DNA of 64,000 nt from a virus, in IMG/VR virus record IMGVR_UViG_3300020583_000224, positions 1 to 64,000 of that record, one strand, 5' to 3'. Each line of letters begins with the position of its first letter. Position 1 is the stretch's first letter. Below the pieces are notes generated by a model that saw only the letters and a program-made list of their open reading frames with translations, had not been told where the DNA came from and did not search any database. Positions 1 through 64,000 of this stretch are shown here, one piece after another. The position numbers and the translations under genes are program-made.

Positions 1-18
1 GCTGATCGGGGTGAGCTG

Positions 19-2025
19 ATGCCTTACCTCGCAGCGAATGTCAGCGTCATGGACTTCGGCGCCGACCCGACGGGCGTGGCCGACTCCACTTCCGCGTTCA
101 ACCAGGCGCTCGCCTACGTTGCAGGACTCGGCGGCGGCGTGGTGTCCGCACCGGAGGGCACATTCAAGATCACCCCGTCGGGGTCCCCGGCGGTGGGCGT
201 CTCGTTCATGGGCACCGGGTCCGCCGGGTACCAGAATGTCAGGCTGGTCGGCGCGGGCATGGAGGCGACAGTCTTAAAGAAGGCCGCCGCCGGCACGCTG
301 CTCCAGTTCTCCGGACCGTCGAGCAGCCCGAACACCGGGTCCACGCACACCCGGTTCTGCTCGGTGGAGTCCATCGGATTCGACGGCGGCACCACGTTCG
401 CCGGCGACGTCTTCCAGTGCTACTACGCAGACAACCTGCTGTTCCGTGACATCAACATCAACAACAACGCGGACATCATCCTCGACAGCGCCGAGTTCTG
501 GGACAGCAGGTTCTACAACGTCGTGTTCGGCGGTTCCGGCAGCACGACGGCGAACACGGACGCCCCGAACGTGTACCTGCGCTGCTCGGCCGCGAGCTCC
601 GGGTTCGGCAACTCGACCGGCACGACGAACATGCTGGTGTTCCAGGGCTGCCGCTGGGAGGCGTTCCTGTCCGGCGCCCTGAAGATCGCGCAGGGCCCCG
701 GGTCCAGCTCCGGCGTCAACTCGGTGTTCCTGACCGACAACAAGATGGAGACATCACAGGTCAACGGAAGCGGCACCGGCAACCAGGCCAGCCACATCTC
801 GGTCGACGCGAACGCCCGCGCCGTGTTCGTGCGCGGCCTGTACGCCTACTCCGGCGCCTTCTACACCGGGTACTCGACCGCGCAGGACGTGATCTCCTGG
901 TCGGCGCAGGACTCCGCCCTGACCGACGTGCTGATCTCCGACGGCGGCTCGGCGACGATCGCCAACGGCGTGACGGTCAACTCGACGGTGGCGAGCCAGA
1001 ACGCCGTGGTGCGCAACGTCTACGGCACCTACACCACGAACCCGACCGGCAAGCACGTCAACATCGGCACCTCGACCGGCTCCTTCGTCGTCGATAACTG
1101 CCACTCGTCCGCCACCGACCCGAGCATCCTGAACCAGATGACCGAGTGGATCACGGCGTCGTCGGGCACGAACACGTTCGGTTCGTCGGTCGCCGGGGAC
1201 TCGGTCCACCGGTTCGTCGCCAACGCCAACGGCGGGTTCTCCTGGGGCGGCGGCGCGCTCGCCGCGGACGTCGTCATGGTGCGCGCCTTGGCGGGCGTCC
1301 TGGGCTTGACCACGGGCAGCCTGCTGATCGGAGCGAGCGACCTGGGCGACGGCGGCGCCGGGGTGCTGAAGCTCGCGAACGCGGCCACGCTGCCGACGGC
1401 GAACCCGACCGGCGGCGCCGTCGTATACGCGCGCAACGGCGGCCTGTGGGACCGCGACCCGAACGGCGTGATCTCCGCGATGGTCTCGCCGTCGGAGTTC
1501 TCCACGTCCCCCACCGGCTGTCTCGGCGAGACGTTCCCGCGCTGCCTCGGGTCGAACGCGACGGCAACGCAGGCCATCGGCGCGACCACGGGCACCGTGT
1601 ACATGATGGGGATCTGGCTGCCCGCCGGCCTCACGATCACGAACATGAACTGGATCACGGGTTCGACGGCGGCGGTGACGCCGGCGCACTGGTGGCTGGG
1701 GATCGCGAACTCGGCCGGGCTGCAGCAGGCGGCCACCGCCGACCAGTTGACTGCCGCGATCGCCGCTAACAGTTTGATCACCAAGGCTCTGACGGCGACG
1801 TACACGACGACAGCCACCGGGCTCTACTACCTGCTGCTGTCGGTGACGGCCGCCACGAACCCGACCGCGACCGGCCTGCCGGTGCCGATCTCCCAGATGA
1901 ACCTGGCGACGCCGGTGCTCGCGGGAGTGTCGGCCGCTACGCAGTCGGCGCCGGGCACGAACGGCACCACGAGTTATACGGCCCCTGCGTCCGCCGGCGG
2001 CATCCCCTATGTGTACCTGACCTGA
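19..2025 (+). CDS. tailspike/minor tail protein with pectate-lyase-like beta-helix
   Basis: N-terminal SVMDFGADPTGVADSTSAFNQAL (Pectate_lyase_3-like), beta-helix-type repeats, position among tail genes. Confidence 0.75.
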   Translation: MPYLAANVSVMDFGADPTGVADSTSAFNQALAYVAGLGGGVVSAPEGTFKITPSGSPAVGVSFMGTGSAGYQNVRLVGAGMEATVLKKAAAGTLLQFSGPSSSPNTGSTHTRFCSVESIGFDGGTTFAGDVFQCYYADNLLFRDININNNADIILDSAEFWDSRFYNVVFGGSGSTTANTDAPNVYLRCSAASSGFGNSTGTTNMLVFQGCRWEAFLSGALKIAQGPGSSSGVNSVFLTDNKMETSQVNGSGTGNQASHISVDANARAVFVRGLYAYSGAFYTGYSTAQDVISWSAQDSALTDVLISDGGSATIANGVTVNSTVASQNAVVRNVYGTYTTNPTGKHVNIGTSTGSFVVDNCHSSATDPSILNQMTEWITASSGTNTFGSSVAGDSVHRFVANANGGFSWGGGALAADVVMVRALAGVLGLTTGSLLIGASDLGDGGAGVLKLANAATLPTANPTGGAVVYARNGGLWDRDPNGVISAMVSPSEFSTSPTGCLGETFPRCLGSNATATQAIGATTGTVYMMGIWLPAGLTITNMNWITGSTAAVTPAHWWLGIANSAGLQQAATADQLTAAIAANSLITKALTATYTTTATGLYYLLLSVTAATNPTATGLPVPISQMNLATPVLAGVSAATQSAPGTNGTTSYTAPASAGGIPYVYLT

Positions 2026-2747
2026 TGCCTACCCCGGCGTGGATCGGCGCGTCCCCCAATTCGCCGCAGTTGGCCGCGCAGGTCAACGAGTTCCTCGGCA
2101 CGCACGCGGTCACCTATCTGTACACGGGCGTGCAGCAGGGCGGTCACACGACGCTGGGTTCGGGCGGCGTGAACAGCGACGGCTTGTATATCGCGCAGTC
2201 GTTCACTGCCGCGTCGAGCTTCATGCTCGGCCACGTCGTGCTGTACTTCGCCGTAGCGACCGGTACGCCGACCGCGCCGACGACGATCTCGATCCAGACG
2301 TCCTCCGGCGGCGCGCCCTCGGGCGCCGCGCTAGTGTCCACGACGATTCCCGCGCAGTACCTGAGCGGTTTGGTGTCGATCCCGGTGCCGTGCTCGCTGG
2401 CCAGCGGCACCGGGTACTGGATCGTGCTGGCCGCGGTGGGGGACGCTTCGGACTATGTGACATGGCTCGAATCCAACCAGGTAAGCGGTGCCTCGACCTC
2501 GACGACGGGCACGTCGTGGACGGCGCAGGGCTACGGCCTGGCCTACTCATACTTCGATCAGTCCGCCGTCCCGCCGCTCGTGCACACCTGGGAGGACTCG
2601 GGTGCGCGCTGGACGTCGTGGGCGCAGAACGCGAACAATCAGCCGACGTCGCTACAGGAGTACACGGTCGCGCAGGCCGCAGGGGACTACGTGTACTCGA
2701 CGCGGGCCATGACGTACAGCAGCGGCAGCCTCGTCGCGGTCGCCTAG
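2025..2747 (+). CDS. minor tail protein
   Basis: TGATG coupling to the upstream gene; IAQSFT...TGYWIVL beta-sandwich; paralogous to 3973..6288. Confidence 0.65.
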   Translation: MPTPAWIGASPNSPQLAAQVNEFLGTHAVTYLYTGVQQGGHTTLGSGGVNSDGLYIAQSFTAASSFMLGHVVLYFAVATGTPTAPTTISIQTSSGGAPSGAALVSTTIPAQYLSGLVSIPVPCSLASGTGYWIVLAAVGDASDYVTWLESNQVSGASTSTTGTSWTAQGYGLAYSYFDQSAVPPLVHTWEDSGARWTSWAQNANNQPTSLQEYTVAQAAGDYVYSTRAMTYSSGSLVAVA

Positions 2748-3904
2748 ACGGCCCAGACGCCGAGGAAGAAGAGCACGGCGACGACCACGGCGAGCGGCGC
2801 GCACACCCACACGTACAACTGCCCCAACCACGGGCGACGCTCAGCTGCTCGCGCAACCAGGACGTACAGCGGCCACATGAGCAGCAGGGTTCGGGGCACG
2901 GCCTGATAGTAGGTCGTCGTCGCTAGCGACACGACCGCGAGCGCGCAGTACAACGCCTCGGGCCACGCCCGGCGCCACGTCAGAACAATAGTGAGCGCGA
3001 GCGCGACGGCCATGCAGGCGATCTCGAGTTGGAACATGGCGGCCCGCTCGGGCGTGAGCCCGTGTCCGAACGCCCGGTCCCACGTGTTGCGCAGCGACAT
3101 CCACGGGCCGACGAATCGCAGCCCCCAACCGTTGCGGTTCGCGGTCAGCCATGCGGTCCACGAGCCGGACCCGGCCCACAGGTAAATCTCGAAGCCGGCC
3201 GGGCCGAGCGCGGCCAGGGACGTGACGGCGGTCGCGCGCAGCCGCTGCCCGCGCGGGCTCATCACTGCGGCAAGCATGAGCGCCGCGATCAGGAACACCC
3301 CGTTCACGCGCACGAGTCCCGCGCAGGCGGCGAGCAGCGACGCCAGCGGCCAGTCCCGTCGCTTCGCCGCCATCCAGGCGGGCAGTGCGAACGCGAGGAA
3401 CAGCGCCTCGGAATAGCCGACGATCAGGTACATGGCTGCGGGCGCGGTCAGCAGGCACAGGGCCGCGCGCTCGCCGCCGAGCCGCCCGATGCACACGAGC
3501 GCGACGCCGCCAGCGACGAGCGAGATGAGCAGACCGGCGACGACCCAGTTACGGACGATCAGGTGTACGGCGGCGAGCACGAGCGGAAAGCCCGGCAGGA
3601 ACGCGGCGCCGTCGGACCCGGGGCCGCGGCCGCTGAAGTATCCGTGCGCGGCGATGGCCTGATACCACGTGTAATCCCACTGCCCGTAGATGCCGAGCAG
3701 CGGCCGGTAGAGTCCGCGCGACCCGCCGATCCAAGCACTCATCCAGGCGATGACGGCGAGCCCGGCGTGTGCCCCGGCCCACAGTCCGAGGATGCGCCGG
3801 TCGGTCGGGGTGAGCCGTGCGACTGCCGTGCGGGCGCTACGGTACAGGCGCCGGGCAGCGTGCGGGCGCACGAGTGCCGTCTCGGCGGTCTCGCGTTGCA
3901 GCAT
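2744..3904 (-). CDS. GT-C membrane glycosyltransferase (PIG-V/Mannosyl_trans2-like)
   Basis: QWDYTWYQAIAAHGY...AAFLPGFP and YSEALF motifs, many TM helices; ATG 3904 with upstream AGGGGG. Confidence 0.8.
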   Translation of the reverse strand: MLQRETAETALVRPHAARRLYRSARTAVARLTPTDRRILGLWAGAHAGLAVIAWMSAWIGGSRGLYRPLLGIYGQWDYTWYQAIAAHGYFSGRGPGSDGAAFLPGFPLVLAAVHLIVRNWVVAGLLISLVAGGVALVCIGRLGGERAALCLLTAPAAMYLIVGYSEALFLAFALPAWMAAKRRDWPLASLLAACAGLVRVNGVFLIAALMLAAVMSPRGQRLRATAVTSLAALGPAGFEIYLWAGSGSWTAWLTANRNGWGLRFVGPWMSLRNTWDRAFGHGLTPERAAMFQLEIACMAVALALTIVLTWRRAWPEALYCALAVVSLATTTYYQAVPRTLLLMWPLYVLVARAAERRPWLGQLYVWVCAPLAVVVAVLFFLGVWAV

Positions 3905-3972
3905 GAAGATCAGCCCCCTGAGTCTTTCGCGTCCTTCGAACGGTACCGCCCGCCACCGACATTGCCAGGGGG

Positions 3973-6288
3973 ATGCCCGTGCCGACGACCTCGACCCCCG
4001 CATGGAACGCCCCGCAGGCCGGACTGGTCGGGGACGCCGCGGCAATCGCGGGAAGCGCCCAGATCAATCAGATGCTCGGCACGCACACGTCGAGCGAGAT
4101 CTATCAAGGCAATGCCGTGCTGACCCCGGCCGACTACGGCGTAGGCGCAGCCACCGGCCCGTGGGCTGCGGCGCTAACCTCCGAGGACGTTGACCAGCCG
4201 TTCACGATGTCGGGCACGACGATCGGGCGCGTACAGATCCCGATCATGCCCGTGGGAAACGGTGCAGACCTGCTCGTCTCGCTGTGCGCGGACAGCGCCG
4301 GCACGCCCGGAACGATGATTGCGCAGACGAGGATCCCGGCGAACTGGATCAACCAGCTCTCCCCAGTCGCCGGCACTTCGACCGGCATCGCCAACTCGCC
4401 GACGCCGAACCTCACCGGCAACCCGCTTGCAGTCGCGCAGTACCGGCTCGCGGCCACATCCCTTCTCAAGCAGCTTCCTTATCCGGTGCCCGCAGTCACC
4501 GGCATCGCGGCCGCTTCCTCGACCGCCTGGTACGACCCGTACGTCATCCAGGTCGGGGGCGTGAACGGCGGCGTCGCCCTGACCAACGTGTTCACGATCC
4601 CCTACGGCCCCGACGGGACACTCGGCAAATCGATCCCGCAGACCCTGTTTCCCGAGCCCAATGACGGCTCCTCGTCCACGATCGTGGCGGTCGACTCGCA
4701 GAACGGCAATCCGGTCGTGGTCAACTGCGGCGGCGGTACGTCGTTCGGCGGCGCGCCGGTCGCGAACGTGTACACCTCAAACCTGAACACGGCCACCGGG
4801 GCGCTGTCCGCCTGGTCGGCGCAGACCGCACTGCCCTACGCCGTGCAGAACCACACCATGGCCACGTACAACGGGTACGTGTACGTCATCGGCGGCCGGC
4901 TGAACAGTTCGACTGGGTACACGAACGTCACCTACGCGCAGGTAGTGAACGGCCAGATCACCGCATGGACCGCGGCGACGCCGCTGCCGCAGGCCAGGGC
5001 GGAGACCCTCACCGCCGTCTCCAACGGATTCCTCGTGGTCTCGGTCGGCGAGGATGCTGGGATCACGACAACCTACGAGACCACCTGGTACGCGAAGATC
5101 AACCCCAACGGCTCGCTTGGCCCGTGGCTCGCCGGCCCGTCCCTGCCGTTCGGCGATGTCAACCTGAACACCAACGCGTTCGGCAACAGTCAGGGGATCT
5201 ACGCCGGTGGCGCCAACAACTTCTCGTTCCTCGGGATGGGGCCGAACGGCCCGAGCCCCCAGTGGATATTCTCGTCCGGCACGCTCGGCAAATACCCCGG
5301 ATACCACGACAACGGCAATGGTGCCGTCAGCGTCGGAGCCTTGTATAACGCCAGCAACCTTGTCTTCAACATCTACGAGTACTGCTATCTCAGCGTGCCG
5401 CTGCCCGCCTCCGGTTTGACGAGCGGGGCGACGTACCACGTCCTCATGCAGCAGCAGGGCGGCGACCTCAACGACTACCTGACCCTGATGGTCAACTTCA
5501 CGCTCCCGAAGAGCGGGCTGACCAGCCCGCGCAACGGGTACACGTGGACCGCGATGCCGAACTTCGGGTCGTCTGACCTGCAGGGAATTCCCTTGAGCGT
5601 GTTCGACAACACGGTTCCGTACCAGGGCGCGATGCCGTGGCATTCCTGGGAGGACGGCGGCGCGCACGTCACGACGGTCGTGTGCGCGACGACCCCGGAC
5701 CAGCGGCTACTCGGCCTGTGCGAGGCGACACGCACCCTGCTGCAGCGCAACCAGAACTCTGGATTCGAAACCGGCATCCCGCCGTGGACCGTACAGAACG
5801 CCGCAGTAGCCCAGTCCACGGCGCACGTGAAGGAAGGCGTCTATGCGGCGCAGATCACCCCGAACGGCGCCTCCGCGCAATGCTCGATCACCTCCGAGCA
5901 GACGCTGCCGTGCCAGCCCGGGCAGGCGATCACCGTGGCCGGGCAGTTCTGGTTCACCGCGGCCGTCACGAGCGCGAACTTCAGCCTCTCCGTCTCCTGG
6001 TATACGCAGGCCGGGGCGCCGATCTCCACCTCGAACGTGTTCACGACGATGCCCACGGCGACGTACACGCCCGTGGTGAACACGTTCACCGCGCCGGCTG
6101 GCGCCTACCAGTACGCGCTCGTCCCGACCCTGCAAGGCACCCCTGCCGCCTCCCAGGTCTGGTATGCCGACCAGGTCTACTCCACCGACCTGGTCACCCC
6201 GCAGCAGTCCACGGTCACCGAAGTGACCTATCCCGGCACTTGGCCAGGAAGCACATGGCCGCCGCTCGCGTTCGTCGAACTCGCCTAA
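3973..6288 (+). CDS. minor tail protein with kelch-like repeats and a carbohydrate-binding module
   Basis: YVYVIGG kelch-type repeats; NSGFETG...HVKEGVYA CBM4/9-like C-terminus. Confidence 0.7.
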   Translation: MPVPTTSTPAWNAPQAGLVGDAAAIAGSAQINQMLGTHTSSEIYQGNAVLTPADYGVGAATGPWAAALTSEDVDQPFTMSGTTIGRVQIPIMPVGNGADLLVSLCADSAGTPGTMIAQTRIPANWINQLSPVAGTSTGIANSPTPNLTGNPLAVAQYRLAATSLLKQLPYPVPAVTGIAAASSTAWYDPYVIQVGGVNGGVALTNVFTIPYGPDGTLGKSIPQTLFPEPNDGSSSTIVAVDSQNGNPVVVNCGGGTSFGGAPVANVYTSNLNTATGALSAWSAQTALPYAVQNHTMATYNGYVYVIGGRLNSSTGYTNVTYAQVVNGQITAWTAATPLPQARAETLTAVSNGFLVVSVGEDAGITTTYETTWYAKINPNGSLGPWLAGPSLPFGDVNLNTNAFGNSQGIYAGGANNFSFLGMGPNGPSPQWIFSSGTLGKYPGYHDNGNGAVSVGALYNASNLVFNIYEYCYLSVPLPASGLTSGATYHVLMQQQGGDLNDYLTLMVNFTLPKSGLTSPRNGYTWTAMPNFGSSDLQGIPLSVFDNTVPYQGAMPWHSWEDGGAHVTTVVCATTPDQRLLGLCEATRTLLQRNQNSGFETGIPPWTVQNAAVAQSTAHVKEGVYAAQITPNGASAQCSITSEQTLPCQPGQAITVAGQFWFTAAVTSANFSLSVSWYTQAGAPISTSNVFTTMPTATYTPVVNTFTAPAGAYQYALVPTLQGTPAASQVWYADQVYSTDLVTPQQSTVTEVTYPGTWPGSTWPPLAFVELA

Positions 6289-6342
6289 CCCACCCCGGCA
6301 CCCAGCCGCGCGCGGCATCCCATGTGGACGGAGGCGCTAGTA

Positions 6343-6822
6343 GTGGACTCGCTCGCCCTGTACGCCCTCGCGCAGACAGCGCAACTCGCAGTACCGGTCA
6401 CCGCCACCCCCGTCTCCACGTCTGCGGCGGGCACCGTCACCTCCGGCACTACCGAGACGCTCGACGCGGTCCTCGGCACCTACCAGTGCTCCCTGATCGC
6501 CGGGCGCCGCTACGTCGCGGTCGTCAACGGCCTGATCGGCAACGGCAGCGTCGCCGGAGACGTGTTCGCCGTTAATATCCGCAACTCCGGATCATCGTCG
6601 GCGCCGACCTCCTCGAGCACGCTGCTTTGCCAGCAGCAGTGGGTGTGCACGGTCGCGGGCACTTCAGGCCGTTCAGCCATCCCCATCAGCCAGTCGTTCA
6701 TCGCGCCGTCGACCGGCCTCAACACGTTCGGGGTGTTCGCGGTCCGCCAGTCCGGAACCGGCGTATACACCCCGGACGGCACCCCGCGCGAACTGTACGT
6801 CCAGTACCTCGGCACGGTCTGA
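6343..6822 (+). CDS. putative minor tail protein
   Basis: GGAGG then GTG 6343; beta-rich composition. Confidence 0.55.
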   Translation: MDSLALYALAQTAQLAVPVTATPVSTSAAGTVTSGTTETLDAVLGTYQCSLIAGRRYVAVVNGLIGNGSVAGDVFAVNIRNSGSSSAPTSSSTLLCQQQWVCTVAGTSGRSAIPISQSFIAPSTGLNTFGVFAVRQSGTGVYTPDGTPRELYVQYLGTV

Positions 6823-6869
6823 CCGGCCGTACTACCCATGGAGACCAGTCGCAAGAAAGGACGTCGTCT

Positions 6870-7304
6870 GTGAATGAAGACGGCACTTCTGTCGCCGCCC
6901 ATGAGGCCGCACAGACCCATCACTACGTGATGCATTTCCCGGAACACCCCCCGCGGAAGTCCGATCCGCACTACCGCGACTTCGAGGCGTTCCGCCGTCG
7001 CACGCATGCGACAGCACGTTGCCAGTTCGTGGTGGATACCGGCGACGACTCTGAGTGTCGCGGCGTCCTGGAACTACACCACACGCACATCGAGTTCTCG
7101 CTGCAGAATGGCGTCGACTTGGCGCGGCTTGAGCACCTCTACCCGGGCGTGTCCGACCCAGCGCAAGTCGGCGCATGGATCGAGACGGCGGATAATCTCA
7201 CCTGGTATTGCGCATGGCACCACCGCGGCCACGGCGGAATCCACACGGCTGCGGCGGCCGACTTCGAGGCCAGCAAGTGGGTGCGGGGGCTGATCGAGCC
7301 GTGA
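6870..7304 (+). CDS. HNH-like (His-Me finger) protein
   Basis: LELHH...NLTWYCAWHHR...GIH pattern; GAAAGGA RBS. Confidence 0.55.
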   Translation: MNEDGTSVAAHEAAQTHHYVMHFPEHPPRKSDPHYRDFEAFRRRTHATARCQFVVDTGDDSECRGVLELHHTHIEFSLQNGVDLARLEHLYPGVSDPAQVGAWIETADNLTWYCAWHHRGHGGIHTAAAADFEASKWVRGLIEP

Positions 7305-7837
7305 CCCTCTACGAGCACATCGCGCATCCTCATGTGGAAGCGCGGAAGCAGAGCGGCCCCGTCAGGACGGAAGACCATCGCGCCAGTTCAAGTGCCATTG
7401 CAGCACGGGTCAATGCCAAGCTTGGGCTGGCGATCACCCTGTCGGTTGGGACGATGTGGGCGGCCTACGTTTTCACGGCCGTCGCGCTCGTGAGCCTTCC
7501 GTCGGCGATCTCGTCTCATAACTCCACGATTCTCATCGCGTGGATTAGCAGCAATTTTCTGCAACTCGTTTTGCTGCCTATCGTGATCGTCGGTCAGAAC
7601 ATTCAGGCCAAGGCTGCCGATGCGCGCGCCGACTCCACGTACCGGGACGCTGAGGCGATCATTGAGTCGGCACGGCAGATAGCCGAGCATCTCAGTGCAC
7701 AGGATGAGCACCTCGGCGTACAGGATCAGCACTTGCTTGCGCAGGACGATCGACTTGACGCGCTCGCAGATCGGTCTGCGGCGCTCGCCGACCAGCTCGC
7801 CGCTCTCGCCGTGCGCCTGTCGCCGCCGCCCGCCTGA
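7301..7837 (+). CDS. DUF1003-like membrane protein
   Basis: VGTMWAAY...FLQLVLLPIVIVGQN, 2 TM helices plus coiled coil. Confidence 0.65.
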   Translation: MTLYEHIAHPHVEARKQSGPVRTEDHRASSSAIAARVNAKLGLAITLSVGTMWAAYVFTAVALVSLPSAISSHNSTILIAWISSNFLQLVLLPIVIVGQNIQAKAADARADSTYRDAEAIIESARQIAEHLSAQDEHLGVQDQHLLAQDDRLDALADRSAALADQLAALAVRLSPPPA

Positions 7838-8022
7838 TGCTCAACTCGATCCTCGCGAACCTGATCGCGGACGTGCTTTGGCTGCCGGCCGGCTGGCTGA
7901 TCCTGCGCTTCGCCAGGCGGCTGCTGCGCGAGTGGCGCGAGGAGTTCGCTGCGGCCACGGCCAGCCAGACGACCGAGCTGAAGGAGCACATCTCCCAGCA
8001 GGCGGGCAACGCGAGCATTTGA
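7837..8022 (+). CDS. small membrane protein (lysis region)
   Basis: TGATG overlap, N-terminal hydrophobic segment. Confidence 0.55.
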   Translation: MLNSILANLIADVLWLPAGWLILRFARRLLREWREEFAAATASQTTELKEHISQQAGNASI

Positions 8023-8059
8023 TCCACGCCCCGACCACGACCACGATCGGGAGCGCGCC

Positions 8060-8479
8060 GTGGCCGATGAGATGACGGAAGCCGAGATCCGCCGCACCCT
8101 AGCGCGGATCGAACAGGCACAGAAAGACTCAAACAAAGCCAGCGACGACCGGCTCGCCAGGCTCGCTCAGGAAACCGTACCCGCCGCGCTGTGGGCGTCC
8201 GAACATAAGGCGCTCGCCGACGACGTGAGGCACCTTGAGACCGACCTCCGGGACGAGGTTGCCCGGATCGAGCGTACTTCGCAAGAGCGCATGAAGACGC
8301 TGCGCACGGAGATCGGCGTCATACGCGCAGCACAGACCGCCCATGAGGCGGCGCACCGCGACTCGAACGCCTGGTCGCGCTCGAAAACACTGACGTTGAT
8401 CGGGATCGTGGTGGCCGCAGCGGCGACGCTCGTGGGCGCGTACATCGCCGCGTTCGCCGCCGCTGGAGGAGTTCGCTGA
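8060..8479 (+). CDS. coiled-coil membrane protein, holin/lysis accessory candidate
   Basis: coiled coil plus C-terminal TM, upstream of the endolysin. Confidence 0.55.
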   Translation: MADEMTEAEIRRTLARIEQAQKDSNKASDDRLARLAQETVPAALWASEHKALADDVRHLETDLRDEVARIERTSQERMKTLRTEIGVIRAAQTAHEAAHRDSNAWSRSKTLTLIGIVVAAAATLVGAYIAAFAAAGGVR

Positions 8480-9456
8480 TGACGGTCGCCGAGCGCAGGC
8501 GCAAGACACTGATCGGTGCGGGTATCACGGTGTTCGCGGTGGCGCTACTCGGCCTCGTCGTGTTCCTGATCCTCGTGCTGTCTCATGCGTCGTCGCAGAT
8601 CGCGGTGCTGAACAGCGGCCGGGCGACGGATGACGCGCAGATCAGCGGGCTCGCCGGGGCAGTCAACTCGGCGCGGGCGCAGATCAAATCCTTGGGTGCG
8701 ACACCGGTCGTGCCCCCCGCGACCGAGATCATGAAGACGGTGCAGGTGCCAGGCCCGACCGGGCCCGCCGGCGCGCCGGGTGCGACCGGCCCGGGCCCCG
8801 CAGACTCCCAGGTCGCCAGCGCCGTATCCGCATACCTCGCGGCGCATCCGGTGCCGGGCGTCTCCAGCCAGCAGGTCGCGACCGCAGTGGACGCCTACTT
8901 CGCCGCGACCCCGGCGCCGTCCGGCCCGCAAGGCCCGGGGCCGTCGCAGCAGCAGATCGCCGACGCTGTCGCCTCGTACATGGCCGCGAACCCCGCGCCG
9001 TCAGGGCCGGCCGGCCCGGCGGGCAGTCCGGGAGCCGGCGCCACTGGGCCGCAAGGCCCCGCCGGCAGCCCGGGACAGAACGGCGCCCCGGGGAGCCCGC
9101 CTGCGGGCTGGTCCTGGACGGACCCCTCCGGCAACACGTACACGTGCGCCGATGACGGCCAGACGCCCGCCCCGCACTACACGTGCAGCCTCGCGACGGG
9201 CACCGCGACAGCTTCATCGACCGCGACAGCGTCCGCATCGCCGAGCGGCACGAGCCCCACGGGCGGCAGCGTCGGCGCGGCGCTCATCACCACGCCCACC
9301 CCGGCGGCGAAGACGGCGACGGCCACGGCGCCCGGTGCGACACCGCCCGCATCCACACCCGCCGCACCCGCGCCGGGCAAGACGGGTTCGACGACCCGCG
9401 GGCTGCTGCTCCTCGGCTTGCCGCTCTTGCGCCGCGACGACCTATTCGGAGGCTAA
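8479..9456 (+). CDS. membrane-anchored collagen-like lysis-cassette protein
   Basis: N-terminal TM, GPxGPx repeats, Cys pair WSWT...C...YTC. Confidence 0.65.
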   Translation: MTVAERRRKTLIGAGITVFAVALLGLVVFLILVLSHASSQIAVLNSGRATDDAQISGLAGAVNSARAQIKSLGATPVVPPATEIMKTVQVPGPTGPAGAPGATGPGPADSQVASAVSAYLAAHPVPGVSSQQVATAVDAYFAATPAPSGPQGPGPSQQQIADAVASYMAANPAPSGPAGPAGSPGAGATGPQGPAGSPGQNGAPGSPPAGWSWTDPSGNTYTCADDGQTPAPHYTCSLATGTATASSTATASASPSGTSPTGGSVGAALITTPTPAAKTATATAPGATPPASTPAAPAPGKTGSTTRGLLLLGLPLLRRDDLFGG

Positions 9457-9458
9457 CT

Positions 9459-10343
9459 GTGAGCGACCTGACCGGCTTCGACTCCGCCTACCCGCCATCG
9501 AACCCACCGCACGACCAGGTGGTGTTCGGCTACCTCGGCGGCGACACCCCGCACGTGTGGACCCCCGCCGAATGGGCCGCGCAGAAAGCCCGCTACCGGG
9601 TCGGCATCTGGACCCGCTCCAACCCCGTCGGCGCCGCGCAAGGCAAGAGCGAAGGCGAAGCCGCAGTCGCCGCATGGCGCGCACTCGGAGCCCCCGCCGG
9701 AACCCTGCTCGTCCTCGACTACGAAACCGCGATCAACAGCGCCTACCTGGCCGCATTCGACACCGCGGCCGTCGCAGGCGGCTGCAAGGTCGCCGTGTAC
9801 GGCTCCACCTCGACCGTGTACCGGAACCCGAAGCCGTCCGGCGGCTACTTCCCGGCCGACATCACCAACACCCCACACCTCGTCCCCGGCACGCTCATCA
9901 CCCAGTACGAGTTCGAATCCGGCTGGGACGACGACGAGGTCGCCGCAGGCGCGACAAGCATGCTCTGGGACACCCAACCCGCCCAAGGAGGCAGCACCAT
10001 GACCGTCAACTGGAACGACACCATCGAAGGCATCGGCGGACGACCCAAGGGCAACCAGGTCAACTACATGCTCACCGACCTGTCGCGCTTCAGGGACGCA
10101 CTGTTCGGCGACAAGACCGTTCAGATACCCGCCGGATCCCCGCTCGCCCAGCTGCTGACGTTCCTCGAAGGCGCCACCAGCGAACTTGCCGAGGTCCAGC
10201 AGATCGTCGGCAGCGTCGAGAAGCTCAGCGCCCCGACCGTTGATGCCGCAGCGCTCGCGGCCGCGCTCGCCGGGAACGCCTCGTTCGTCGATGCGATCGC
10301 CGCGGCCGTCGTCGCGAAGATCGGCGCCGACCTCAAGGGCTGA
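9459..10343 (+). CDS. endolysin, GH25/DUF1906-like muramidase
   Basis: GFDSAYP...GYLGG...LVLDYE...VAVYGS...TQY TIM-barrel pattern; last gene before a terminator. Confidence 0.75.
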   Translation: MSDLTGFDSAYPPSNPPHDQVVFGYLGGDTPHVWTPAEWAAQKARYRVGIWTRSNPVGAAQGKSEGEAAVAAWRALGAPAGTLLVLDYETAINSAYLAAFDTAAVAGGCKVAVYGSTSTVYRNPKPSGGYFPADITNTPHLVPGTLITQYEFESGWDDDEVAAGATSMLWDTQPAQGGSTMTVNWNDTIEGIGGRPKGNQVNYMLTDLSRFRDALFGDKTVQIPAGSPLAQLLTFLEGATSELAEVQQIVGSVEKLSAPTVDAAALAAALAGNASFVDAIAAAVVAKIGADLKG

Positions 10344-10375
10344 CGTCCCGCTGCCCATGTAGCCTCACGGCATCG

Positions 10376-10423
10376 CGCCTGCTTTCTCTCGGTCTCAGGA
10401 TCGAGAGAAAGCAGGCGGCTTTT
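10376..10423 (+). terminator. intrinsic terminator of the late operon
   Basis: 16-bp stem CGCCTGCTTTCTCTCG/CGAGAGAAAGCAGGCG followed by GCTTTT. Confidence 0.8.
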
Positions 10424-10523
10424 CGTCGTTTCCACAACGATGCGCCCCGATCTCCATGCCGCAGCCGTACAAGGTCAGTACGCTGCACCTACCTACCAAC
10501 CACCACCTGACCGGGGCGAACTG

Positions 10524-11954
10524 ATGGCCTACCCGCAGAAATTCGGCAAAGTCTGGTACGTCTACGTCAACCTCCCCGGACGCACGACCCCGAAGTGCAT
10601 CTCCCGAGACCCGGAGACGGGCACCCAGTGGACGACGAAAACCGCCGCACGCGAGTGGGGCCGGGAGTACGAGGCGAAGGCGAAGAAACCACAGTGGGTC
10701 GATCCGGAGCGCGGCCTGACCACCTGGGACCAACTGTGGGAGAAGTGGAACCCGCACGGCGAGGGCGACCTCGTCACGTCCGTCGATGACCGCACCGCCG
10801 ATGACTACACCGACCTGTACGAGTGCCACATCAGCCCGCGCTACGGCGGAAAGCCGATCGGGGAGACGCTGTCCACGGAGGTCGACGGCTGGCTGGCCAA
10901 AATGCGCGCCGGCACAGTGGAGACCGGACGCAAGGACCGGCGGCGTACCTACAAGTACTCGCCGCGCACCACGAACGCGATCCGGACGCTGATGAACACG
11001 ATGCTCACGGACGCTGTGGAAGCCCAACTGCTCAAGACCAACCCGCTCTACACCCAGCGCAACCGGGGCACGCGCGGCAAGCGCGTGGACCGCGTGCAGC
11101 CGGAGGTGCGGCCCAAGCTCGGCGTGACCCCGGAGCAGGCGCTGGCCGCGGCCGTGAACATCCACCACGTCGTCGGGCCGGGCACGGTCGCCGGGATGGG
11201 CGCGTTCCTGCGCGTTCTGACGGCGGGCTGGTCCGGGGCGAGGCCGGGGGAGACCGCAGCGCTCGACGCGGGCGACTGCCGGGTCGCGACGACACTGCCG
11301 ACACTGTGCGTCGATGACGAGGCGGGCAACCTGGAAGAGCGCACCGGGCAGGTGCCGCGGCTGAAGAACCCCAAGTCCGGCAAGGGCCGGGACCTGGTCA
11401 TCCCGCAGGGCCTCGCGGCGCTGCTGCTCGCCTGGATCGAATACCTAGACGGGCAGCCGAAGTATCCGGACGGCATCATGTTCCCGGACCATGAGGGCGA
11501 GCGGTGGAAGCGGCGGTATTGGAGCCGCCGGTGGAACAAGGCGGCTGAGGGCGGGATGCTGGCGCTGCGCGGCTCGAACCAGTGGGTGGTCGCTGGCGAG
11601 TACGTGCTCGAACGGGCGCAGCCGGGGCTCGAGTTCAAGGGGCTGCGGCGCGGCTGGAACGTGTGGGCCACGGAGCGGCAGATCCCGGAGATCGCGCGCG
11701 TGCACCAGCTCGGGCATGCGATGAACGACGAGATGCAGGCGACCTACTCGCAGATGTCCGCCGTCCTCGAGGCGCAGATGCGTTCGGCGTTCCAGGACGC
11801 GTGGACGGAGGCGTTCCGCGGCTATGCGGGGATTGCGGCGCTTGGGATCGTCGCGCAGTTCTCTCGGGGCGCCGCGGGCGACACGGTCCGGGGGGTGCTT
11901 CCGATGCAGCTCCGGGCGCTGCCGGGGTCATGGCCGTTCATAGGGATTTCATAG
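10524..11954 (+). CDS. int: tyrosine integrase
   Basis: GARPGE (R), PKSG (K), KGLRR, QLGH, TYS (Y); adjacent to the att core. Confidence 0.85.
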   Translation: MAYPQKFGKVWYVYVNLPGRTTPKCISRDPETGTQWTTKTAAREWGREYEAKAKKPQWVDPERGLTTWDQLWEKWNPHGEGDLVTSVDDRTADDYTDLYECHISPRYGGKPIGETLSTEVDGWLAKMRAGTVETGRKDRRRTYKYSPRTTNAIRTLMNTMLTDAVEAQLLKTNPLYTQRNRGTRGKRVDRVQPEVRPKLGVTPEQALAAAVNIHHVVGPGTVAGMGAFLRVLTAGWSGARPGETAALDAGDCRVATTLPTLCVDDEAGNLEERTGQVPRLKNPKSGKGRDLVIPQGLAALLLAWIEYLDGQPKYPDGIMFPDHEGERWKRRYWSRRWNKAAEGGMLALRGSNQWVVAGEYVLERAQPGLEFKGLRRGWNVWATERQIPEIARVHQLGHAMNDEMQATYSQMSAVLEAQMRSAFQDAWTEAFRGYAGIAALGIVAQFSRGAAGDTVRGVLPMQLRALPGSWPFIGIS

Positions 11955-12227
11955 GTCAGCGATTCGAAGACCAGGGAACACCGGGGTCGACGGTGGAAAA
12001 CCGTGGAAGACTATGAAGCTGCCACCGTGCGGTTTCCCGGAAAGCCGCAGGTCATGGCCTATGCTATGGCCTGACTGGGGGTCAGGGGGTCGTCGGTTCA
12101 AGTCCGTCCAGCCCGACGGCGAATGGCGAGAGATCGCCGGTCGTAGCTGCAGGTCAGAGGGTCGGGGCGCCCCACCGGTTAAATCCGGTGGGGCGCCCTG
12201 TTTTTCGCCCGGTCCGCCGTTCATAGG
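11933..12227 (+). mobile_element. attP: core is the 3' half of tRNA-Pro(GGG) (about 12070-12117), with arm-type repeats
   Basis: CCTGA-CTGGGGG-TCAGG anticodon arm, GTTCAAGTC T-loop, CAGCCCGA acceptor strand; GCCGTTCATAGG at 11933 and 12216. Confidence 0.85.
12165..12205 (+). terminator. terminator downstream of the att core
   Basis: 14-bp perfect stem GGGCGCCCCACCGG/CCGGTGGGGCGCCC followed by TGTTTTT. Confidence 0.8.
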
Positions 12228-12257
12228 ATTCTCCTAGATCAGATCCAACAGGCGCGA

Positions 12258-12968
12258 CTACTCGGGCTCGGAACCTGTGGGCGGGAGATCGGTCACCAGG
12301 CGCAGCGGGACGTACCGGCTCTGCCCGCTGCGGCGCATTTGGCGCGCGTCGAGTTCGGTGAGGAACGCGTCCGAGAGCCTGGCGATCTGCGCGGTGTCGG
12401 AGCCGAGGAGTTCGTCGATCTGCTCGTCCTGCGCGGCCATGGTCTTATGGGCGGCGCGTATCCCGGCGGTGAATGCGGCCCGGACGTCGCGTTCGTACAC
12501 GGCGCGTTCCTCCTGCCGGGCGGCGGCGACTGCGGCGCGCTGGCGGGTGAGGCTGTCGGCGGCGTTGGCCATGTGGATGGCGAGCGCTTCGGGGATGATG
12601 AGACCGAACGCTGCTGTAATGGGGGCGGCCTGCAACTGTCCGGCGCCGATCAGGGCGGTGAGCATGATTGCGACAGCGGCGAGGGCGATGGCTGCCGTGA
12701 GGCATCTGCCGGGTGTCAGGGTGCAGCCGAACAGGCGCGCGGCGAGGATCGGGACGCCGAGGCAGCCGGTTCCGATGAGCCAGCATTCGATGAGGGTGAA
12801 ACTCATGATGCTGAGGGGGGCGCCGTGGGTGTAGAGGACGAGGGTCGCGACCGCGGCTATCCATAGGGCGATTCCGAACATCCCGGCGTGGCGCGGCTCG
12901 ATACTGAGATACCAGGCCGCGACGCCGCGCTGGTCCGCTCGGTCGGCGCCCTCATCGGTGACAGTCAT
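12258..12968 (-). CDS. membrane protein downstream of the repressor (possible lysogeny/exclusion factor)
   Basis: 4 hydrophobic segments plus coiled coil; same strand as the repressor. Confidence 0.55.
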   Translation of the reverse strand: MTVTDEGADRADQRGVAAWYLSIEPRHAGMFGIALWIAAVATLVLYTHGAPLSIMSFTLIECWLIGTGCLGVPILAARLFGCTLTPGRCLTAAIALAAVAIMLTALIGAGQLQAAPITAAFGLIIPEALAIHMANAADSLTRQRAAVAAARQEERAVYERDVRAAFTAGIRAAHKTMAAQDEQIDELLGSDTAQIARLSDAFLTELDARQMRRSGQSRYVPLRLVTDLPPTGSEPE

Positions 12969-13106
12969 CGAACATACTCCCCAAGGCGTGCGCGGGTAGC
13001 CCGCGCACGCCCCGAAATGCCCACCGCGCGCCGGGCGCTGTACCCCGAAGAGTAGCGCCAGACCAGGGAAAAGGAGACAGGTTCACTCCAATGAGGGAGC
13101 GCGTGA

Positions 13107-13721
13107 TTACGATGCGCTCTGTGCGCCGTTCGTTCTGCCGTTACCCGTGCGCCGCCGTGTCGTCGTTTCGCGGTCGCGCTGGGCCCACTCGCGGATCTCG
13201 CGGAGCAGGCCCTGCTCGAACGCTGCGACCTCCTCAGGGGTCATACCCTCGGTGAGTTCGCGCGCTTCGACGATGGCTTGTTCGAGGGCGTCGTGGGTGA
13301 AGCCTCCGGGTCCGGTGACGGATTCGATGTAGTCGGCGTCCTTGTCGTGTCCGGCTGCTCGCAGGAGCGCGGGTGCGGGGATGTCTTCTGCGGCGGCGAT
13401 GTAGGCGACGGTCTCGGGGTCTGGGTGGGTGTCGAGGGTGTCGGCGAGGGTGTGGTGTCCTGCCGCGCGCAGGGCCTCGAGTGGGTCGCGGCCGAGGATG
13501 CGGGCGATGACGACGGCGTTGGTGGGGTCTGCGGCGTTGTCTCCGGCGAGCCATTTGCTGACGGCGGTTTTTTCGAAGCGGGCGCCGGCGCGGTTGCCGA
13601 GTTCGACGAGCATCTTGATTTCCATGCCGCGCTCGGTGAGGGCGGAGCGTAGCCAGTTGCCCCAGTGTTGGGCGGTGCGGGCGAGTTCTGCCCGCCGTTG
13701 TTCGCGTGGTGGTCGGGACAT
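13107..13721 (-). CDS. immunity repressor (XRE-type HTH)
   Basis: EKTAVSKWLAG...IARILG; divergent from the Cro-like gene. Confidence 0.75.
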   Translation of the reverse strand: MSRPPREQRRAELARTAQHWGNWLRSALTERGMEIKMLVELGNRAGARFEKTAVSKWLAGDNAADPTNAVVIARILGRDPLEALRAAGHHTLADTLDTHPDPETVAYIAAAEDIPAPALLRAAGHDKDADYIESVTGPGGFTHDALEQAIVEARELTEGMTPEEVAAFEQGLLREIREWAQRDRETTTRRRTGNGRTNGAQSAS

Positions 13722-13768
13722 GGTTCCTTCTTGGTGTGTCAGTGCGTGGGGGTGGTCGAGCCAAGAGG

Positions 13769-14006
13769 GTTGAATTTCTTCAACTCATCATAGGGGATGG
13801 CCAGGCCGGACGTATGCACGTACCGCACTTGGAGTGAAGCAGGCAGCCAGGGCGCCCGCCAGGGGCGCATGCCGCATCTACCCGTGCGCCCCCGCCAGCC
13901 ATGCGCCCGTTTCCCGTACGGTCGCGTCCGTAGCGCAATCGTGACCTGGGCGAGTTGAATCGAGTCAACTCAACGGATAGTGTGTGTTGTGTTGAATCAA
14001 CTCAAC
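13769..14006. promoter_or_regulatory. lysis-lysogeny switch: three operators GTTGA-N6-TCAAC
   Basis: palindromes at 13769-13784, 13954-13969 and 13991-14006. Confidence 0.75.
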
Positions 14007-14030
14007 CCCGAGCGTAAGGGAAACCCTCCC

Positions 14031-14399
14031 GTGAGCAGCCGAAAGCAGGGCACGACCGACGCGCATCGCGGCGGCCGACGCCCCCGCGTCCCCGACTGGG
14101 AGCCCACCCGACCGCCCCTGACCCGCGTCACCTACATCCCCCGGGACGGTTGGCTCGAGATCCTCGCCGGCGAGAACCCGGCACTGCTCCGCGGCGACAA
14201 GCCCATGGCCACCGTCATCAGCCAGGCCGCCGGACTCGACCGCACCACCCTCACCAGGATCATCAACGGCCAGGGCACGCTCACCCCGCAGATCGTGGAC
14301 GCGCTCACCCGCTTCCTCGAGGTCTACCGCGGCTACAGCGAAGCCGAGGCGCGCGAGGCCCTGTTCGAGCGCGTCACGACCGAGGTGGTCTCGGCATGA
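14031..14399 (+). CDS. Cro-like HTH protein
   Basis: ISQAAGLDRTTLTRIING. Confidence 0.7.
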   Translation: MSSRKQGTTDAHRGGRRPRVPDWEPTRPPLTRVTYIPRDGWLEILAGENPALLRGDKPMATVISQAAGLDRTTLTRIINGQGTLTPQIVDALTRFLEVYRGYSEAEAREALFERVTTEVVSA

Positions 14400-14710
14400 G
14401 CCCGGAAGAGATCGAGACCATCGCACTCATCGTGCGGGAAGTCGTCCAGGCCTCGAAGAGCGACCTGCCGACGGACCTCAGGCTCTACACCGCCGCGGAA
14501 GCTAGCGAGATGACCGGGCTGCCCGAGTCCTGGTTCGAGGCGAAGTCGTCCTCCGGCCACATCCCCTCGCGCAAGCCGGGCGAGAAGTACCGCCGCTACT
14601 CGCGCGCCGACATCGAAGCGGTCATCGAGTGCTGCGAGGTCAAGCCCACGTCGGGCCCGTACCTCAAGGCGTTCCGCGAGCGGGAGAAGCGCCTGGCGCA
14701 GGCGGCCTGA
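14396..14710 (+). CDS. excisionase-like (HTH_17/MerR-type)
   Basis: LYTAAEASEMTG...IPSRK...RRYSRADIE. Confidence 0.7.
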   Translation: MSPEEIETIALIVREVVQASKSDLPTDLRLYTAAEASEMTGLPESWFEAKSSSGHIPSRKPGEKYRRYSRADIEAVIECCEVKPTSGPYLKAFREREKRLAQAA

Positions 14711-14713
14711 GGC

Positions 14714-14759
14714 GAAAAAGAACGCCGCCCGCCCCGGAGGCACCCGGGAACTGGGCGGC
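14714..14759 (-). terminator. possible minus-strand terminator/hairpin
   Basis: AAAAAG followed by the GCCGCCC...GGGCGGC stem. Confidence 0.4.
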
Positions 14760-14802
14760 AGATCGACCACTAGATCCAACTGAAACGAGAAAGGTGGTCG
14801 CG

Positions 14803-15207
14803 GTGTTAACCGTAACCGCAGATCCGAGCACCGGCAAGTCAGGGTCCGTCCGTACCCGCGCCGACCTGGCGGCGATCCTGCCGCCGGACGTGGTCGCTCG
14901 CCTGGACCGTAGCGTCTGGCACGACCTGTCGTTCGTCGCGCCGCTGCGCATCCTGGCCGTGATCGACGATCCGCGCTGGCATGTCGCGGTCAGCCCGATC
15001 AGTATCGACTGGGCGTCGATCTACTCCTGGTCGCGTGCCCGGGGCGAATTGCACACGGTGCGGCTGGCGCTGGAGATCGCGGCGTCGATGTACGGCGACT
15101 CGGGCGCCCGGCCGGATATGTACTGCCTACTCCGCAGGCTGGACGCCGAGCACGGTGCCGCAGTGCTGGACGCACTGCGGCTCGCCGCCGAGGGACTGTC
15201 CTCGTGA
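14803..15207 (+). CDS. hypothetical protein
   Basis: GAAAGG RBS, overlap coupling. Confidence 0.6.
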   Translation: MLTVTADPSTGKSGSVRTRADLAAILPPDVVARLDRSVWHDLSFVAPLRILAVIDDPRWHVAVSPISIDWASIYSWSRARGELHTVRLALEIAASMYGDSGARPDMYCLLRRLDAEHGAAVLDALRLAAEGLSS

Positions 15208-15743
15208 GTGAGAACAGCGCGGAGCAGAAGCCCGTACCCAAGGGCGCCGTCGCAATCCCGGTCGGCAACTACGTCGCTCTCGTGGACGCCACAGACGGCG
15301 AACTCGTTCGTGCTTACCGATGGCGCCCCAAGGACGGCGGCAATATCCATGGCGAAAAGATCTACGCGGTCGCGCACGTAGGTGGCCGTTGCATTTGGAT
15401 GCATCGCCTCATCGCTGGCACCCCGGCCGGGCTTGAGACCGACCACGCTAACGGTGACAGCCTCGACAATCGACGAGGCAATCTGCGCCCTGCGACGCGA
15501 TCTCAGAACCTGGCGAATCGGTCGAAGCCGCGCAGGTCAACACCGTCGTCGTCGTCGTTCAAGGGCGTCTACTGGGACCGCCCATGCCGGAAGTGGCGAA
15601 CCGTAATCAGGATCGAGGGTCGTTCGAAGCACCTCGGCCGCTACGACTCCGAGATTGACGCCGCCCGCGCCTACGACGTTGCCGCCCTGGCCGCATGGGG
15701 CGAGTTCGCTAAGCCCAATTTCCCGAATGAGGTGTCCCCGTGA
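15204..15743 (+). CDS. HNH-AP2 homing endonuclease
   Basis: MHRLI...DHANGDSLDNRRGNLR plus FKGVYW...HLGRY...AARAYD. Confidence 0.9.
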   Translation: MSENSAEQKPVPKGAVAIPVGNYVALVDATDGELVRAYRWRPKDGGNIHGEKIYAVAHVGGRCIWMHRLIAGTPAGLETDHANGDSLDNRRGNLRPATRSQNLANRSKPRRSTPSSSSFKGVYWDRPCRKWRTVIRIEGRSKHLGRYDSEIDAARAYDVAALAAWGEFAKPNFPNEVSP

Positions 15744-16072
15744 CCGCCGTCGATGAGCGCGCCGCCCCCGTGGTCCCGCTGCACCGCACCCCACGCCGCA
15801 CGTCCCGCCCCGCTCCGATCTCGACGGATCTGCATGTCCGCCTCGTCGCCGAGGTGAACCGCCTGTTGGATGCGACGGACACGACGGAGAAGACGTCGGC
15901 ATACGACGCGCTGGCGTATTTCGCTGGCGCTCTGATCGGCGCGATGCCTCCGGGTGGTAGGCCGCTGTCGAAGCACGCCCTGGTCGACCTGGTGGAGCGT
16001 ACGGCGAACCGTCTGGGCTGCCCGCCTGCCGTGGCGCCCGTTGCGCGTCGCAGGTCCGGTGGTCGCTCATGA
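15740..16072 (+). CDS. hypothetical protein
   Basis: coupled ORF. Confidence 0.55.
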   Translation: MTAVDERAAPVVPLHRTPRRTSRPAPISTDLHVRLVAEVNRLLDATDTTEKTSAYDALAYFAGALIGAMPPGGRPLSKHALVDLVERTANRLGCPPAVAPVARRRSGGRS

Positions 16073-16380
16073 CCGAGCAGCGCGGAAGTTTCGTCGAGTG
16101 GCTCGCAACGAAGCAGGCCGAGCCGAAGGTCATCACTGTCCAGCGGTTCGCGTGCCAGTTCTGCCACCGCGGCCATTCCACCCGGAAGGCCGCCGAGCAG
16201 CACATCGCCCGCTGCTGGAAGAACCCGGCGTTGCGGGGCTGCAAGTCGTGCATCCACTTCGAGGCCGAGCGCGCTGAGCCCGAGGTCGGTCTCCCCGGCA
16301 GCGAACTCTGCATGGCCGACGCGATCGATCTGTCGGCCGGGCTGCGTTCCGGCTGCCCGCTATGGGAGGCGGCCTCATGA
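16069..16380 (+). CDS. Cys-rich zinc-finger protein
   Basis: CQFC...HIARCW...CKSC; paralog of 21396..21704. Confidence 0.65.
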   Translation: MTEQRGSFVEWLATKQAEPKVITVQRFACQFCHRGHSTRKAAEQHIARCWKNPALRGCKSCIHFEAERAEPEVGLPGSELCMADAIDLSAGLRSGCPLWEAAS

Positions 16381-16688
16381 CCCCCATCACCGCCGAACGC
16401 CGCCCTGGTGGCGATCTCCTCGTCACGGGCCTGCTGTCTCACTCGGACGTGCTGGACGCTCTCGCCTCGCTGCTGGTTGACCCGGAAGTCCTTGAGGCCG
16501 CAGCGAACGTCGAGAAGTGGGACCGGGCGCGCATGGATGTGCCGCCGGGTTCGCTCGAGGACGGCTTGTACGTGTCGGCGCGCTCGGATCTGGCCGCGCT
16601 GCTCGCCTCGGTGCAGGTGCGCCTGACGCGGCGTGACCTGGAGCCGCTGCTCGACGCCATCGACGCACAGAAGCTGGTGGACGCATGA
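16377..16688 (+). CDS. hypothetical protein
   Basis: coupled ORF. Confidence 0.55.
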   Translation: MTPITAERRPGGDLLVTGLLSHSDVLDALASLLVDPEVLEAAANVEKWDRARMDVPPGSLEDGLYVSARSDLAALLASVQVRLTRRDLEPLLDAIDAQKLVDA

Positions 16689-17563
16689 CCATCCTGGAAG
16701 AACGCCCTATCACCGTCACGGCTGCCGCGCCGCTGGTGCGCGTGAAGTCGCGCGGCTACTACAAGGACTCGGTGACCGGCGACCGGTACACGTCGGTGAC
16801 GACGATCATCAACCGGACGGTCGCGAAGCCGGCACTGGTGCCGTGGTCCGCGAACACGGTCGCGAAGTGCGCCATGGACAACCTGCCGTACCTGGCGCGG
16901 TCATCCCGCACGGACGCGGACCGGATCGACGCCTACGACTGGCTGCGTGGCGCGGCCGACCGGAAGAAGGAGGAGCGCGGTGACATCGGCACGGCGGTGC
17001 ACGCGCTGATCGAGAACCGGATCCTCGGCACTCCGGTGCCGCCGGAGGTCAGTCAGAACGAAGAACTCCTTCCGTACGTGGAGCACTTCGAGGCGTTCGT
17101 GCGCGAGTGGCGGGTGACGTTCACCGCCTCCGAGATGATCGTCGGGAATCTGACGCACCGGTACGCGGGGACGCTCGACTTCCTCATGTCGAGCCCGCTG
17201 ATCGCGAAGAAGCTCGACACGGACCCGGCCATCGAGATTTCCGGCGACCTGAAGACCGGTGGGGAACTCGACACCAAGCGGGGCGTGTACCCCGAGGCCT
17301 CGCTTCAGATGGCCGCTTATTCGCATGCCGAGTTCGCGCAGTTGCGTGACGGCTCGCGTGTGCCGATGCCGCCGGTCGCCGCGATGGGCGTGGTGCTGCA
17401 CCTGCGGCCGGAGGGTTACCGGCTGGTTCCGTTGAACGTCGGCCGCGACGTGTTCACGGCGTTCCTGCGGCTGCGGCAACTCGACGAGACCTGGGTGACC
17501 GGTTTGTCGAAGCACGTCATCAGTCCCGCTCTCACTCTCGAAGACGAAACGGATGTGGCCTGA
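16685..17563 (+). CDS. PD-(D/E)xK exonuclease (Cas4/RecE-like)
   Basis: SVTTII, GTAVH, YAGTLD...DLKT, LQMAAY. Confidence 0.85.
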   Translation: MTILEERPITVTAAAPLVRVKSRGYYKDSVTGDRYTSVTTIINRTVAKPALVPWSANTVAKCAMDNLPYLARSSRTDADRIDAYDWLRGAADRKKEERGDIGTAVHALIENRILGTPVPPEVSQNEELLPYVEHFEAFVREWRVTFTASEMIVGNLTHRYAGTLDFLMSSPLIAKKLDTDPAIEISGDLKTGGELDTKRGVYPEASLQMAAYSHAEFAQLRDGSRVPMPPVAAMGVVLHLRPEGYRLVPLNVGRDVFTAFLRLRQLDETWVTGLSKHVISPALTLEDETDVA

Positions 17564-18756
17564 TGCCGATCCTTGATCTCCAATTGCGCCAGCGGGAGCT
17601 GGGGCGCATCCGTATCGGCAGGAAGGCCGCCGGTAAGAGCAATCCGCAGAAGCTGGACAAGTTCCGGTTCACCTCGGCGTCCGGCGAACTGATCGAGCAC
17701 ATCGCCGCCATGTACGGCGGGACGTGCGAGCCGTGGGTGAACGACGGCCAGTCGCAGTTCGAGGTGTTCACGGCGGTGAACCGGCTGCCGATCCTGGTGC
17801 CGCCGCAGCCGATCTCGCAGTGGTATGAGATGTGGTCGGGTGGCGGCTGCCAGCGGCGCTGCGACGGGCAGAAGAACATTCTGGCCGGGGATGCGGCGTG
17901 TGCGTGCCCGGCGGACCCGCTGGACCGTGCGGAGCTCGCCGCGAAGGGTAAGGCGTGCAAGCCGACGACGCGCCTGAACGTGGTGCTGGCGGACATCCCG
18001 GGGATTGGGGTGTGGCGGCTGGAGTCGCACGGCTATCACTCGGCGGTGGAACTGCCGATGGTCGCGGAGTTCCTGGCACAGGCGACGGAGGCGGGCACGT
18101 ACCTACCTGCCGAACTGGCGTTGATGCCGCGTTCGTCGAAGCGGCCGGGTGTGGGTCGGCGCGAGTGGCTGGTGCCGGTGATCGAGGTGAAGACGACTCC
18201 GCGCGCCCTGATGGCTGGAGACGTCAACGCCCTCGGCGCGGCCAAGAGGGCTGAGATCACTGCGGCCCGTAAGGCGATTGAGCCCGCGCGGATTGACTAT
18301 GTGGCGCTCGCCAAGGACTGCACGACGCCTGCGGCGGTCACGGCCATCTGGAACGCGGCGCGCGAGGCCGGGCACCTTACCGATGAACTCAAGGCGCAGA
18401 TCGCCCCGATCGGGCAGCGGCTGCGCGAGGAGGCGGACAGGCTCGCCGCGCTCGGCCAGGGCTGCCCGTGCGGCGGCACGATCGACGAGGACGACCACGA
18501 CGAGGGCTGCCCGAACGCGCCGACCATTTTCAGGAGCGGCGCCGTGGTGGATGCCGAGATCGTCGAGCCTTCCGAGGAACTCGACCTGCTGTGGGCTTCG
18601 ATCGTCGAGAACTCGGACGGCATGGACTACAGGCAGCTCGAGCGCGAATTCGCGGCCCGGACGCACGGTCTGCATCCGCAGTCGGCGAACGCCGAGCAGT
18701 TGCGGGCGTTCCTCGCCCACCTTCAGAACACGGTGGCGGCGGGGGTGGCCCGATGA
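17563..18756 (+). CDS. Gp3-like recombination protein (RDF-like/putative annealase)
   Basis: LGRIRIG...KFRFTS...CQRRCDG...CKPTTRLNV...GVWRLESHG; paired with the exonuclease. Confidence 0.7.
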   Translation: MPILDLQLRQRELGRIRIGRKAAGKSNPQKLDKFRFTSASGELIEHIAAMYGGTCEPWVNDGQSQFEVFTAVNRLPILVPPQPISQWYEMWSGGGCQRRCDGQKNILAGDAACACPADPLDRAELAAKGKACKPTTRLNVVLADIPGIGVWRLESHGYHSAVELPMVAEFLAQATEAGTYLPAELALMPRSSKRPGVGRREWLVPVIEVKTTPRALMAGDVNALGAAKRAEITAARKAIEPARIDYVALAKDCTTPAAVTAIWNAAREAGHLTDELKAQIAPIGQRLREEADRLAALGQGCPCGGTIDEDDHDEGCPNAPTIFRSGAVVDAEIVEPSEELDLLWASIVENSDGMDYRQLEREFAARTHGLHPQSANAEQLRAFLAHLQNTVAAGVAR

Positions 18757-19556
18757 ACGCGCCGTGGCACCTGGGCCGCATGGCCGCCCTCGATTTCGAA
18801 AGTACGGACAAGATTCCGTCCACGGCCCGCATCGTCACCTGCGCCCTGATCGAGGTGGGCGGCGGCGAGCCGACTGTGCCGCGCACTTGGCTGGTCAATC
18901 CGGGTGTTCCGATGAATCCCGAGGCGATCGCGGTCCACGGGATCACGGATGAGCATGCTGCACGCTTCGGCACTCCGGCGGCGCCCAGCGTGAAGGAGAT
19001 CGCTGAGGCCGTGGCCGAACTGGTGGCCGCCGGAATCCCGCTGGTGGGCCACAATCTGGGCGGCTATGACCTGAACCTGTTGGACGCGGAGTGCGCCCGC
19101 CATGGTCTGGGTTCGCTCGAGGCTGCGTGCGGCCAGCCGCTCAGCCGCGTGATCGACACGATGGTTGTGGACCGCCATACCGCTCCGTTTCGCCGCCGCG
19201 TGTCGGAGTCGCAGGGCCCGTACCAGCTCCGCACGACGGCTGAGACGTACGGCCTGGCGTGGGACGAGGGCGCGGCCCACGGCGCGGATTACGACGCTCT
19301 TCAGGCGGCGCGCATCGCGTGGCGGATGGGCGACATCGCCCACCGGCCGGCCGAGCAGCGCCCGGACTGGGTGCGCAACCTGCGTGATGGCGGCGCACGG
19401 TTCAACCTGCTGGCGAACGTGTCGCTCGAGGAGTTGTTCGAGCGGCAGCAGGTGTGGCACCGGCAGTGGGCCGCGGACTTCCAGGAGTACCTGCGCAGGT
19501 CGAACCCGGACGCCGTGGTCAGCGGCGACTGGCCGCTTCAGGGCGGTGCCTCGTGA
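18753..19556 (+). CDS. DnaQ-like 3'-5' exonuclease
   Basis: LDFEST, VHGIT, GHN...YD, AHGADYD. Confidence 0.9.
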   Translation: MNAPWHLGRMAALDFESTDKIPSTARIVTCALIEVGGGEPTVPRTWLVNPGVPMNPEAIAVHGITDEHAARFGTPAAPSVKEIAEAVAELVAAGIPLVGHNLGGYDLNLLDAECARHGLGSLEAACGQPLSRVIDTMVVDRHTAPFRRRVSESQGPYQLRTTAETYGLAWDEGAAHGADYDALQAARIAWRMGDIAHRPAEQRPDWVRNLRDGGARFNLLANVSLEELFERQQVWHRQWAADFQEYLRRSNPDAVVSGDWPLQGGAS

Positions 19557-19918
19557 CGTGGCTCGCGCAGCATCTCCCGACCTTCCTGTGGGCGCTGGTC
19601 GCGACCGCGGTCATTCTCGTGTGTTTCCTGTGGGCGGATTGGGCGGACCGGCTTGAGGAGGCCGCGAAGAGCAAGCCGAAGCCTCCGATCACTGCGGCTG
19701 AGGTCGAGGAGTTCGGCGAGAGCACGGTGGAGCACCTCGAGGCGTACGTGAACCAGGAGGCGGAGGCGGCCCGGCTGTTTGCGGAGTACGCGAACCGGCC
19801 GATGGCGCAGCGTCCCCGGCCGGATGTGACTGACCCGGGTGAGCCGTGGCGGTTGCGCCGCGGTGCCGCGACCGATGACCAGGCCCGCTTGGTGGAGCTG
19901 GGCGATTCCGATGAGTGA
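19553..19918 (+). CDS. membrane-anchored hypothetical protein
   Basis: N-terminal TM, coupled. Confidence 0.55.
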   Translation: MTWLAQHLPTFLWALVATAVILVCFLWADWADRLEEAAKSKPKPPITAAEVEEFGESTVEHLEAYVNQEAEAARLFAEYANRPMAQRPRPDVTDPGEPWRLRRGAATDDQARLVELGDSDE

Positions 19919-20888
19919 CAACGAAACCCTTGGTGGAGACATGACGATCGTCGACCCGAACCGGCAGGCCCCGCGCCCGCAGCCCGACCCACAGGCCGGC
20001 CGCGTCCACGGCGTAGACCAGGCGGCGCTCACCCGCGCAGACCAGGCCCGCACCGACGCGCACCGTGTCGCGTCGCTCGTCCAGATCGCCCGCGAGGGAC
20101 ACGGCGAGGCGCGCGACCACGGCGAGGACGCCCACCGGCTGCGCGACGCCATCGACACGCTGTACGACCGGATCGCGTCGAAGCCCGGCGACCGGCGTGT
20201 GCGGCTGGATCGGGCGCTGCACGGCATGGACGGGTCGCTCGACGAGGAAGCGGTGCTCGAATACCTGGACCTGACCGGCCGTGAGGGCATGACGGCACGT
20301 GGCGCGTTGCAGCGGATCCTGGATCGGCGCACGTTCCCGGAGTTCGACGGTGGCCAGGAGTTTTCGGATCGGCTGCATTCGCTGGCGCACACGTGGGAGC
20401 AGGGCGCGCGGGCACAGGAGGCTGCGGTTCGTCCCGCACTGCCTGCTGCTGCCGCGCCTTCGCCGGCCGCGCTGCCGCACCGTGAGCCGATTCGTCCGGC
20501 GCATCCGCCGATGGTGCCGCCCGCCCCGCCGGAGTCCCCGGCCGAGCAGACGGGCCAGATCTTCGCGGCGCTGCGGACCAAGGGTTACTTGATCTCGTCC
20601 GACATGGAGGCCGCAGCGCGCAAGGACCATCAGTCGGGGCTAACTGTGGCCGCGCCGGACCCGAAGTTCTCGGCGTCCGCGCTGCCGCAGACCCGCTCGG
20701 GCGACACGCAGCTGATGAAGCCGCTGACGGATGAGGTGCTCGCCCACCTGGACATGGCCGACGCATCAGTCGAGGCGCCGAAGCCGGAGCAGCCGGTGGT
20801 GCCCCCTTTCGCCTCGGCGGCCGTGGAAACCGGCGCAGTAAGCCGGTCGGCGGTCGCGGCAAGCGGAAGCGGTGACTCCGATGACTGA
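19911..20888 (+). CDS. hypothetical protein
   Basis: long ORF with high GC3, overlap coupling. Confidence 0.6.
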   Translation: MSDNETLGGDMTIVDPNRQAPRPQPDPQAGRVHGVDQAALTRADQARTDAHRVASLVQIAREGHGEARDHGEDAHRLRDAIDTLYDRIASKPGDRRVRLDRALHGMDGSLDEEAVLEYLDLTGREGMTARGALQRILDRRTFPEFDGGQEFSDRLHSLAHTWEQGARAQEAAVRPALPAAAAPSPAALPHREPIRPAHPPMVPPAPPESPAEQTGQIFAALRTKGYLISSDMEAAARKDHQSGLTVAAPDPKFSASALPQTRSGDTQLMKPLTDEVLAHLDMADASVEAPKPEQPVVPPFASAAVETGAVSRSAVAASGSGDSDD

Positions 20889-21249
20889 CCCGTACGCAGA
20901 CGCCGTGCGTATCGGCTTGGAAGTCTGCGGGAAGCTCGCGACCGCGCGCATCGGCAGTCCCGTGCTGGTGGGTGTGGCGGAGCAGACGGTCGTGTACCCG
21001 CCGCTACTGCTCCTGCCGGGCACTCCGGTCGTCGAGTTGATCGTCGAGTCGGCCGGGGTGCACGTGGTCACGTCGCGGCGCGGCCACTACGGCGTACTGA
21101 CCGAGCCTGTGCTCATCCCGTTCCCGCAGGTTGACCGCGTGCCGTGCCTGTCGGGGCTGTCGCTGGACGTGTGGCGCGAGGCCGTGGACTGCGCGCTGAC
21201 TGCGGCACTGACTGGGCTGCCCGCCCGGCGGGCGCGCACCGGACCGTAA
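20881..21249 (+). CDS. hypothetical protein
   Basis: coupled ORF. Confidence 0.55.
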   Translation: MTDPYADAVRIGLEVCGKLATARIGSPVLVGVAEQTVVYPPLLLLPGTPVVELIVESAGVHVVTSRRGHYGVLTEPVLIPFPQVDRVPCLSGLSLDVWREAVDCALTAALTGLPARRARTGP

Positions 21250-21257
21250 CCAAGACC

Positions 21258-21353
21258 CCGGCCTGAATTCCTCCGAGCAGGCCGGTAGTCGCAGGCGCAC
21301 CTCCACGCGCCTGCGGCACGGGGCCGCATCGCACTCGAGAAGCGGTGCGGCCT
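21258..21353. ncRNA. candidate structured RNA with three tandem hairpins
   Basis: stems at 21258-85, 21290-21315 and 21321-53. Confidence 0.4.
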
Positions 21354-21395
21354 CGAGGAGGAAACCGATTCAGCCATCCAATCTCGGAGGACCCC

Positions 21396-21704
21396 ATGAC
21401 CAGTACTATCGAGAGGCCCGAGCCGCTCGTTGTGTTCCGCAAGAGATTCAAGTGCCCGTGGTGCCGGTTCCAGCGCAGCACGGAGAAGCCGGTCATCGAG
21501 CACATCGCTCGCTGCTGGTCCGACCCGGCGAAGCGGACCTGTAAGACGTGCAGGCACTTCGAGCGCGGCTACACCACGGCCAGGTTCAGCGCGTACGAGC
21601 CGCCGGAGTCGCTCGACGTGCCGGACGAGTGCGCGCTCGGCGAGTCACTGCCGGAGAACGCGCCGGTCGTCGGCTGCGCGCTGTGGGCGGTGGTGAACTC
21701 ATGA
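21396..21704 (+). CDS. Cys-rich zinc-finger protein
   Basis: CPWC...HIARCW...CKTC; GGAGG RBS. Confidence 0.65.
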   Translation: MTSTIERPEPLVVFRKRFKCPWCRFQRSTEKPVIEHIARCWSDPAKRTCKTCRHFERGYTTARFSAYEPPESLDVPDECALGESLPENAPVVGCALWAVVNS

Positions 21705-22168
21705 CGACACCTGCCGACCTGACGGACGGGCAGCTGCTCGCCGAGATCCGTACCGCTGAGACGGCGGCACTCGACCCGGAGACCGTGCTGACGGCGCTCC
21801 GGAGTGCCACCGCAGCGCACCTCGAGCGGCGCCCGAACCCGTTCGCCGCGCTCGCCGAGCCGGACGACCTGCTGCTCGCCCAGCCGCCGTTCCAGGTGGA
21901 CTCGTGCGAAGACCTGTCCGCGCTGGTGGACTCACAGGCACCCCGGCCGGCCGATGCTCCGCACGCGCGGCCGGCCGGGGCGAACGCTCCCGCGACGCTT
22001 TCCACGACGGAGGCCGCGTCGATCCTCGGCGTGTCCCGCGCCACCCTGGTCCGCTACTGCGAGGACGGGCGGCTGCCGTATGCGAAGCCCGGTAAGCACC
22101 GGCGGCTGCGGCACGCAGATGTCCTCGCGTTCAAGGACGCCACCACACACGGGCGGGTGGCGTCATGA
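21701..22168 (+). CDS. excisionase-family HTH protein
   Basis: LSTTEAASILGVSRATLVRYCEDGRLP...GKHRR. Confidence 0.8.
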   Translation: MTTPADLTDGQLLAEIRTAETAALDPETVLTALRSATAAHLERRPNPFAALAEPDDLLLAQPPFQVDSCEDLSALVDSQAPRPADAPHARPAGANAPATLSTTEAASILGVSRATLVRYCEDGRLPYAKPGKHRRLRHADVLAFKDATTHGRVAS

Positions 22169-22539
22169 GCCCTGTCCGCGAGGCCACCTCGAACCGGCTC
22201 ATCCTGCTGCGCTCGATGAGCGAAGCCCAGTGGATGAGCAAGGTCCGCGAGATCGCCAAGCGCTACGGCTGGACCAGCTACCACACCCGGAACTCGAAGG
22301 GCTCCGACCACGGCTGGCCCGACCTCGTCATCGCGCACGCCGGGCAGCGCCGCACCGTGTTCGCCGAGCTGAAGAAGGAGGCCGGCAAGGTCACGCCCGC
22401 GCAGCGCACATGGCTCGAGCATCTCGCCTCATGCGGGTTCGAAGTCGCTGTCTGGCGACCGCGCGATGAGGACGAAGTGCTCGCTGTCCTTGGTCCGCAG
22501 AAGCTGCGCGCCACGTGGGCCGAAGGAGGTGCCTCATGA
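22165..22539 (+). CDS. VRR-NUC nuclease
   Basis: GWPDL...FAELK...GKVTPAQRTW. Confidence 0.85.
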   Translation: MSPVREATSNRLILLRSMSEAQWMSKVREIAKRYGWTSYHTRNSKGSDHGWPDLVIAHAGQRRTVFAELKKEAGKVTPAQRTWLEHLASCGFEVAVWRPRDEDEVLAVLGPQKLRATWAEGGAS

Positions 22540-24207
22540 CGCTGCGCGTTGCTTCACTCTGCTCCGGCGTCGGCGGCCTAGATCTCGCTGTCGAGTCCGT
22601 GCTCGACGCCGAGCTCGCCTGGTACGCCCAGTACGAGCCGCCGGATAAGAACGGCAAGGAAGACAAGAACCAGTACGCCGCACAGATCATGGCGGCGCGC
22701 TTCCCCGGCGTCCCGAACCTCGGCGACATTACCGCCATTGACTACACGCAGGTCGAGCCCGTGGACATCCTGACCGCCGGCTTCCCGTGCACCGACCTCT
22801 CCTTGGCAGGCAAGCGCGCAGGCCTCATGCCCGGCACCCGATCCGGGATCTGGTCGCACGTCGCCCGCGCTGTCGAAGTATTGCGCCCCTCGCTCGTCTT
22901 CATCGAAAACGTCAGGAGTTTGACCAGTGCCAAGGCCCATAGCGACTTGGAGCACTGCCCGTGGTGCATGGGAGAAGCCGCAGAGGGGGGGGGGATCCGC
23001 TCTTCCGCCTCTGCGAGCACTCGGAGCTGTTCTCGGAGATCTGGCCGACCTCGGGTTCGATGCGGAGTGGCAGGTGCTTCCCGCCTCCGCCATCGGAGCA
23101 CCCCATAAGCGCGAGCGGTGCTTCGTCCTCGCGTGGCCCGCAGACCGTTCACCCCGAGGTTCCCGGTGGGCGTCTTCAGCAGACGCCCACCGGGAACCTC
23201 GGGGTGAACGGTGGCTCGCAGCACCCGGACAAGCGGAAGTCGGGCGGCCATGGGCCGACGCTCGCGGACGAGGTGGAGCATCTGCTGCCCACGCCGAAGG
23301 CGAGCGACCCGGAGCGTGGCGACTGCGCGTCGGAGCGGGCGCGCAGGTCGCCGGTTCTCGAGACGGTGGTCAATCTGCTGCCGACTCCGACATCCTCGTT
23401 CCCGGGTACGACCGCGAACTTCCGGGAGGACGGGACGCCGTACAGCAGCGGGTATGGCCCGACGCTGCTGGACGCAGTTCGACTGTTGCCGACCCCGCGC
23501 ACTTCGGACACGAACGGGATCGGTTCGCACGGAGCGGGCGGACCGGACCTGAGGACGGTCGTCTCGGAGACGTCCCGTCCGTCGCCCGGGGCGTTGGGAG
23601 CAATGCCCCGGGCGACGGACGGGACAAAGGGTGGACCGAATCAGCGCGGGAGTTCCGGCGATCTGATGTTGCCGAGCGCCGTGGCGCACCTGCCGACACC
23701 CAGGGCGCGGGACTGGAAGCGCGGCGGGAAGGACGGCTTGGAGGAAGCCCTTCTCCCGACTGTGACGCAGTACGGCAGCAATCAGTCTCCGACGCCCGGC
23801 GCGGCGGTGCGGCCGAGCCTGAGTTCCCTAGCCTCGAGCGGTTCGCTACTTCCGACGCCGACAGCGGCCGACGGGGATCGGGCGAGTCTGACGATGCTGC
23901 GGGGCAACCCGACATTGCGTGGGGCGATTACGAACCCGCCATCCGACGCTGGGAAGCCGTCACCGGCCAGCCTGCCCCCCGGCCAACTGACGATCGAGGA
24001 CGCCTGAACCCGGTCTTCGTCGAGTGGATGGTCGGGCTTGCCGAGGGCTGGGTCACTGATGTCCCCGACATCCCGCGCAATGCGCAGCTCAAGGGCCTGG
24101 GCAACATCGTCGTGCCGCAGCAGGCCGCCGAGGCGCTGCGGATCCTGCTCGGCCGCGCCGGTTTCGTCCTCGATGACGCGTCTGCGCTGGAGGTGACGGC
24201 CGCATGA
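22536..24207 (+). pseudogene. C5-cytosine DNA methyltransferase, frameshifted at the G10 tract 22985-22994 (556 aa if G9)
   Basis: motifs I (SLCSGVGG), IV (GFPC) and VI (ENV) in one frame; VIII (PHKRERCF) and IX-X (LNPVFVEWMVG, LGNIVVP) in another. Confidence 0.85.
22927..24007 (+). CDS. nested out-of-frame LLPTP-repeat protein (359 aa if G9)
   Basis: AGGAG 8 nt before GTG 22927; about 8 repeats; high GC3 in this frame. Confidence 0.6.
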
Positions 24208-25055
24208 CCGCCGCCCTCACGCGCCCTACAGTCGGCACGCTGCCCGCCCACGGCACGACCGCCCGTCGTCATCGCGGCTGTGGCTGCCTGCCGTGCCGGC
24301 GCGCTCAACGCCGCTACGACAAGCGGCGGCGCATCTACCGCACCCGCGGGATCGCCGGCCGCGTCCCGATGTCCCCGGTAACTGAACACGTGGCCGTGCT
24401 GCGCGCGACGGGTGCGACATTGCAGGCGATCGCGGACGCGGCGGACTGCTCGCAGGGCACGATCCTCAACATCGAACGCAGCCAGCATCCGACGCTGTTC
24501 GCTTCGATCGCGCGACGCGTTCTGGCCGTGCACCCGGGAATGCTCGCGCCGGCGATGGTCGGCGCGGTCGGCGTGGCCCGACAGGTGCAGGCCCTGTATG
24601 TGGCCGGCTACCCGCTGGCGGTGCTCAGCGCCGAGTTCGGGTTCACGCGCACCTATGTCAGCGAACTCGCCAACGGGCGCCGCGAGCGGGTCACGTATGC
24701 GACGTACCGCAGGATCGCGGACGCGTACGCGCGCCTGTCCGGCGCGCCGGGGCCGAGTGAGTACACCCGGGCGTGGGCTGCGCGCCGCGGATGGCTTCCG
24801 CCTGCCGCATGGGAGGGACTGGACATTGATGATCCGGCCGCTGATCCGACGGTGGAGTCGGCGGTTTCGCGGTATGCCGTCGTGGCCGAGGAGGCGGCGT
24901 TCTTCGCGTCGCAGGGCTTAACGCAGGAGGGGATCGCGGCCCACTTGGGGCTGTCGGTGAACACGCTGCAGATCTATCTGGTGCGGGCGAGGCGCGCGGC
25001 TGCGGGGGACCGAGATCCGGGCGCGGACGACGCACTCGCCGACCTTGCCGCCTGA
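24204..25055 (+). CDS. multi-HTH DNA-binding protein with an N-terminal Cys motif
   Basis: HGT...GCGCLPC; three HTH-like segments. Confidence 0.7.
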   Translation: MTAALTRPTVGTLPAHGTTARRHRGCGCLPCRRAQRRYDKRRRIYRTRGIAGRVPMSPVTEHVAVLRATGATLQAIADAADCSQGTILNIERSQHPTLFASIARRVLAVHPGMLAPAMVGAVGVARQVQALYVAGYPLAVLSAEFGFTRTYVSELANGRRERVTYATYRRIADAYARLSGAPGPSEYTRAWAARRGWLPPAAWEGLDIDDPAADPTVESAVSRYAVVAEEAAFFASQGLTQEGIAAHLGLSVNTLQIYLVRARRAAAGDRDPGADDALADLAA

Positions 25056-25083
25056 TCAGACCTAGCCCCGGAAGTAGCACATC

Positions 25084-25497
25084 GTGACCATGACCCTTGA
25101 GAACCCTGCGCCGCCTGGTGATGCGCATGTTGCGCCCGAGCCGAGCGAGATCCTCACGCGCCTGGCCGCACTTCAGTCCCGCGACGAACGCCTCGTCACC
25201 GACCGGCGTACCGCGCTGCTGCTCGCCGCGTCCCTGGCCCGTCTCGCCCGCGCTTACCGCCGTGACCGTGACCGGCTGCTGTACGCGAACCTCGGGTTGC
25301 AGCGTGAGATCCAGGTCGGTGCGACACGCGAGCAGGCCGCCGCGGCAGCGAGCGCCACGCAGGCCGATGTGCTGGCCCGTCAGGTGGTCGATCTGAAGGC
25401 GCACAACGAGGCGCTGACGGCCGAGAATACGCGGCTCCGTAACGCGTCCAGCGTGGCCGCCGCGCCGGTCGAGCCCAGGCGGAGGTGGCGCAGGTGA
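25084..25497 (+). CDS. coiled-coil hypothetical protein
   Basis: ORF, heptad pattern. Confidence 0.55.
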   Translation: MTMTLENPAPPGDAHVAPEPSEILTRLAALQSRDERLVTDRRTALLLAASLARLARAYRRDRDRLLYANLGLQREIQVGATREQAAAAASATQADVLARQVVDLKAHNEALTAENTRLRNASSVAAAPVEPRRRWRR

Positions 25498-25694
25498 AGC
25501 GTCTAGCGCAGGCCGCACGGTTCCTGTCTGGGCTCGCGGCGCTTCTCGCGGCAGGCAGCCTCGCTGTCGGCCCCCACTTACTGCGCGCAGCGGCCGAGGG
25601 TGGCGCAGCGCTCTGCCTCTTCGTCGTCGCCCTATGGATCAACCACGCAGCCCGACCGCACGACACCAACCACGAATCGGAGACCACACCATGA
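25494..25694 (+). CDS. small membrane protein
   Basis: 2 TM helices, coupled. Confidence 0.5.
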   Translation: MKRLAQAARFLSGLAALLAAGSLAVGPHLLRAAAEGGAALCLFVVALWINHAARPHDTNHESETTP

Positions 25695-26152
25695 CCGCGA
25701 ACAGCGTGACCGTGAACCTGCCCGACGCCGACCCGGCGAAGACGCTCCTCGGCGAACTCGCCGGCCCGACAACGATCGAGCAACTGCTCGGCCGGGCTGA
25801 GCGCAACGGCACGAAGCGCGCCCGGACCGTGGCCGTGCGGATCCGGCACGACGCGGACCTCCTTGAGAAGTTGCTCGCCGAGCACGGGGAAGAGGCCGCC
25901 GCGCGCCGGAAGGTGGAGAAGCTGCGGGCCCGGCTCGCCGAAGCCGAGGCCGAACTGCGCGCGAAGACCGCCATGCCGCGGAACATCGCCCGGCTCGCCG
26001 GACCCAACCAGCCTGCGCCCGCCGCGACCACCGCGGTGATGCGCGCCTGGCTGATCGAGAACGGGCACCCCGTCAGCGAATACGGGCGGCTCTGCAACGG
26101 CGACATCGCCGCCTACGAGGCTGCGCACCAGGGTCGGGACGGCGGCTCATGA
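25691..26152 (+). CDS. Lsr2-like DNA-binding-domain protein
   Basis: VMRAWLIENGHPVSEYGRL...IAAYEAAH. Confidence 0.75.
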   Translation: MTANSVTVNLPDADPAKTLLGELAGPTTIEQLLGRAERNGTKRARTVAVRIRHDADLLEKLLAEHGEEAAARRKVEKLRARLAEAEAELRAKTAMPRNIARLAGPNQPAPAATTAVMRAWLIENGHPVSEYGRLCNGDIAAYEAAHQGRDGGS

Positions 26153-26334
26153 CCGGCCGCCTCCGTGAGTTCGCCCAGTGGTTCGCGACCGGCGTGTGTG
26201 TTGGCGCGGCGGCCTCGACGCTGGTCTTCGCCTGGTTCGGTCAGGTGACGGCCGCGGGCGCCACGGGGGCTGTGTGCGTCGGCGCGGGGATAGTCACCGC
26301 GATCGTTCGGCGGCCGGGCGGGGGTGCCGCATGA
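26149..26334 (+). CDS. small membrane protein
   Basis: 2 TM helices. Confidence 0.5.
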   Translation: MTGRLREFAQWFATGVCVGAAASTLVFAWFGQVTAAGATGAVCVGAGIVTAIVRRPGGGAA

Positions 26335-26678
26335 AGTCGATCCTCTCCGACCTGCCGACCGGTTCCGAGGTCGTGATGCGCACGATCCATGACCGTGTCG
26401 TCGAGATCGTGTATGGGGGCGACGACCTGCTGTTCAGCGCGGTCGCGCCCGGCCGCTCGCGCCATGACGACGACTGCGAGTTTTACGGCCGGGCGTCGGT
26501 CGCCGACTTCGACCTGCCGCTCGTCAAATGCGGCGCCAAGTTCTGGCTGGTGATCGAGACCGTCCGGCGGCGCGACGGGCACACGGAGCGCACGTCCGCC
26601 ATCGCGTTCCAGCATCCCGGAGTCGAGACGGCTGCGGAAGCGCTCACCAAGGGCGCGCCGGGCGGTGACGCGGCATGA
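26331..26678 (+). CDS. hypothetical protein
   Basis: coupled ORF. Confidence 0.5.
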   Translation: MKSILSDLPTGSEVVMRTIHDRVVEIVYGGDDLLFSAVAPGRSRHDDDCEFYGRASVADFDLPLVKCGAKFWLVIETVRRRDGHTERTSAIAFQHPGVETAAEALTKGAPGGDAA

Positions 26679-26902
26679 CCGACACGCTGCCCCCGCCCGC
26701 CCGCTACGAGACCGCCGCAACCGCGCCCTCGTGGGTTCTGGCGTGCGTCGAACGCTGCCCGTCCTGCTGTGTCACGCCCACGGTCGCCCCCAGCCTGTGG
26801 ACCGTGCGCGGCGACGTGCTGGTTGCGGCGTATCGGTGCCCGACGTGTCAGCACGGCTGGGTGGCGCGGTGGGCCGTCAGCACGTTGGATGGTGCGGCGT
26901 GA
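26675..26902 (+). CDS. zinc-ribbon protein
   Basis: CPSC...CPTC. Confidence 0.55.
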   Translation: MTDTLPPPARYETAATAPSWVLACVERCPSCCVTPTVAPSLWTVRGDVLVAAYRCPTCQHGWVARWAVSTLDGAA

Positions 26903-26964
26903 ACGGGCTCAGGGCACGCGGAAGCCGCCCGTGCCGGTTGGCTACGGGCGGCGAGATCGAGCCG

Positions 26965-27171
26965 TCAGGAGTCTTGCTTCACGGGTGCGAGTTTCGCTAC
27001 CCACTCGCGCGTATAGCCCGTCAGGCGGGCGATTTGAGACGGCCCCAGGTCGTGCACCTGGCGAGCCTCGATCATCACTTCGCGCAGGTCATTGCGGGCA
27101 CGTTCGGCAGCCGCCTCGGCGCGCTTGAACCGTTGCGCGGCGATCCGCAGACGGCTGTCGATGTCCTCCAT
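26965..27171 (-). CDS. small HTH regulator
   Basis: LGPSQIARLTGYTREWVAKL. Confidence 0.7.
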   Translation of the reverse strand: MEDIDSRLRIAAQRFKRAEAAAERARNDLREVMIEARQVHDLGPSQIARLTGYTREWVAKLAPVKQDS

Positions 27172-27193
27172 GACTCACATGATGCCACGTCTG

Positions 27194-27269
27194 TTCGCGA
27201 ATGCACTACGCGAAGCCGGTTGACTTCGCGAAGTGGACCCGCGAACATAGTTCACGAAGCAAGTTCGCG
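27194..27269. promoter_or_regulatory. operator cluster (TTCGCG/CGCGAA repeats) in a divergent intergenic region
   Basis: six copies including the palindrome CTTCGCGAAG at 27224-33, overlapping TTGACT. Confidence 0.55.
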
Positions 27270-27293
27270 CACCTCCAACACCAAGGACTCGGC

Positions 27294-27608
27294 ATGACCG
27301 ACAAGATCACCCTCGAAGTCTGCAAGGACGGCTTGACCGGCAAGCCCCAACTCTCCATCAACAAGGTCGACGAGAACGGCGTCGGCGGCGGCTACCGTCT
27401 CGCGGGACCGAAGTTCAACGGCTCCAGCAAACTGCTGCTCCAGACCGAACTCGACCAGCGCGATGCGGACGAGATCCGCGCCTACCTCGACGCCGTGTTC
27501 CCGGTGAAGCCCGCCAGCGACGCGACCCCCGAGTCGGCCCCGCTCGTGTGCGGTTTCGAACTCGACGACGGCAGCGTCGCCTACTACGGCGTGGACGGTG
27601 CCCAGTGA
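27294..27608 (+). CDS. hypothetical protein
   Basis: AAGGA RBS; GYRLAGPKFNG. Confidence 0.6.
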   Translation: MTDKITLEVCKDGLTGKPQLSINKVDENGVGGGYRLAGPKFNGSSKLLLQTELDQRDADEIRAYLDAVFPVKPASDATPESAPLVCGFELDDGSVAYYGVDGAQ

Positions 27609-28069
27609 CCGACACCGAGCCGCGCCTCACCGTCGACACGCCGGAAGGCAACTTCCCGATCGGCGACCCCCGCGCTGTCGAAGCCATCGCCGCATACGTC
27701 CGCTCCGCGATCCCCGACAACATCGACCCCCACCAGATCGCCCAGATCAATGCCGCGCTCGTCCTCCACCCGCAGGACGGCGTCTGCCTCAACTGCGCGC
27801 GTCGCCTGCCGCTGTTCCTGTACCGCTGCGAGCACTGGGAGGTCTTCGGGTTCTCCCACGCGCACCGCATGTGGCTGTGCACCCGCTGCACGTCCCGCGC
27901 GGTCGAACTGTTCGACGAGCACGACAAGAACATCTGCAACGAGGTGGCGTGGGAGCCGTACGACGGCTGGGAGCCGTTCACCGGGCCGAGGCCGGGCACG
28001 GCTGAGTTCAAGGCGGCGTCCCGCGCGGCCGTAGCGGCGAGCCAGCGCCCGATGGTGGTGGCGAAGTGA
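27605..28069 (+). CDS. Cys-containing hypothetical protein
   Basis: coupled ORF. Confidence 0.55.
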   Translation: MTDTEPRLTVDTPEGNFPIGDPRAVEAIAAYVRSAIPDNIDPHQIAQINAALVLHPQDGVCLNCARRLPLFLYRCEHWEVFGFSHAHRMWLCTRCTSRAVELFDEHDKNICNEVAWEPYDGWEPFTGPRPGTAEFKAASRAAVAASQRPMVVAK

Positions 28070-28854
28070 ACGCCCCCGACCCGCAGGTCGTCCGCGAGTT
28101 CCTCGACGACATGGCCACGCGCGACATCGTCGACACCGACCTCGACCGCATGACCCCGCAGACATGCCCGGCCGGGGTCCACACCGACTGGGCCGTCGAC
28201 GGCGAACACGGCCACGCATGCCCCTGGTGCGAGAACGCGGACCTGCGCGCCAAGCTGGCCGCCGCCGTCCGCGTCGTCTCGACCGCTTACCCGACGACGC
28301 CCGACGAATTGACCGCCGTCATCCGGCAGATCGGCGAGATCACGCACGTCCCGGCCGAGACCGTGACCGTCTGGTCCGGTTACGACGATGACGAGCGCGG
28401 GTTTCCCCTGTTCACCACCCGCGAGCAGGCGCAGGCCTACGCCGAGCAGCAGTTCCGTAAGGACTGCGTCAACTGGGGCCACGCGTCCGAGGACATCGGC
28501 GAGATCACCTGGGTCGAGCGCAAGGCGTACACCGACGCCCACGACGGGCGCGCCGGGCTGTTCGACCTCAACTGTGCGATCGGCGGCGACGGGTACGTCG
28601 TGTGCGAGCGCACCGTGTACGCGTCCGCCGAGGCCGCGCTCCTGGCCGAGACCGCCGAGAAGGCGCCCCTCGGCGCCCGCGTGCGGATCGACCGGTCTGG
28701 CTCCCCGTTCAACCGGATGGACGGGATCGTGACCGTCCTGCACCCGTACGGCGAGGTTGGCAAGGTCGGCGTGGCCCTTGACGGACGCGAAGGTGTCGCT
28801 GTGTTCCCGGCCGACGACGTCGAAGTCCTGGCGCGCGAGGCGGACGGCCGATGA
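28066..28854 (+). CDS. hypothetical protein
   Basis: coupled ORF, high GC3. Confidence 0.6.
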   Translation: MNAPDPQVVREFLDDMATRDIVDTDLDRMTPQTCPAGVHTDWAVDGEHGHACPWCENADLRAKLAAAVRVVSTAYPTTPDELTAVIRQIGEITHVPAETVTVWSGYDDDERGFPLFTTREQAQAYAEQQFRKDCVNWGHASEDIGEITWVERKAYTDAHDGRAGLFDLNCAIGGDGYVVCERTVYASAEAALLAETAEKAPLGARVRIDRSGSPFNRMDGIVTVLHPYGEVGKVGVALDGREGVAVFPADDVEVLAREADGR

Positions 28855-29020
28855 CCCCCGAGTCTTTCGCCGCGCTCGGCGCCCGACTGCTGCTCATGCA
28901 GCGCTATTGGCTCCCGATGCGGCTCGTGGTGGCCATGTCGGACGAGGACGCCGTCACCGTCGCGTCCGCCGCGCTCAACGCCGCTGACCAGGTGGGCGAG
29001 TACGCCGCGGGAGGTGCGCG

Positions 29021-29758
29021 ATGACCGAGCCCTACTTCGCGGACGACGAGGTGACGCTCTACCTCGGCGACATGCGCGAGGTGATCCCCGCGCTCGAACT
29101 GCGGGCCGATCTCATCGTCGCCGATCCGCCCTACGGCGAAACCTCGCTCGCCTGGGACCGGTGGGTAGACGAGTGGGTCGAAATCGCCGCCACCGCCAGC
29201 CGCTCGATGTGGTGCTTCGGGTCGATGCGCATGTTCCTCGCGTGGCGCGACCAATTTATCGGCCCCGGCTGGAAGCTCTCCCAGGATGTGATCTGGGAGA
29301 AGCACAACGGCTCCGGATTCGCCGCAGACCGGTTCAAGCGCGTCCACGAGAACGCGCTGCACTGGTACCTCGGCGACTGGAACGCCATACACCACGCAAC
29401 GCCGCGCATCGAATACCGCGGCGCAAGCAAGCGGGCTCGCCGCAACCCGCCCCCGAAGCACACCGGAGCGATCAGCGCCTACACCTACGAGGACGACGGA
29501 AAGCGCCTCACGCGGTCCGTCATGCAGGCCCAGTCGGTCCGCGGAGGGCTGCACCCGACCGAGAAGCCGGTCGGCATCCTCACGCCGCTAATCGAGTACG
29601 CGTGCCCGCCTGGCGGCCTCGTCCTGGACCCGTTTGCCGGGTCCGGCTCAACCCTCGAAGCCGCGCGCCTCGCCGGGCGTCGGGCTATCGGCATCGAGGT
29701 CAGTGAGGCGTACTGCGAGGCTGCGGCGAAGCGTCTCGCACAAGGGGTGCTCGTATGA
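29021..29758 (+). CDS. N6-adenine/N4-cytosine DNA methyltransferase (beta class)
   Basis: DPPY precedes HPTEKP and DPFAGSGST. Confidence 0.9.
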   Translation: MTEPYFADDEVTLYLGDMREVIPALELRADLIVADPPYGETSLAWDRWVDEWVEIAATASRSMWCFGSMRMFLAWRDQFIGPGWKLSQDVIWEKHNGSGFAADRFKRVHENALHWYLGDWNAIHHATPRIEYRGASKRARRNPPPKHTGAISAYTYEDDGKRLTRSVMQAQSVRGGLHPTEKPVGILTPLIEYACPPGGLVLDPFAGSGSTLEAARLAGRRAIGIEVSEAYCEAAAKRLAQGVLV

Positions 29759-30027
29759 CCGAGATCGACGCCGCGATCGAGCAGGTCGTCAAGACCGGCA
29801 GCGACCCGGAGGCGCTCACTGAGGCCGTGCGGGTGCTTGCTGGGCTGCTCGGATACCGGCTCGTCGCCAACGCGCGAAGCGCCGAGAAGCGGCCACCCGC
29901 GTTCTACAAGCACTTCATCGCGGACATGGACGCCCCAGCCGCCTGCGGGTACGCCTCCGGGTCCATGCAGTGCACGTTGAGCCGGTGGCTCACCACCTGC
30001 CCGGACTGTCTTCGGACGCTGTCATGA
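29755..30027 (+). CDS. hypothetical protein
   Basis: coupled ORF. Confidence 0.5.
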   Translation: MTEIDAAIEQVVKTGSDPEALTEAVRVLAGLLGYRLVANARSAEKRPPAFYKHFIADMDAPAACGYASGSMQCTLSRWLTTCPDCLRTLS

Positions 30028-30494
30028 GCGAGTCGCAGCCGCACCTCCACACCGTCCCCGTGTCATTCGCCGACGCCTGCGAGTTCGTCGCGGCCTGGCA
30101 TCGGCACCACGAACCGCCGATCGGACACAAGTTCTCCCTCGGCGTAGCCACAGACGACGGCGTCCTGCGCGGCGTCGCGATCACCGGACGGCCCGTCGCC
30201 AGATTCCTCGACGACGGCCGCACCCTCGAAGTCAACCGCACCGCGACCGACGGCACCCCGAACGCGAACAGCGCGCTCTACGGCGCCGCGTGGCGCGTCG
30301 CGAAAGGCCTGGGCTACTCCCGGCTGATCACCTACACGCAGGCCGGTGAGACGGGCGCGAGTTTGCGCGGATCCGGCTGGCGTGTTGTCGCGGAACGATC
30401 TGCACGGCCGGGCTGGAACAGGCCGTCGCGACCCCGCGAGCCGAAGGGCACCGAGAACGTCCAGCGCACCCTATGGGAGGTGCTCGCATCGTGA
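30024..30494 (+). CDS. XF1762-family (Mom-like GNAT) protein
   Basis: FVAAWHRHH...GRPVAR...LEVNR...NANSALY...ITYT...GASLRGSGW. Confidence 0.7.
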   Translation: MSESQPHLHTVPVSFADACEFVAAWHRHHEPPIGHKFSLGVATDDGVLRGVAITGRPVARFLDDGRTLEVNRTATDGTPNANSALYGAAWRVAKGLGYSRLITYTQAGETGASLRGSGWRVVAERSARPGWNRPSRPREPKGTENVQRTLWEVLAS

Positions 30495-30934
30495 CCGCCA
30501 CTGAGACCCCCGCCCAGTTCCTGCGCCGCGCCGCCGAACACCTGCGCGGGCTGGCCAACGTCGCCACGCCCGGAGGCTGGCGCACCCACGACGGATACGT
30601 GCCACACGGCGGCTACGTCGCGACCGTGCTCGCTGGCGACAGCAACTTCGTCAAACCCGTCGCATGGGTGCCCAGCTTCAGCCACGAACCGCGCGACCTA
30701 GAACGCCAGGCCTGGCCCGACGCCGCGTACATCGCCGCCATGTGCCCGCCCGTTGCGCTCGCCACCGCCGACACGTGGGACGCGGTCGCCGACGACATGG
30801 GCGACGACGAAGTCGTCGAGCGAGGCACGGCCGGAATCGGCGTGCTCGTCATGGGGCGCCTGTTCTCGCCCCGGAAGACATGGACTGCCGCAGTCAACGC
30901 CGCCCGCGTGCTGCTCGGCGAGACGGAGAGTTGA
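30491..30934 (+). CDS. hypothetical protein (Ead/Ea22-like)
   Basis: ATPGGW...DAAYIAAMCP. Confidence 0.55.
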   Translation: MTATETPAQFLRRAAEHLRGLANVATPGGWRTHDGYVPHGGYVATVLAGDSNFVKPVAWVPSFSHEPRDLERQAWPDAAYIAAMCPPVALATADTWDAVADDMGDDEVVERGTAGIGVLVMGRLFSPRKTWTAAVNAARVLLGETES

Positions 30935-30935
30935 C

Positions 30936-31190
30936 ATGGACAGGCGACCCGTAGCCCACCTGCAAGTCGGTGGAGACCTGCCCTACGCCGTCGTCGGACA
31001 CCGACGCCAGTACGAGGACTCCGAAGCCGAAATCGTCGCCGTCTACGGCCCCGTGCCGAGTCGGCGGGACGCGGAGGAACTCGCAAGCGCGCTCAGCGAA
31101 ATGGGGCTCGACCACGCCCTCGCCGTCGTGCCCGCCTACGTCGTGCGGCCCGTGATGGTCACCGAACTGCCCGTCGAACTCGACATCTAG
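30936..31190 (+). CDS. hypothetical protein (tandem paralog 1)
   Basis: HLQVGGDLP...VYGP. Confidence 0.55.
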   Translation: MDRRPVAHLQVGGDLPYAVVGHRRQYEDSEAEIVAVYGPVPSRRDAEELASALSEMGLDHALAVVPAYVVRPVMVTELPVELDI

Positions 31191-31198
31191 GAGACGAA

Positions 31199-31441
31199 AT
31201 GCACCTTCAGATCTCCGGCGACCTGCCGCAGGTGGTCCTCGGCTGGCGCACCTACCCCGAGCACGGCCTAGAGCCCGACCTCATCGCGGTCTACGGCCCA
31301 CTGCCCACCCAGGAAGAAGCCGCACGGCTCGTCCAGACGCTCATGGAGACGTTCCCGGCTAACGACGACAGCTACACGGTCATGCCGATCTTTCCGGTGC
31401 GCCCGGCCCCCGACGGCTCGGAATCGGCGGTGGTCGGCTGA
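31199..31441 (+). CDS. hypothetical protein (tandem paralog 2)
   Basis: HLQISGDLP...VYGP; AGGAG RBS. Confidence 0.55.
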   Translation: MHLQISGDLPQVVLGWRTYPEHGLEPDLIAVYGPLPTQEEAARLVQTLMETFPANDDSYTVMPIFPVRPAPDGSESAVVG

Positions 31442-31520
31442 TGCCGCGAAGTACCAGCCCGGCGACCGCGCCGGCACGAGACCCAACTACCCGCACTTCA
31501 GCAGGAGAGAAGCACTGTTC

Positions 31521-32147
31521 ATGGGGCGCCAGTTCTGTCAGATCCCGACCAAGCTGTGGTGGGACGAGTTTTTTGTTTCGCACACCAGTGACCAGAAGTA
31601 CATGTACGTGTTCCTGCTCGGCCAGCAGCGCATGGACGCAGCGGCAATGCTGGACATCCACGCGGAACTGTGGGCGAGGAAGACGGGACTCTCCGAGGAG
31701 GCCGTTGATGCAGCCCTCAACGGACTAGCCGCATCCCACCTCGTAGAGATCCACCGTTGGGAACTGTTCGTCTCCGGCGTCTTCGCCGCCACTGGACTCG
31801 GCAAGCAGCCCCGCCGGGCGAAGGCCGCCTATGCGGCGATCCGCCAGATCGAATCGGATCGGCTGCGCGCCGTTGCCCTCGCGGAACTCGCGAACGAGCT
31901 CATGAAGGGCGCCGACCAGGTGCCAACCGGACTGCGGGCGACAGTGCTCGAGCGCGATTCGTACTGCTGCCGGGGCTGCGGCTGGTCTTCATCGCAGATG
32001 GTCTATACGGGGGATGGGGCGCTCGCCGACATTCGCGGGCTTGAGGTCGATCACATTTACCCGCGAGCCCTGGGCGGCTCCAACGAACTGTCGAACCTGC
32101 AGACCCTTTGCTCGGACTGCAACGCGAGGAAGGGGGCGCGGGTCTGA
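31521..32147 (+). CDS. HNH endonuclease with an N-terminal helical domain
   Basis: VLERD..C...LEVDHIYP...GG.N...NLQTLC..CN..KG. Confidence 0.85.
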   Translation: MGRQFCQIPTKLWWDEFFVSHTSDQKYMYVFLLGQQRMDAAAMLDIHAELWARKTGLSEEAVDAALNGLAASHLVEIHRWELFVSGVFAATGLGKQPRRAKAAYAAIRQIESDRLRAVALAELANELMKGADQVPTGLRATVLERDSYCCRGCGWSSSQMVYTGDGALADIRGLEVDHIYPRALGGSNELSNLQTLCSDCNARKGARV

Positions 32148-33241
32148 TGGCGCGCATCCGCTCCGTGAAGCCAGAGTTCTGGGTCGACAGGTCGTTCGTG
32201 CGCAAGGTGCCGGACCGGACCATGCGCATGCTGTACATGGCGCTGTGGAACCTCGCCGACGAGCACGCCCGGCTGATGGCGGACGTGTCGTATCTCAAGG
32301 GGCACATCTTCCCGTATCCCGAGGACGCGGACCTGACGCCCGAAGTAATCGACAAGATGCTCGACCACCTCGCTGACGTGGGGAAAGTCGTCCGATACAC
32401 GGCCGACGGCGACGACTACCTTTTTCTGCCAACCCTGCACCGGCATCAGCGGCTCGAGGCGAACAAGGTCCCGTCAAGAATTCCACCCCCCCCTGGATTT
32501 AATGACGGGCCGCGCGGGGGTGGCGGAAAAAGAAATGGCGCGCACGGCGCTGAATCCATGCAGCTCAGCCTGACGATCGATGATCGCGCAGACGAGTCGG
32601 CGCACGGCGCATACGTATATGAGCCCGGCGCAGACGAGTCTTCGCTTTTTTATGGAGCCTGGGACAGGGAGCCTGGTTCTTTTTCGTCGGAGGCTTCGCC
32701 CCTCGACGAGGAGCGCGACGAGAGCCTCGCGACCGTCTACGAGTTTCCCGGCGGCGAAGTCGTCCCCGAACCCGCCGAGGAGCCGACGCCGAAACGCGGA
32801 CGCCCGAAGATCGCCGACATTCCGCGCCCCGACGCCGATGCCCTGTGCGCCCGCCTTGCCGAACTGATGATCGGCAACGGCTGCAAGCCGCCCGAGGTCA
32901 CGAAGAAGTGGCGCGACGCCGCCCGGCTGCTGCTCGACGCCGACAAGCGCGAGTTCGACAAGGCGATGCGACTGCTCGAGTGGTGCCAGAAAGACGAGTT
33001 CTGGCGAACCAACATCCTGTCGATGCCGACGTTCCGCAGGCAGTACGAGCAACTGCGGCTCAAGGCCAACTCCGAGTGGAAACGCGGCAACGTCCCACGC
33101 CAGCGCCCCGACAGCGACCTCGGCACCGCGACGCACATGCAGCGTTTCCGCGCCCGGCAGGCCGAACGCGCCAACGCCGGCATGACCCAACCCGCCCAGC
33201 AACCCGCCTTGGAGGTGTTCCCGTGGGACCGGACGAGCTAG
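32147..33241 (+). CDS. replication initiator
   Basis: MARIRSVKPEFW N-terminus; DEFWRTNILSMPTFR C-terminal domain; upstream of loader and DnaB. Confidence 0.8.
   Translation: MARIRSVKPEFWVDRSFVRKVPDRTMRMLYMALWNLADEHARLMADVSYLKGHIFPYPEDADLTPEVIDKMLDHLADVGKVVRYTADGDDYLFLPTLHRHQRLEANKVPSRIPPPPGFNDGPRGGGGKRNGAHGAESMQLSLTIDDRADESAHGAYVYEPGADESSLFYGAWDREPGSFSSEASPLDEERDESLATVYEFPGGEVVPEPAEEPTPKRGRPKIADIPRPDADALCARLAELMIGNGCKPPEVTKKWRDAARLLLDADKREFDKAMRLLEWCQKDEFWRTNILSMPTFRRQYEQLRLKANSEWKRGNVPRQRPDSDLGTATHMQRFRARQAERANAGMTQPAQQPALEVFPWDRTS
32470..32690. repeat. putative origin inside the initiator gene
   Basis: GCGCAGACGAGTC twice (32586, 32628), GCGCACGGCGC twice, A/T tracts. Confidence 0.45.
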
Positions 33242-33639
33242 AGCAGATCACGCAAGGCATCAAGGCGCTGTGCCCGGCGCAGAAGTGGGACGAGTACTCG
33301 CCCGACGTGTGGCTGCAAGTGCTGCGCCGCGTGTCGTTCAAGGACGCGTCGCTCGCTTTGGAGCGGCTCGGCGCCAGGCAGCCTTGGATCGGCGCGTCGG
33401 ACATCGCGACCGAGGTGAGGGCGATCCGGCGGGCCCGTGCGGAACGCTTCACGCCGATGCCGAACGACGTCGAGGGTGTCGCGTTCGAGGACGAGTACCG
33501 GGTGCTGCGTGAGGCGGTCGCGGACGGCCGCATGACGCAGGCGGATGTCGCCGCCTATAACCGGTGGGGCGGCTCGCTGTTCCTTGAGCAGCAGCAGCAC
33601 GCGCTCACTGCCGCATCGGTGCGGGGTGAGATCGCGTGA
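33223..33639 (+). CDS. helicase loader-like protein
   Basis: lies between initiator and DnaB; W...L...QPWIGASDI. Confidence 0.6.
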   Translation: MGPDELEQITQGIKALCPAQKWDEYSPDVWLQVLRRVSFKDASLALERLGARQPWIGASDIATEVRAIRRARAERFTPMPNDVEGVAFEDEYRVLREAVADGRMTQADVAAYNRWGGSLFLEQQQHALTAASVRGEIA

Positions 33640-34979
33640 ACGACTACGAGCGCGTCCCGCCGCAGGACCCGAACGCGGAGATGGCGGTCCTCGGCGGCGT
33701 ACTGCTGTCGAAGGCCGCGCTCGAGGAAGTCACGGAGATCCTCGACGACGGCTCGGACTTCTACCTGCCGAAGCACCAGAACCTTTACGAGGCGGCTCTC
33801 GCCGTCTACGGCCGGAGCGAGCCCGCGGACGCGGTCACGGTTGCGCGCGAGATGGACCGGCGCGGCGAACTCGTGCGCGCTGGCGGCCCGGGCTACCTGC
33901 ACGAACTGATGGAGTCGGTCCCGAACGCGGCCAGTGCCGGCTACTACGCGGAGATCGTGCACGAGAAGGCGGTGCTGCGGCGGGTCATCCAGGCCGGCAC
34001 CCGGGTCGCACAGATGGGCTACGAGACCGACATCGACGACGTCGGCGAGATCGTCGACCGCGCCCAGGCTGAAGTGTTCGCTCTCTCCCGGGACCGCGAC
34101 AAGCAGCCCGAGTCGTCGAACAGCGACGAACTGGACGCGATGCTCGAGGAGATCGAGCACCCGACCGCGGAAGGCATGCTGACGGGTCTCGCGGACCTGG
34201 ACGCGCTCACGCACGGCCTGCACTCCGGGCAGATGATCGTGGTCGCGGCCAGGCCCGCCCTTGGCAAATCGACCCTGTCAACAGACTGGCATCGGCAGGC
34301 GTCAGTCAAGCGCGGCGAGCACTCCATCCTGTTCTCCCTCGAAATGGGCAAGCGGGAAATCCTCAAGCGCATCCTGTCCGCCGAAGCCCGCATCCCCCTG
34401 CACCACCTGAGCGGCGGCCAGATGGCCGAGCGCGACTGGGACCGCGTCAACGAGCATCGCGGCCGGATCGACTCGGCGCCGCTGCACATCATCGACGACG
34501 CGTACACGCTCAACGACATCCGCGTCAGGGCCCGCAGTATCGCCCGCAAGCACCCCGTGAAGCTGATCACCGTCGACTACCTGCAGCTGATCAGCGGCGC
34601 GAGCAGCAAGCGCAACGGCACCCGCCAAGAGGAGGTCTCTGAGACCTCCCGCAGCCTGAAGCTCCTCGCGAAGGAACTCGGCGTCCCGATCGTCGCCGTC
34701 GCGCAGCTCAACCGGGGACCCGAGCAGCGCACCGACAAGAAGCCGGTCATGTCCGACCTGCGCGAGTCAGGGTCACTGGAGCAGGACGCCGACGTCGTGA
34801 TCCTGATCCACCGCGAAGACGCCCACGAGAAGGAAGGCCCGCGCAGCGGTGAGGCCGACCTGATCGTCGCGAAGCATCGCAACGGGCCGACCGCGATCGT
34901 GGCCGTCGCCTTCCAAGGGCACTATGCCCGCTTCGTGGACCTGGCCAGGCAGTGGTCACCCCACGACGCAGCCCGCTGA
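33636..34979 (+). CDS. dnaB: replicative DNA helicase
   Basis: AARPALGKS, FSLEM, DYLQL, QLNR, DLRESGSLEQDAD, KHRNG. Confidence 0.95.
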   Translation: MNDYERVPPQDPNAEMAVLGGVLLSKAALEEVTEILDDGSDFYLPKHQNLYEAALAVYGRSEPADAVTVAREMDRRGELVRAGGPGYLHELMESVPNAASAGYYAEIVHEKAVLRRVIQAGTRVAQMGYETDIDDVGEIVDRAQAEVFALSRDRDKQPESSNSDELDAMLEEIEHPTAEGMLTGLADLDALTHGLHSGQMIVVAARPALGKSTLSTDWHRQASVKRGEHSILFSLEMGKREILKRILSAEARIPLHHLSGGQMAERDWDRVNEHRGRIDSAPLHIIDDAYTLNDIRVRARSIARKHPVKLITVDYLQLISGASSKRNGTRQEEVSETSRSLKLLAKELGVPIVAVAQLNRGPEQRTDKKPVMSDLRESGSLEQDADVVILIHREDAHEKEGPRSGEADLIVAKHRNGPTAIVAVAFQGHYARFVDLARQWSPHDAAR

Positions 34980-35112
34980 CACCCCAGCCGACCGGACCAA
35001 TCCGTTAAATGGCCTGGTGGCCATACCAATTTTCGTCTCGACCGGACCAACCGATCACTGGAGGAATCATGACAGATCAGACATCGCAGCCGGACGACTT
35101 TGGCGGCGCGGC

Positions 35113-35469
35113 GTGAGCGGGGCCGTGAGCGCCGCCGAGCGTGCGGCGGGCATCCGTAGACCAGGAAGCGCCGTGCGGCCCTCAGCGCCTCTCGTTGGTG
35201 CCGTCTCGGGGGCGCCTGGGTCTGAGCCCGGTTCGCGGGATGCTGCGAGTACTGCTCGGCGCCCTGCCCCGCGGAAGCCCGACAAGCGCGTGCGTGAACT
35301 GCTGGCTCACCCGGCGGGCACGATCCTCGCGGACCGTTTCGGCCGGGCCGTGCAGCGCATGGAGTCGGGCGGGTTTTGGATGCTGGGCGAGCAGTGGCCG
35401 CATCTGGCGTCGGAGATTGTGGATCTGGGGCCGTTCGAGGTTCTGCGCCGGCCGGGCGGTGCGTCATGA
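35113..35469 (+). CDS. hypothetical protein
   Basis: GTGA overlap with a 15-codon upstream ORF. Confidence 0.45.
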   Translation: MSGAVSAAERAAGIRRPGSAVRPSAPLVGAVSGAPGSEPGSRDAASTARRPAPRKPDKRVRELLAHPAGTILADRFGRAVQRMESGGFWMLGEQWPHLASEIVDLGPFEVLRRPGGAS

Positions 35470-35900
35470 CGCTGCTTGCCGAGTCGCCGCCGCTGCTGTC
35501 GCGTCGCATGCTGCCGGTCGAGCGCCGGATCCTGCTCGCTCTCGCCCGCGGCCGAACCCGTGCACAGATCGAGGCGCATGAGTGCCTGTCGCGCACGGTG
35601 TTGAGTGCGCGCATCACGGACCTGCACAGGCTGTTCGGGGTGTCGTCGAGCGCGCACATGGTGGCGCGGGCGCATGCCGCCGGGCTGCTGGAGCGGGACC
35701 GGGTTCTGCGGCCGGCGCTGCGTGACGTGGATCTGCGGCGTTTGCGGCTGATCGCGGACGGGGCGCCGGATCGTGAGATCGGGCCGCGGTCGACTTCGAG
35801 GGTCGCGTCGTCGGATCTGTACCGGCGGCTGGGTGCGAAGAACCGGCCTAATGCCGTTCACCTGGCGTTTTGCGCTGGCCTGCTGGGCGGTGCGTCGTGA
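35466..35900 (+). CDS. tandem LuxR-type HTH regulator
   Basis: two GerE-like repeats; LYRRLGAKNRPNAV. Confidence 0.7.
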   Translation: MTLLAESPPLLSRRMLPVERRILLALARGRTRAQIEAHECLSRTVLSARITDLHRLFGVSSSAHMVARAHAAGLLERDRVLRPALRDVDLRRLRLIADGAPDREIGPRSTSRVASSDLYRRLGAKNRPNAVHLAFCAGLLGGAS

Positions 35901-36271
35901 CGGCGTCGTTGAAGCTGCGCCCCGCAGTGGGCCGCCGCTCCCTCGTGGACCGGTTGAAATTCCTGGTGGACGAGGCGCGGCGCCTGCCGAACCGCGCGCT
36001 GGGCGAGGCGTTCCGGCTGCAGTTGGAGACGGCCTTGGCTGCGGCGGAGACGGGTGCGGACGAGACGGCGATCCTGCGTGCCGAGGCCGCGGACCGCGAG
36101 CACGCCCGTGGCGCGTTGCAGTCGGCTCGTGCGGATGTCGCGGCCCTGACGGTTTCGATCGAGGGCATGGATCCGTCGCTGCTGTCGAAGGCGTGGCTGG
36201 TGGAGCGCCTGCAAGGCGTGGTTTCGCGGGTGGATGAGTCGTTGAAATCGAAGGAGTCGACAGGTGTCTGA
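35897..36271 (+). CDS. coiled-coil hypothetical protein
   Basis: coupled ORF. Confidence 0.5.
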   Translation: MTASLKLRPAVGRRSLVDRLKFLVDEARRLPNRALGEAFRLQLETALAAAETGADETAILRAEAADREHARGALQSARADVAALTVSIEGMDPSLLSKAWLVERLQGVVSRVDESLKSKESTGV

Positions 36272-36617
36272 GGTCGTGTTGGACCGGTTCGGTCGGCCGT
36301 TGGGTAAGCGCGCGCAAGAGACCCGTGGGCGAGTGTTGGACGCGCTACGGCTGCTGATCGAGAAGCCCGGCCGGGACGCGGCTTGGTCGCGCCTGACGCC
36401 GATCGCGGTGGCACGGGAGGCGGGCGCGAGTCCGGCGTCGTTCTACGGCTATTTCGACGATCTGGAGGACGCGGTGATCGAACTGGCGGTGCACCTGGAG
36501 GACGCGGGGGAGAAGTTCCCTGATCACCTGTCGGGGATCCTCGGACTGCTCGCGATCGAGGGTTGGGAACTCCCCGAGTTTCCTAAGCGGGCCGAGGCGG
36601 TGGCCGTCGATGCTTGA
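36264..36617 (+). CDS. TetR-type HTH protein (short)
   Basis: VAREAGASPASFYGYF. Confidence 0.75.
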   Translation: MSEVVLDRFGRPLGKRAQETRGRVLDALRLLIEKPGRDAAWSRLTPIAVAREAGASPASFYGYFDDLEDAVIELAVHLEDAGEKFPDHLSGILGLLAIEGWELPEFPKRAEAVAVDA

Positions 36618-37212
36618 GATCCCCTGCGCCGCCTGCACCCGCCGCGCGGCGAACCCGGAGGCCCCGTGGTGGCGCGACCTGCTCGCCGAACTCGACCTCG
36701 GCCATGACCAGATTGCGCACCGCACGTACTGGGCGCTGATCCAACGCGGCATCACCGGGCGTCGCCTGGAGACGGTGACGGACGCGGAACTGCTTGCGCT
36801 GCCTAGCTTCGGCGCGGGGATGCTCGCTCGTCTTCGCGGTGCCATGCCCGCCCCGGCTTCGGGGTGCGTGTTCTGCGACATCGCCACCGGCCGGAAACCT
36901 GCGACGGTGGTGCGGGATTGGCCCGACGTGTTCGCGATCGTGCCGCTCAACCCTGTGGTCGAGGGGCACACGCTGGTGATCCCGAAGGCGCATGTGCGGG
37001 ACGCGACGGTGAATCCGGCGGTGACCGGCGCTGTGATGCGTAGGGCGGCCCAGTTCGCCCGTGAGGCCGGTGGCGACTGCAACCTGATCACGTCCATGGG
37101 TCCGGCGGCGACACAGAGCGTGCCGCACCTGCATGCGCATGTGGTGCCTCGTTCCGCAGGTGACGGACTGCCGCTGCCGTGGACGCCGCAGCAGACGGGA
37201 GTTGCGTCGTGA
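36610..37212 (+). CDS. HIT hydrolase fused to an alpha-CTD-like domain
   Basis: CVFC...GHTLVIP...QSVPHLHAHVVPR; N-terminal RTYWAL...DAELLALPSFG. Confidence 0.85.
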   Translation: MLEIPCAACTRRAANPEAPWWRDLLAELDLGHDQIAHRTYWALIQRGITGRRLETVTDAELLALPSFGAGMLARLRGAMPAPASGCVFCDIATGRKPATVVRDWPDVFAIVPLNPVVEGHTLVIPKAHVRDATVNPAVTGAVMRRAAQFAREAGGDCNLITSMGPAATQSVPHLHAHVVPRSAGDGLPLPWTPQQTGVAS

Positions 37213-37676
37213 GCAACCGGAAGATCCCCCTGCCGGGCGGCGTCCTGAACCCGGTCGTCGCCGAGTTGAAGGCCCGCCGTATCCGCGCGGGCCTGACTCA
37301 GCGCGCTGTTGCGGAGCGTATGGGGTGCACGCAGGTCGCGTTCAGCCGCTGGGAGTCAGGCACGCGCGACCCGGACCTGCCGACGACCCAGCGTTGGGCC
37401 ACAGTGCTCGGCCTGGGGCTGTACGTGGAGTCGCTGGATGTCCTCGGCGCCGGGGACATGGCGGAGGCGTACGGCCGGGGCTGGGAGGCGTGTGCCGCGG
37501 CGGTTGCGGCAGCAGTGAAGCGGGGCGACGCCACGCCTGCATGCTCCGAGTGCGGCGGCCGTCCGAAGCGCGGCCTGGTCAAGTCCGAGAACGACCAGAC
37601 GTGGCAGTGCGACGGCTGCTACACGGACTTGGCCGGGCGGCTGCCGGACCACACGAGCTCGGATGGTGCGTCATGA
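37209..37676 (+). CDS. XRE HTH plus zinc-finger protein
   Basis: GLTQRAVAERMG...SRWESG; CSEC...CDGC. Confidence 0.8.
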   Translation: MSNRKIPLPGGVLNPVVAELKARRIRAGLTQRAVAERMGCTQVAFSRWESGTRDPDLPTTQRWATVLGLGLYVESLDVLGAGDMAEAYGRGWEACAAAVAAAVKRGDATPACSECGGRPKRGLVKSENDQTWQCDGCYTDLAGRLPDHTSSDGAS

Positions 37677-37999
37677 CCTGGACCGCGCTGGTCGGCGCTG
37701 CGGGCGCGTGGATCGGGACGTTCGCGTGCATCCCGCCGACGTGGCGGGTCGTGCGGCGCCAGTCCGCCCGCGACTACTCGTGGTGGGGGGCTGCGGGCTC
37801 AATGCTGGCGATGACGTGCACCCTCATCTACCTGGGATCGCTCGGCAACTGGCTTGCCGTGACCGCGCAGGCCGCGTGCTACGTCGCGTATCTCGTGATC
37901 GTGGTGGTGAAGTGGCGCACCGAGCGGGCGCGCAAGGCTTCGGAGTCGGCCGGCGAGTTGCGGCCGGTCGCGGACGACAGCGCGGCAGTGACAGCGTGA
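37673..37999 (+). CDS. PQ-loop/SemiSWEET-like 3-TM protein
   Basis: IPPTWRVVRRQSARDYS after TM1; 3 TM helices. Confidence 0.6.
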   Translation: MTWTALVGAAGAWIGTFACIPPTWRVVRRQSARDYSWWGAAGSMLAMTCTLIYLGSLGNWLAVTAQAACYVAYLVIVVVKWRTERARKASESAGELRPVADDSAAVTA

Positions 38000-38473
38000 T
38001 CGGCCTCGAGTCGTACTGCCTGGCCTGCGACCGCCAGCTCGCCCCGCCCGCCGTGTACCGCCGCGAGCGTGGGCCATTCCTGCACGTGCCGGTAATCCTC
38101 GGCTTGCTGTGGGTCGCGGTCGTGCTCGGGATTCCGGCGCTGATCGTCGCCGAGGTGATGTCGTGACGCGCTACTGCAACGAATGCGGCCACAGGCTGAC
38201 CGCCGTCGAAGCCGCCCGTGCGGACAAGTACGAGAAGACCATCCTGCGGCGCGTGGCCGCCTTGGCGGTCGTGTCCGTCGGCCTCGGGATGACCCTGGCG
38301 TCCCTGATCATCCTCGTGGCCGTTGCGTGGTCGCGATGACCCGCCGCCGCGCGTCCTACAAGATCCGCTGCTGGCAGATGATCGGGACCGCAGTCGCGGT
38401 CGCGCTGCTCGGGTGCACGGTCACGCTCGCGGCGCACCTGCTCGGGTGGCTTGTCAGCGGGCGATGGTCATGA
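37996..38473 (+). other. three tiny single-TM ORFs (37996-38166, 38163-38339, 38336-38473)
   Basis: 4-nt overlaps, each with a C-terminal hydrophobic helix. Confidence 0.5.
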
Positions 38474-38475
38474 AC

Positions 38476-39018
38476 CTACGGCTCCTGCGGATACAGGTCG
38501 CGTTCGGGCACGAGGCTCGCGTCTCGGGCATGCTCGATGAGGCGGTACGGCCAGAGCGCCGGATCGTCGTCTGGGTACTGGCTGAGCACCTCGCTGACCC
38601 ACTGGGCGCCTTTGCGCTTCTGGAGGCCTGCAGCAAGGTTCTCGACGTGCGCTTTCGGCAGCCCGGCGATGTCGGCAGCCACAGGCGCATGCGTTGCCTC
38701 GGCGGGCGCGGGCTCCGGGACTGTCGAGGATGCGGCTACCGCTTGGCGCGGCGAGCCGGCCGCAATCTTCGGCTTTGCGTCGCGGCCGACGGTCGGTTCG
38801 CGGAGTCGTTCGATGCCGTGGTTGCGACCCAGGCGCCGGAAGACCTCATCCGCGAGTCCGGTGAGTTCGGCCATGTCGGAGACGGTGGCGCCGTTGCGCA
38901 TGTCGCGGACCGCGCGCTCGTCGATCCCCTTGCGCATCTGCTTCACGGTTTCGTGGGCGCGCTTGTATCGCCGGTAGTAGTCGGCGTCTTCGGGGGCGGG
39001 CGTGTACTCGGTGGCCAT
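38476..39018 (-). CDS. HTH-containing regulator
   Basis: GATVSDMAELTGLADEVFRRL. Confidence 0.6.
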   Translation of the reverse strand: MATEYTPAPEDADYYRRYKRAHETVKQMRKGIDERAVRDMRNGATVSDMAELTGLADEVFRRLGRNHGIERLREPTVGRDAKPKIAAGSPRQAVAASSTVPEPAPAEATHAPVAADIAGLPKAHVENLAAGLQKRKGAQWVSEVLSQYPDDDPALWPYRLIEHARDASLVPERDLYPQEP

Positions 39019-39042
39019 GGCCACCAGTTTCGCATAACAACT

Positions 39043-39126
39043 AGGCCAACGCCAGGGGCGACGCCTTGGGCAAATCGTTGGCCAACATCTGGGCCTATTG
39101 ACAGGCCAACGCGTGGGCCTGACAAT
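39043..39126 (+). promoter_or_regulatory. sigma70/HrdB-type promoter with operator repeats
   Basis: TTGACA(39098)-N17-GACAAT; GGCCAAC three times, TGGGCCT twice. Confidence 0.7.
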
Positions 39127-39162
39127 GGAGGTGTCAGGGAATGCGAGACCGAGGAGCCGACC

Positions 39163-39597
39163 ATGCTGATCCACCAGATCGCCCGCCACATCGCCACCCA
39201 GGCCAGCCGGCGCGCCAACCGGACCCGCATCGGCTCGCACAAGTCCGTGGGCCGCCTGCGTGCCGTCCTCGCCAGCCTGGCCGCCCGCTGGAACCGCGCA
39301 CACCACCCAGCGCCCTACCTCACCGTCGCCGACTACATGACCGACACCCTGCGTATGGACCGCGAAGACGCCCGCCGCTACGCACCCCCGCTCGGCGGCC
39401 ACGTCCGCAAGGCCTACGCCGCGAAGTTCGGCCACGCCCCGACCGACACCGTTCTCGTCGTCGTCGGACGCGGACCGGCGCTTGCCCACCCCAGGATCGT
39501 GACCGCGACCGCGTACGAGCCGGGCGACATCGCCGTCCTCAACGCCGGGGCTCGTAACTACAAGCGCACCGCCGCCCTCCTGAACGGAGCCTCCTGA
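39163..39597 (+). CDS. hypothetical protein
   Basis: GAGGAG RBS; first gene after the promoter. Confidence 0.65.
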   Translation: MLIHQIARHIATQASRRANRTRIGSHKSVGRLRAVLASLAARWNRAHHPAPYLTVADYMTDTLRMDREDARRYAPPLGGHVRKAYAAKFGHAPTDTVLVVVGRGPALAHPRIVTATAYEPGDIAVLNAGARNYKRTAALLNGAS

Positions 39598-40716
39598 TGA
39601 CCAACACCAGCGTGGCGCCCTACGCCGTCGGCGATCGCGTGTCCGTCGCCTACGAGGCCGACGACGTCTGCGACATTCTGCGCACCGAAGCCACTGTCGT
39701 CGAAGTCAGGCCGGTGACGCCTGCATGGAACCTCAGCCTGCAATGGTGGGAGGTCCGCTGTGCCGGGGTGCCGAACCGCCGCACGGTGACGTGGCTCGTG
39801 GACGCTTCCGGTCGCGATGTCTACCCCTTCCCGAACGCCCAGACACCGGACGGCCTGCCGTGGATCGCCAAGGCCGACCCGATCGGAGCCTCCAATGACT
39901 GAGAACCTGCCCGAGCTGGTCCCGCACTGCGAGAAGCACGGCCCGATGACGCTGCGCCCTGCCGCCGTTCAGACGAAAGAGCAACTGTGGTGCGGCGCCT
40001 GGTACGACTGCACGTCCGTCGAGTTCGGCCAGCGGTGCGGCGTCTCGGCCCTGACCGAGTCGAAGGCGTTGCGTGCGCAGCTCGACGAGAAGCGTGCAGC
40101 ACGGGCCGCTCGCGTGGCTGCGGGCACCAACATGCGCACTGCGCTGATCGGAGCCTGACCGTGCGCAAGCGCATCGATGTCTTCTGCGACATGTCGTCGC
40201 TCGCCCACCGCATGTCCGACATGCGCGACCGTTCCTGCCCCGAATACCTCGCGGCCGTCCAGGAGATGAACCGGCTGCGCGGCGAACTGTGCCGCGTGCA
40301 GGGCGTCGCCGAGCGGGATATCACGCCGGACGGCTACAACATCTCGGACAGCGCCTACGAGTCGGTCCGGGCGGACTGGATCTACAACCTGAACCAGATC
40401 GACGGCCACAAGTACCTGGACGGCGCGCGGGCGGCATACGCGAAGTGGATCGGGCTGCGCCCCGACCTCACCGAGGGCGACGACTGGTTCGCTGAAGTCG
40501 AGGTGTCCGAGGATGCCTGAAAACGAGCCCTTGACCCGCGACGCCTACCTCTATCCGCTTCAGCTGGACATGATGCGCGACCGTCTCGTCGAGCAGGGCG
40601 ACTACCCGGCTGGCATGACGCTGTGCGAGGTCGCGGGGATGAACGGTGACGCCCCGGCCGGGGTGGGCTGCCCGTTCTACGGCGAGGACTTCTGCACCTG
40701 CGACCCGGTCGACTGA
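39597..40716 (+). other. four hypothetical ORFs (39597-39902, 39895-40158, 40161-40520, 40513-40716)
   Basis: overlap-coupled ORFs. Confidence 0.55.
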
Positions 40717-40750
40717 CCACTACTTCCACACCATCTAGGAGGACTTGACC

Positions 40751-41005
40751 ATGAGCGACTGGCGGCACGACGCCGCATGTGTAAATACGGACCCTGAGTT
40801 GTTCTATCCGATTGGATCTACAGGGCCGGCACTTCTTCAGATCGAGGACGCCAAGGCTGTCTGCCGCAGGTGCGTCTCGATCGATGCTTGCCTCCAGTTC
40901 GCTTTGGAGGCCGGGATCAACGAGGGCGTCTGGGGCGGCATGAGCGAGACGGAGCGAAGCGCCTTGAAGCGCCGCGCCGCCCGCGCCCGATCGCGGATGG
41001 CCTGA
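40751..41005 (+). CDS. WhiB-family transcription factor
   Basis: WRHDAAC...DPELFYP...AKAVCRRC...C...GVWGG. Confidence 0.95.
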   Translation: MSDWRHDAACVNTDPELFYPIGSTGPALLQIEDAKAVCRRCVSIDACLQFALEAGINEGVWGGMSETERSALKRRAARARSRMA

Positions 41006-41006
41006 C

Positions 41007-41601
41007 ATGGCGTCGATCACCCGCGATTTCCCGCTCGCCCAACTTGTGGATTGGGACGTCCCATACTCGGACGACGCGATCCACACGACGAGTGAGTGGT
41101 GCGTGTTCCGCGCGCCTGACGACGGCTTGGTCTACCGGATCGACCTGAGTCCGCAGGCCGCCGAGTGCAACGACATGTACTGGTACGACGACATGCCCCG
41201 GGTGGTGACGGCCGAGCGTGTCGAACTGCGTCAGGCGCTTACCGACGCGTGGACGCCGGTCGAGACCGAGAACGGAGTTTGACATGCCTGACTGGACCCC
41301 GGCCGGCACTGACGCGGATCTCGACACGATCCTGGACGGCGAGTTCGCGTGTACTCGCGTGTGGGAGGCGTGGCAGGTCGGCACGATGACGCAGGACGAC
41401 TTCACGCCGATGGCCGAGACCGAGATCGTGAGCGACTTGCTCGCCTGGCGTGACGCGGCTGTGCACGCCGCCATCGAGCGCGCCGTGCAGCGGTTCCGCG
41501 AGAACCCCATGTGGGCCACCGCAGCCTCTTGGAACGGCGCCCAGCAGGCGGCCGAGTGGTTCGCGGCGCTCGCTACTGACCTGAATGGAGACGACCAGTG
41601 A
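41007..41601 (+). other. two hypothetical ORFs (41007-41282, 41284-41601)
   Basis: coupled ORFs. Confidence 0.55.
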
Positions 41602-42408
41602 CCCTCACCGACCGCCGCGCCGAAATCGCGGCACGCATTCCCGCAGGCGAGCACCCCTGGCGCCTCGAACCGCGCATCGTAGCCTCCGGGCTCGACGAGT
41701 GGGAGGAAGGGTTCGAGATCTGGACGGCGATCGAGGACGGCGACCACCTTGTTACCGAAGTCCACCACGAGTTCGACCCCGACGATGAGGAGTGCGACGG
41801 CGAGTCGGGCATCGTCTCCGTCCAGATCGACGCCACGCACGACATCCACCCGCAGGCCTCGGCGATCGCGCAATTCATCCTCCACGCCCGCGACGACATG
41901 ACGTGGCTGCTCGCCGAGGTCCAGCGCCTCACCGACGAACTCGACGCCCGCGAGTCGAGCAGCGACCTGGCGGCCACGCGGGAGATCGACCTCCGCGCTG
42001 ACCGCGACGCCCTTGAGGCGAAGCTTGACTCCGCGCTCTCCACCGTCACGGCGCTGACTCAGACGATCCGTGCCATCCCTGACGCCGTCGCGAATGACGC
42101 CGCGAACCTCCGCGCATGCCAGGGCGCAGCGCGACCGCCTCGCTGTCGAACGCAACCAGGCGTTGAGCGACCTTGCCGGCGCGAACGAGCAGCTCGACCA
42201 CCTCGCGGAGCGCGTTGCCGAAGTCAAAGCCGAGCGCGACGAAGCCCGCAAGGTCGCCGCCAGCCTGCTCCACGGCATCGAACTGCACGCCGGCTTCGAC
42301 GCCATCAAGACGCTCAACGTCACCGATCTCCCGGCCTGGGCCACGCCGTGGCTCGCTGCTGAGCGTTACGCCCGTGCCCGTGCCGCCACCGAGGAGACCG
42401 TGTCATGA
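41598..42408 (+). pseudogene. coiled-coil protein with an apparent frameshift near 42120
   Basis: coding-like frame switches at TGCCAGGGCGCAG; the corrected end overlaps the next ATG. Confidence 0.5.
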
Positions 42409-44889
42409 CCGACCTGCCGTTCGACCCCGGCGCCCGGAAGCGTGTCGCCGCGTTCCTTGCAGCCCATGCAGCGCGCAGTGCCGACTATCCGTCAGCCACG
42501 CGTCCCGCCACGAAGCGGCTCGCCACCGTCAGCGCGCCCGGCTCGGATGTCGAGCACGTCTTGACCGACGACGACCTGGACGAGGTTCTGCGCCAGTTGG
42601 CGGACGCGAAGGACCGGGCCGAGATGCTCGCGGAGGCGAGCGCCGTGCACCGCGGGACGATCGACGACCTCGAAGAAGCGCTCGTCGAGGCGCGCGAGGC
42701 CCGAGACGTCTGGCTCGACACGGCGATGAAGCTCAAGGATCGCTGCGCCGATGCTCAGGCCGGGCGCAAGGCGGCCGCGACGGAACTCGCCGCGCTGAAG
42801 GCGACGCGCCCGTGCGGCCGGTCGGCGACGCATCCGCCGCACATGTGGATGAGCGCGCGGCGCGGGGTTCAGTGCGCGGGCTTCGGCGAGTGCGACGTTG
42901 CGCCTGCCGTGGCTGTGGAGCCCGCCCCGAAGCCAGCGCATGCCCCGACCCCGAACGGTCTGCTCTGCACGTGCGGCGAGCCGTTCGGGCACGACGAGCC
43001 GCTGGGTGATCTCGATGTCTGACCTGGACCTGCTCGCCGCGTCCCTCAATGACACGACCCGGCATTTGGCCGAGCACATTCAGCGGCGCGCGGAGGAGAT
43101 CGCTGATCCGCAGATCCTCGCGGTCCGGCTGGACGCGAAGGACAAGATCGACCGGTTGCGCAGCGACCACAAGTTTGAGAACCAGCGGAAGGACGACCTG
43201 ATCCGGGAGTTGCGGCGGCAGTTGGATGCGGCTGTCCGCTCCGTTGAGCGCCTGCATACCGAGGTCAAGGAGACCCGCGGAGCCGTGCGCCGTGTCGAGG
43301 TGCTGCATGTGTGGACGAACGAGGACGGCAAGAAGTTCGTGTTCGCCGACGAGTTGTGGACCGCGCTTGCCGAGGCGGGCAGTCCGGCCGCACGGGCGCT
43401 CGCGGAGATCCAGCAGCGGAGGGCCGACGCCGATGCCTGAGCCGTCCATCCAGTTCGCCACGATATTCAGGGGCCTGATCCGGTTCTTCGTCCCGGTCGT
43501 GCTCGCCACCGCGGGGGCCGGGTTCGCCGCCCGCGCGATTTACCACAACACGTCGGCGCAGGCCGTGCTCCTGGTCGTCGCCGGGACTGTCGCGGGCGCG
43601 ATCCTCGGCGCGATCTGGGTGATCAAGCACGTCGAGCAGGACCCCCGGGCCACCGACCGCGAGCAGTGCAACGTACCCGAAACCACCACCAACGAAGGGA
43701 ACTGACCGTGTCCGCAGACAACTCCTGGTCGGGCCGCGTCACTATCACGCCGCCGTTGACTTGGCAGGAGTGCAAGGTCTCGCCCGGCGTCGAGGACGTG
43801 AAACTCGACATCCACGAGGAAGACGGGCCCGACGGCCGCATCCTGACTGCCGTAGCCGTGGTTCCCGCGCGCCGGAGCGACTCGTGGTCGGCGCATACCG
43901 GGCAGGAGCTTCAGTTCCTCATCGACTCGCATCCGGGCCACGAGTTCGACGGCTACCTGAGGGTCGACTGGAAGCCCGTGTACGGCGACGGCCAGGTGCT
44001 CGCTGAGCGCTGGACGGTCGTCGAGCGCACGGTCGTGCACGAGGTGGGGCGGCTGGCCTGGGAGCTCGACGGCGGGGACGGTGCCTGATGGACAGCGCGA
44101 AGGCGATCGCCGACCTGCGTGCCGCCGTCACGAAGGCGGGCGACACGGCCCGGTTGAACACCCCGATCACGATCACGCTCGACCAGGCGCGGGCGATCCT
44201 GGGCCGCGAGGCGTGGCTGACCGATGCTGTCGTGATGGCGGCAGCGCTGTGGTTCGAGGAGATCAAGGACCCGCGTGAAGCCGACTACGCCTCCGAGTGC
44301 CTGTACGAGACGGCGGAAGACCTCAAGCAGGCCAACCCGCGACTCAAGGGCGGTGCGTGATGCCCGCGAAGTCCGCCCTGGACCGCCTCACCCAGCTCGT
44401 CGCGGAGCACCCGCACTCGCCGGCGTCCACGCGCGTGTCGCTGACGTTGGGTGAGGTGCGGGACCTGAAGTGGCGGCTCGACTGGCTGGCCGCCGAGTGC
44501 GAGTCGGCGACGGAGAAGGAAGGTGTCTGATGGCCCGCGAGTACACGCCGACGCGCCGCTGCCCGCACAGACTGTGCGTGCCGCTGCATATCGGCTTCAT
44601 CCTGCCGACGATCATCTTCGTCGTGCTGCTGTTCATGCACGGCACGGGCGGGCAGTCGCTGGGGCAGGCGAGTTTCCTGTGGGGTTTCCTGATCCTGGTC
44701 GGCGTGGTCTGTTATGCGATCGCTCGGATCGTGCACGGCCGGTCGGATAAGGAGCTCGACCGATTGGAGCGCCGCGACAAGGCGCGTCCCAGGGGGCGCC
44801 GTACCATGGACGCGGTCTGCAACACTTGTTGCGGGTTAGGGCGGCTAAGCCGTTGCCTGCCATCCCCTGGGACGCAGGGTCCAGCCTAA
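42405..44889 (+). other. seven hypothetical ORFs (42405-43022, 43015-43440, 43433-43705, 43708-44088, 44088-44360, 44360-44530, 44530-44889)
   Basis: overlap-coupled; two carry TM helices. Confidence 0.55.
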
Positions 44890-45180
44890 CGGTCCATGAG
44901 CAGGCTCTCGTCGGAGTACCGGTCGACGAACGAGAGCTGCCAGTTCGCCGGTAGTTGCTCGCCGCAGTCCGGGTCGGTACAGAGCCACGCGATACGGTTG
45001 CCGTCCACGTCAGCGATGGGGCGTTTCCTGGGCCAGGCCGCTGCCCGCCTTCCCACCTGCGGCGACGCCAGGTGCCTTGCGGGAAACCGCAGGTCGCGTT
45101 GCGCGGTCGGTCGGGGCGGGGGCAAGCATCGGCCCGCCCGCGCCCGCTGCCCGTACGCTGTCTGCATGTGCCGCTACGGG

Positions 45181-45522
45181 ATGACCAACTACAAGACCCA
45201 CTACGTGTGCGTCCCGTGTCGCCGGACGCTGAAGTCTGACCCGCTGGACCTTGTCGCCGGATCGACGCCGGGCTGCCCCGAGTGCGCCGGGCCCACGCTC
45301 CATGTCGGCCGTGACTTCGCCGCTCCCCGGCGCCTGGACGACGGCGCGTGGCGCGCTCTCGCTGCTGTCCTCGACGCCGGGTTGCGGTTCGATTCGTGTG
45401 GCTGTGGCGGCCCCGGTGGGCGTCCGCGTACGCCTGCTGCGGCGCGGGCCAGGACTCGGTATGCCCAGCGGACCGGAAAGCCCGCGGCGAAGGCGCTGAG
45501 CGAGCCGTACGGCGTGTACTGA
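45181..45522 (+). CDS. zinc-finger hypothetical protein
   Basis: YKTHYVCVPCR...CPEC...GRDFAAPR. Confidence 0.6.
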   Translation: MTNYKTHYVCVPCRRTLKSDPLDLVAGSTPGCPECAGPTLHVGRDFAAPRRLDDGAWRALAAVLDAGLRFDSCGCGGPGGRPRTPAAARARTRYAQRTGKPAAKALSEPYGVY

Positions 45523-45563
45523 CGGCCGCGTTTATGCTAGACGTGCCCTGTGGCAGGGACTTA

Positions 45564-45587
45564 GGCCCCGGGCTTCGGCTCGGGGCC
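45564..45587. terminator. hairpin between convergent genes
   Basis: GGCCCCGGGC-TTCG-GCTCGGGGCC. Confidence 0.6.
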
Positions 45588-45602
45588 GTTCGCTTTGGCC
45601 TC

Positions 45603-46622
45603 CTACGCGTCGTCTACGGCGTCGAGCGGGTCCGTCAGGCACTTGTGCCACACACCGCTCGCCGAGGTGCACAGGAACGCATTCACGTACATGGCACGGG
45701 CCTTCTCTGGCGTCTCCGGCTCGTAGTAGTGGCCAGTCTCCTTGCTCGTTGGCTCCTTGTAGTCCTTGCGCATCTTGTCGTGCGCCCACTTCCAGACGCC
45801 TGCGCGGACATCCCACAGTTCGTTGAGCACTTCCTGAACCTCATCGACGGAGAGGTGAGGGATCAGCGCGATGTAGCCGTCTCGCTCGGTGCGGTTTTCC
45901 TCCGGGACGTTCGACGTCTTGCGCTGCTTCGGCACGCGTTCAGCTTGGGGAGTTTCCTGCGACTCGGCGGACCTCTTCGCGGTTGGCGCGTGAGCGTCAC
46001 CCCTTGGGCGGTCCCGCCCCGGAGCCGTCGTTCCGACGGCACGCGACGATCGCTCCCTATTACTAGGTACATAGCTAGGTGGCCGTACAACCTTGTCCAC
46101 TGGTTCGATCAAATTTGTACACTGGTCGTCTGGATCGGTGTACAAATCTGACTCCCAGACTTCAAGGTCATCTTCGGGCTCGCGAAGGTGCCAACCGTCC
46201 AGCCCGGGAACGCTCGGCAGCACTTCATCCTGGATCGACGGATCCGGGATCGTCAACTGGTACTCATCCGAGTACTCGCGGTTCACCCCGGCCTTGTACT
46301 CGCGGGCCTTGCGCATCCATCCGGTCTTCACAAGCACTTTGATGTGGCGGCGGATCGTCAGTTCGTTGCAGTGGTGGTCCGACGCCAGTCGCTCGTTGCC
46401 AGGGTGAACCTTGCTGCCGTCCGTGTTGCCGTAGGTCGACATGGTGAAGCCGAGCGCTTTGGGCCCGTCGGGGATGTTCGCGGATCGAAAGGCTTTGCGC
46501 CACGTCTTGACGTCGGCATCGTGCCCCTTGGCTTCGGCGATGATGTGCTGGCTCTTGCCGCGCGGCTTTCGAGTTGCGGGGTCGAACGGGCGACGCTTGT
46601 CGGTGGGTGCTGCTACCGTCAT
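45603..46622 (-). CDS. winged-HTH Rep-like protein
   Basis: KALGFTMSTY...HPGNERLA...TIRRHIKVLVKTGWM; AGGAG RBS. Confidence 0.6.
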   Translation of the reverse strand: MTVAAPTDKRRPFDPATRKPRGKSQHIIAEAKGHDADVKTWRKAFRSANIPDGPKALGFTMSTYGNTDGSKVHPGNERLASDHHCNELTIRRHIKVLVKTGWMRKAREYKAGVNREYSDEYQLTIPDPSIQDEVLPSVPGLDGWHLREPEDDLEVWESDLYTDPDDQCTNLIEPVDKVVRPPSYVPSNRERSSRAVGTTAPGRDRPRGDAHAPTAKRSAESQETPQAERVPKQRKTSNVPEENRTERDGYIALIPHLSVDEVQEVLNELWDVRAGVWKWAHDKMRKDYKEPTSKETGHYYEPETPEKARAMYVNAFLCTSASGVWHKCLTDPLDAVDDA

Positions 46623-46812
46623 AGGTAGTTCTGCTCCTTGCGCGGAGTCGGGTTGGCGAGCGGGAACTCGCTGATCATCACCATTCGGCCCGGTCCTTCT
46701 GGATCGGGCCGAATGCTTGTTCTAAGTGTCCCAGAGCCTGCCGACATCCGGGACGCGACAGCGCATCTGTCGACACGTCGCGGCACACCTCGCGTACGGG
46801 ACACTGGACGGC

Positions 46813-48756
46813 ATGAAGTCCACCGTCGACCAGTTGCCGCCGCGCTGCACCCTCTGCGGCAGGGAGATCTGCTATCGCACTGGCGACGACCTCTGGGCCT
46901 GGCCCAAGGGCTGGTACCACGTCGAATCCGGCCTTCGACACTGCTATCCCTACTCGTCGCACGATCAAGCCGCACCGGCCTTGGACGGGTCCTCGTTCAC
47001 GATCGAGCGCGGCCCGGCCGACCCGAGCACCCACGCGATGGTGGCTGCGGCGACAGGCGGCGGCCCGCGGGCGCGGGAGGTCCGCCCGCAGTTCGCGAAC
47101 GAGGACCCGTTCGAGTTCGCGACCGGCACCGTGCGGTTCGGCGACGGGCCGACGATCCCCGCATCATCGTTCTCGATGGCCACCGAGCCGCCCCGTCCGG
47201 CGTACGGGTTCGAAGCGGGCAGCCTCGAGGCGCACGGCACACTGGAGATGACGCTGGACGAGGACGGCATGGGGTTCGCTGCCGTGCTCCTCGCAGGGAC
47301 AGGCCTGCCACGGCACGACCTGCGCTACGAGTACCCGGACGGCGCGGACAAGTACTGCCCGGTGTGCCATGAGCCCGCCACGGCGCTCAACGTAGAGGGC
47401 GTGGCGTTCTTCCCGTCGGGCGGCGTCAGGGACGGGGACAGCGTCTCGTTCCGGCTCGTCGGCGTGGACCCGGCCGCGTACCGGTGCGAGCCGTGCGGGC
47501 ATCAGTTCGACCGGGACGGGAAGGAGATCGAGCCGTGACTGAACTCGCACTCGACCCGGCCTGCCAGTTCGCAGCCGCCACCGCCAACTCGGACATCACC
47601 CACGACGTTTGCTGCCTCGACGAGGATGCCGAGACCGGCCGCGTCACCATGTGCGGGCTCGCACTCCCCGACGGTGACGACAGTGCCATCGCGGACGGGA
47701 TCGAACCCACCTGCGTGGTCTGCCAGGACCTACTCGGCAAGTGGGCTGAGTACGGCGACCTCTACCACGAAGATCCACGCCAGCCGGTTGTTGAGCCGTG
47801 CCGCGTGTGCCCGCGAAGCCACGGGGAGGGCGAGTGTGGATGATCTGGTGACGCATCATGAGCCCGCCCTGTACCGCTCGGGCCGTCACGGCTGCTGGGC
47901 GACCTGCGGATGCGGGCGTTGGCACTCACGGCGGTGGACGACCGTGGGCGGGGCGCACCTTGAGTTCGGGCGGCATCTCCTCGACATGAATGGCGGGAAC
48001 CGATGAAGCACAGCACCCTGACCATGGGCGACGCGGTCGCCCGCAAGTCCATCCTCCAGGTCGACACCGGCCGCAGCGCGGACCTGGTGAAGGTCAAGGC
48101 ATGCGCCGGGACCGGGCCGTACACGGTGACGGTGCGCCCAGTGACGTGGCTGGACCGGGCGTGGATGCGGCTGGGGGCGTACGTGCGGCGCCCGTGGCGG
48201 GCAGTCCGGCACTGGCGGCTCACCCGATGCGACGCGCGCTTCTGCTGGCGCCCTGAGCGGTTCGTGGACGCGGACTGGAACGGGTACTGCGGGCGGCACA
48301 AGCCCGACGGGGCGCAGGAGTTGCCGTCCCGATGAGCATCCCTGACGAACCGGCCGACTTCCTGAAGGTCCCGATGGCCGACGGCGGCAGCCGGACGCTG
48401 CTCGCGCGGTTCACCGACGGTACGGTCCTGTGCTGCATCTGCTTCGGCCGGTTCCGCATGGACGAGTTGAACCCGGTCGAGGGCGGCAGGGTTGAGGACG
48501 TGTGCAAGCAGTGTGCGGCCGACGAGATGCGGGAACTGGAGCGGCGCGCATGACCGCCGTACAGCCCTTCCCTGACGTGCCAGCCTGGCAGGAACCGCAC
48601 GAGCGCTCACAACGCTGCCTAGAACTGCTCGACAAGCTGCGGCGCGGCCGGTACCAGCCGGCCGAGTCCACGGTGTGGATGGCGGACAGCAAGGCAGCGA
48701 AGCGCGCCGGGGTGCACGAGTGGGAATGGCGCAACATCATCCTGACCAGCCGGTAG
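46813..48756 (+). other. six Cys-rich hypothetical ORFs (46813-47538, 47535-47843, 47836-48006, 48003-48335, 48332-48553, 48550-48756)
   Basis: overlap-coupled; CxxC motifs. Confidence 0.5.
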
Positions 48757-48873
48757 CAGTCTGGCGGCTCAGCGTTAGGTGGCAGCGTCCCGGTGTGGCA
48801 GAGCACGGTCTTGTCGGCCGCGATACCGCGTGCCGCCGTCGTGATCGGCCTGCCGCAGTGGCCGCAGGTCTCA

Positions 48874-49341
48874 TCAGGCATCGGCTTCCGTCTCCCACCG
48901 CACGTCGTAGCCTTGCCGTTCAACGGCTTCCCGGATCTCGGTGACAAGCATCGCGCCGCCCAGTGTCAGGTATTCGTTCGCGGGATCGTCGTCCAGCGCG
49001 GTCAGGTACAGGTCGCCGACACGGGCCAAGACGGCCAGGTCGCGCTGCATGGCCTCGATCTGGGCGAGCAGGGTTGCCGGGTCGGGTCGGCCGAGGATGT
49101 CCGCGAGGATCTCGTGCTCGCAGCGGCCCGCCATCGCCGCGAACGTCTCGAGCATCCCGTCGAGGTACAGCTTCCAGTCCGGATGCTGCACGTCGGCCGG
49201 GAACGTCATCCCGTCGTCCTCATAGTCGCGCACCGGCTGCCGCCACAGCTCGAAGCCGTCACGACTGGTCGCGCGCTGCTCCCAGCCTGTGCGCAGCAGG
49301 TAGGCGTGCACCTGCTCCAGCGTTGGCGCGGCGTCAGCCAT
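48874..49341 (-). CDS. hypothetical protein (HicA-like N-terminus)
   Basis: AYLLRTGW...ELW...FP. Confidence 0.5.
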   Translation of the reverse strand: MADAAPTLEQVHAYLLRTGWEQRATSRDGFELWRQPVRDYEDDGMTFPADVQHPDWKLYLDGMLETFAAMAGRCEHEILADILGRPDPATLLAQIEAMQRDLAVLARVGDLYLTALDDDPANEYLTLGGAMLVTEIREAVERQGYDVRWETEADA

Positions 49342-49846
49342 CGATCCTCCACTCGGGCTTGAAGTCGGGGTGCCCGGCAAAGGGTGCGGCGAGCAGCTTC
49401 TCCTGCACAGCCACTGCCCCGACCGCGAACACGACGAAGGCGGCCACGGTAAGCGGCGCGTCGGCGGGAAGCGCTGCGACAGCCCCTTCCGCGTCGTGGC
49501 GTAGGACTTCCAGGTGGCGCAGCATCTGCCGTTTGGCTGCGATGTCGGCGAGCACCCGGGCCGGATCGTGGTAGGCGATGTGCCGCAGGTTCGCCTCGGC
49601 CTCGTCCTGCCACTCGGCGCTGAACGCGATGATAGGCGTCCCGTTGTACTCGCCCGCCTCGTAGTCGTTCCAATCCTCGCCCTCGTACGGGTCGCGGCCC
49701 TGAATCAGGCGCAGCGGCGTGTCGGCGGCGGCGTGCTTGTCCCGGGTTGCGCACCACTGGCCAGCGACGGGCACCTGTGTCGTCGCTTCGGCGAGTCGCT
49801 GCAGTTCGTCGTAGCGGTCCGAGATGAACCGGATGATCTCGGTCAT
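49334..49846 (-). CDS. DUF6221-family protein
   Basis: HIAYHDPARVLADIAAKR...FAGHPDFKPEW. Confidence 0.75.
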   Translation of the reverse strand: MTEIIRFISDRYDELQRLAEATTQVPVAGQWCATRDKHAAADTPLRLIQGRDPYEGEDWNDYEAGEYNGTPIIAFSAEWQDEAEANLRHIAYHDPARVLADIAAKRQMLRHLEVLRHDAEGAVAALPADAPLTVAAFVVFAVGAVAVQEKLLAAPFAGHPDFKPEWRIDG

Positions 49847-52282
49847 CGCCGTCTCCAGATGATGTCCGCGGGTCCGACGACGGACCCGACGCAGTACTTC
49901 GTTGCCGCCCGGCGCCGACGCATCGACCGGTTGACCTCTTGCAGCAGTTCGTCGGCCTGCTGGATCTTCTCGTAGGTCTGCTTCGTGTGCCCGAGTTCGC
50001 GCAGGATCGACCGGTAGTTGTCGGGCAGGTCGGCCCACGGGGTGGCGGGCAGCGAGCGGCGGGTCATCCGCGCATCCATGGCGGACAGGTGTGCGGACGC
50101 CCGTGGATGATCGTGCCGTCCACCTTGCGGCAGCCGTCCAAGAACCGGCCCGGCTTCGGCTGCGGCGTGGGTGTCAGTGCCGTGGCGTACCCTTCGGCCG
50201 CCCTGGCGAGGTTCGCGTTGATCACACGCACGACCTCCTCGCCGCCGGGAAGCGCTTCAAGCACGTCCATTAAGCCTTCGACGTGCGCCGGGACCGGGTC
50301 GCCGGGCAGCGCCCCTAGCACGCCGATCGGCCACGTGGCGGGGATCGTGGCCTCGCCGTACAGCATGAGGTCGGTTTGCGCGTCCGCGATGGCGCGCTGC
50401 ACGGGGGTCATGCCAGCACTCAGTTTCGCGCTCAGTTCGGCCAGTGTCGGCCCCGGTTTCGCATGCTGCCCGGCTGCGGCGATCCGTGCGTCCCGCTGCG
50501 TGTCGGGATGCTCGCGGAGCATCTGGCGGCCCTTGTCGGCGACTTCGAGGTCGCCGCGGCAGCCGCATCCGCAGCCGCTGATCACGCGTCGCCTGTCGAG
50601 CCGCCGGATCTTCGCGAGGATCAGATTCTCCGGGATCTGCGCATAGTCGTCGGGCGTCCCGCCGATGCGGTTCCAGTCGCTGGCGAGGTAGGCGGCCACG
50701 TCCCAGCGGGTGGCCCAGTAGGCGGGTTCGCCGGTTGAGGTGGGGCGGGCGTGGCGGCAGGCTTCGATGGCTTCAAGGAACAGCAGGTCGGGGATGTCGG
50801 AGCACTTGCGGTAGACCGGCACGGTGCCGACTGCGGGCTTCCACTGGGTTTCCAGGTGCCAGATCCACCGCTGGTGTTGCGGGGCGTCGTCGAGCGCGAC
50901 CCGGATGATGAAGACATCGGCGTGCGGGAGGATGCCGCGCACGTATCCTTCGATCGGCTTGCTGGTGGGGAGTATGGATGCGACGCGCTGGCCGACGGTG
51001 AATCTCGGTTCAGGCATCGCGGTCTCCTGGGTGGGCGTGTTCGCAGCCCGGGTCCTGGCAGGCGTGGAGGCCGTGCGCGGGCGCGTAGACCATGGGGAGC
51101 CCGTCGGCGGGACACGCGCAGGCCTCGTCGGCCGGTTCGACGCTCCAGCCGTCGGCAGTGTGGACCGGGGCGTAGCGTCCCCGCTCGGTGGCGGTGAACG
51201 GTTCGGCAAGCGGGAAGCGGTGTTCGCGGTCAGGCATTGAGTCCCCAGAGTGGTGAGTAGGTTGTGCGTTGGGCGATCAGCCCGCTGCGGTAGTACGCGG
51301 CGAAGCTGTCCACGACCGGCGGCGGCTTGAGCGTCTCGGGCATGTCTCGGAGCACCGCAGCCAGCGTCTCGCTGAGCACCTCGACGTCTTCCGTGGTGCC
51401 GTCGTCGTACACGCGCCGCAGGTGCCGCGCGGGAACGTCGTCGTCCTCGATGACGGGAATGCCGAGCAGTGGCGGCGGTTCCCCCGGCTCACGCTTGTTC
51501 GGCTGCAGCTTCAGGGTCAGGTACTGCAGCACGGTCGCGTCGCAGCGCAACTCGCGCAGGAACGGGCCGTGCTCCTCACGCATGCGGTCCATGGCGGCCT
51601 GGAGGTCGAGGACGTTCTGCCAGACGTCGCCAGGGGCTGGGTCAGTCATCGTCTTCGCCCTCCGCCTCGTCGAGGAACGGCCCTTCCGCAGTCTCGACGA
51701 TGATGTTCAACAACGGGCCCTCGTTCGGGTGCGGCTCACCGTACGGCCACGCGACCGAGCCGTACGACATGACGGTCCACGACCGTGCGATCACGACGTA
51801 GTTGCCGGTCAGGTCTTCCTCGTTCGGCGCGTGCTGATGGTTGAGGTAGATCAGGTCTCCGACGACGGGAGGGTGCGGCGTGGCAAGTCGCCCAGGATCC
51901 CATCCGCCGACCCAGACCATGTCGTAGCGGTAGGTCGGGGCGTCGGTGACTTTCGTTCGGCGATAGAAGCCGCACCGGACTTCGGCGGGGGCGGTCTTGC
52001 TCATGCGCTGTCGCCGCCGTTCTCGGCCGGGCATCCGAGCCAGGGGCAGTGCACCAGCTTCAGTTCGATGTGCGTCGGCCCGGTCGCGGGGGACGTCGGA
52101 TGGAAGTAAGCGGACGTGTCGCACCTGGCGCTCTCCAGGCCATACCAATGGCCGTTGAGTGTGACGCAGTTGCCTGCGGTCAGGCCGGTGAGGTCGATGT
52201 CGTGGTGAGCGCCCAGGTGCTCGGCGGCGATGGCGTGCGGTGGGGGCATCGTGGTTTCGGGCACGGGTCCAGTGTCCACCAA
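49843..52282 (-). other. six hypothetical ORFs (49843-50067, 50064-51017, 51010-51237, 51230-51649, 51642-52004, 52001-52282)
   Basis: overlap-coupled leftward operon. Confidence 0.55.
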
Positions 52283-52357
52283 ATGGTCCTACTGGCATGC
52301 CTTTTGCGGCCACGCCGTGGCCTGCGGTTTTCCAGCAACCTTTAACAGGCCGCCGTC

Positions 52358-52497
52358 GAATTCAAGGTTGGGCGCGTTTCCTTGAATTCCGCAGGTCGGG
52401 CCGCTGCCGCCTGACGGTTCCTGACGAAAGCTGACGGTCTCGGACAGCGCCGGACAGTCTCGGACACCCGTCCGGGTTTCCTGCTCACGGACAGTCT
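52358..52497. repeat. inverted repeat plus a 10-bp-phased hexamer array
   Basis: GAATTCAAGG/CCTTGAATTC; CTGACG at 52411/21/31 and CGGACA at 52441/51/61. Confidence 0.75.
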
Positions 52498-52667
52498 GGC
52501 GGCGCGCTGCGGGTAGCGTGGAAGCGTTCCGGTCGTCCTTCTCGGGCACGCGCTGGAGCAGGTCGAGGTTGCCTGGTACTCCGACACGCACGCAAGCGGT
52601 CCCTCCGGCAAGAGGGGCCGCTTCGCCGTACCGGACAACCGTGCGTGGTGCGACGTCTTAGAGGGGT

Positions 52668-52877
52668 ATGGACGAACTTCGCACGCAGTTCCACGACGCT
52701 CGCCGCGCCATGATCGACGCGTTCATCGATCTTCTTACGCTCGCGCATGAGGCAGGCGTCGCCTGGGACGTCCAATCGCAGATCCAAGGCCAGTTCTGGG
52801 ACGGCAACGTCGAACTCAAGGACGCATTCGAGGCGACCAACTTCGCCGCCAAGTTTGGGCTCTGGCGACGGCCCTAA
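52668..52877 (+). CDS. small hypothetical protein
   Basis: GAGGGG RBS. Confidence 0.55.
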   Translation: MDELRTQFHDARRAMIDAFIDLLTLAHEAGVAWDVQSQIQGQFWDGNVELKDAFEATNFAAKFGLWRRP

Positions 52878-53386
52878 GCCGCGATTCGCTGCAACACGAC
52901 GGTCGGCGGGTCCTCGGCATGGCTGGCCACTGACGCGGCGCCGATCGACAGCGACGCCCACACCCGCTTGCCGTGACCGACGGGTTCCGTACCCCAATCG
53001 GCTGCGAGCGCGTCCACGAGCAGCAGGCCGCGACCGCCCAGTTCGTCGTCGGTGGCTTCGCGCTGCTCGGGCATGTGCTCGCCTCCGTCCTCGACCTCGA
53101 TGAACAGCAGTCCGCCATCCGCCTCACGGTCCGTGTAGATGGCGAGCAGCGCGGGCTCGTCACCGTGCTCCACAGCGTTCGTCACCAGTTCGGACATGAT
53201 GATGTCCGCCGAGTCGGCGAGATACCCCAAGCCCCATTCGGCGAGCGCGTCGTCAAGGATCCGACGGGCCTGCCGCGGCGCCGTCAACGTCAACGCCAGG
53301 CCGGTCGTGCGGCGTTCGCTGATCGTGCCGTGCTCGCCCGTGATGATGTGCATCCCGGCGTTCGGCGAGGAGTAGTAGCGGCTCAC
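52874..53386 (-). CDS. HATPase_c (anti-sigma/RsbW-like) ATP-binding protein
   Basis: SELVTNAVEH, IEVED, GRGLLLVDALA..WG, GKRVW. Confidence 0.9.
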   Translation of the reverse strand: MSRYYSSPNAGMHIITGEHGTISERRTTGLALTLTAPRQARRILDDALAEWGLGYLADSADIIMSELVTNAVEHGDEPALLAIYTDREADGGLLFIEVEDGGEHMPEQREATDDELGGRGLLLVDALAADWGTEPVGHGKRVWASLSIGAASVASHAEDPPTVVLQRIAA

Positions 53387-53637
53387 CGGGTCGCCGCCGC
53401 GAGTAACTCGGTGACACGTGCGATGTCGTCTCGGACAAGCGGCGCGACCAGGCCGCCCGTGGACGGGTCCGCGTCGGCGAGGAGCACGGTCTGCAACGCC
53501 GCGAGGGCGGTGCACGCTATTTCGCGGCAGAGTTCCGCAGTGTCGCTGCCGAGGCTGAACGTACGCAGGCGTTCGGATGCGTCGGCCAGGTCCCGCCGCA
53601 GGTTCGTGTAGCCGGGCGGGGCTTGGGTCGCGCGCAT
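53383..53637 (-). CDS. hypothetical protein
   Basis: coupled to the HATPase gene. Confidence 0.55.
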   Translation of the reverse strand: MRATQAPPGYTNLRRDLADASERLRTFSLGSDTAELCREIACTALAALQTVLLADADPSTGGLVAPLVRDDIARVTELLAAATR

Positions 53638-53844
53638 GGCGTCTCGTTTCGGCTGGCTGCTGTTGTTCCTTCGAGGAAACCGCTTGATCGGTGATGCGGC
53701 AATCGTTGGAGAAGCCCGCGCGTGTGTGAATCAGGGTGTGCGAATCGGCGCCCTGTGTATCGATGCAGTGAATCGGCTGTCGACGTGCAGGTCGGGCGCT
53801 TAGACTCCCGTGCATAAGGCCCCGGCTGAGGGAGTGTCAGCGTC

Positions 53845-55206
53845 ATGGCGCACAGCACGGCACCGAACGAGAAGCTAGCGGCGGTCCTCGTCGAAACGGG
53901 GTTCAGCGCGGCCGGTCTCGCCCGGCGCGTGAAGGATCTCGCCAAGCACGAAGGCAAGCCGGCGCCGCATGCCGACCACACCTCCGTCGCCCGCTGGCTC
54001 GCCGGGCAGCGCCCCCGTGCAGCTACGGCCTCTCTGATCGCCGGGGTGTTCACGCAGGCGCTCGGCCGCCGCATCACCGAAACCGACCTCGGATTCGCCG
54101 CGGCGCCGCCGGACCCGGACGCGGCACTCACCTACCAACCCGACCTCGCGGCGACCCTGGCGGCGAGCACCGACCTGACCGGGAGCGACACGCACGTGCA
54201 CCGACGTAGGTTCCTGACTGCCGCTGCGGCGACCGCGACCGTGTTCGCGGTGCCCGCGATCCGCTACCTGACGGCTCCCGACGCGCCGCCGCCCGTGCAG
54301 GCGGCCGGGCGCACGGTGGGCATGGAGGAGGCCGCGGCGGTACGTGTCGTCACCAACACTTTCCGCAAGCTCGACAACCAGTTCGGCGGCGCCCACGGCC
54401 GCACCTCGATCGTCGCCTACCTGCGGGACGAGGCGATGCCGCTGCTCAAGCACGGCTCGTATACGGCAGTCGTGGGGGCGGCCCTGTTCAGCGCCGTGTC
54501 GGAACTGATGCTGCTCGCCGGGTGGATGGCGTTCGACCTCGAACAGCATCCGGTGGCGATGCGCTATCTGATCCAGGCGCTCAAGCTGTCCGAGGTCGCG
54601 GGGGACAGACCGCTCGGCGCGGAGATCCTGAACGGCATGTCGCATCAGGCCGCGTACCTCCGCCAAGGCGCGGAGGCGGTCGATATGGCGCGTGCGGCGG
54701 CGCAGGTGGCACGCAGGGCCGGGCAGCCTGTCCTGGTGGCTGAGTCGCTCGCGTCGGAGGCTGGCGGGCATGCTCTGGCCGCCGCGCCCCGCTCGGCTGC
54801 GGTGGCGCTCCTCGGCGCGGAGGATGCGCTCGCCAAGGCGGACCGGGTGCAGGCGCCGGACTGGCTCGGGTTCTTCGACGAGAAGTACCTGCACGCCCGC
54901 ACCGGCCGCGTCCTGCTCGACGCCAAAGACCCGAAGGCCGCAGCGAACGCGATGACTGCGGCGCTCGTGATGAAACCCGGCTTCGACCGGGGCAAGGTGT
55001 TCAACCTCGCGGTGCTCGCCCAAGCCCAGGTGCACGCCGGGGACGTGGATCGCGGCTGCGTGACCGCGGCAACTGCAGCGAAGGCTGCTGCGACGGTGAA
55101 CTCGAAGCGCGCTGTGCGCGAGCTCGCGGCCGTCGCCCGGAGCCTCGAGCCGTACCGGTCCTCGGAGCCGGCACGGAACGCGCTCGCGCTGCTGCCCGCT
55201 ATTTGA
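53845..55206 (+). CDS. HTH plus TPR-like regulator (NsdA-like actinomycete family)
   Basis: PNEKLAAVL...SVARWLAGQRP; LDNQFGG; LAGWMAFD helical repeats. Confidence 0.8.
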   Translation: MAHSTAPNEKLAAVLVETGFSAAGLARRVKDLAKHEGKPAPHADHTSVARWLAGQRPRAATASLIAGVFTQALGRRITETDLGFAAAPPDPDAALTYQPDLAATLAASTDLTGSDTHVHRRRFLTAAAATATVFAVPAIRYLTAPDAPPPVQAAGRTVGMEEAAAVRVVTNTFRKLDNQFGGAHGRTSIVAYLRDEAMPLLKHGSYTAVVGAALFSAVSELMLLAGWMAFDLEQHPVAMRYLIQALKLSEVAGDRPLGAEILNGMSHQAAYLRQGAEAVDMARAAAQVARRAGQPVLVAESLASEAGGHALAAAPRSAAVALLGAEDALAKADRVQAPDWLGFFDEKYLHARTGRVLLDAKDPKAAANAMTAALVMKPGFDRGKVFNLAVLAQAQVHAGDVDRGCVTAATAAKAAATVNSKRAVRELAAVARSLEPYRSSEPARNALALLPAI

Positions 55207-55753
55207 CCCCCAGCCGGTCGCGCGCGGCCAGTAGGCCGACGACTGAGGCCGCCCCGAGCACGGTGCCCAGGATGAGCGCGGGAACGTCGGAGAGCGGCAT
55301 CCAGCGGGTTTCCTGCGTCTCGTTGATGTCGAGCACGTCCGAGACCTTCACGGGGCCCTGGCCGAGGTAGACGTGGTTGAGCGCATCGGCGTTCCCGGTC
55401 ATCGGCTGGAACGAGCAGAGGCACTCGACGCGGCTGGGCCGCCAGCCGGTTTCTTCCTCGGCTTCGCGAGCGGCGCACTCGGCGGGGTCTTCGCCTTCGT
55501 CCACATATCCACCGGGCAGTTCCCAGACCCACAGGCTGGGGATGAACCTATGGCGCCGGAGCATCAGCGCTCGCTGCTGGTCGTCCACGAGGACGCACAT
55601 CGCGGCCGGCGCGACACGCAGCACGGCCTGTTCGAACTCGACGCCGTCCGGCAACGTCACGTGGGCGATCGACAGGGCGGTGCGCTTCGTGGTCGCGAGG
55701 GTCGGCAGGTCGAGGGGGCGTTCTTCGACGGTCCAGCGGGTGTCGTTGGTCAC
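55199..55753 (-). CDS. NUDIX hydrolase (ADP-ribose pyrophosphatase-like)
   Basis: WELPGGYVDEGEDPAECAAREAEEETG. Confidence 0.9.
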   Translation of the reverse strand: MTNDTRWTVEERPLDLPTLATTKRTALSIAHVTLPDGVEFEQAVLRVAPAAMCVLVDDQQRALMLRRHRFIPSLWVWELPGGYVDEGEDPAECAAREAEEETGWRPSRVECLCSFQPMTGNADALNHVYLGQGPVKVSDVLDINETQETRWMPLSDVPALILGTVLGAASVVGLLAARDRLGVK

Positions 55754-55786
55754 CCGCCGAACCTTAGCGAACCGCGCCAGGCGCGA

Positions 55787-55936
55787 TCAGAGGGACGAGT
55801 TGAACGCGGCCACGACGACCTTGGCACCGGTCGGCCGCAGTCGGTCGAGGATCCCGGGCGCGGCGACGCGGCCGAGCGGGGCAGTACGCACGTCGGTGAG
55901 CGTGGATGTCATGACGGTGTCGGCGGGCTCGTTCAC
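55787..55936 (-). CDS. FxSxx-COOH (FxsA-like) RiPP precursor peptide, 49 aa
   Basis: AGGAGA RBS, GTG start, LTDVRTAPL leader, ends VAAFNSSL-stop. Confidence 0.75.
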   Translation of the reverse strand: MNEPADTVMTSTLTDVRTAPLGRVAAPGILDRLRPTGAKVVVAAFNSSL

Positions 55937-55999
55937 GGGGTCTCCTGGCTGGTTCGGGCCGGCGCTGCTTAACGCCAAGGATACGGCCATCGGTGCTGG

Positions 56000-56428
56000 T
56001 TACGTGCGGTTTCTGGTCTGCCACCCCTCGTCGCGGGTCCAGACGGCGCGCTTGCCATACGGCGCCAGCAGTTGCTCCAGGATGTCATCCGCGACCTGCC
56101 TAGCGTCCGGGGAATAGACGCCGGAATCGATCTTCTGCCATAGCGCGAGCAGCGCACGCTTGGCCGCGACGTCGGCGAACACGAACCCAGGATCGTTCGC
56201 AACGACATGGTTGGCGATCGCATCGCCGAGGAAGCCATGCGGGCCGACGGCGAGAGTCGCCTCCTCGCAGGAGACGTACTCGCCGTCGACGCTGCGCCAG
56301 TGCGTACCGTCCACGTCGTGGCGGGGCCTGGCGTCGGCCGCAGCGGCTACAGCGAGCAGTTGGCGGTCGTCCAGGCGCGCGGTGATGAACGCGACGATGC
56401 TGGGTGGTTCGACGGGAGAAGTCGTCAT
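56000..56428 (-). CDS. DUF6221-family protein (second copy)
   Basis: FITARLDD...NDPGFVFADVAAKR. Confidence 0.7.
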   Translation of the reverse strand: MTTSPVEPPSIVAFITARLDDRQLLAVAAAADARPRHDVDGTHWRSVDGEYVSCEEATLAVGPHGFLGDAIANHVVANDPGFVFADVAAKRALLALWQKIDSGVYSPDARQVADDILEQLLAPYGKRAVWTRDEGWQTRNRT

Positions 56429-59400
56429 GGCCGCAGTGTCCCACCGTGCGCGTCCAGCCTGTCCGCGATAGCCCGCGCGGTCCGCAGGTCGATGCAGACG
56501 GTCGTGTCGTCCCGGGCGCCGCGGCACTTCTCCTGCACGTACGCGACGAACGCGGCGACATCGTCCTCCTCGCGGCAGTCGCATTCGGGATGGTTGCAGT
56601 ACCAGCCGCCAGCGGTGTCGCGTTCTTCGACGGTCTCGAGGATGAGCGGCTGCGTGACGAAACTGACCGTCTGCGCCTCAACCAGTGCGGCGGCCACGGC
56701 GTTCATCGGGCACGCCTCGGTGCAGTCGCTCTCGAGGTGCGGTTCCTGGCCGATCGCGAAATGGTAGAGGCCCGTGACGGGCGCGGTGAAGCGCTCAGGC
56801 ATCGCCGGTCCTTTGCGGTTCGCTGTCGGGGTACGCGAGGGCGGCCAGCCAGTCGTCGGCCATCAGCCCCGCATGGAGCCCGGCTTCGGGCGTCGGTCGC
56901 CCAGCGTCCGGGCCGTACGTGGCGATCAGGTCGACGATCGGGCCCGTGTCGAACAGCGGGTGGTCCGCGGGGATCGGGCCGATAGCTACCGGGCGGTAAG
57001 GCGACGCGTCGTCAGGCACGGGGCGACTCGATTCTGAGAGTCAGGGATTCCTGGCGTTCGAACGCTTCGCGTGCCCAGTGTCCCCGCTCGCGTTCGCCGC
57101 GGCGCGCTTCGATCAGTTCTTGCACGTACTCCTCGACACGATGGGCGCCGTGGATGTGCTCGTGGATCTCGCCGCCCGGGTGCCCGAACGCTTCGATGGC
57201 GATATCCGGGTAGCGCGAGAACGCGGCCCTGCACTCGCTCTCGGTGCCCTCGTAGGTCCAGACGCATGTCCGGAGCGGGCACTGCCATTGGAACCGGTCG
57301 TCAGGCATCAGCGTGCTCCTTCGCCGCGGTCTCGGACTCGTGGCACGGCGCGCAGATCGGCATTGACCGCGTCCCGCCCGACGGCAGCTTGTAGACGAGC
57401 CGCGTCGTGGCGCGGGCCTGGCAGCGGTGATCAGGATCGGCGCCGCAGATATGGGCGCACGTGTCGCCCTGGCTCGGCCAGTTCGCGTCCGATTCGCTGA
57501 GCGGGTCGCCCCAATCCAGTTGGCCTACGCTCGCGCCGTATTCCGCCCGAGACGGCGACGGGTACACCGCCCTGTCCATGCTGGCGATAATGCCGTCGAA
57601 TCCGGGGCGCCGGTTCGCTTCGTCGAGGATGCCCTCCATCGCGGCATAGTCGGCGAACGACACGCCCGCGGTCGCTGTGCGCAGCCACAAGATCGCGGCC
57701 TCGACGTGTGCCGAAGCCAGCGCCCGCAACTCCTCGTATCGGCGCGACGGCACGAACTCGGTCCGCCACCCGCACGGGCAATGACCGCGGATCTCCCGGG
57801 TGGCCTCGTCCATCTGCATGTGGTCCGCGCATTGGAGCGCTGGCCCGCTGCCGGTTTCGAGGACCCGGATCGGCTGGTCGTCTGCAGGGTCGGCTGGCCA
57901 GAGGATCGTGCCTGCGGGCATCAGGTCGGGGTGTTCGAGCAGCGCGGCGCGGACATGACACCGCAGCAGTATTTCGTCGGGTTCGGCGCCCTCGGACCAG
58001 CCTATGCGGCGCCTGAAGTGCGCGGGCTCGCCCCTGCTGCGTGTCGGCAGGGTGATGCCGTACTCGGTTATCCGGTACAGGATCGACTGGAGGGGCGTCC
58101 AATTGCCGAGGTCTAGCGGCGATATGCAGACGACGGCCTCGAGCGGCTTCGCGACGTGCCAGGCGGTGGCGAGCTCGTCCGTGTAGATGACCTGCCCGGC
58201 GGAAGGTCCGTCGACCAGGATCACGGGAACGCCGACCGGCCTAGGCATGTCCGGCCGCCCTCGGGTGATCCGGATGCAGCCGAGGCCAATACTGCGACAC
58301 GGGGATGCCGTGGCCGCGCAGGTGCGACTGGGTCAGCGTCATCACCTCGGCGACCGTGCCGCCCATGTGCAGGCCGCCGCACGAGCAGTCGATGCCGAAC
58401 AGCACCGGCTCGCTGGACGCGAGGCTGCGGAAGTCGAGGTGCGGGGTGACGGTGAGCGTGTGGTTGCGGCACTCACGGCGGATCGCGTCTTCATCGGTGA
58501 GCAGGTCAGGCATCGTCACTCCGTCGGCGGCGGTAGGAGTTGGTCCAGCGTGGGCACCACGATCGGCTCGACCCGCCATCCTTCGGCCGCGAGCAGGTCG
58601 AGGAACAGGCCCGCGCCGTGATCGCTGGAGATGACGCCGTGAAGGCGCCGGTTCCAATCGTCCAGCACGCACGCGACCGTGTACGCGGGGCCGTCGAGTT
58701 CCGCAAGGTCGCTGCGACGGAGGGCGTCGAGGTCTTCGTGCTCGTCCTCACTCATTGCCGCCGCCTTCCGTTCCTGCGCTGTCGAGCGTGTCGTTGCTGA
58801 TCCAGCTATACCCGCAACGACCGCAGCCCCGGTGGAAGTGATTCCGATCCTGCCCGGAGCACATTCCATGACGGAGGCTGTAGCCGCCGTCACACCAGCG
58901 CATCGTCGTGTCGGACTCGCCGCACTTCGGGCACGCCAGGATCGGCACGCGCGGCGGGGTGTCCTGTGGTTCTTGGGTCGCCATGCCGAGTCCGGGTCGG
59001 AGCAGCACTTCGGGGACAGACAGTTCGCTTACCGTCGTGTCGCCAGACACGTAGCCGCCCTTGGTCTTACCGTCGCCCATCGCCGTCTCCGATCGGTTCG
59101 AGTTCGATGGTCGCCTCAAGGGGCCTGTCCGACCAGGCGGCGAGAAGGGTGTGCAGAACAGCACCCCGTTCGGCCTCCCGGGTCTCTCCGTCCACGTAGT
59201 TGCCTGTGGCGTCGTACCACTTCACGACCGCTCGCACTCGGGCGTCGCGCGTATCGCCACCCCCGCGCTTGACCACGGCCGTGCGGCCTGTGGCCAGGTC
59301 GAGGACGCCGATGTTGTCTGCGCTGACCGCGAAAGCCGTGCTGGGCGGTACGCGGTTGTCCTCGTGGATCAGGCGCGCCCATTCGGGACCAGCCTCGGCC

Positions 59401-60273
59401 GCGAGCGCTTCCTCGGCGAGTACGCATGCGGCTTCGTCGCGCAGTTCGTTGTACCGGTTGAGGATGTCGGCGAGGCAGCGCCGCACTGACCCGGTCGCGG
59501 AGTGCACGATCCCGGCCTGCTCGTCGAGGATCGCGGCGAGTTCGGGCGGGACGGTTTCAGCAGTGAAGGGCACGCGTCCAGTATGAGGCTCGCGGCGGTC
59601 GGGCAATCAGCCATTCGTCGCAGTGTCGTCGGCCGCGAGCCCGGCGAGCAGTTCGTACGTCCAGCACGGCCAGCCGCCCCACTTCTCGCCGTCTTCGGCC
59701 TGGAACTCGCACGCTTCGCAGTAGACGCCGGGCATGCGGATCGCCCAACCGCCGCCCGAATCGAGCCGGGGTTCGTGGCCGCCCAGCACTTCGTATGCGG
59801 GCTCGTTCGCGCGGTAGTGCTCGCGCAGCCGCACCCACTCGGCGTGGGCTTGCTCGAACTTGACCTTGAGTACGGCGAGCCGTTCGAGGCGCTGCTGCTC
59901 CAGGCGCTGGCGCCGACGCCACGATTCGCGGCCCTGCTCGGTGAGGTGATCGGGCGGCTCGCTGGCCGTGGCCGACTCAGTCACCGGCCTGCTCGCACTC
60001 GGGCACCGACGCGTGGTGATACAGCCGTTCCCCGGCCGCGCCGAGCATGCTGGCGAGGTCGCGTGCGGACGCGCCCGGGTTGGCGTTGAACACGTTGGTC
60101 GCGAACGCTGCCGCGCGCAGCAGCACCGCGCCGATCTGCTCGGCGGGGATGCCTTCGAGGTCGCGGCGGAAATCACCGGCGTTCTGCTTGGCTTGCTTGC
60201 GCATCGCCGGGGTCGCGGCGCCCAAGCGCTGGCGGATCGCGGCGGCGTACTGGTCGAGTTCTGGGCTGTTCAC
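56425..60273 (-). other. ten hypothetical ORFs (56425-56802, 56795-57019, 57012-57308, 57301-58248, 58241-58513, 58516-58755, 58748-59080, 59067-59606, 59607-59984, 59977-60273)
   Basis: overlap-coupled; several are Cys/His-rich. Confidence 0.55.
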
Positions 60274-60856
60274 GCGGCCATCATCTCGCAGCGCAAATGG
60301 ACTGCAATGTGGACCATTTATCCGACTGGCACGCTCCGGGCCGCCGCAAGCCGGGCCTGTGCGGCTTCGGTGAGCGCCCGGTCGGCCGCAGCGCGGTCGG
60401 TCTGCGTCCGCCACCACGGGTGCGCCTGGATTGCCTTGCCGAGGTTGATGCGCCGGGCGAACGCCTCGTGGGACGCGGCGGCCTGCTCGTCGGCGACCGG
60501 CGCGAGTCCGTCCCGGATGAGAGCGACGATCTGCTCTCCGCTGGGGAAGTCGGCGTGGATCCGCTCGTAGTCGGCGTCGGCCTCGAGGTAGCGCGCCTTA
60601 AGGTCGATCAGGCCAGGTGGCGGCGGTGTCGCGGTAATGGGAACCCCCGGGGTTTGGATGTAGTGGTGCGCGCCATGATGCCAGCGGCCACCGACAATTC
60701 CGGGGGAGGCGGGCAGTCCCACCGCTTTTGCAGGGAACAACGCGCACTGATCAGCGTTGGACCGCGACGAGACTGCCCAGGCCGATCGTACGGGAGGCTG
60801 ACGGGCCGTCACAAAAGCGCTAGCGTGACCCTCACGAATCGCGGGAGGAGACGGCA

Positions 60857-61270
60857 GTGAGCGACAGCGGCAGCATGCGAGGCGGCCGGGAGGTGCGGCC
60901 GTTCATCGAATCGATCTCCGGCCCGATGCCCGACACCGCCGAGTACAGTGCGATCAAGAACGGGCGCGAACGGCAGTCCAAGTCGTTCCCCGGCGCCGGC
61001 AGCGTCCGGTTCGTCGCCTACCTGTGGCGGGAGATCCAGAAGTACGCGATCATCCGGTCGCTCGAAACCGGCTTCGACGTTCCGAAACAGCACCGGCGGT
61101 TCGTCGTGGAAGGCTTCGAGGACTACGAGACCGCAGTGTCCAACTACGGGCTGGCCGTCGGCTGGCTTGTCGAACTCGTCGAACTGCACGGGCACGGCCT
61201 GTTCGATGAGGAGACGCTCGCGCAGATGGTCGACTCGCTGACGCCCGATGCTGAGGCCGATCCGCGTTAG
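60857..61270 (+). CDS. hypothetical protein opposite to the operon
   Basis: GGAGGAG RBS, high GC3. Confidence 0.55.
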   Translation: MSDSGSMRGGREVRPFIESISGPMPDTAEYSAIKNGRERQSKSFPGAGSVRFVAYLWREIQKYAIIRSLETGFDVPKQHRRFVVEGFEDYETAVSNYGLAVGWLVELVELHGHGLFDEETLAQMVDSLTPDAEADPR

Positions 61271-61473
61271 GCCTGCTCGCCGCCGATGTGGTCGAAGTCC
61301 ATGCCGCGCATGCCCGCGCGGAAAGTCGCCCACTCGTCTCGGTCGAACGTGAGCACCGGTCCGTCCGGGTCCTTGCTGTCGCGGATCAGCACGAGCCCGC
61401 CGTGCTCGCCAACCTCGACGCAAGTGGCATTGTTGGGGCACCTCGCGGCCTTGGCCCAGCGAATCTCACTCAT
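61267..61473 (-). CDS. DUF397 protein
   Basis: W.KA..C...TCVEV...IRDSKDPDGPVLTF...EW..F. Confidence 0.9.
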   Translation of the reverse strand: MSEIRWAKAARCPNNATCVEVGEHGGLVLIRDSKDPDGPVLTFDRDEWATFRAGMRGMDFDHIGGEQA

Positions 61474-62240
61474 CGTCATCTTCCTGTCCGTTGGCTTCGC
61501 GTACCGCCCGGTGGGTAGCCCGCGGTACGTCAATCGCGGCGCAGTGCTTGAGCCGGAACTGTTCGGCAGTCTCCCAGTCGAGACCTTCGGCGTCCTGCCG
61601 TTTCGCGTCGATCAACATGACGAGGGCGTCGCGGACCGCGTCCAACTGCACGGGACTGAGGCCGATCAAGTCGAACGTCGCCGGATTGTGGCGCGCATAG
61701 AGCACTCAACACCTCCAGGTCTGGGTCAATGCTAGAGGTTCGGTACGGCGAGCAGACCTTTTCAGTTGGAAGGTGCCGCGAGCCTGAGGATCCCGGCGGC
61801 CGCCTGCTCGATCTCGGCGGGAGTCGCGCCGGGCGCGGTGGTGATCTGCTCCATGGCGTCGAGGAACTGCCAGCGCGCGGTCAGTGCCCGGGTGAACGCG
61901 AGACTGTCGGCCACCGGTTCGTCGCCCGCGTCGCGTGCCTCGTTGTTGACGCGGGCGATCTCGGCCAGGCCGCTGGCCAACTCGTCGAACCACGGCGGGT
62001 CCGTGGAATCAGTGGATCTCACGGGGCGTCCAGGGCGTTCCTGAGGTCCGCGGCGATCGTGCGCGGGTCGACGCCGGTCGTAGCGAAGCTCTCACGCCAC
62101 ACGTTGACCGCAGTCTCGAACAGCTCGGCGGAACCGGCCAGGCTGTACGCCTCGCGCCAGGTCGCGGCCGGAATGCCGGTCTCCTGGCTGAGGGCGCCCA
62201 TCTGAATGTCGGTGACGGCCTCGGTGTTGCTGCGGGTCAT
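61466..62240 (-). other. three hypothetical ORFs (61466-61705, 61762-62022, 62019-62240)
   Basis: RBS/overlap coupling. Confidence 0.55.
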
Positions 62241-62242
62241 GG

Positions 62243-62647
62243 TCAGTTCTCCTCTTCTGTCTGCATTCCGCGCCGGGTGCACGTGGCGCATACGTCGAAG
62301 GGCACGCCGTTGGGGATGGTCGGGTCGGTCGCGGTCGGGGTTCCGGTTGTGCCGCATGCCGTCGTGACGGTGTCGTGGCCGTCGTTCCAGCGGGCACGGT
62401 GTCCGAGCCCGTCGATGATGGCGAGGATCGGGTATCGGTCGGTGCGTGTTCCGCGTCCGGGCCGGTTGGCATGCGCGGCACGGATCTCGTCTGCGGAGTA
62501 CAGCGCCTTGGCGGGCCCTCGCGGGCTGCGCTGGTAGCTGACGGCTTTGACGCCCCAGCGGGACAGGGTGCTGGTCGCGGACTTGTTCGTTGCGGCGCCG
62601 ATGTGCTCGGCGGCTTGCGTGATGGTCCAGAGTTCGGGTTCAGGCAT
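62243..62647 (-). CDS. MerR/excisionase-like HTH protein
   Basis: LWTITQAAEHIG...LYSADEIRAAHANRPGRG. Confidence 0.65.
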   Translation of the reverse strand: MPEPELWTITQAAEHIGAATNKSATSTLSRWGVKAVSYQRSPRGPAKALYSADEIRAAHANRPGRGTRTDRYPILAIIDGLGHRARWNDGHDTVTTACGTTGTPTATDPTIPNGVPFDVCATCTRRGMQTEEEN

Positions 62648-62714
62648 GGGCTTCCGTTCGGCGGCGGGGGGACGCGGCCAGGCGCCGGATCGATCCGGCG
62701 CCCGTGCGGTCTGG

Positions 62715-62990
62715 TCAGGCGGAGGCGTACGGGCCCATGATCGCGATCTTCTCGCCGAGTTCGAACTCGCGGACGTCGCCGTCGTTGCGGGTGACGATCA
62801 CCAGCGTCGGGGTGACCATGCCGCCGTCGCGCCAGACCTCGTACTCGGCGAGGCGGATCTCGACCGACTTGATGGTCCAGGCGTTCTCGTAGCCGGGGCG
62901 CACGGCCCAGTAGCGGAATCCGGGGCGCATGTCCTCGACGTTGATGCTCGTGGTCTCGACGATCCCGGCCTGCGTAGCGGTGGCGGTCAT
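62715..62990 (-). CDS. hypothetical protein (first gene after the promoter)
   Basis: AAGGAG RBS. Confidence 0.6.
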   Translation of the reverse strand: MTATATQAGIVETTSINVEDMRPGFRYWAVRPGYENAWTIKSVEIRLAEYEVWRDGGMVTPTLVIVTRNDGDVREFELGEKIAIMGPYASA

Positions 62991-63016
62991 GTCCGGCTCC
63001 TTCGTTGGCGTCTTCC

Positions 63017-63056
63017 TGACACTTCTAACTATGACGTATAGACGTGGAAGTGTCAA
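63017..63056 (-). promoter_or_regulatory. strong leftward promoter with a flanking inverted repeat
   Basis: TTGACA-N17-CATAGT on minus; TGACACTTC(63017)/GAAGTGTCA(63047). Confidence 0.75.
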
Positions 63057-63062
63057 GCGTGC

Positions 63063-63799
63063 CTACGAAGATTCCTCAACCATCCCCGGGTCGTCATCCG
63101 CATGCCCGGCAGCATGCGCCTCGGCCTCGCTGACGGCCAGCTCCCGCGTGGGGATCAGGTCTTTCGTCGTGTGCCCGCAGATCAGGCACGTCCAATACCA
63201 GTGATACAGCGTGCCGAGCTGCCTGCTGTACCGGAAGGCGTGCGGCCACACGCGGTACGTGGCGGGCTCGTACGTGACCTCGACGCGCCCATCCGGCCAC
63301 TGTGCGAGCGCTTCGAACCAGACCTCCGTGTAGTCCTGCGCGTGAACGCCTTCGGGCAGTACGGGCCACGCCGGCTTGGGGTTCGCGGCGCGCCAGGCGT
63401 CGATCGCGTCGGACGCGGCGCGGGCGGCATCGTCCTGACTCGTCACGAGCCATCACCGCCCGCCCGGTCAAGCTCTACCAGATCGGGGTGCGTTGCCATC
63501 TCGTCCCACCCGGCGTACAGGCCGAACGCACGCGGAGCATCCCGCCGCGGCACGAGCCATTCGAGGATCGCGCCGCACGGCAGCTTGTGGAGGGACTCGG
63601 CGAGCAGGGCGCCGTACACGGCCTCGCTGAACTGGATGTCGTGCTGCGGGATGTCGATCGCGAGGATCGGGCCGCGCGAGAGCGGGTTCACGGACGCGTG
63701 GAAGTGCACGTAGCAGCGGATCTCGGTGAGGATCCGTTCGCAGTCCGGGCCGCCGCGCATGAGGATGAAGCAGGCGGTGAACGCGGACGGGGCGGTCAC
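63063..63799 (-). other. two hypothetical ORFs (63063-63446, 63443-63799)
   Basis: overlap-coupled. Confidence 0.5.
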
Positions 63800-64000
63800 G
63801 GCGCTTCCCCCGTCCCGCCGCCGATCCCCTCGATCCGGCCGACGTGGGCTTCGATCTCGCCGTCCGCATTCCGGCCGACCGACACAAGCGCGACCGTGCC
63901 GGGCGGCATGCGCTCATCGACGATGATGCGCCCCGCCCAGTCGACCTTGGCGTTCTCGAGCCCGTAGGTTGGGTCGACCGCGCGGTGGATCTTCGTCGGC

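Follow-up and report, generated by a model that had tools for sequence, protein, structure and literature searches.

A temperate phage of soil actinomycetes carries a 49-residue open reading frame (ORF) which, judged by its homologues, encodes a precursor peptide of the FxsA (FxSxx-COOH) type, while the phage itself encodes none of the proteins that accompany such precursors in cellular genomes. Leader and C-terminal core of the peptide resemble those of host-encoded substrates, and the phage probably supplies the fxs system of its host with a look-alike peptide.

The phage and its candidate hosts

The stretch of DNA analyzed here, referred to as the window, comprises bases 1 to 64,000 of IMG/VR record IMGVR_UViG_3300020583_000224, which is 122,712 bases long, classed as linear, and 100% complete according to CheckV. 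Its major capsid protein is 39 to 43% identical to annotated capsid proteins of the Arthrobacter phages Mufasa8 and Sonali. The record also contains genes for a tape measure protein, minor tail proteins, an HNH endonuclease, a tail-spike-like protein, an integrase, and DnaB. The claim of the first-pass annotation that the peptide is phage-encoded is confirmed by the capsid, tape measure, minor tail, tail spike, integrase, and DnaB genes. Both ends of the record carry tail genes, and the integrase gene is internal (10.4 to 11.9 kb), an arrangement that points to a whole phage genome in permuted form that lacks host flanks. This uncultured siphovirus of about 123 kb is temperate and belongs to the phages of soil actinomycetes. 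Two DNA sequencing runs from soil metagenomes contain the full stretch and may be its source, and four others contain small shares of it; the runs listed include no RNA run.

Relatives of the capsid gene with 65 to 78% identity were present in 21 genome contigs, which in 17 cases carry the label Streptomyces, Kitasatospora, Streptacidiphilus, or Catenulispora; capsid relatives were also present in 71 IMG/VR records, several of which are 86 to 134 kb long and have terminal repeats. For the NsdA-family gene of the window (Table 1), the closest named relatives are in Actinocrinis MAGs (51 to 53% identity). FxsB scored above the cut-off in 238 of the 401 genomes sampled from the order of the Actinospica homologue described below, and in 12 of the 21 genomes with a related prophage capsid gene. 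FxsB is thus common in the candidate host order and is not enriched with related prophages. The tallies over the 401 genomes, for peptide matches as well as for FxsB, include one genome (G422) that is marked as unpublished and on which nothing else here depends.

The peptide gene

The coordinates of the peptide gene and its surroundings are given in Table 1. The 49-aa ORF is translated as VNEPADTVMTSTLTDVRTAPLGRVAAPGILDRLRPTGAKVVVAAFNSSL, with a leader of the form VMTSTLTDVRTAPLGRV..LDRLRP, the core KVVVAAFNSSL, and the C terminus VAAFNSSL. A 49-aa ORF with a strong ribosome-binding site had been claimed in the first-pass annotation, and both ORF and site stand. The 49-aa form is also predicted in a public protein collection (P0002), and seven relatives of 48 to 52 aa begin at the same position; alternative starts in the same frame would yield products of 67 aa (ATG at 55990) or 41 aa (ATG at 55912). 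Over the 67-aa frame, the GC fractions at the three codon positions are 0.66/0.57/0.85, like those of other genes of the phage.

Table 1. Features in and around the orphan peptide gene (window coordinates)
Feature	Position	Strand	Remarks
Orphan FxsA-type precursor ORF (predicted), 49 aa	55787..55936	minus	GTG start at 55936, TGA stop at 55787; assigned from sequence and homologues
Shine-Dalgarno sequence AGGAGA	55941..55946	minus	4 nt 5' of GTG; kept in the L003 copy (CCAGGAGAC..GTG)
Mobile cassette, 234 bp	55781..56013	minus	About 77 nt of conserved upstream DNA, Shine-Dalgarno sequence, ORF, and 6 nt past the stop
NUDIX hydrolase	55199..55753	minus	33 nt downstream of the peptide gene; PF00293, 81.3 bits
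NsdA-family TPR-like regulator	53845..55206	plus	NF053720, 378.7 bits (cut-off 75)
DUF6221 protein	56000..56428	minus	Upstream neighbor; PF19730, 49.2 bits; its stop codon falls within the conserved upstream segment of the cassette

The peptide ends in FNSSL-stop and, tested as a short peptide of 49 aa, has the F-x-S-x-x-COOH terminus of the family. Frames ending in F-x-S-x-x-stop are not rare by themselves, with 5 among the 1947 stop-to-stop frames of at least 30 aa in the record. Because this bare C-terminal motif is common and the score with the family model TIGR04268 is low (see below), the case for a real gene rests on homology. A chance ORF was ruled out by the homologues together with the codon-position GC, and an RNA element was excluded by the outcome of two analyses, i.e., zero Rfam matches in positions 55600 to 56200 and a predicted fold of the cassette that is no better than those of shuffled sequences (z-score of 0.21). 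A scan of positions 55100 to 56600 recognized no sigma-70-like promoter; its one terminator-like site lies on the plus strand inside the NUDIX gene.

Relationship to cellular FxsA peptides

On the curated FxSxx-COOH model, the assignment made in the first-pass annotation falls short: with TIGR04268, the 49-aa form reached 17.7 bits (E = 0.0032) against a cut-off of 28, and the match covers only the last 20 residues (profile positions 23 to 44). A six-frame search of the record with the same model gave 12.6 bits. Two cellular peptides encoded next to FxsB scored 17.4 and 16.4 bits and likewise fail the cut-off. Since peptides adjacent to FxsB score equally low, TIGR04268 does not reach this subfamily.

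Comparison with individual sequences placed the peptide more closely. An alignment of eight sequences (A1) contains seven other proteins that are 67 to 80% identical to the phage peptide, and the tail ..AKVxVAAFN is invariant among them. Using tblastn, 11 cellular peptides in 10 loci were found to be 46.9 to 81.4% identical to it, with E values of 4e-8 to 7e-20. The genome and metagenome scans returned eight loci, of which L005 duplicates L002 and L009 duplicates L008. Among 401 genomes from the order of the Actinospica MAG, which contains the only cellular homologue with an organism label, 10 had a match at E <=0.001, and six of these matches were strong. In the strong cellular cases, the next downstream ORF always measures about 800 aa; the contigs of L006 and L007 end within it. 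This downstream gene encodes FxsB in L002, L004, and L008 (TIGR04269, 522 to 527 bits with a cut-off of 370; TIGR04267, 161 to 164 bits), and it matches FxsB by tblastn in the five loci L027 to L031. For L006 and L007, FxsB was read only from the N-terminal motif FRQFV.KVHSRCDLACDHCYMYEA (shared CxxxCxxC). In L002, the order continues with an AAC(3)-like gene, FxsC (NF040588, 157.5 bits; TIGR04276, 133.6 bits), and a KGGVGR-ATPase/FxSxx_TPR protein (686 bits), and L027 to L031 repeat this gene order as far as their contigs extend.

Homology to peptides encoded directly upstream of FxsB, which marks the wider FxsA family, was thus found. Judged by this homology, the phage ORF belongs by descent to a divergent subfamily of FxsA peptides, which TIGR04268 under-scores. 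The first-pass call of an FxSxx-COOH (FxsA-type) precursor is borne out in this sense, i.e., as a homologue of 11 cellular peptides in FxsA position, and the terminal core VAAFNSSL and FxsA-like leader described there were recovered on reading the sequence. Seven of the 11 relatives adjacent to FxsB end in FNASL, so that the serine of FxSxx is not invariant in the subfamily. Searched against the GenBank phage collection, the window peptide had no matches better than chance (E of at least 1), and a blastn search with positions 52001 to 60000 gave no match. A scan of IMG/VR with patterns derived from A1 returned no further viral copy of the subfamily.

Orphan status

The entire 122,712-base record gave zero matches to TIGR04269, PF04055, TIGR04267, NF040588, NF040586, and PF13676; as a positive control, NF040588 matched twice in genome G001. 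Since the models for FxsB, radical SAM, HExxH, FxsC, TIR_2, and FxSxx-TPR proteins all give zero matches in the record, the peptide gene is a true orphan. The first-pass annotation had reported that radical SAM, HEXXH, and TIR genes are absent from the window and had called the gene an orphan. The absence holds for the whole record, and an FxsB elsewhere in the phage, as looked for with TIGR04269 and PF04055, is rejected. Measured against the FxsA family, the gene has no adjacent FxsB maturase, with no TIGR04269 or PF04055 match anywhere in the record. Measured against the Fxs cluster and the TIR-ParA system, FxsC and FxsT are missing, and the phage has one part only. A TPR-like gene does lie near, namely, that of the NsdA-family regulator two genes away.

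Cassette and neighboring genes

The closest copy with known context is on the metagenome contig L003, whose peptide is 78% identical to that of the phage. A blastn comparison of L003 with the whole phage record yielded a single match of 234 nt with 83.8% identity (L003 positions 594 to 827), and the flanks are unrelated. By this comparison, the peptide gene moves as a 234-bp cassette. None of 15 neighboring proteins of the window had a relative in L002 to L009 (tblastn, 1e-3), and the DNA of positions 53845 to 58248 had only one match, of 46 nt, in five large related phages. Pfam assigned zero families among ten neighboring ORFs.

The NUDIX gene lies outside the cassette common to L003. Its best solved relatives are ADP-ribose pyrophosphatases (8wv3, with an E value of 1.3e-15, 9jax, and 1mk1), a likeness that fits a TIR NADase system, with a presumed link to the peptide. 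The NsdA-family regulator gene is convergent with the NUDIX gene, and the 3' ends of the two overlap by 8 nt. For this regulator, situated two genes from the peptide gene, no evidence tying it to the peptide was found. A complex prediction for the regulator (alignment A3) and the peptide (A1) returned a score of 0.00, which weighs neither way on binding. In L003, a different NsdA-family gene (84.6 bits) directly follows the peptide gene. Among the collected proteins, P0009 (a peptide) and P0013 (a homologue of the regulator) each originate from a contig of 3515 bases, possibly one and the same.

Leader, core, and selection

The phage peptide shares the core KVVVAAFNSSL without any change with L002 and L027. 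For the phage gene compared with the cellular copies, dN/dS ranged from 0.26 to 0.68. The comparison with the orphan copy L003 gave 0.90 over the whole ORF, based on small counts (6.5 synonymous and 14.5 nonsynonymous changes), and the last 13 codons differ from those of L003 by zero nonsynonymous and two synonymous changes. The leaders fall into two types. All 11 peptides adjacent to FxsB contain DVRQ and a leucine at a downstream leader position. In the window peptide, L003, P0003, P0004, P0006, P0008, and P0009, DVR is followed by T, D, or S, and a valine (GR-V) replaces the cellular leucine; P0007 has the leader signature of the cellular type. This pattern suggests a seven-member orphan clade that evolved apart from the cellular genes, with the context known for two of the seven and the counts inflated by kinship.

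FxSxx-COOH frames in other phages

TIGR04268 was run on 50 of the 71 related viral records and gave subthreshold matches in 12 of them. Inspection covered five of the 17 matched loci, namely, the three that reach the end of the profile and two others. Candidate orphan FxSxx-COOH ORFs were recognized in three of the 50 records, with the C termini VSAFSSSI (G781), VAAFQSAI (G787), and VAAFASSV (G801). Their TIGR04268 scores are subthreshold, at 18.2 bits over the full profile for G787 and 14.4 bits for G801, with none for G781; otherwise, the C-terminal motif supports them. A further frame, in L131, does not coincide with the HMM match and was counted as chance. No FxsB was found in the records G781, G787, and G801. 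Two more viral records, L153 and L156, contain relatives of two of these three peptides, with the C termini VPVAAFQSAL and EVAAFGSSV. A prophage region in G256 contains a 46-aa ORF ending in VAAFNSSV amid minor tail, endolysin, and invertase genes, and the same contig holds a canonical FxsB/FxsC/FxsT locus whose own peptide is 44% identical to the prophage copy. Searches of the GenBank phage collection with the L153 and G801 peptides gave no match, and an 8-mer pattern scan of genome contigs returned no cellular relatives of the G787 and G781 peptides.

Discussion

The gene described here agrees with the known FxsA/FxsB system (TIGR04268 and TIGR04269; SjiA family, NF040585) in its length of 49 aa, its leader-core layout, its F-x-S-x-x-COOH terminus, and its identity of 47 to 81% to cellular members. 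It departs from that system in being phage-borne, in lacking any Fxs partner gene on the same replicon, in scoring below the TIGR04268 cut-off, and in two leader positions. The functions assumed here for the partner enzymes, i.e., cyclophane formation at the F-x-S motif by the radical-SAM/SPASM protein FxsB and beta-hydroxylation by the HExxH protein, are taken from NCBIfam descriptions.

What the cellular module does has been addressed computationally. In the preprint concerned, FxsC is predicted to be an active NAD+-degrading TIR protein and FxsT a ParA-like switch with an inactive TIR domain; the two, described as functionally uncharacterized, would jointly make up an abortive-infection system for which enrichment in multicellular bacteria is noted, and the FxsAB peptide is proposed to be an antiviral molecule or an alarm signal (10.64898/2026.10.19.760177). 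The cellular relatives of the phage peptide resemble this TIR-ParA system in that they head a set consisting of FxsB-HExxH, AAC(3)-like, FxsC, and ParA-like/TPR genes, whereas the phage carries the peptide only. The main text of the same preprint does not mention mimicry, Nudix, or counter- or anti-defense, and its passages on FxsA and FxsC are silent on phage-borne copies (10.64898/2026.10.19.760177).

The explanation we prefer, to which we give about an even chance, is that the phage carries an intact copy of FxsA that is processed like the host's own peptide and is supplied to steer the FxsC/FxsT module, the immune role of which is itself a computational prediction. Because the phage has no maturase, its peptide could be modified only by the FxsB-HExxH enzymes of the host. 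Since it has its leader motifs and its C-terminal core (KVVVAAFNSSL) in common with cellular substrates, the peptide would be recognized and processed like the host peptide, giving the same or nearly the same product, and processing by host FxsB is the likeliest route because leader and core are conserved. The product would then steer the predicted abortive-infection module of FxsC (TIR) and FxsT (ParA-like ATPase and TPR). In the mode we favor, the supply of peptide would be kept up while host expression collapses, and the module would stay in the state of an uninfected cell. Whether the peptide would silence or trigger the module is not readable from the sequence, and we infer silencing as the first choice. 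The explanation builds on the homology, the orphan status, the mobility of the cassette, the recurrence in other phages, and the prevalence of FxsB in the candidate host order; processing by host FxsB and an effect on FxsC and FxsT are its inferred steps. The two leader differences of the orphan clade could weaken or alter recognition by FxsB, which counts against our preferred explanation, as do the lack of FxsB enrichment with related prophages, the dN/dS value of 0.90 against L003, and the subthreshold scores of the other phage peptides.

A wider version of this explanation is doubtful, and we consider it clearly less probable than the explanation itself. Actinomycete phages would repeatedly capture the Fxs precursor of their hosts and have it matured by the host radical-SAM enzyme, and the product would act as an "all is well" ligand that holds FxsC and FxsT off during infection. 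The anti-defense factor of the virus would in that case be a RiPP precursor that relies on a maturase of the host. In the present phage, the adjacent NUDIX hydrolase would serve as the second arm by clearing away what the TIR protein makes from NAD.

Phages counter toxin-antitoxin abortive infection by supplying antitoxin mimics, i.e., copies of a labile host component. The logic proposed here is alike in that a small phage gene would replace a short-lived host factor whose loss triggers suicide; it is unlike in that an Fxs mimic would first need modification by a host enzyme, and no such case was found in the literature.

The alternative that fares best, although we consider it improbable, is lysogenic conversion, in which a moron-type peptide gene would raise or prime the Fxs defense or alarm of the host against competing phages, to the benefit of the lysogen. 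The phage is temperate, as its integrase gene indicates, and a self-contained cassette of 234 bp with about 77 nt of conserved upstream DNA is moron-like. A core identical to host cores would yield the native product, the prophage copy in G256 coexists with a host fxs locus, and the antiviral or alarm role proposed in the preprint (10.64898/2026.10.19.760177) would suit it as well. On the other side, no promoter was recognized upstream, and the gene sits in a same-strand block of genes of unassigned function, away from integrase and repressor genes. The sequence does not separate lysogenic conversion from counter-defense.

We find it harder still to credit a dead-end decoy, i.e., a peptide whose leader binds host FxsB or another Fxs protein but which, as a poor substrate, ties up the enzyme and so keeps the host peptide from being matured. 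The leader changes are what speak for it, as all seven members of the orphan clade replace the glutamine of DVRQ, which is invariant in the 11 peptides adjacent to FxsB, and have valine for leucine. Such clade-specific changes may, however, merely reflect shared descent, and neither the reactive core AAFNSSL nor the residues preceding it have changed, a conservation for which a pure inhibitor would have no use. The conserved leader and identical core therefore favor, as far as sequence can, a processed substrate over a dead-end decoy.

To a functionless passenger picked up from a host fxs locus we assign the same low probability as to the decoy. The neighbors are not conserved between copies, the whole-ORF dN/dS value for the comparison with L003 is close to 1, and the subfamily was not found in other IMG/VR records, as might be expected of such a passenger. 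Reading frame, Shine-Dalgarno sequence, and core are nevertheless intact, and the tail has remained invariant in a seven-member orphan clade that has diverged from the cellular copies. Moreover, different FxSxx-COOH ORFs occur in five other viral records and one prophage, which is not expected of a neutral hitchhiker.

Very unlikely, finally, is a switch internal to the phage and unrelated to the host Fxs system, in which the peptide would be the ligand of the nearby NsdA-family HTH/TPR-like regulator in the style of arbitrium/RRNPP pairs. Arbitrium and RRNPP systems consist of phage peptide-receptor pairs, TPR domains often bind C-terminal peptides, and the present arrangement likewise places a small gene for a phage peptide close to an HTH/TPR-like regulator. 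NsdA-family genes near the peptide genes of both the phage and L003 could be read in the same way, as could a 393-aa XRE-HTH protein encoded at a distance of two genes from the peptide of G781. However, NsdA-family genes are very common in these genomes, no such regulator lies beside the G787 or G801 peptide, and in the phage the regulator is convergent, with the NUDIX gene in between. Since the DNA shared with L003 ends with the cassette, 6 nt past the peptide stop, and the regulators of window and L003 are not similar (tblastn, 1e-3), the pairing of peptide and regulator was not inherited as a unit. As read from its sequence, the peptide has no hydrophobic N-terminal signal. It thus differs from arbitrium/RRNPP peptides in showing neither a secretion signal nor co-inheritance with a regulator, and in its homology to a RiPP precursor.

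The NUDIX gene beside the peptide gene gives a further point of comparison. Minviopeptin, an ADP-ribosylated triceptide, likewise combines a three-residue cyclophane with NAD-derived chemistry, but it belongs to another precursor family with another enzyme set, and the paper mentions neither Fxs, TIR, and Nudix proteins nor phages (PMC12912966). We regard a link between minviopeptin and the NUDIX gene as a lead only. The literature searched, outside the biochemical papers on FxsB-type enzymes, contained no description of phage-borne FxsA genes.

Filamentous actinomycetes very commonly possess the Fxs gene set, and a phage that carries the precursor only offers a simple handle on its biological role. 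If host FxsB matures the phage peptide and the outcome of infection changes, the Fxs system would be part of the conflict between phage and host, and the direction in which the peptide acts would be revealed. The peptide would then also define a class of viral factors that is new, ribosomal peptides dependent on a tailoring enzyme of the host. For genome mining, the finding is a caution against taking every orphan RiPP precursor in a prophage for a dead remnant.

Cellular precursors and core sequences

The 11 FxsB-adjacent peptides of the subfamily come from 10 cellular loci, in one of which (L004) FxsB is preceded by a tandem pair of precursor genes, the core being AAFNASL in one and AAFNSSL in the other. 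In 7 of the 11 (L002, L007, L008, and L028 to L031), alanine replaces the serine of "FxSxx," giving FNASL; the name-giving serine thus appears dispensable in this subfamily, and, judged from these sequences, alanine can be the third ring residue. An AAC(3)-like N-acetyltransferase gene between fxsB and fxsC is conserved in L002 and in L027 to L032, the six tblastn-searched loci that hold one.

Surroundings of the phage peptide gene

The locations of the features described here are compiled in the table. The approximately 77-nt stretch upstream of the peptide start, which is conserved with the metagenome contig L003, overlaps the end of a DUF6221 gene; a promoter, an RNA family, and a stable fold were all looked for within it, and none was found. 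Both orphan peptide copies of known context, i.e., those of the window and of L003, have an NsdA-family TPR-like regulator nearby, and a tblastn comparison of one regulator against the other revealed no similarity. Relatives of the window regulator with 51 to 53% identity are present in Actinocrinis MAGs. Comparison of the window NUDIX hydrolase with solved structures returned ADP-ribose pyrophosphatases (8wv3, 9jax, and 1mk1) as the best relatives; the enzyme could remove NAD-derived products of a TIR enzyme. A distant relative of this hydrolase (24% identity) is encoded by the related phage G787, approximately 6 kb from its FxsA-like ORF.

Features of the fxs-related loci and of the phage record (G000, whole record)
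Feature	Location	Strand	Remark
Tail-spike-like gene	window 19-2025	+	start of record
DnaB-like helicase gene 1	window 33636-34979	+	phrog_19
NsdA-family TPR-like regulator	window 53845-55206	+	378.7 bits
NUDIX hydrolase	window 55199-55753	-	33 nt downstream of peptide; closest solved structures are ADP-ribose pyrophosphatases
Conserved upstream stretch, ~77 nt	window 55937-56013	-	conserved with L003
DnaB-like helicase gene 2	G000 71947-73608	-	phrog_19
Minor tail and tape measure genes	G000 113736-122589		end of record
NsdA-family TPR-like regulator	L003 1004-2296		84.6 bits
AAC(3)-like N-acetyltransferase gene	L002 10737-11522		between fxsB and fxsC; equivalent position in L027-L032
Two tandem precursor genes	L004 320-472 and 1007-1156		upstream of FxsB; one cellular fxs locus
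Orphan 46-aa FxSxx-COOH ORF	L033 8037-8177 (G256)		within prophage region

Layout of the phage record

With tail genes at both of its ends, the record resembles a complete genome in permuted form. Its two DnaB-like helicase genes match phrog_19 with E values of 1e-98 and 6e-33. The first ORFs display an unusually high third-position GC content (0.94) and are accompanied by numerous antisense shadow ORFs.

A prophage orphan and a host fxs locus in one genome

The prophage region of G256 around the 46-aa ORF encodes minor tail proteins, an endolysin, and a DNA invertase. The genome's own fxsA-B-C-T locus (L034), which, unlike L027 to L032, lacks the AAC(3)-like gene, is located on the same contig, approximately 2.5 Mb from the orphan ORF. 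The prophage orphan and the host fxsA-B-C-T locus are a natural pair.
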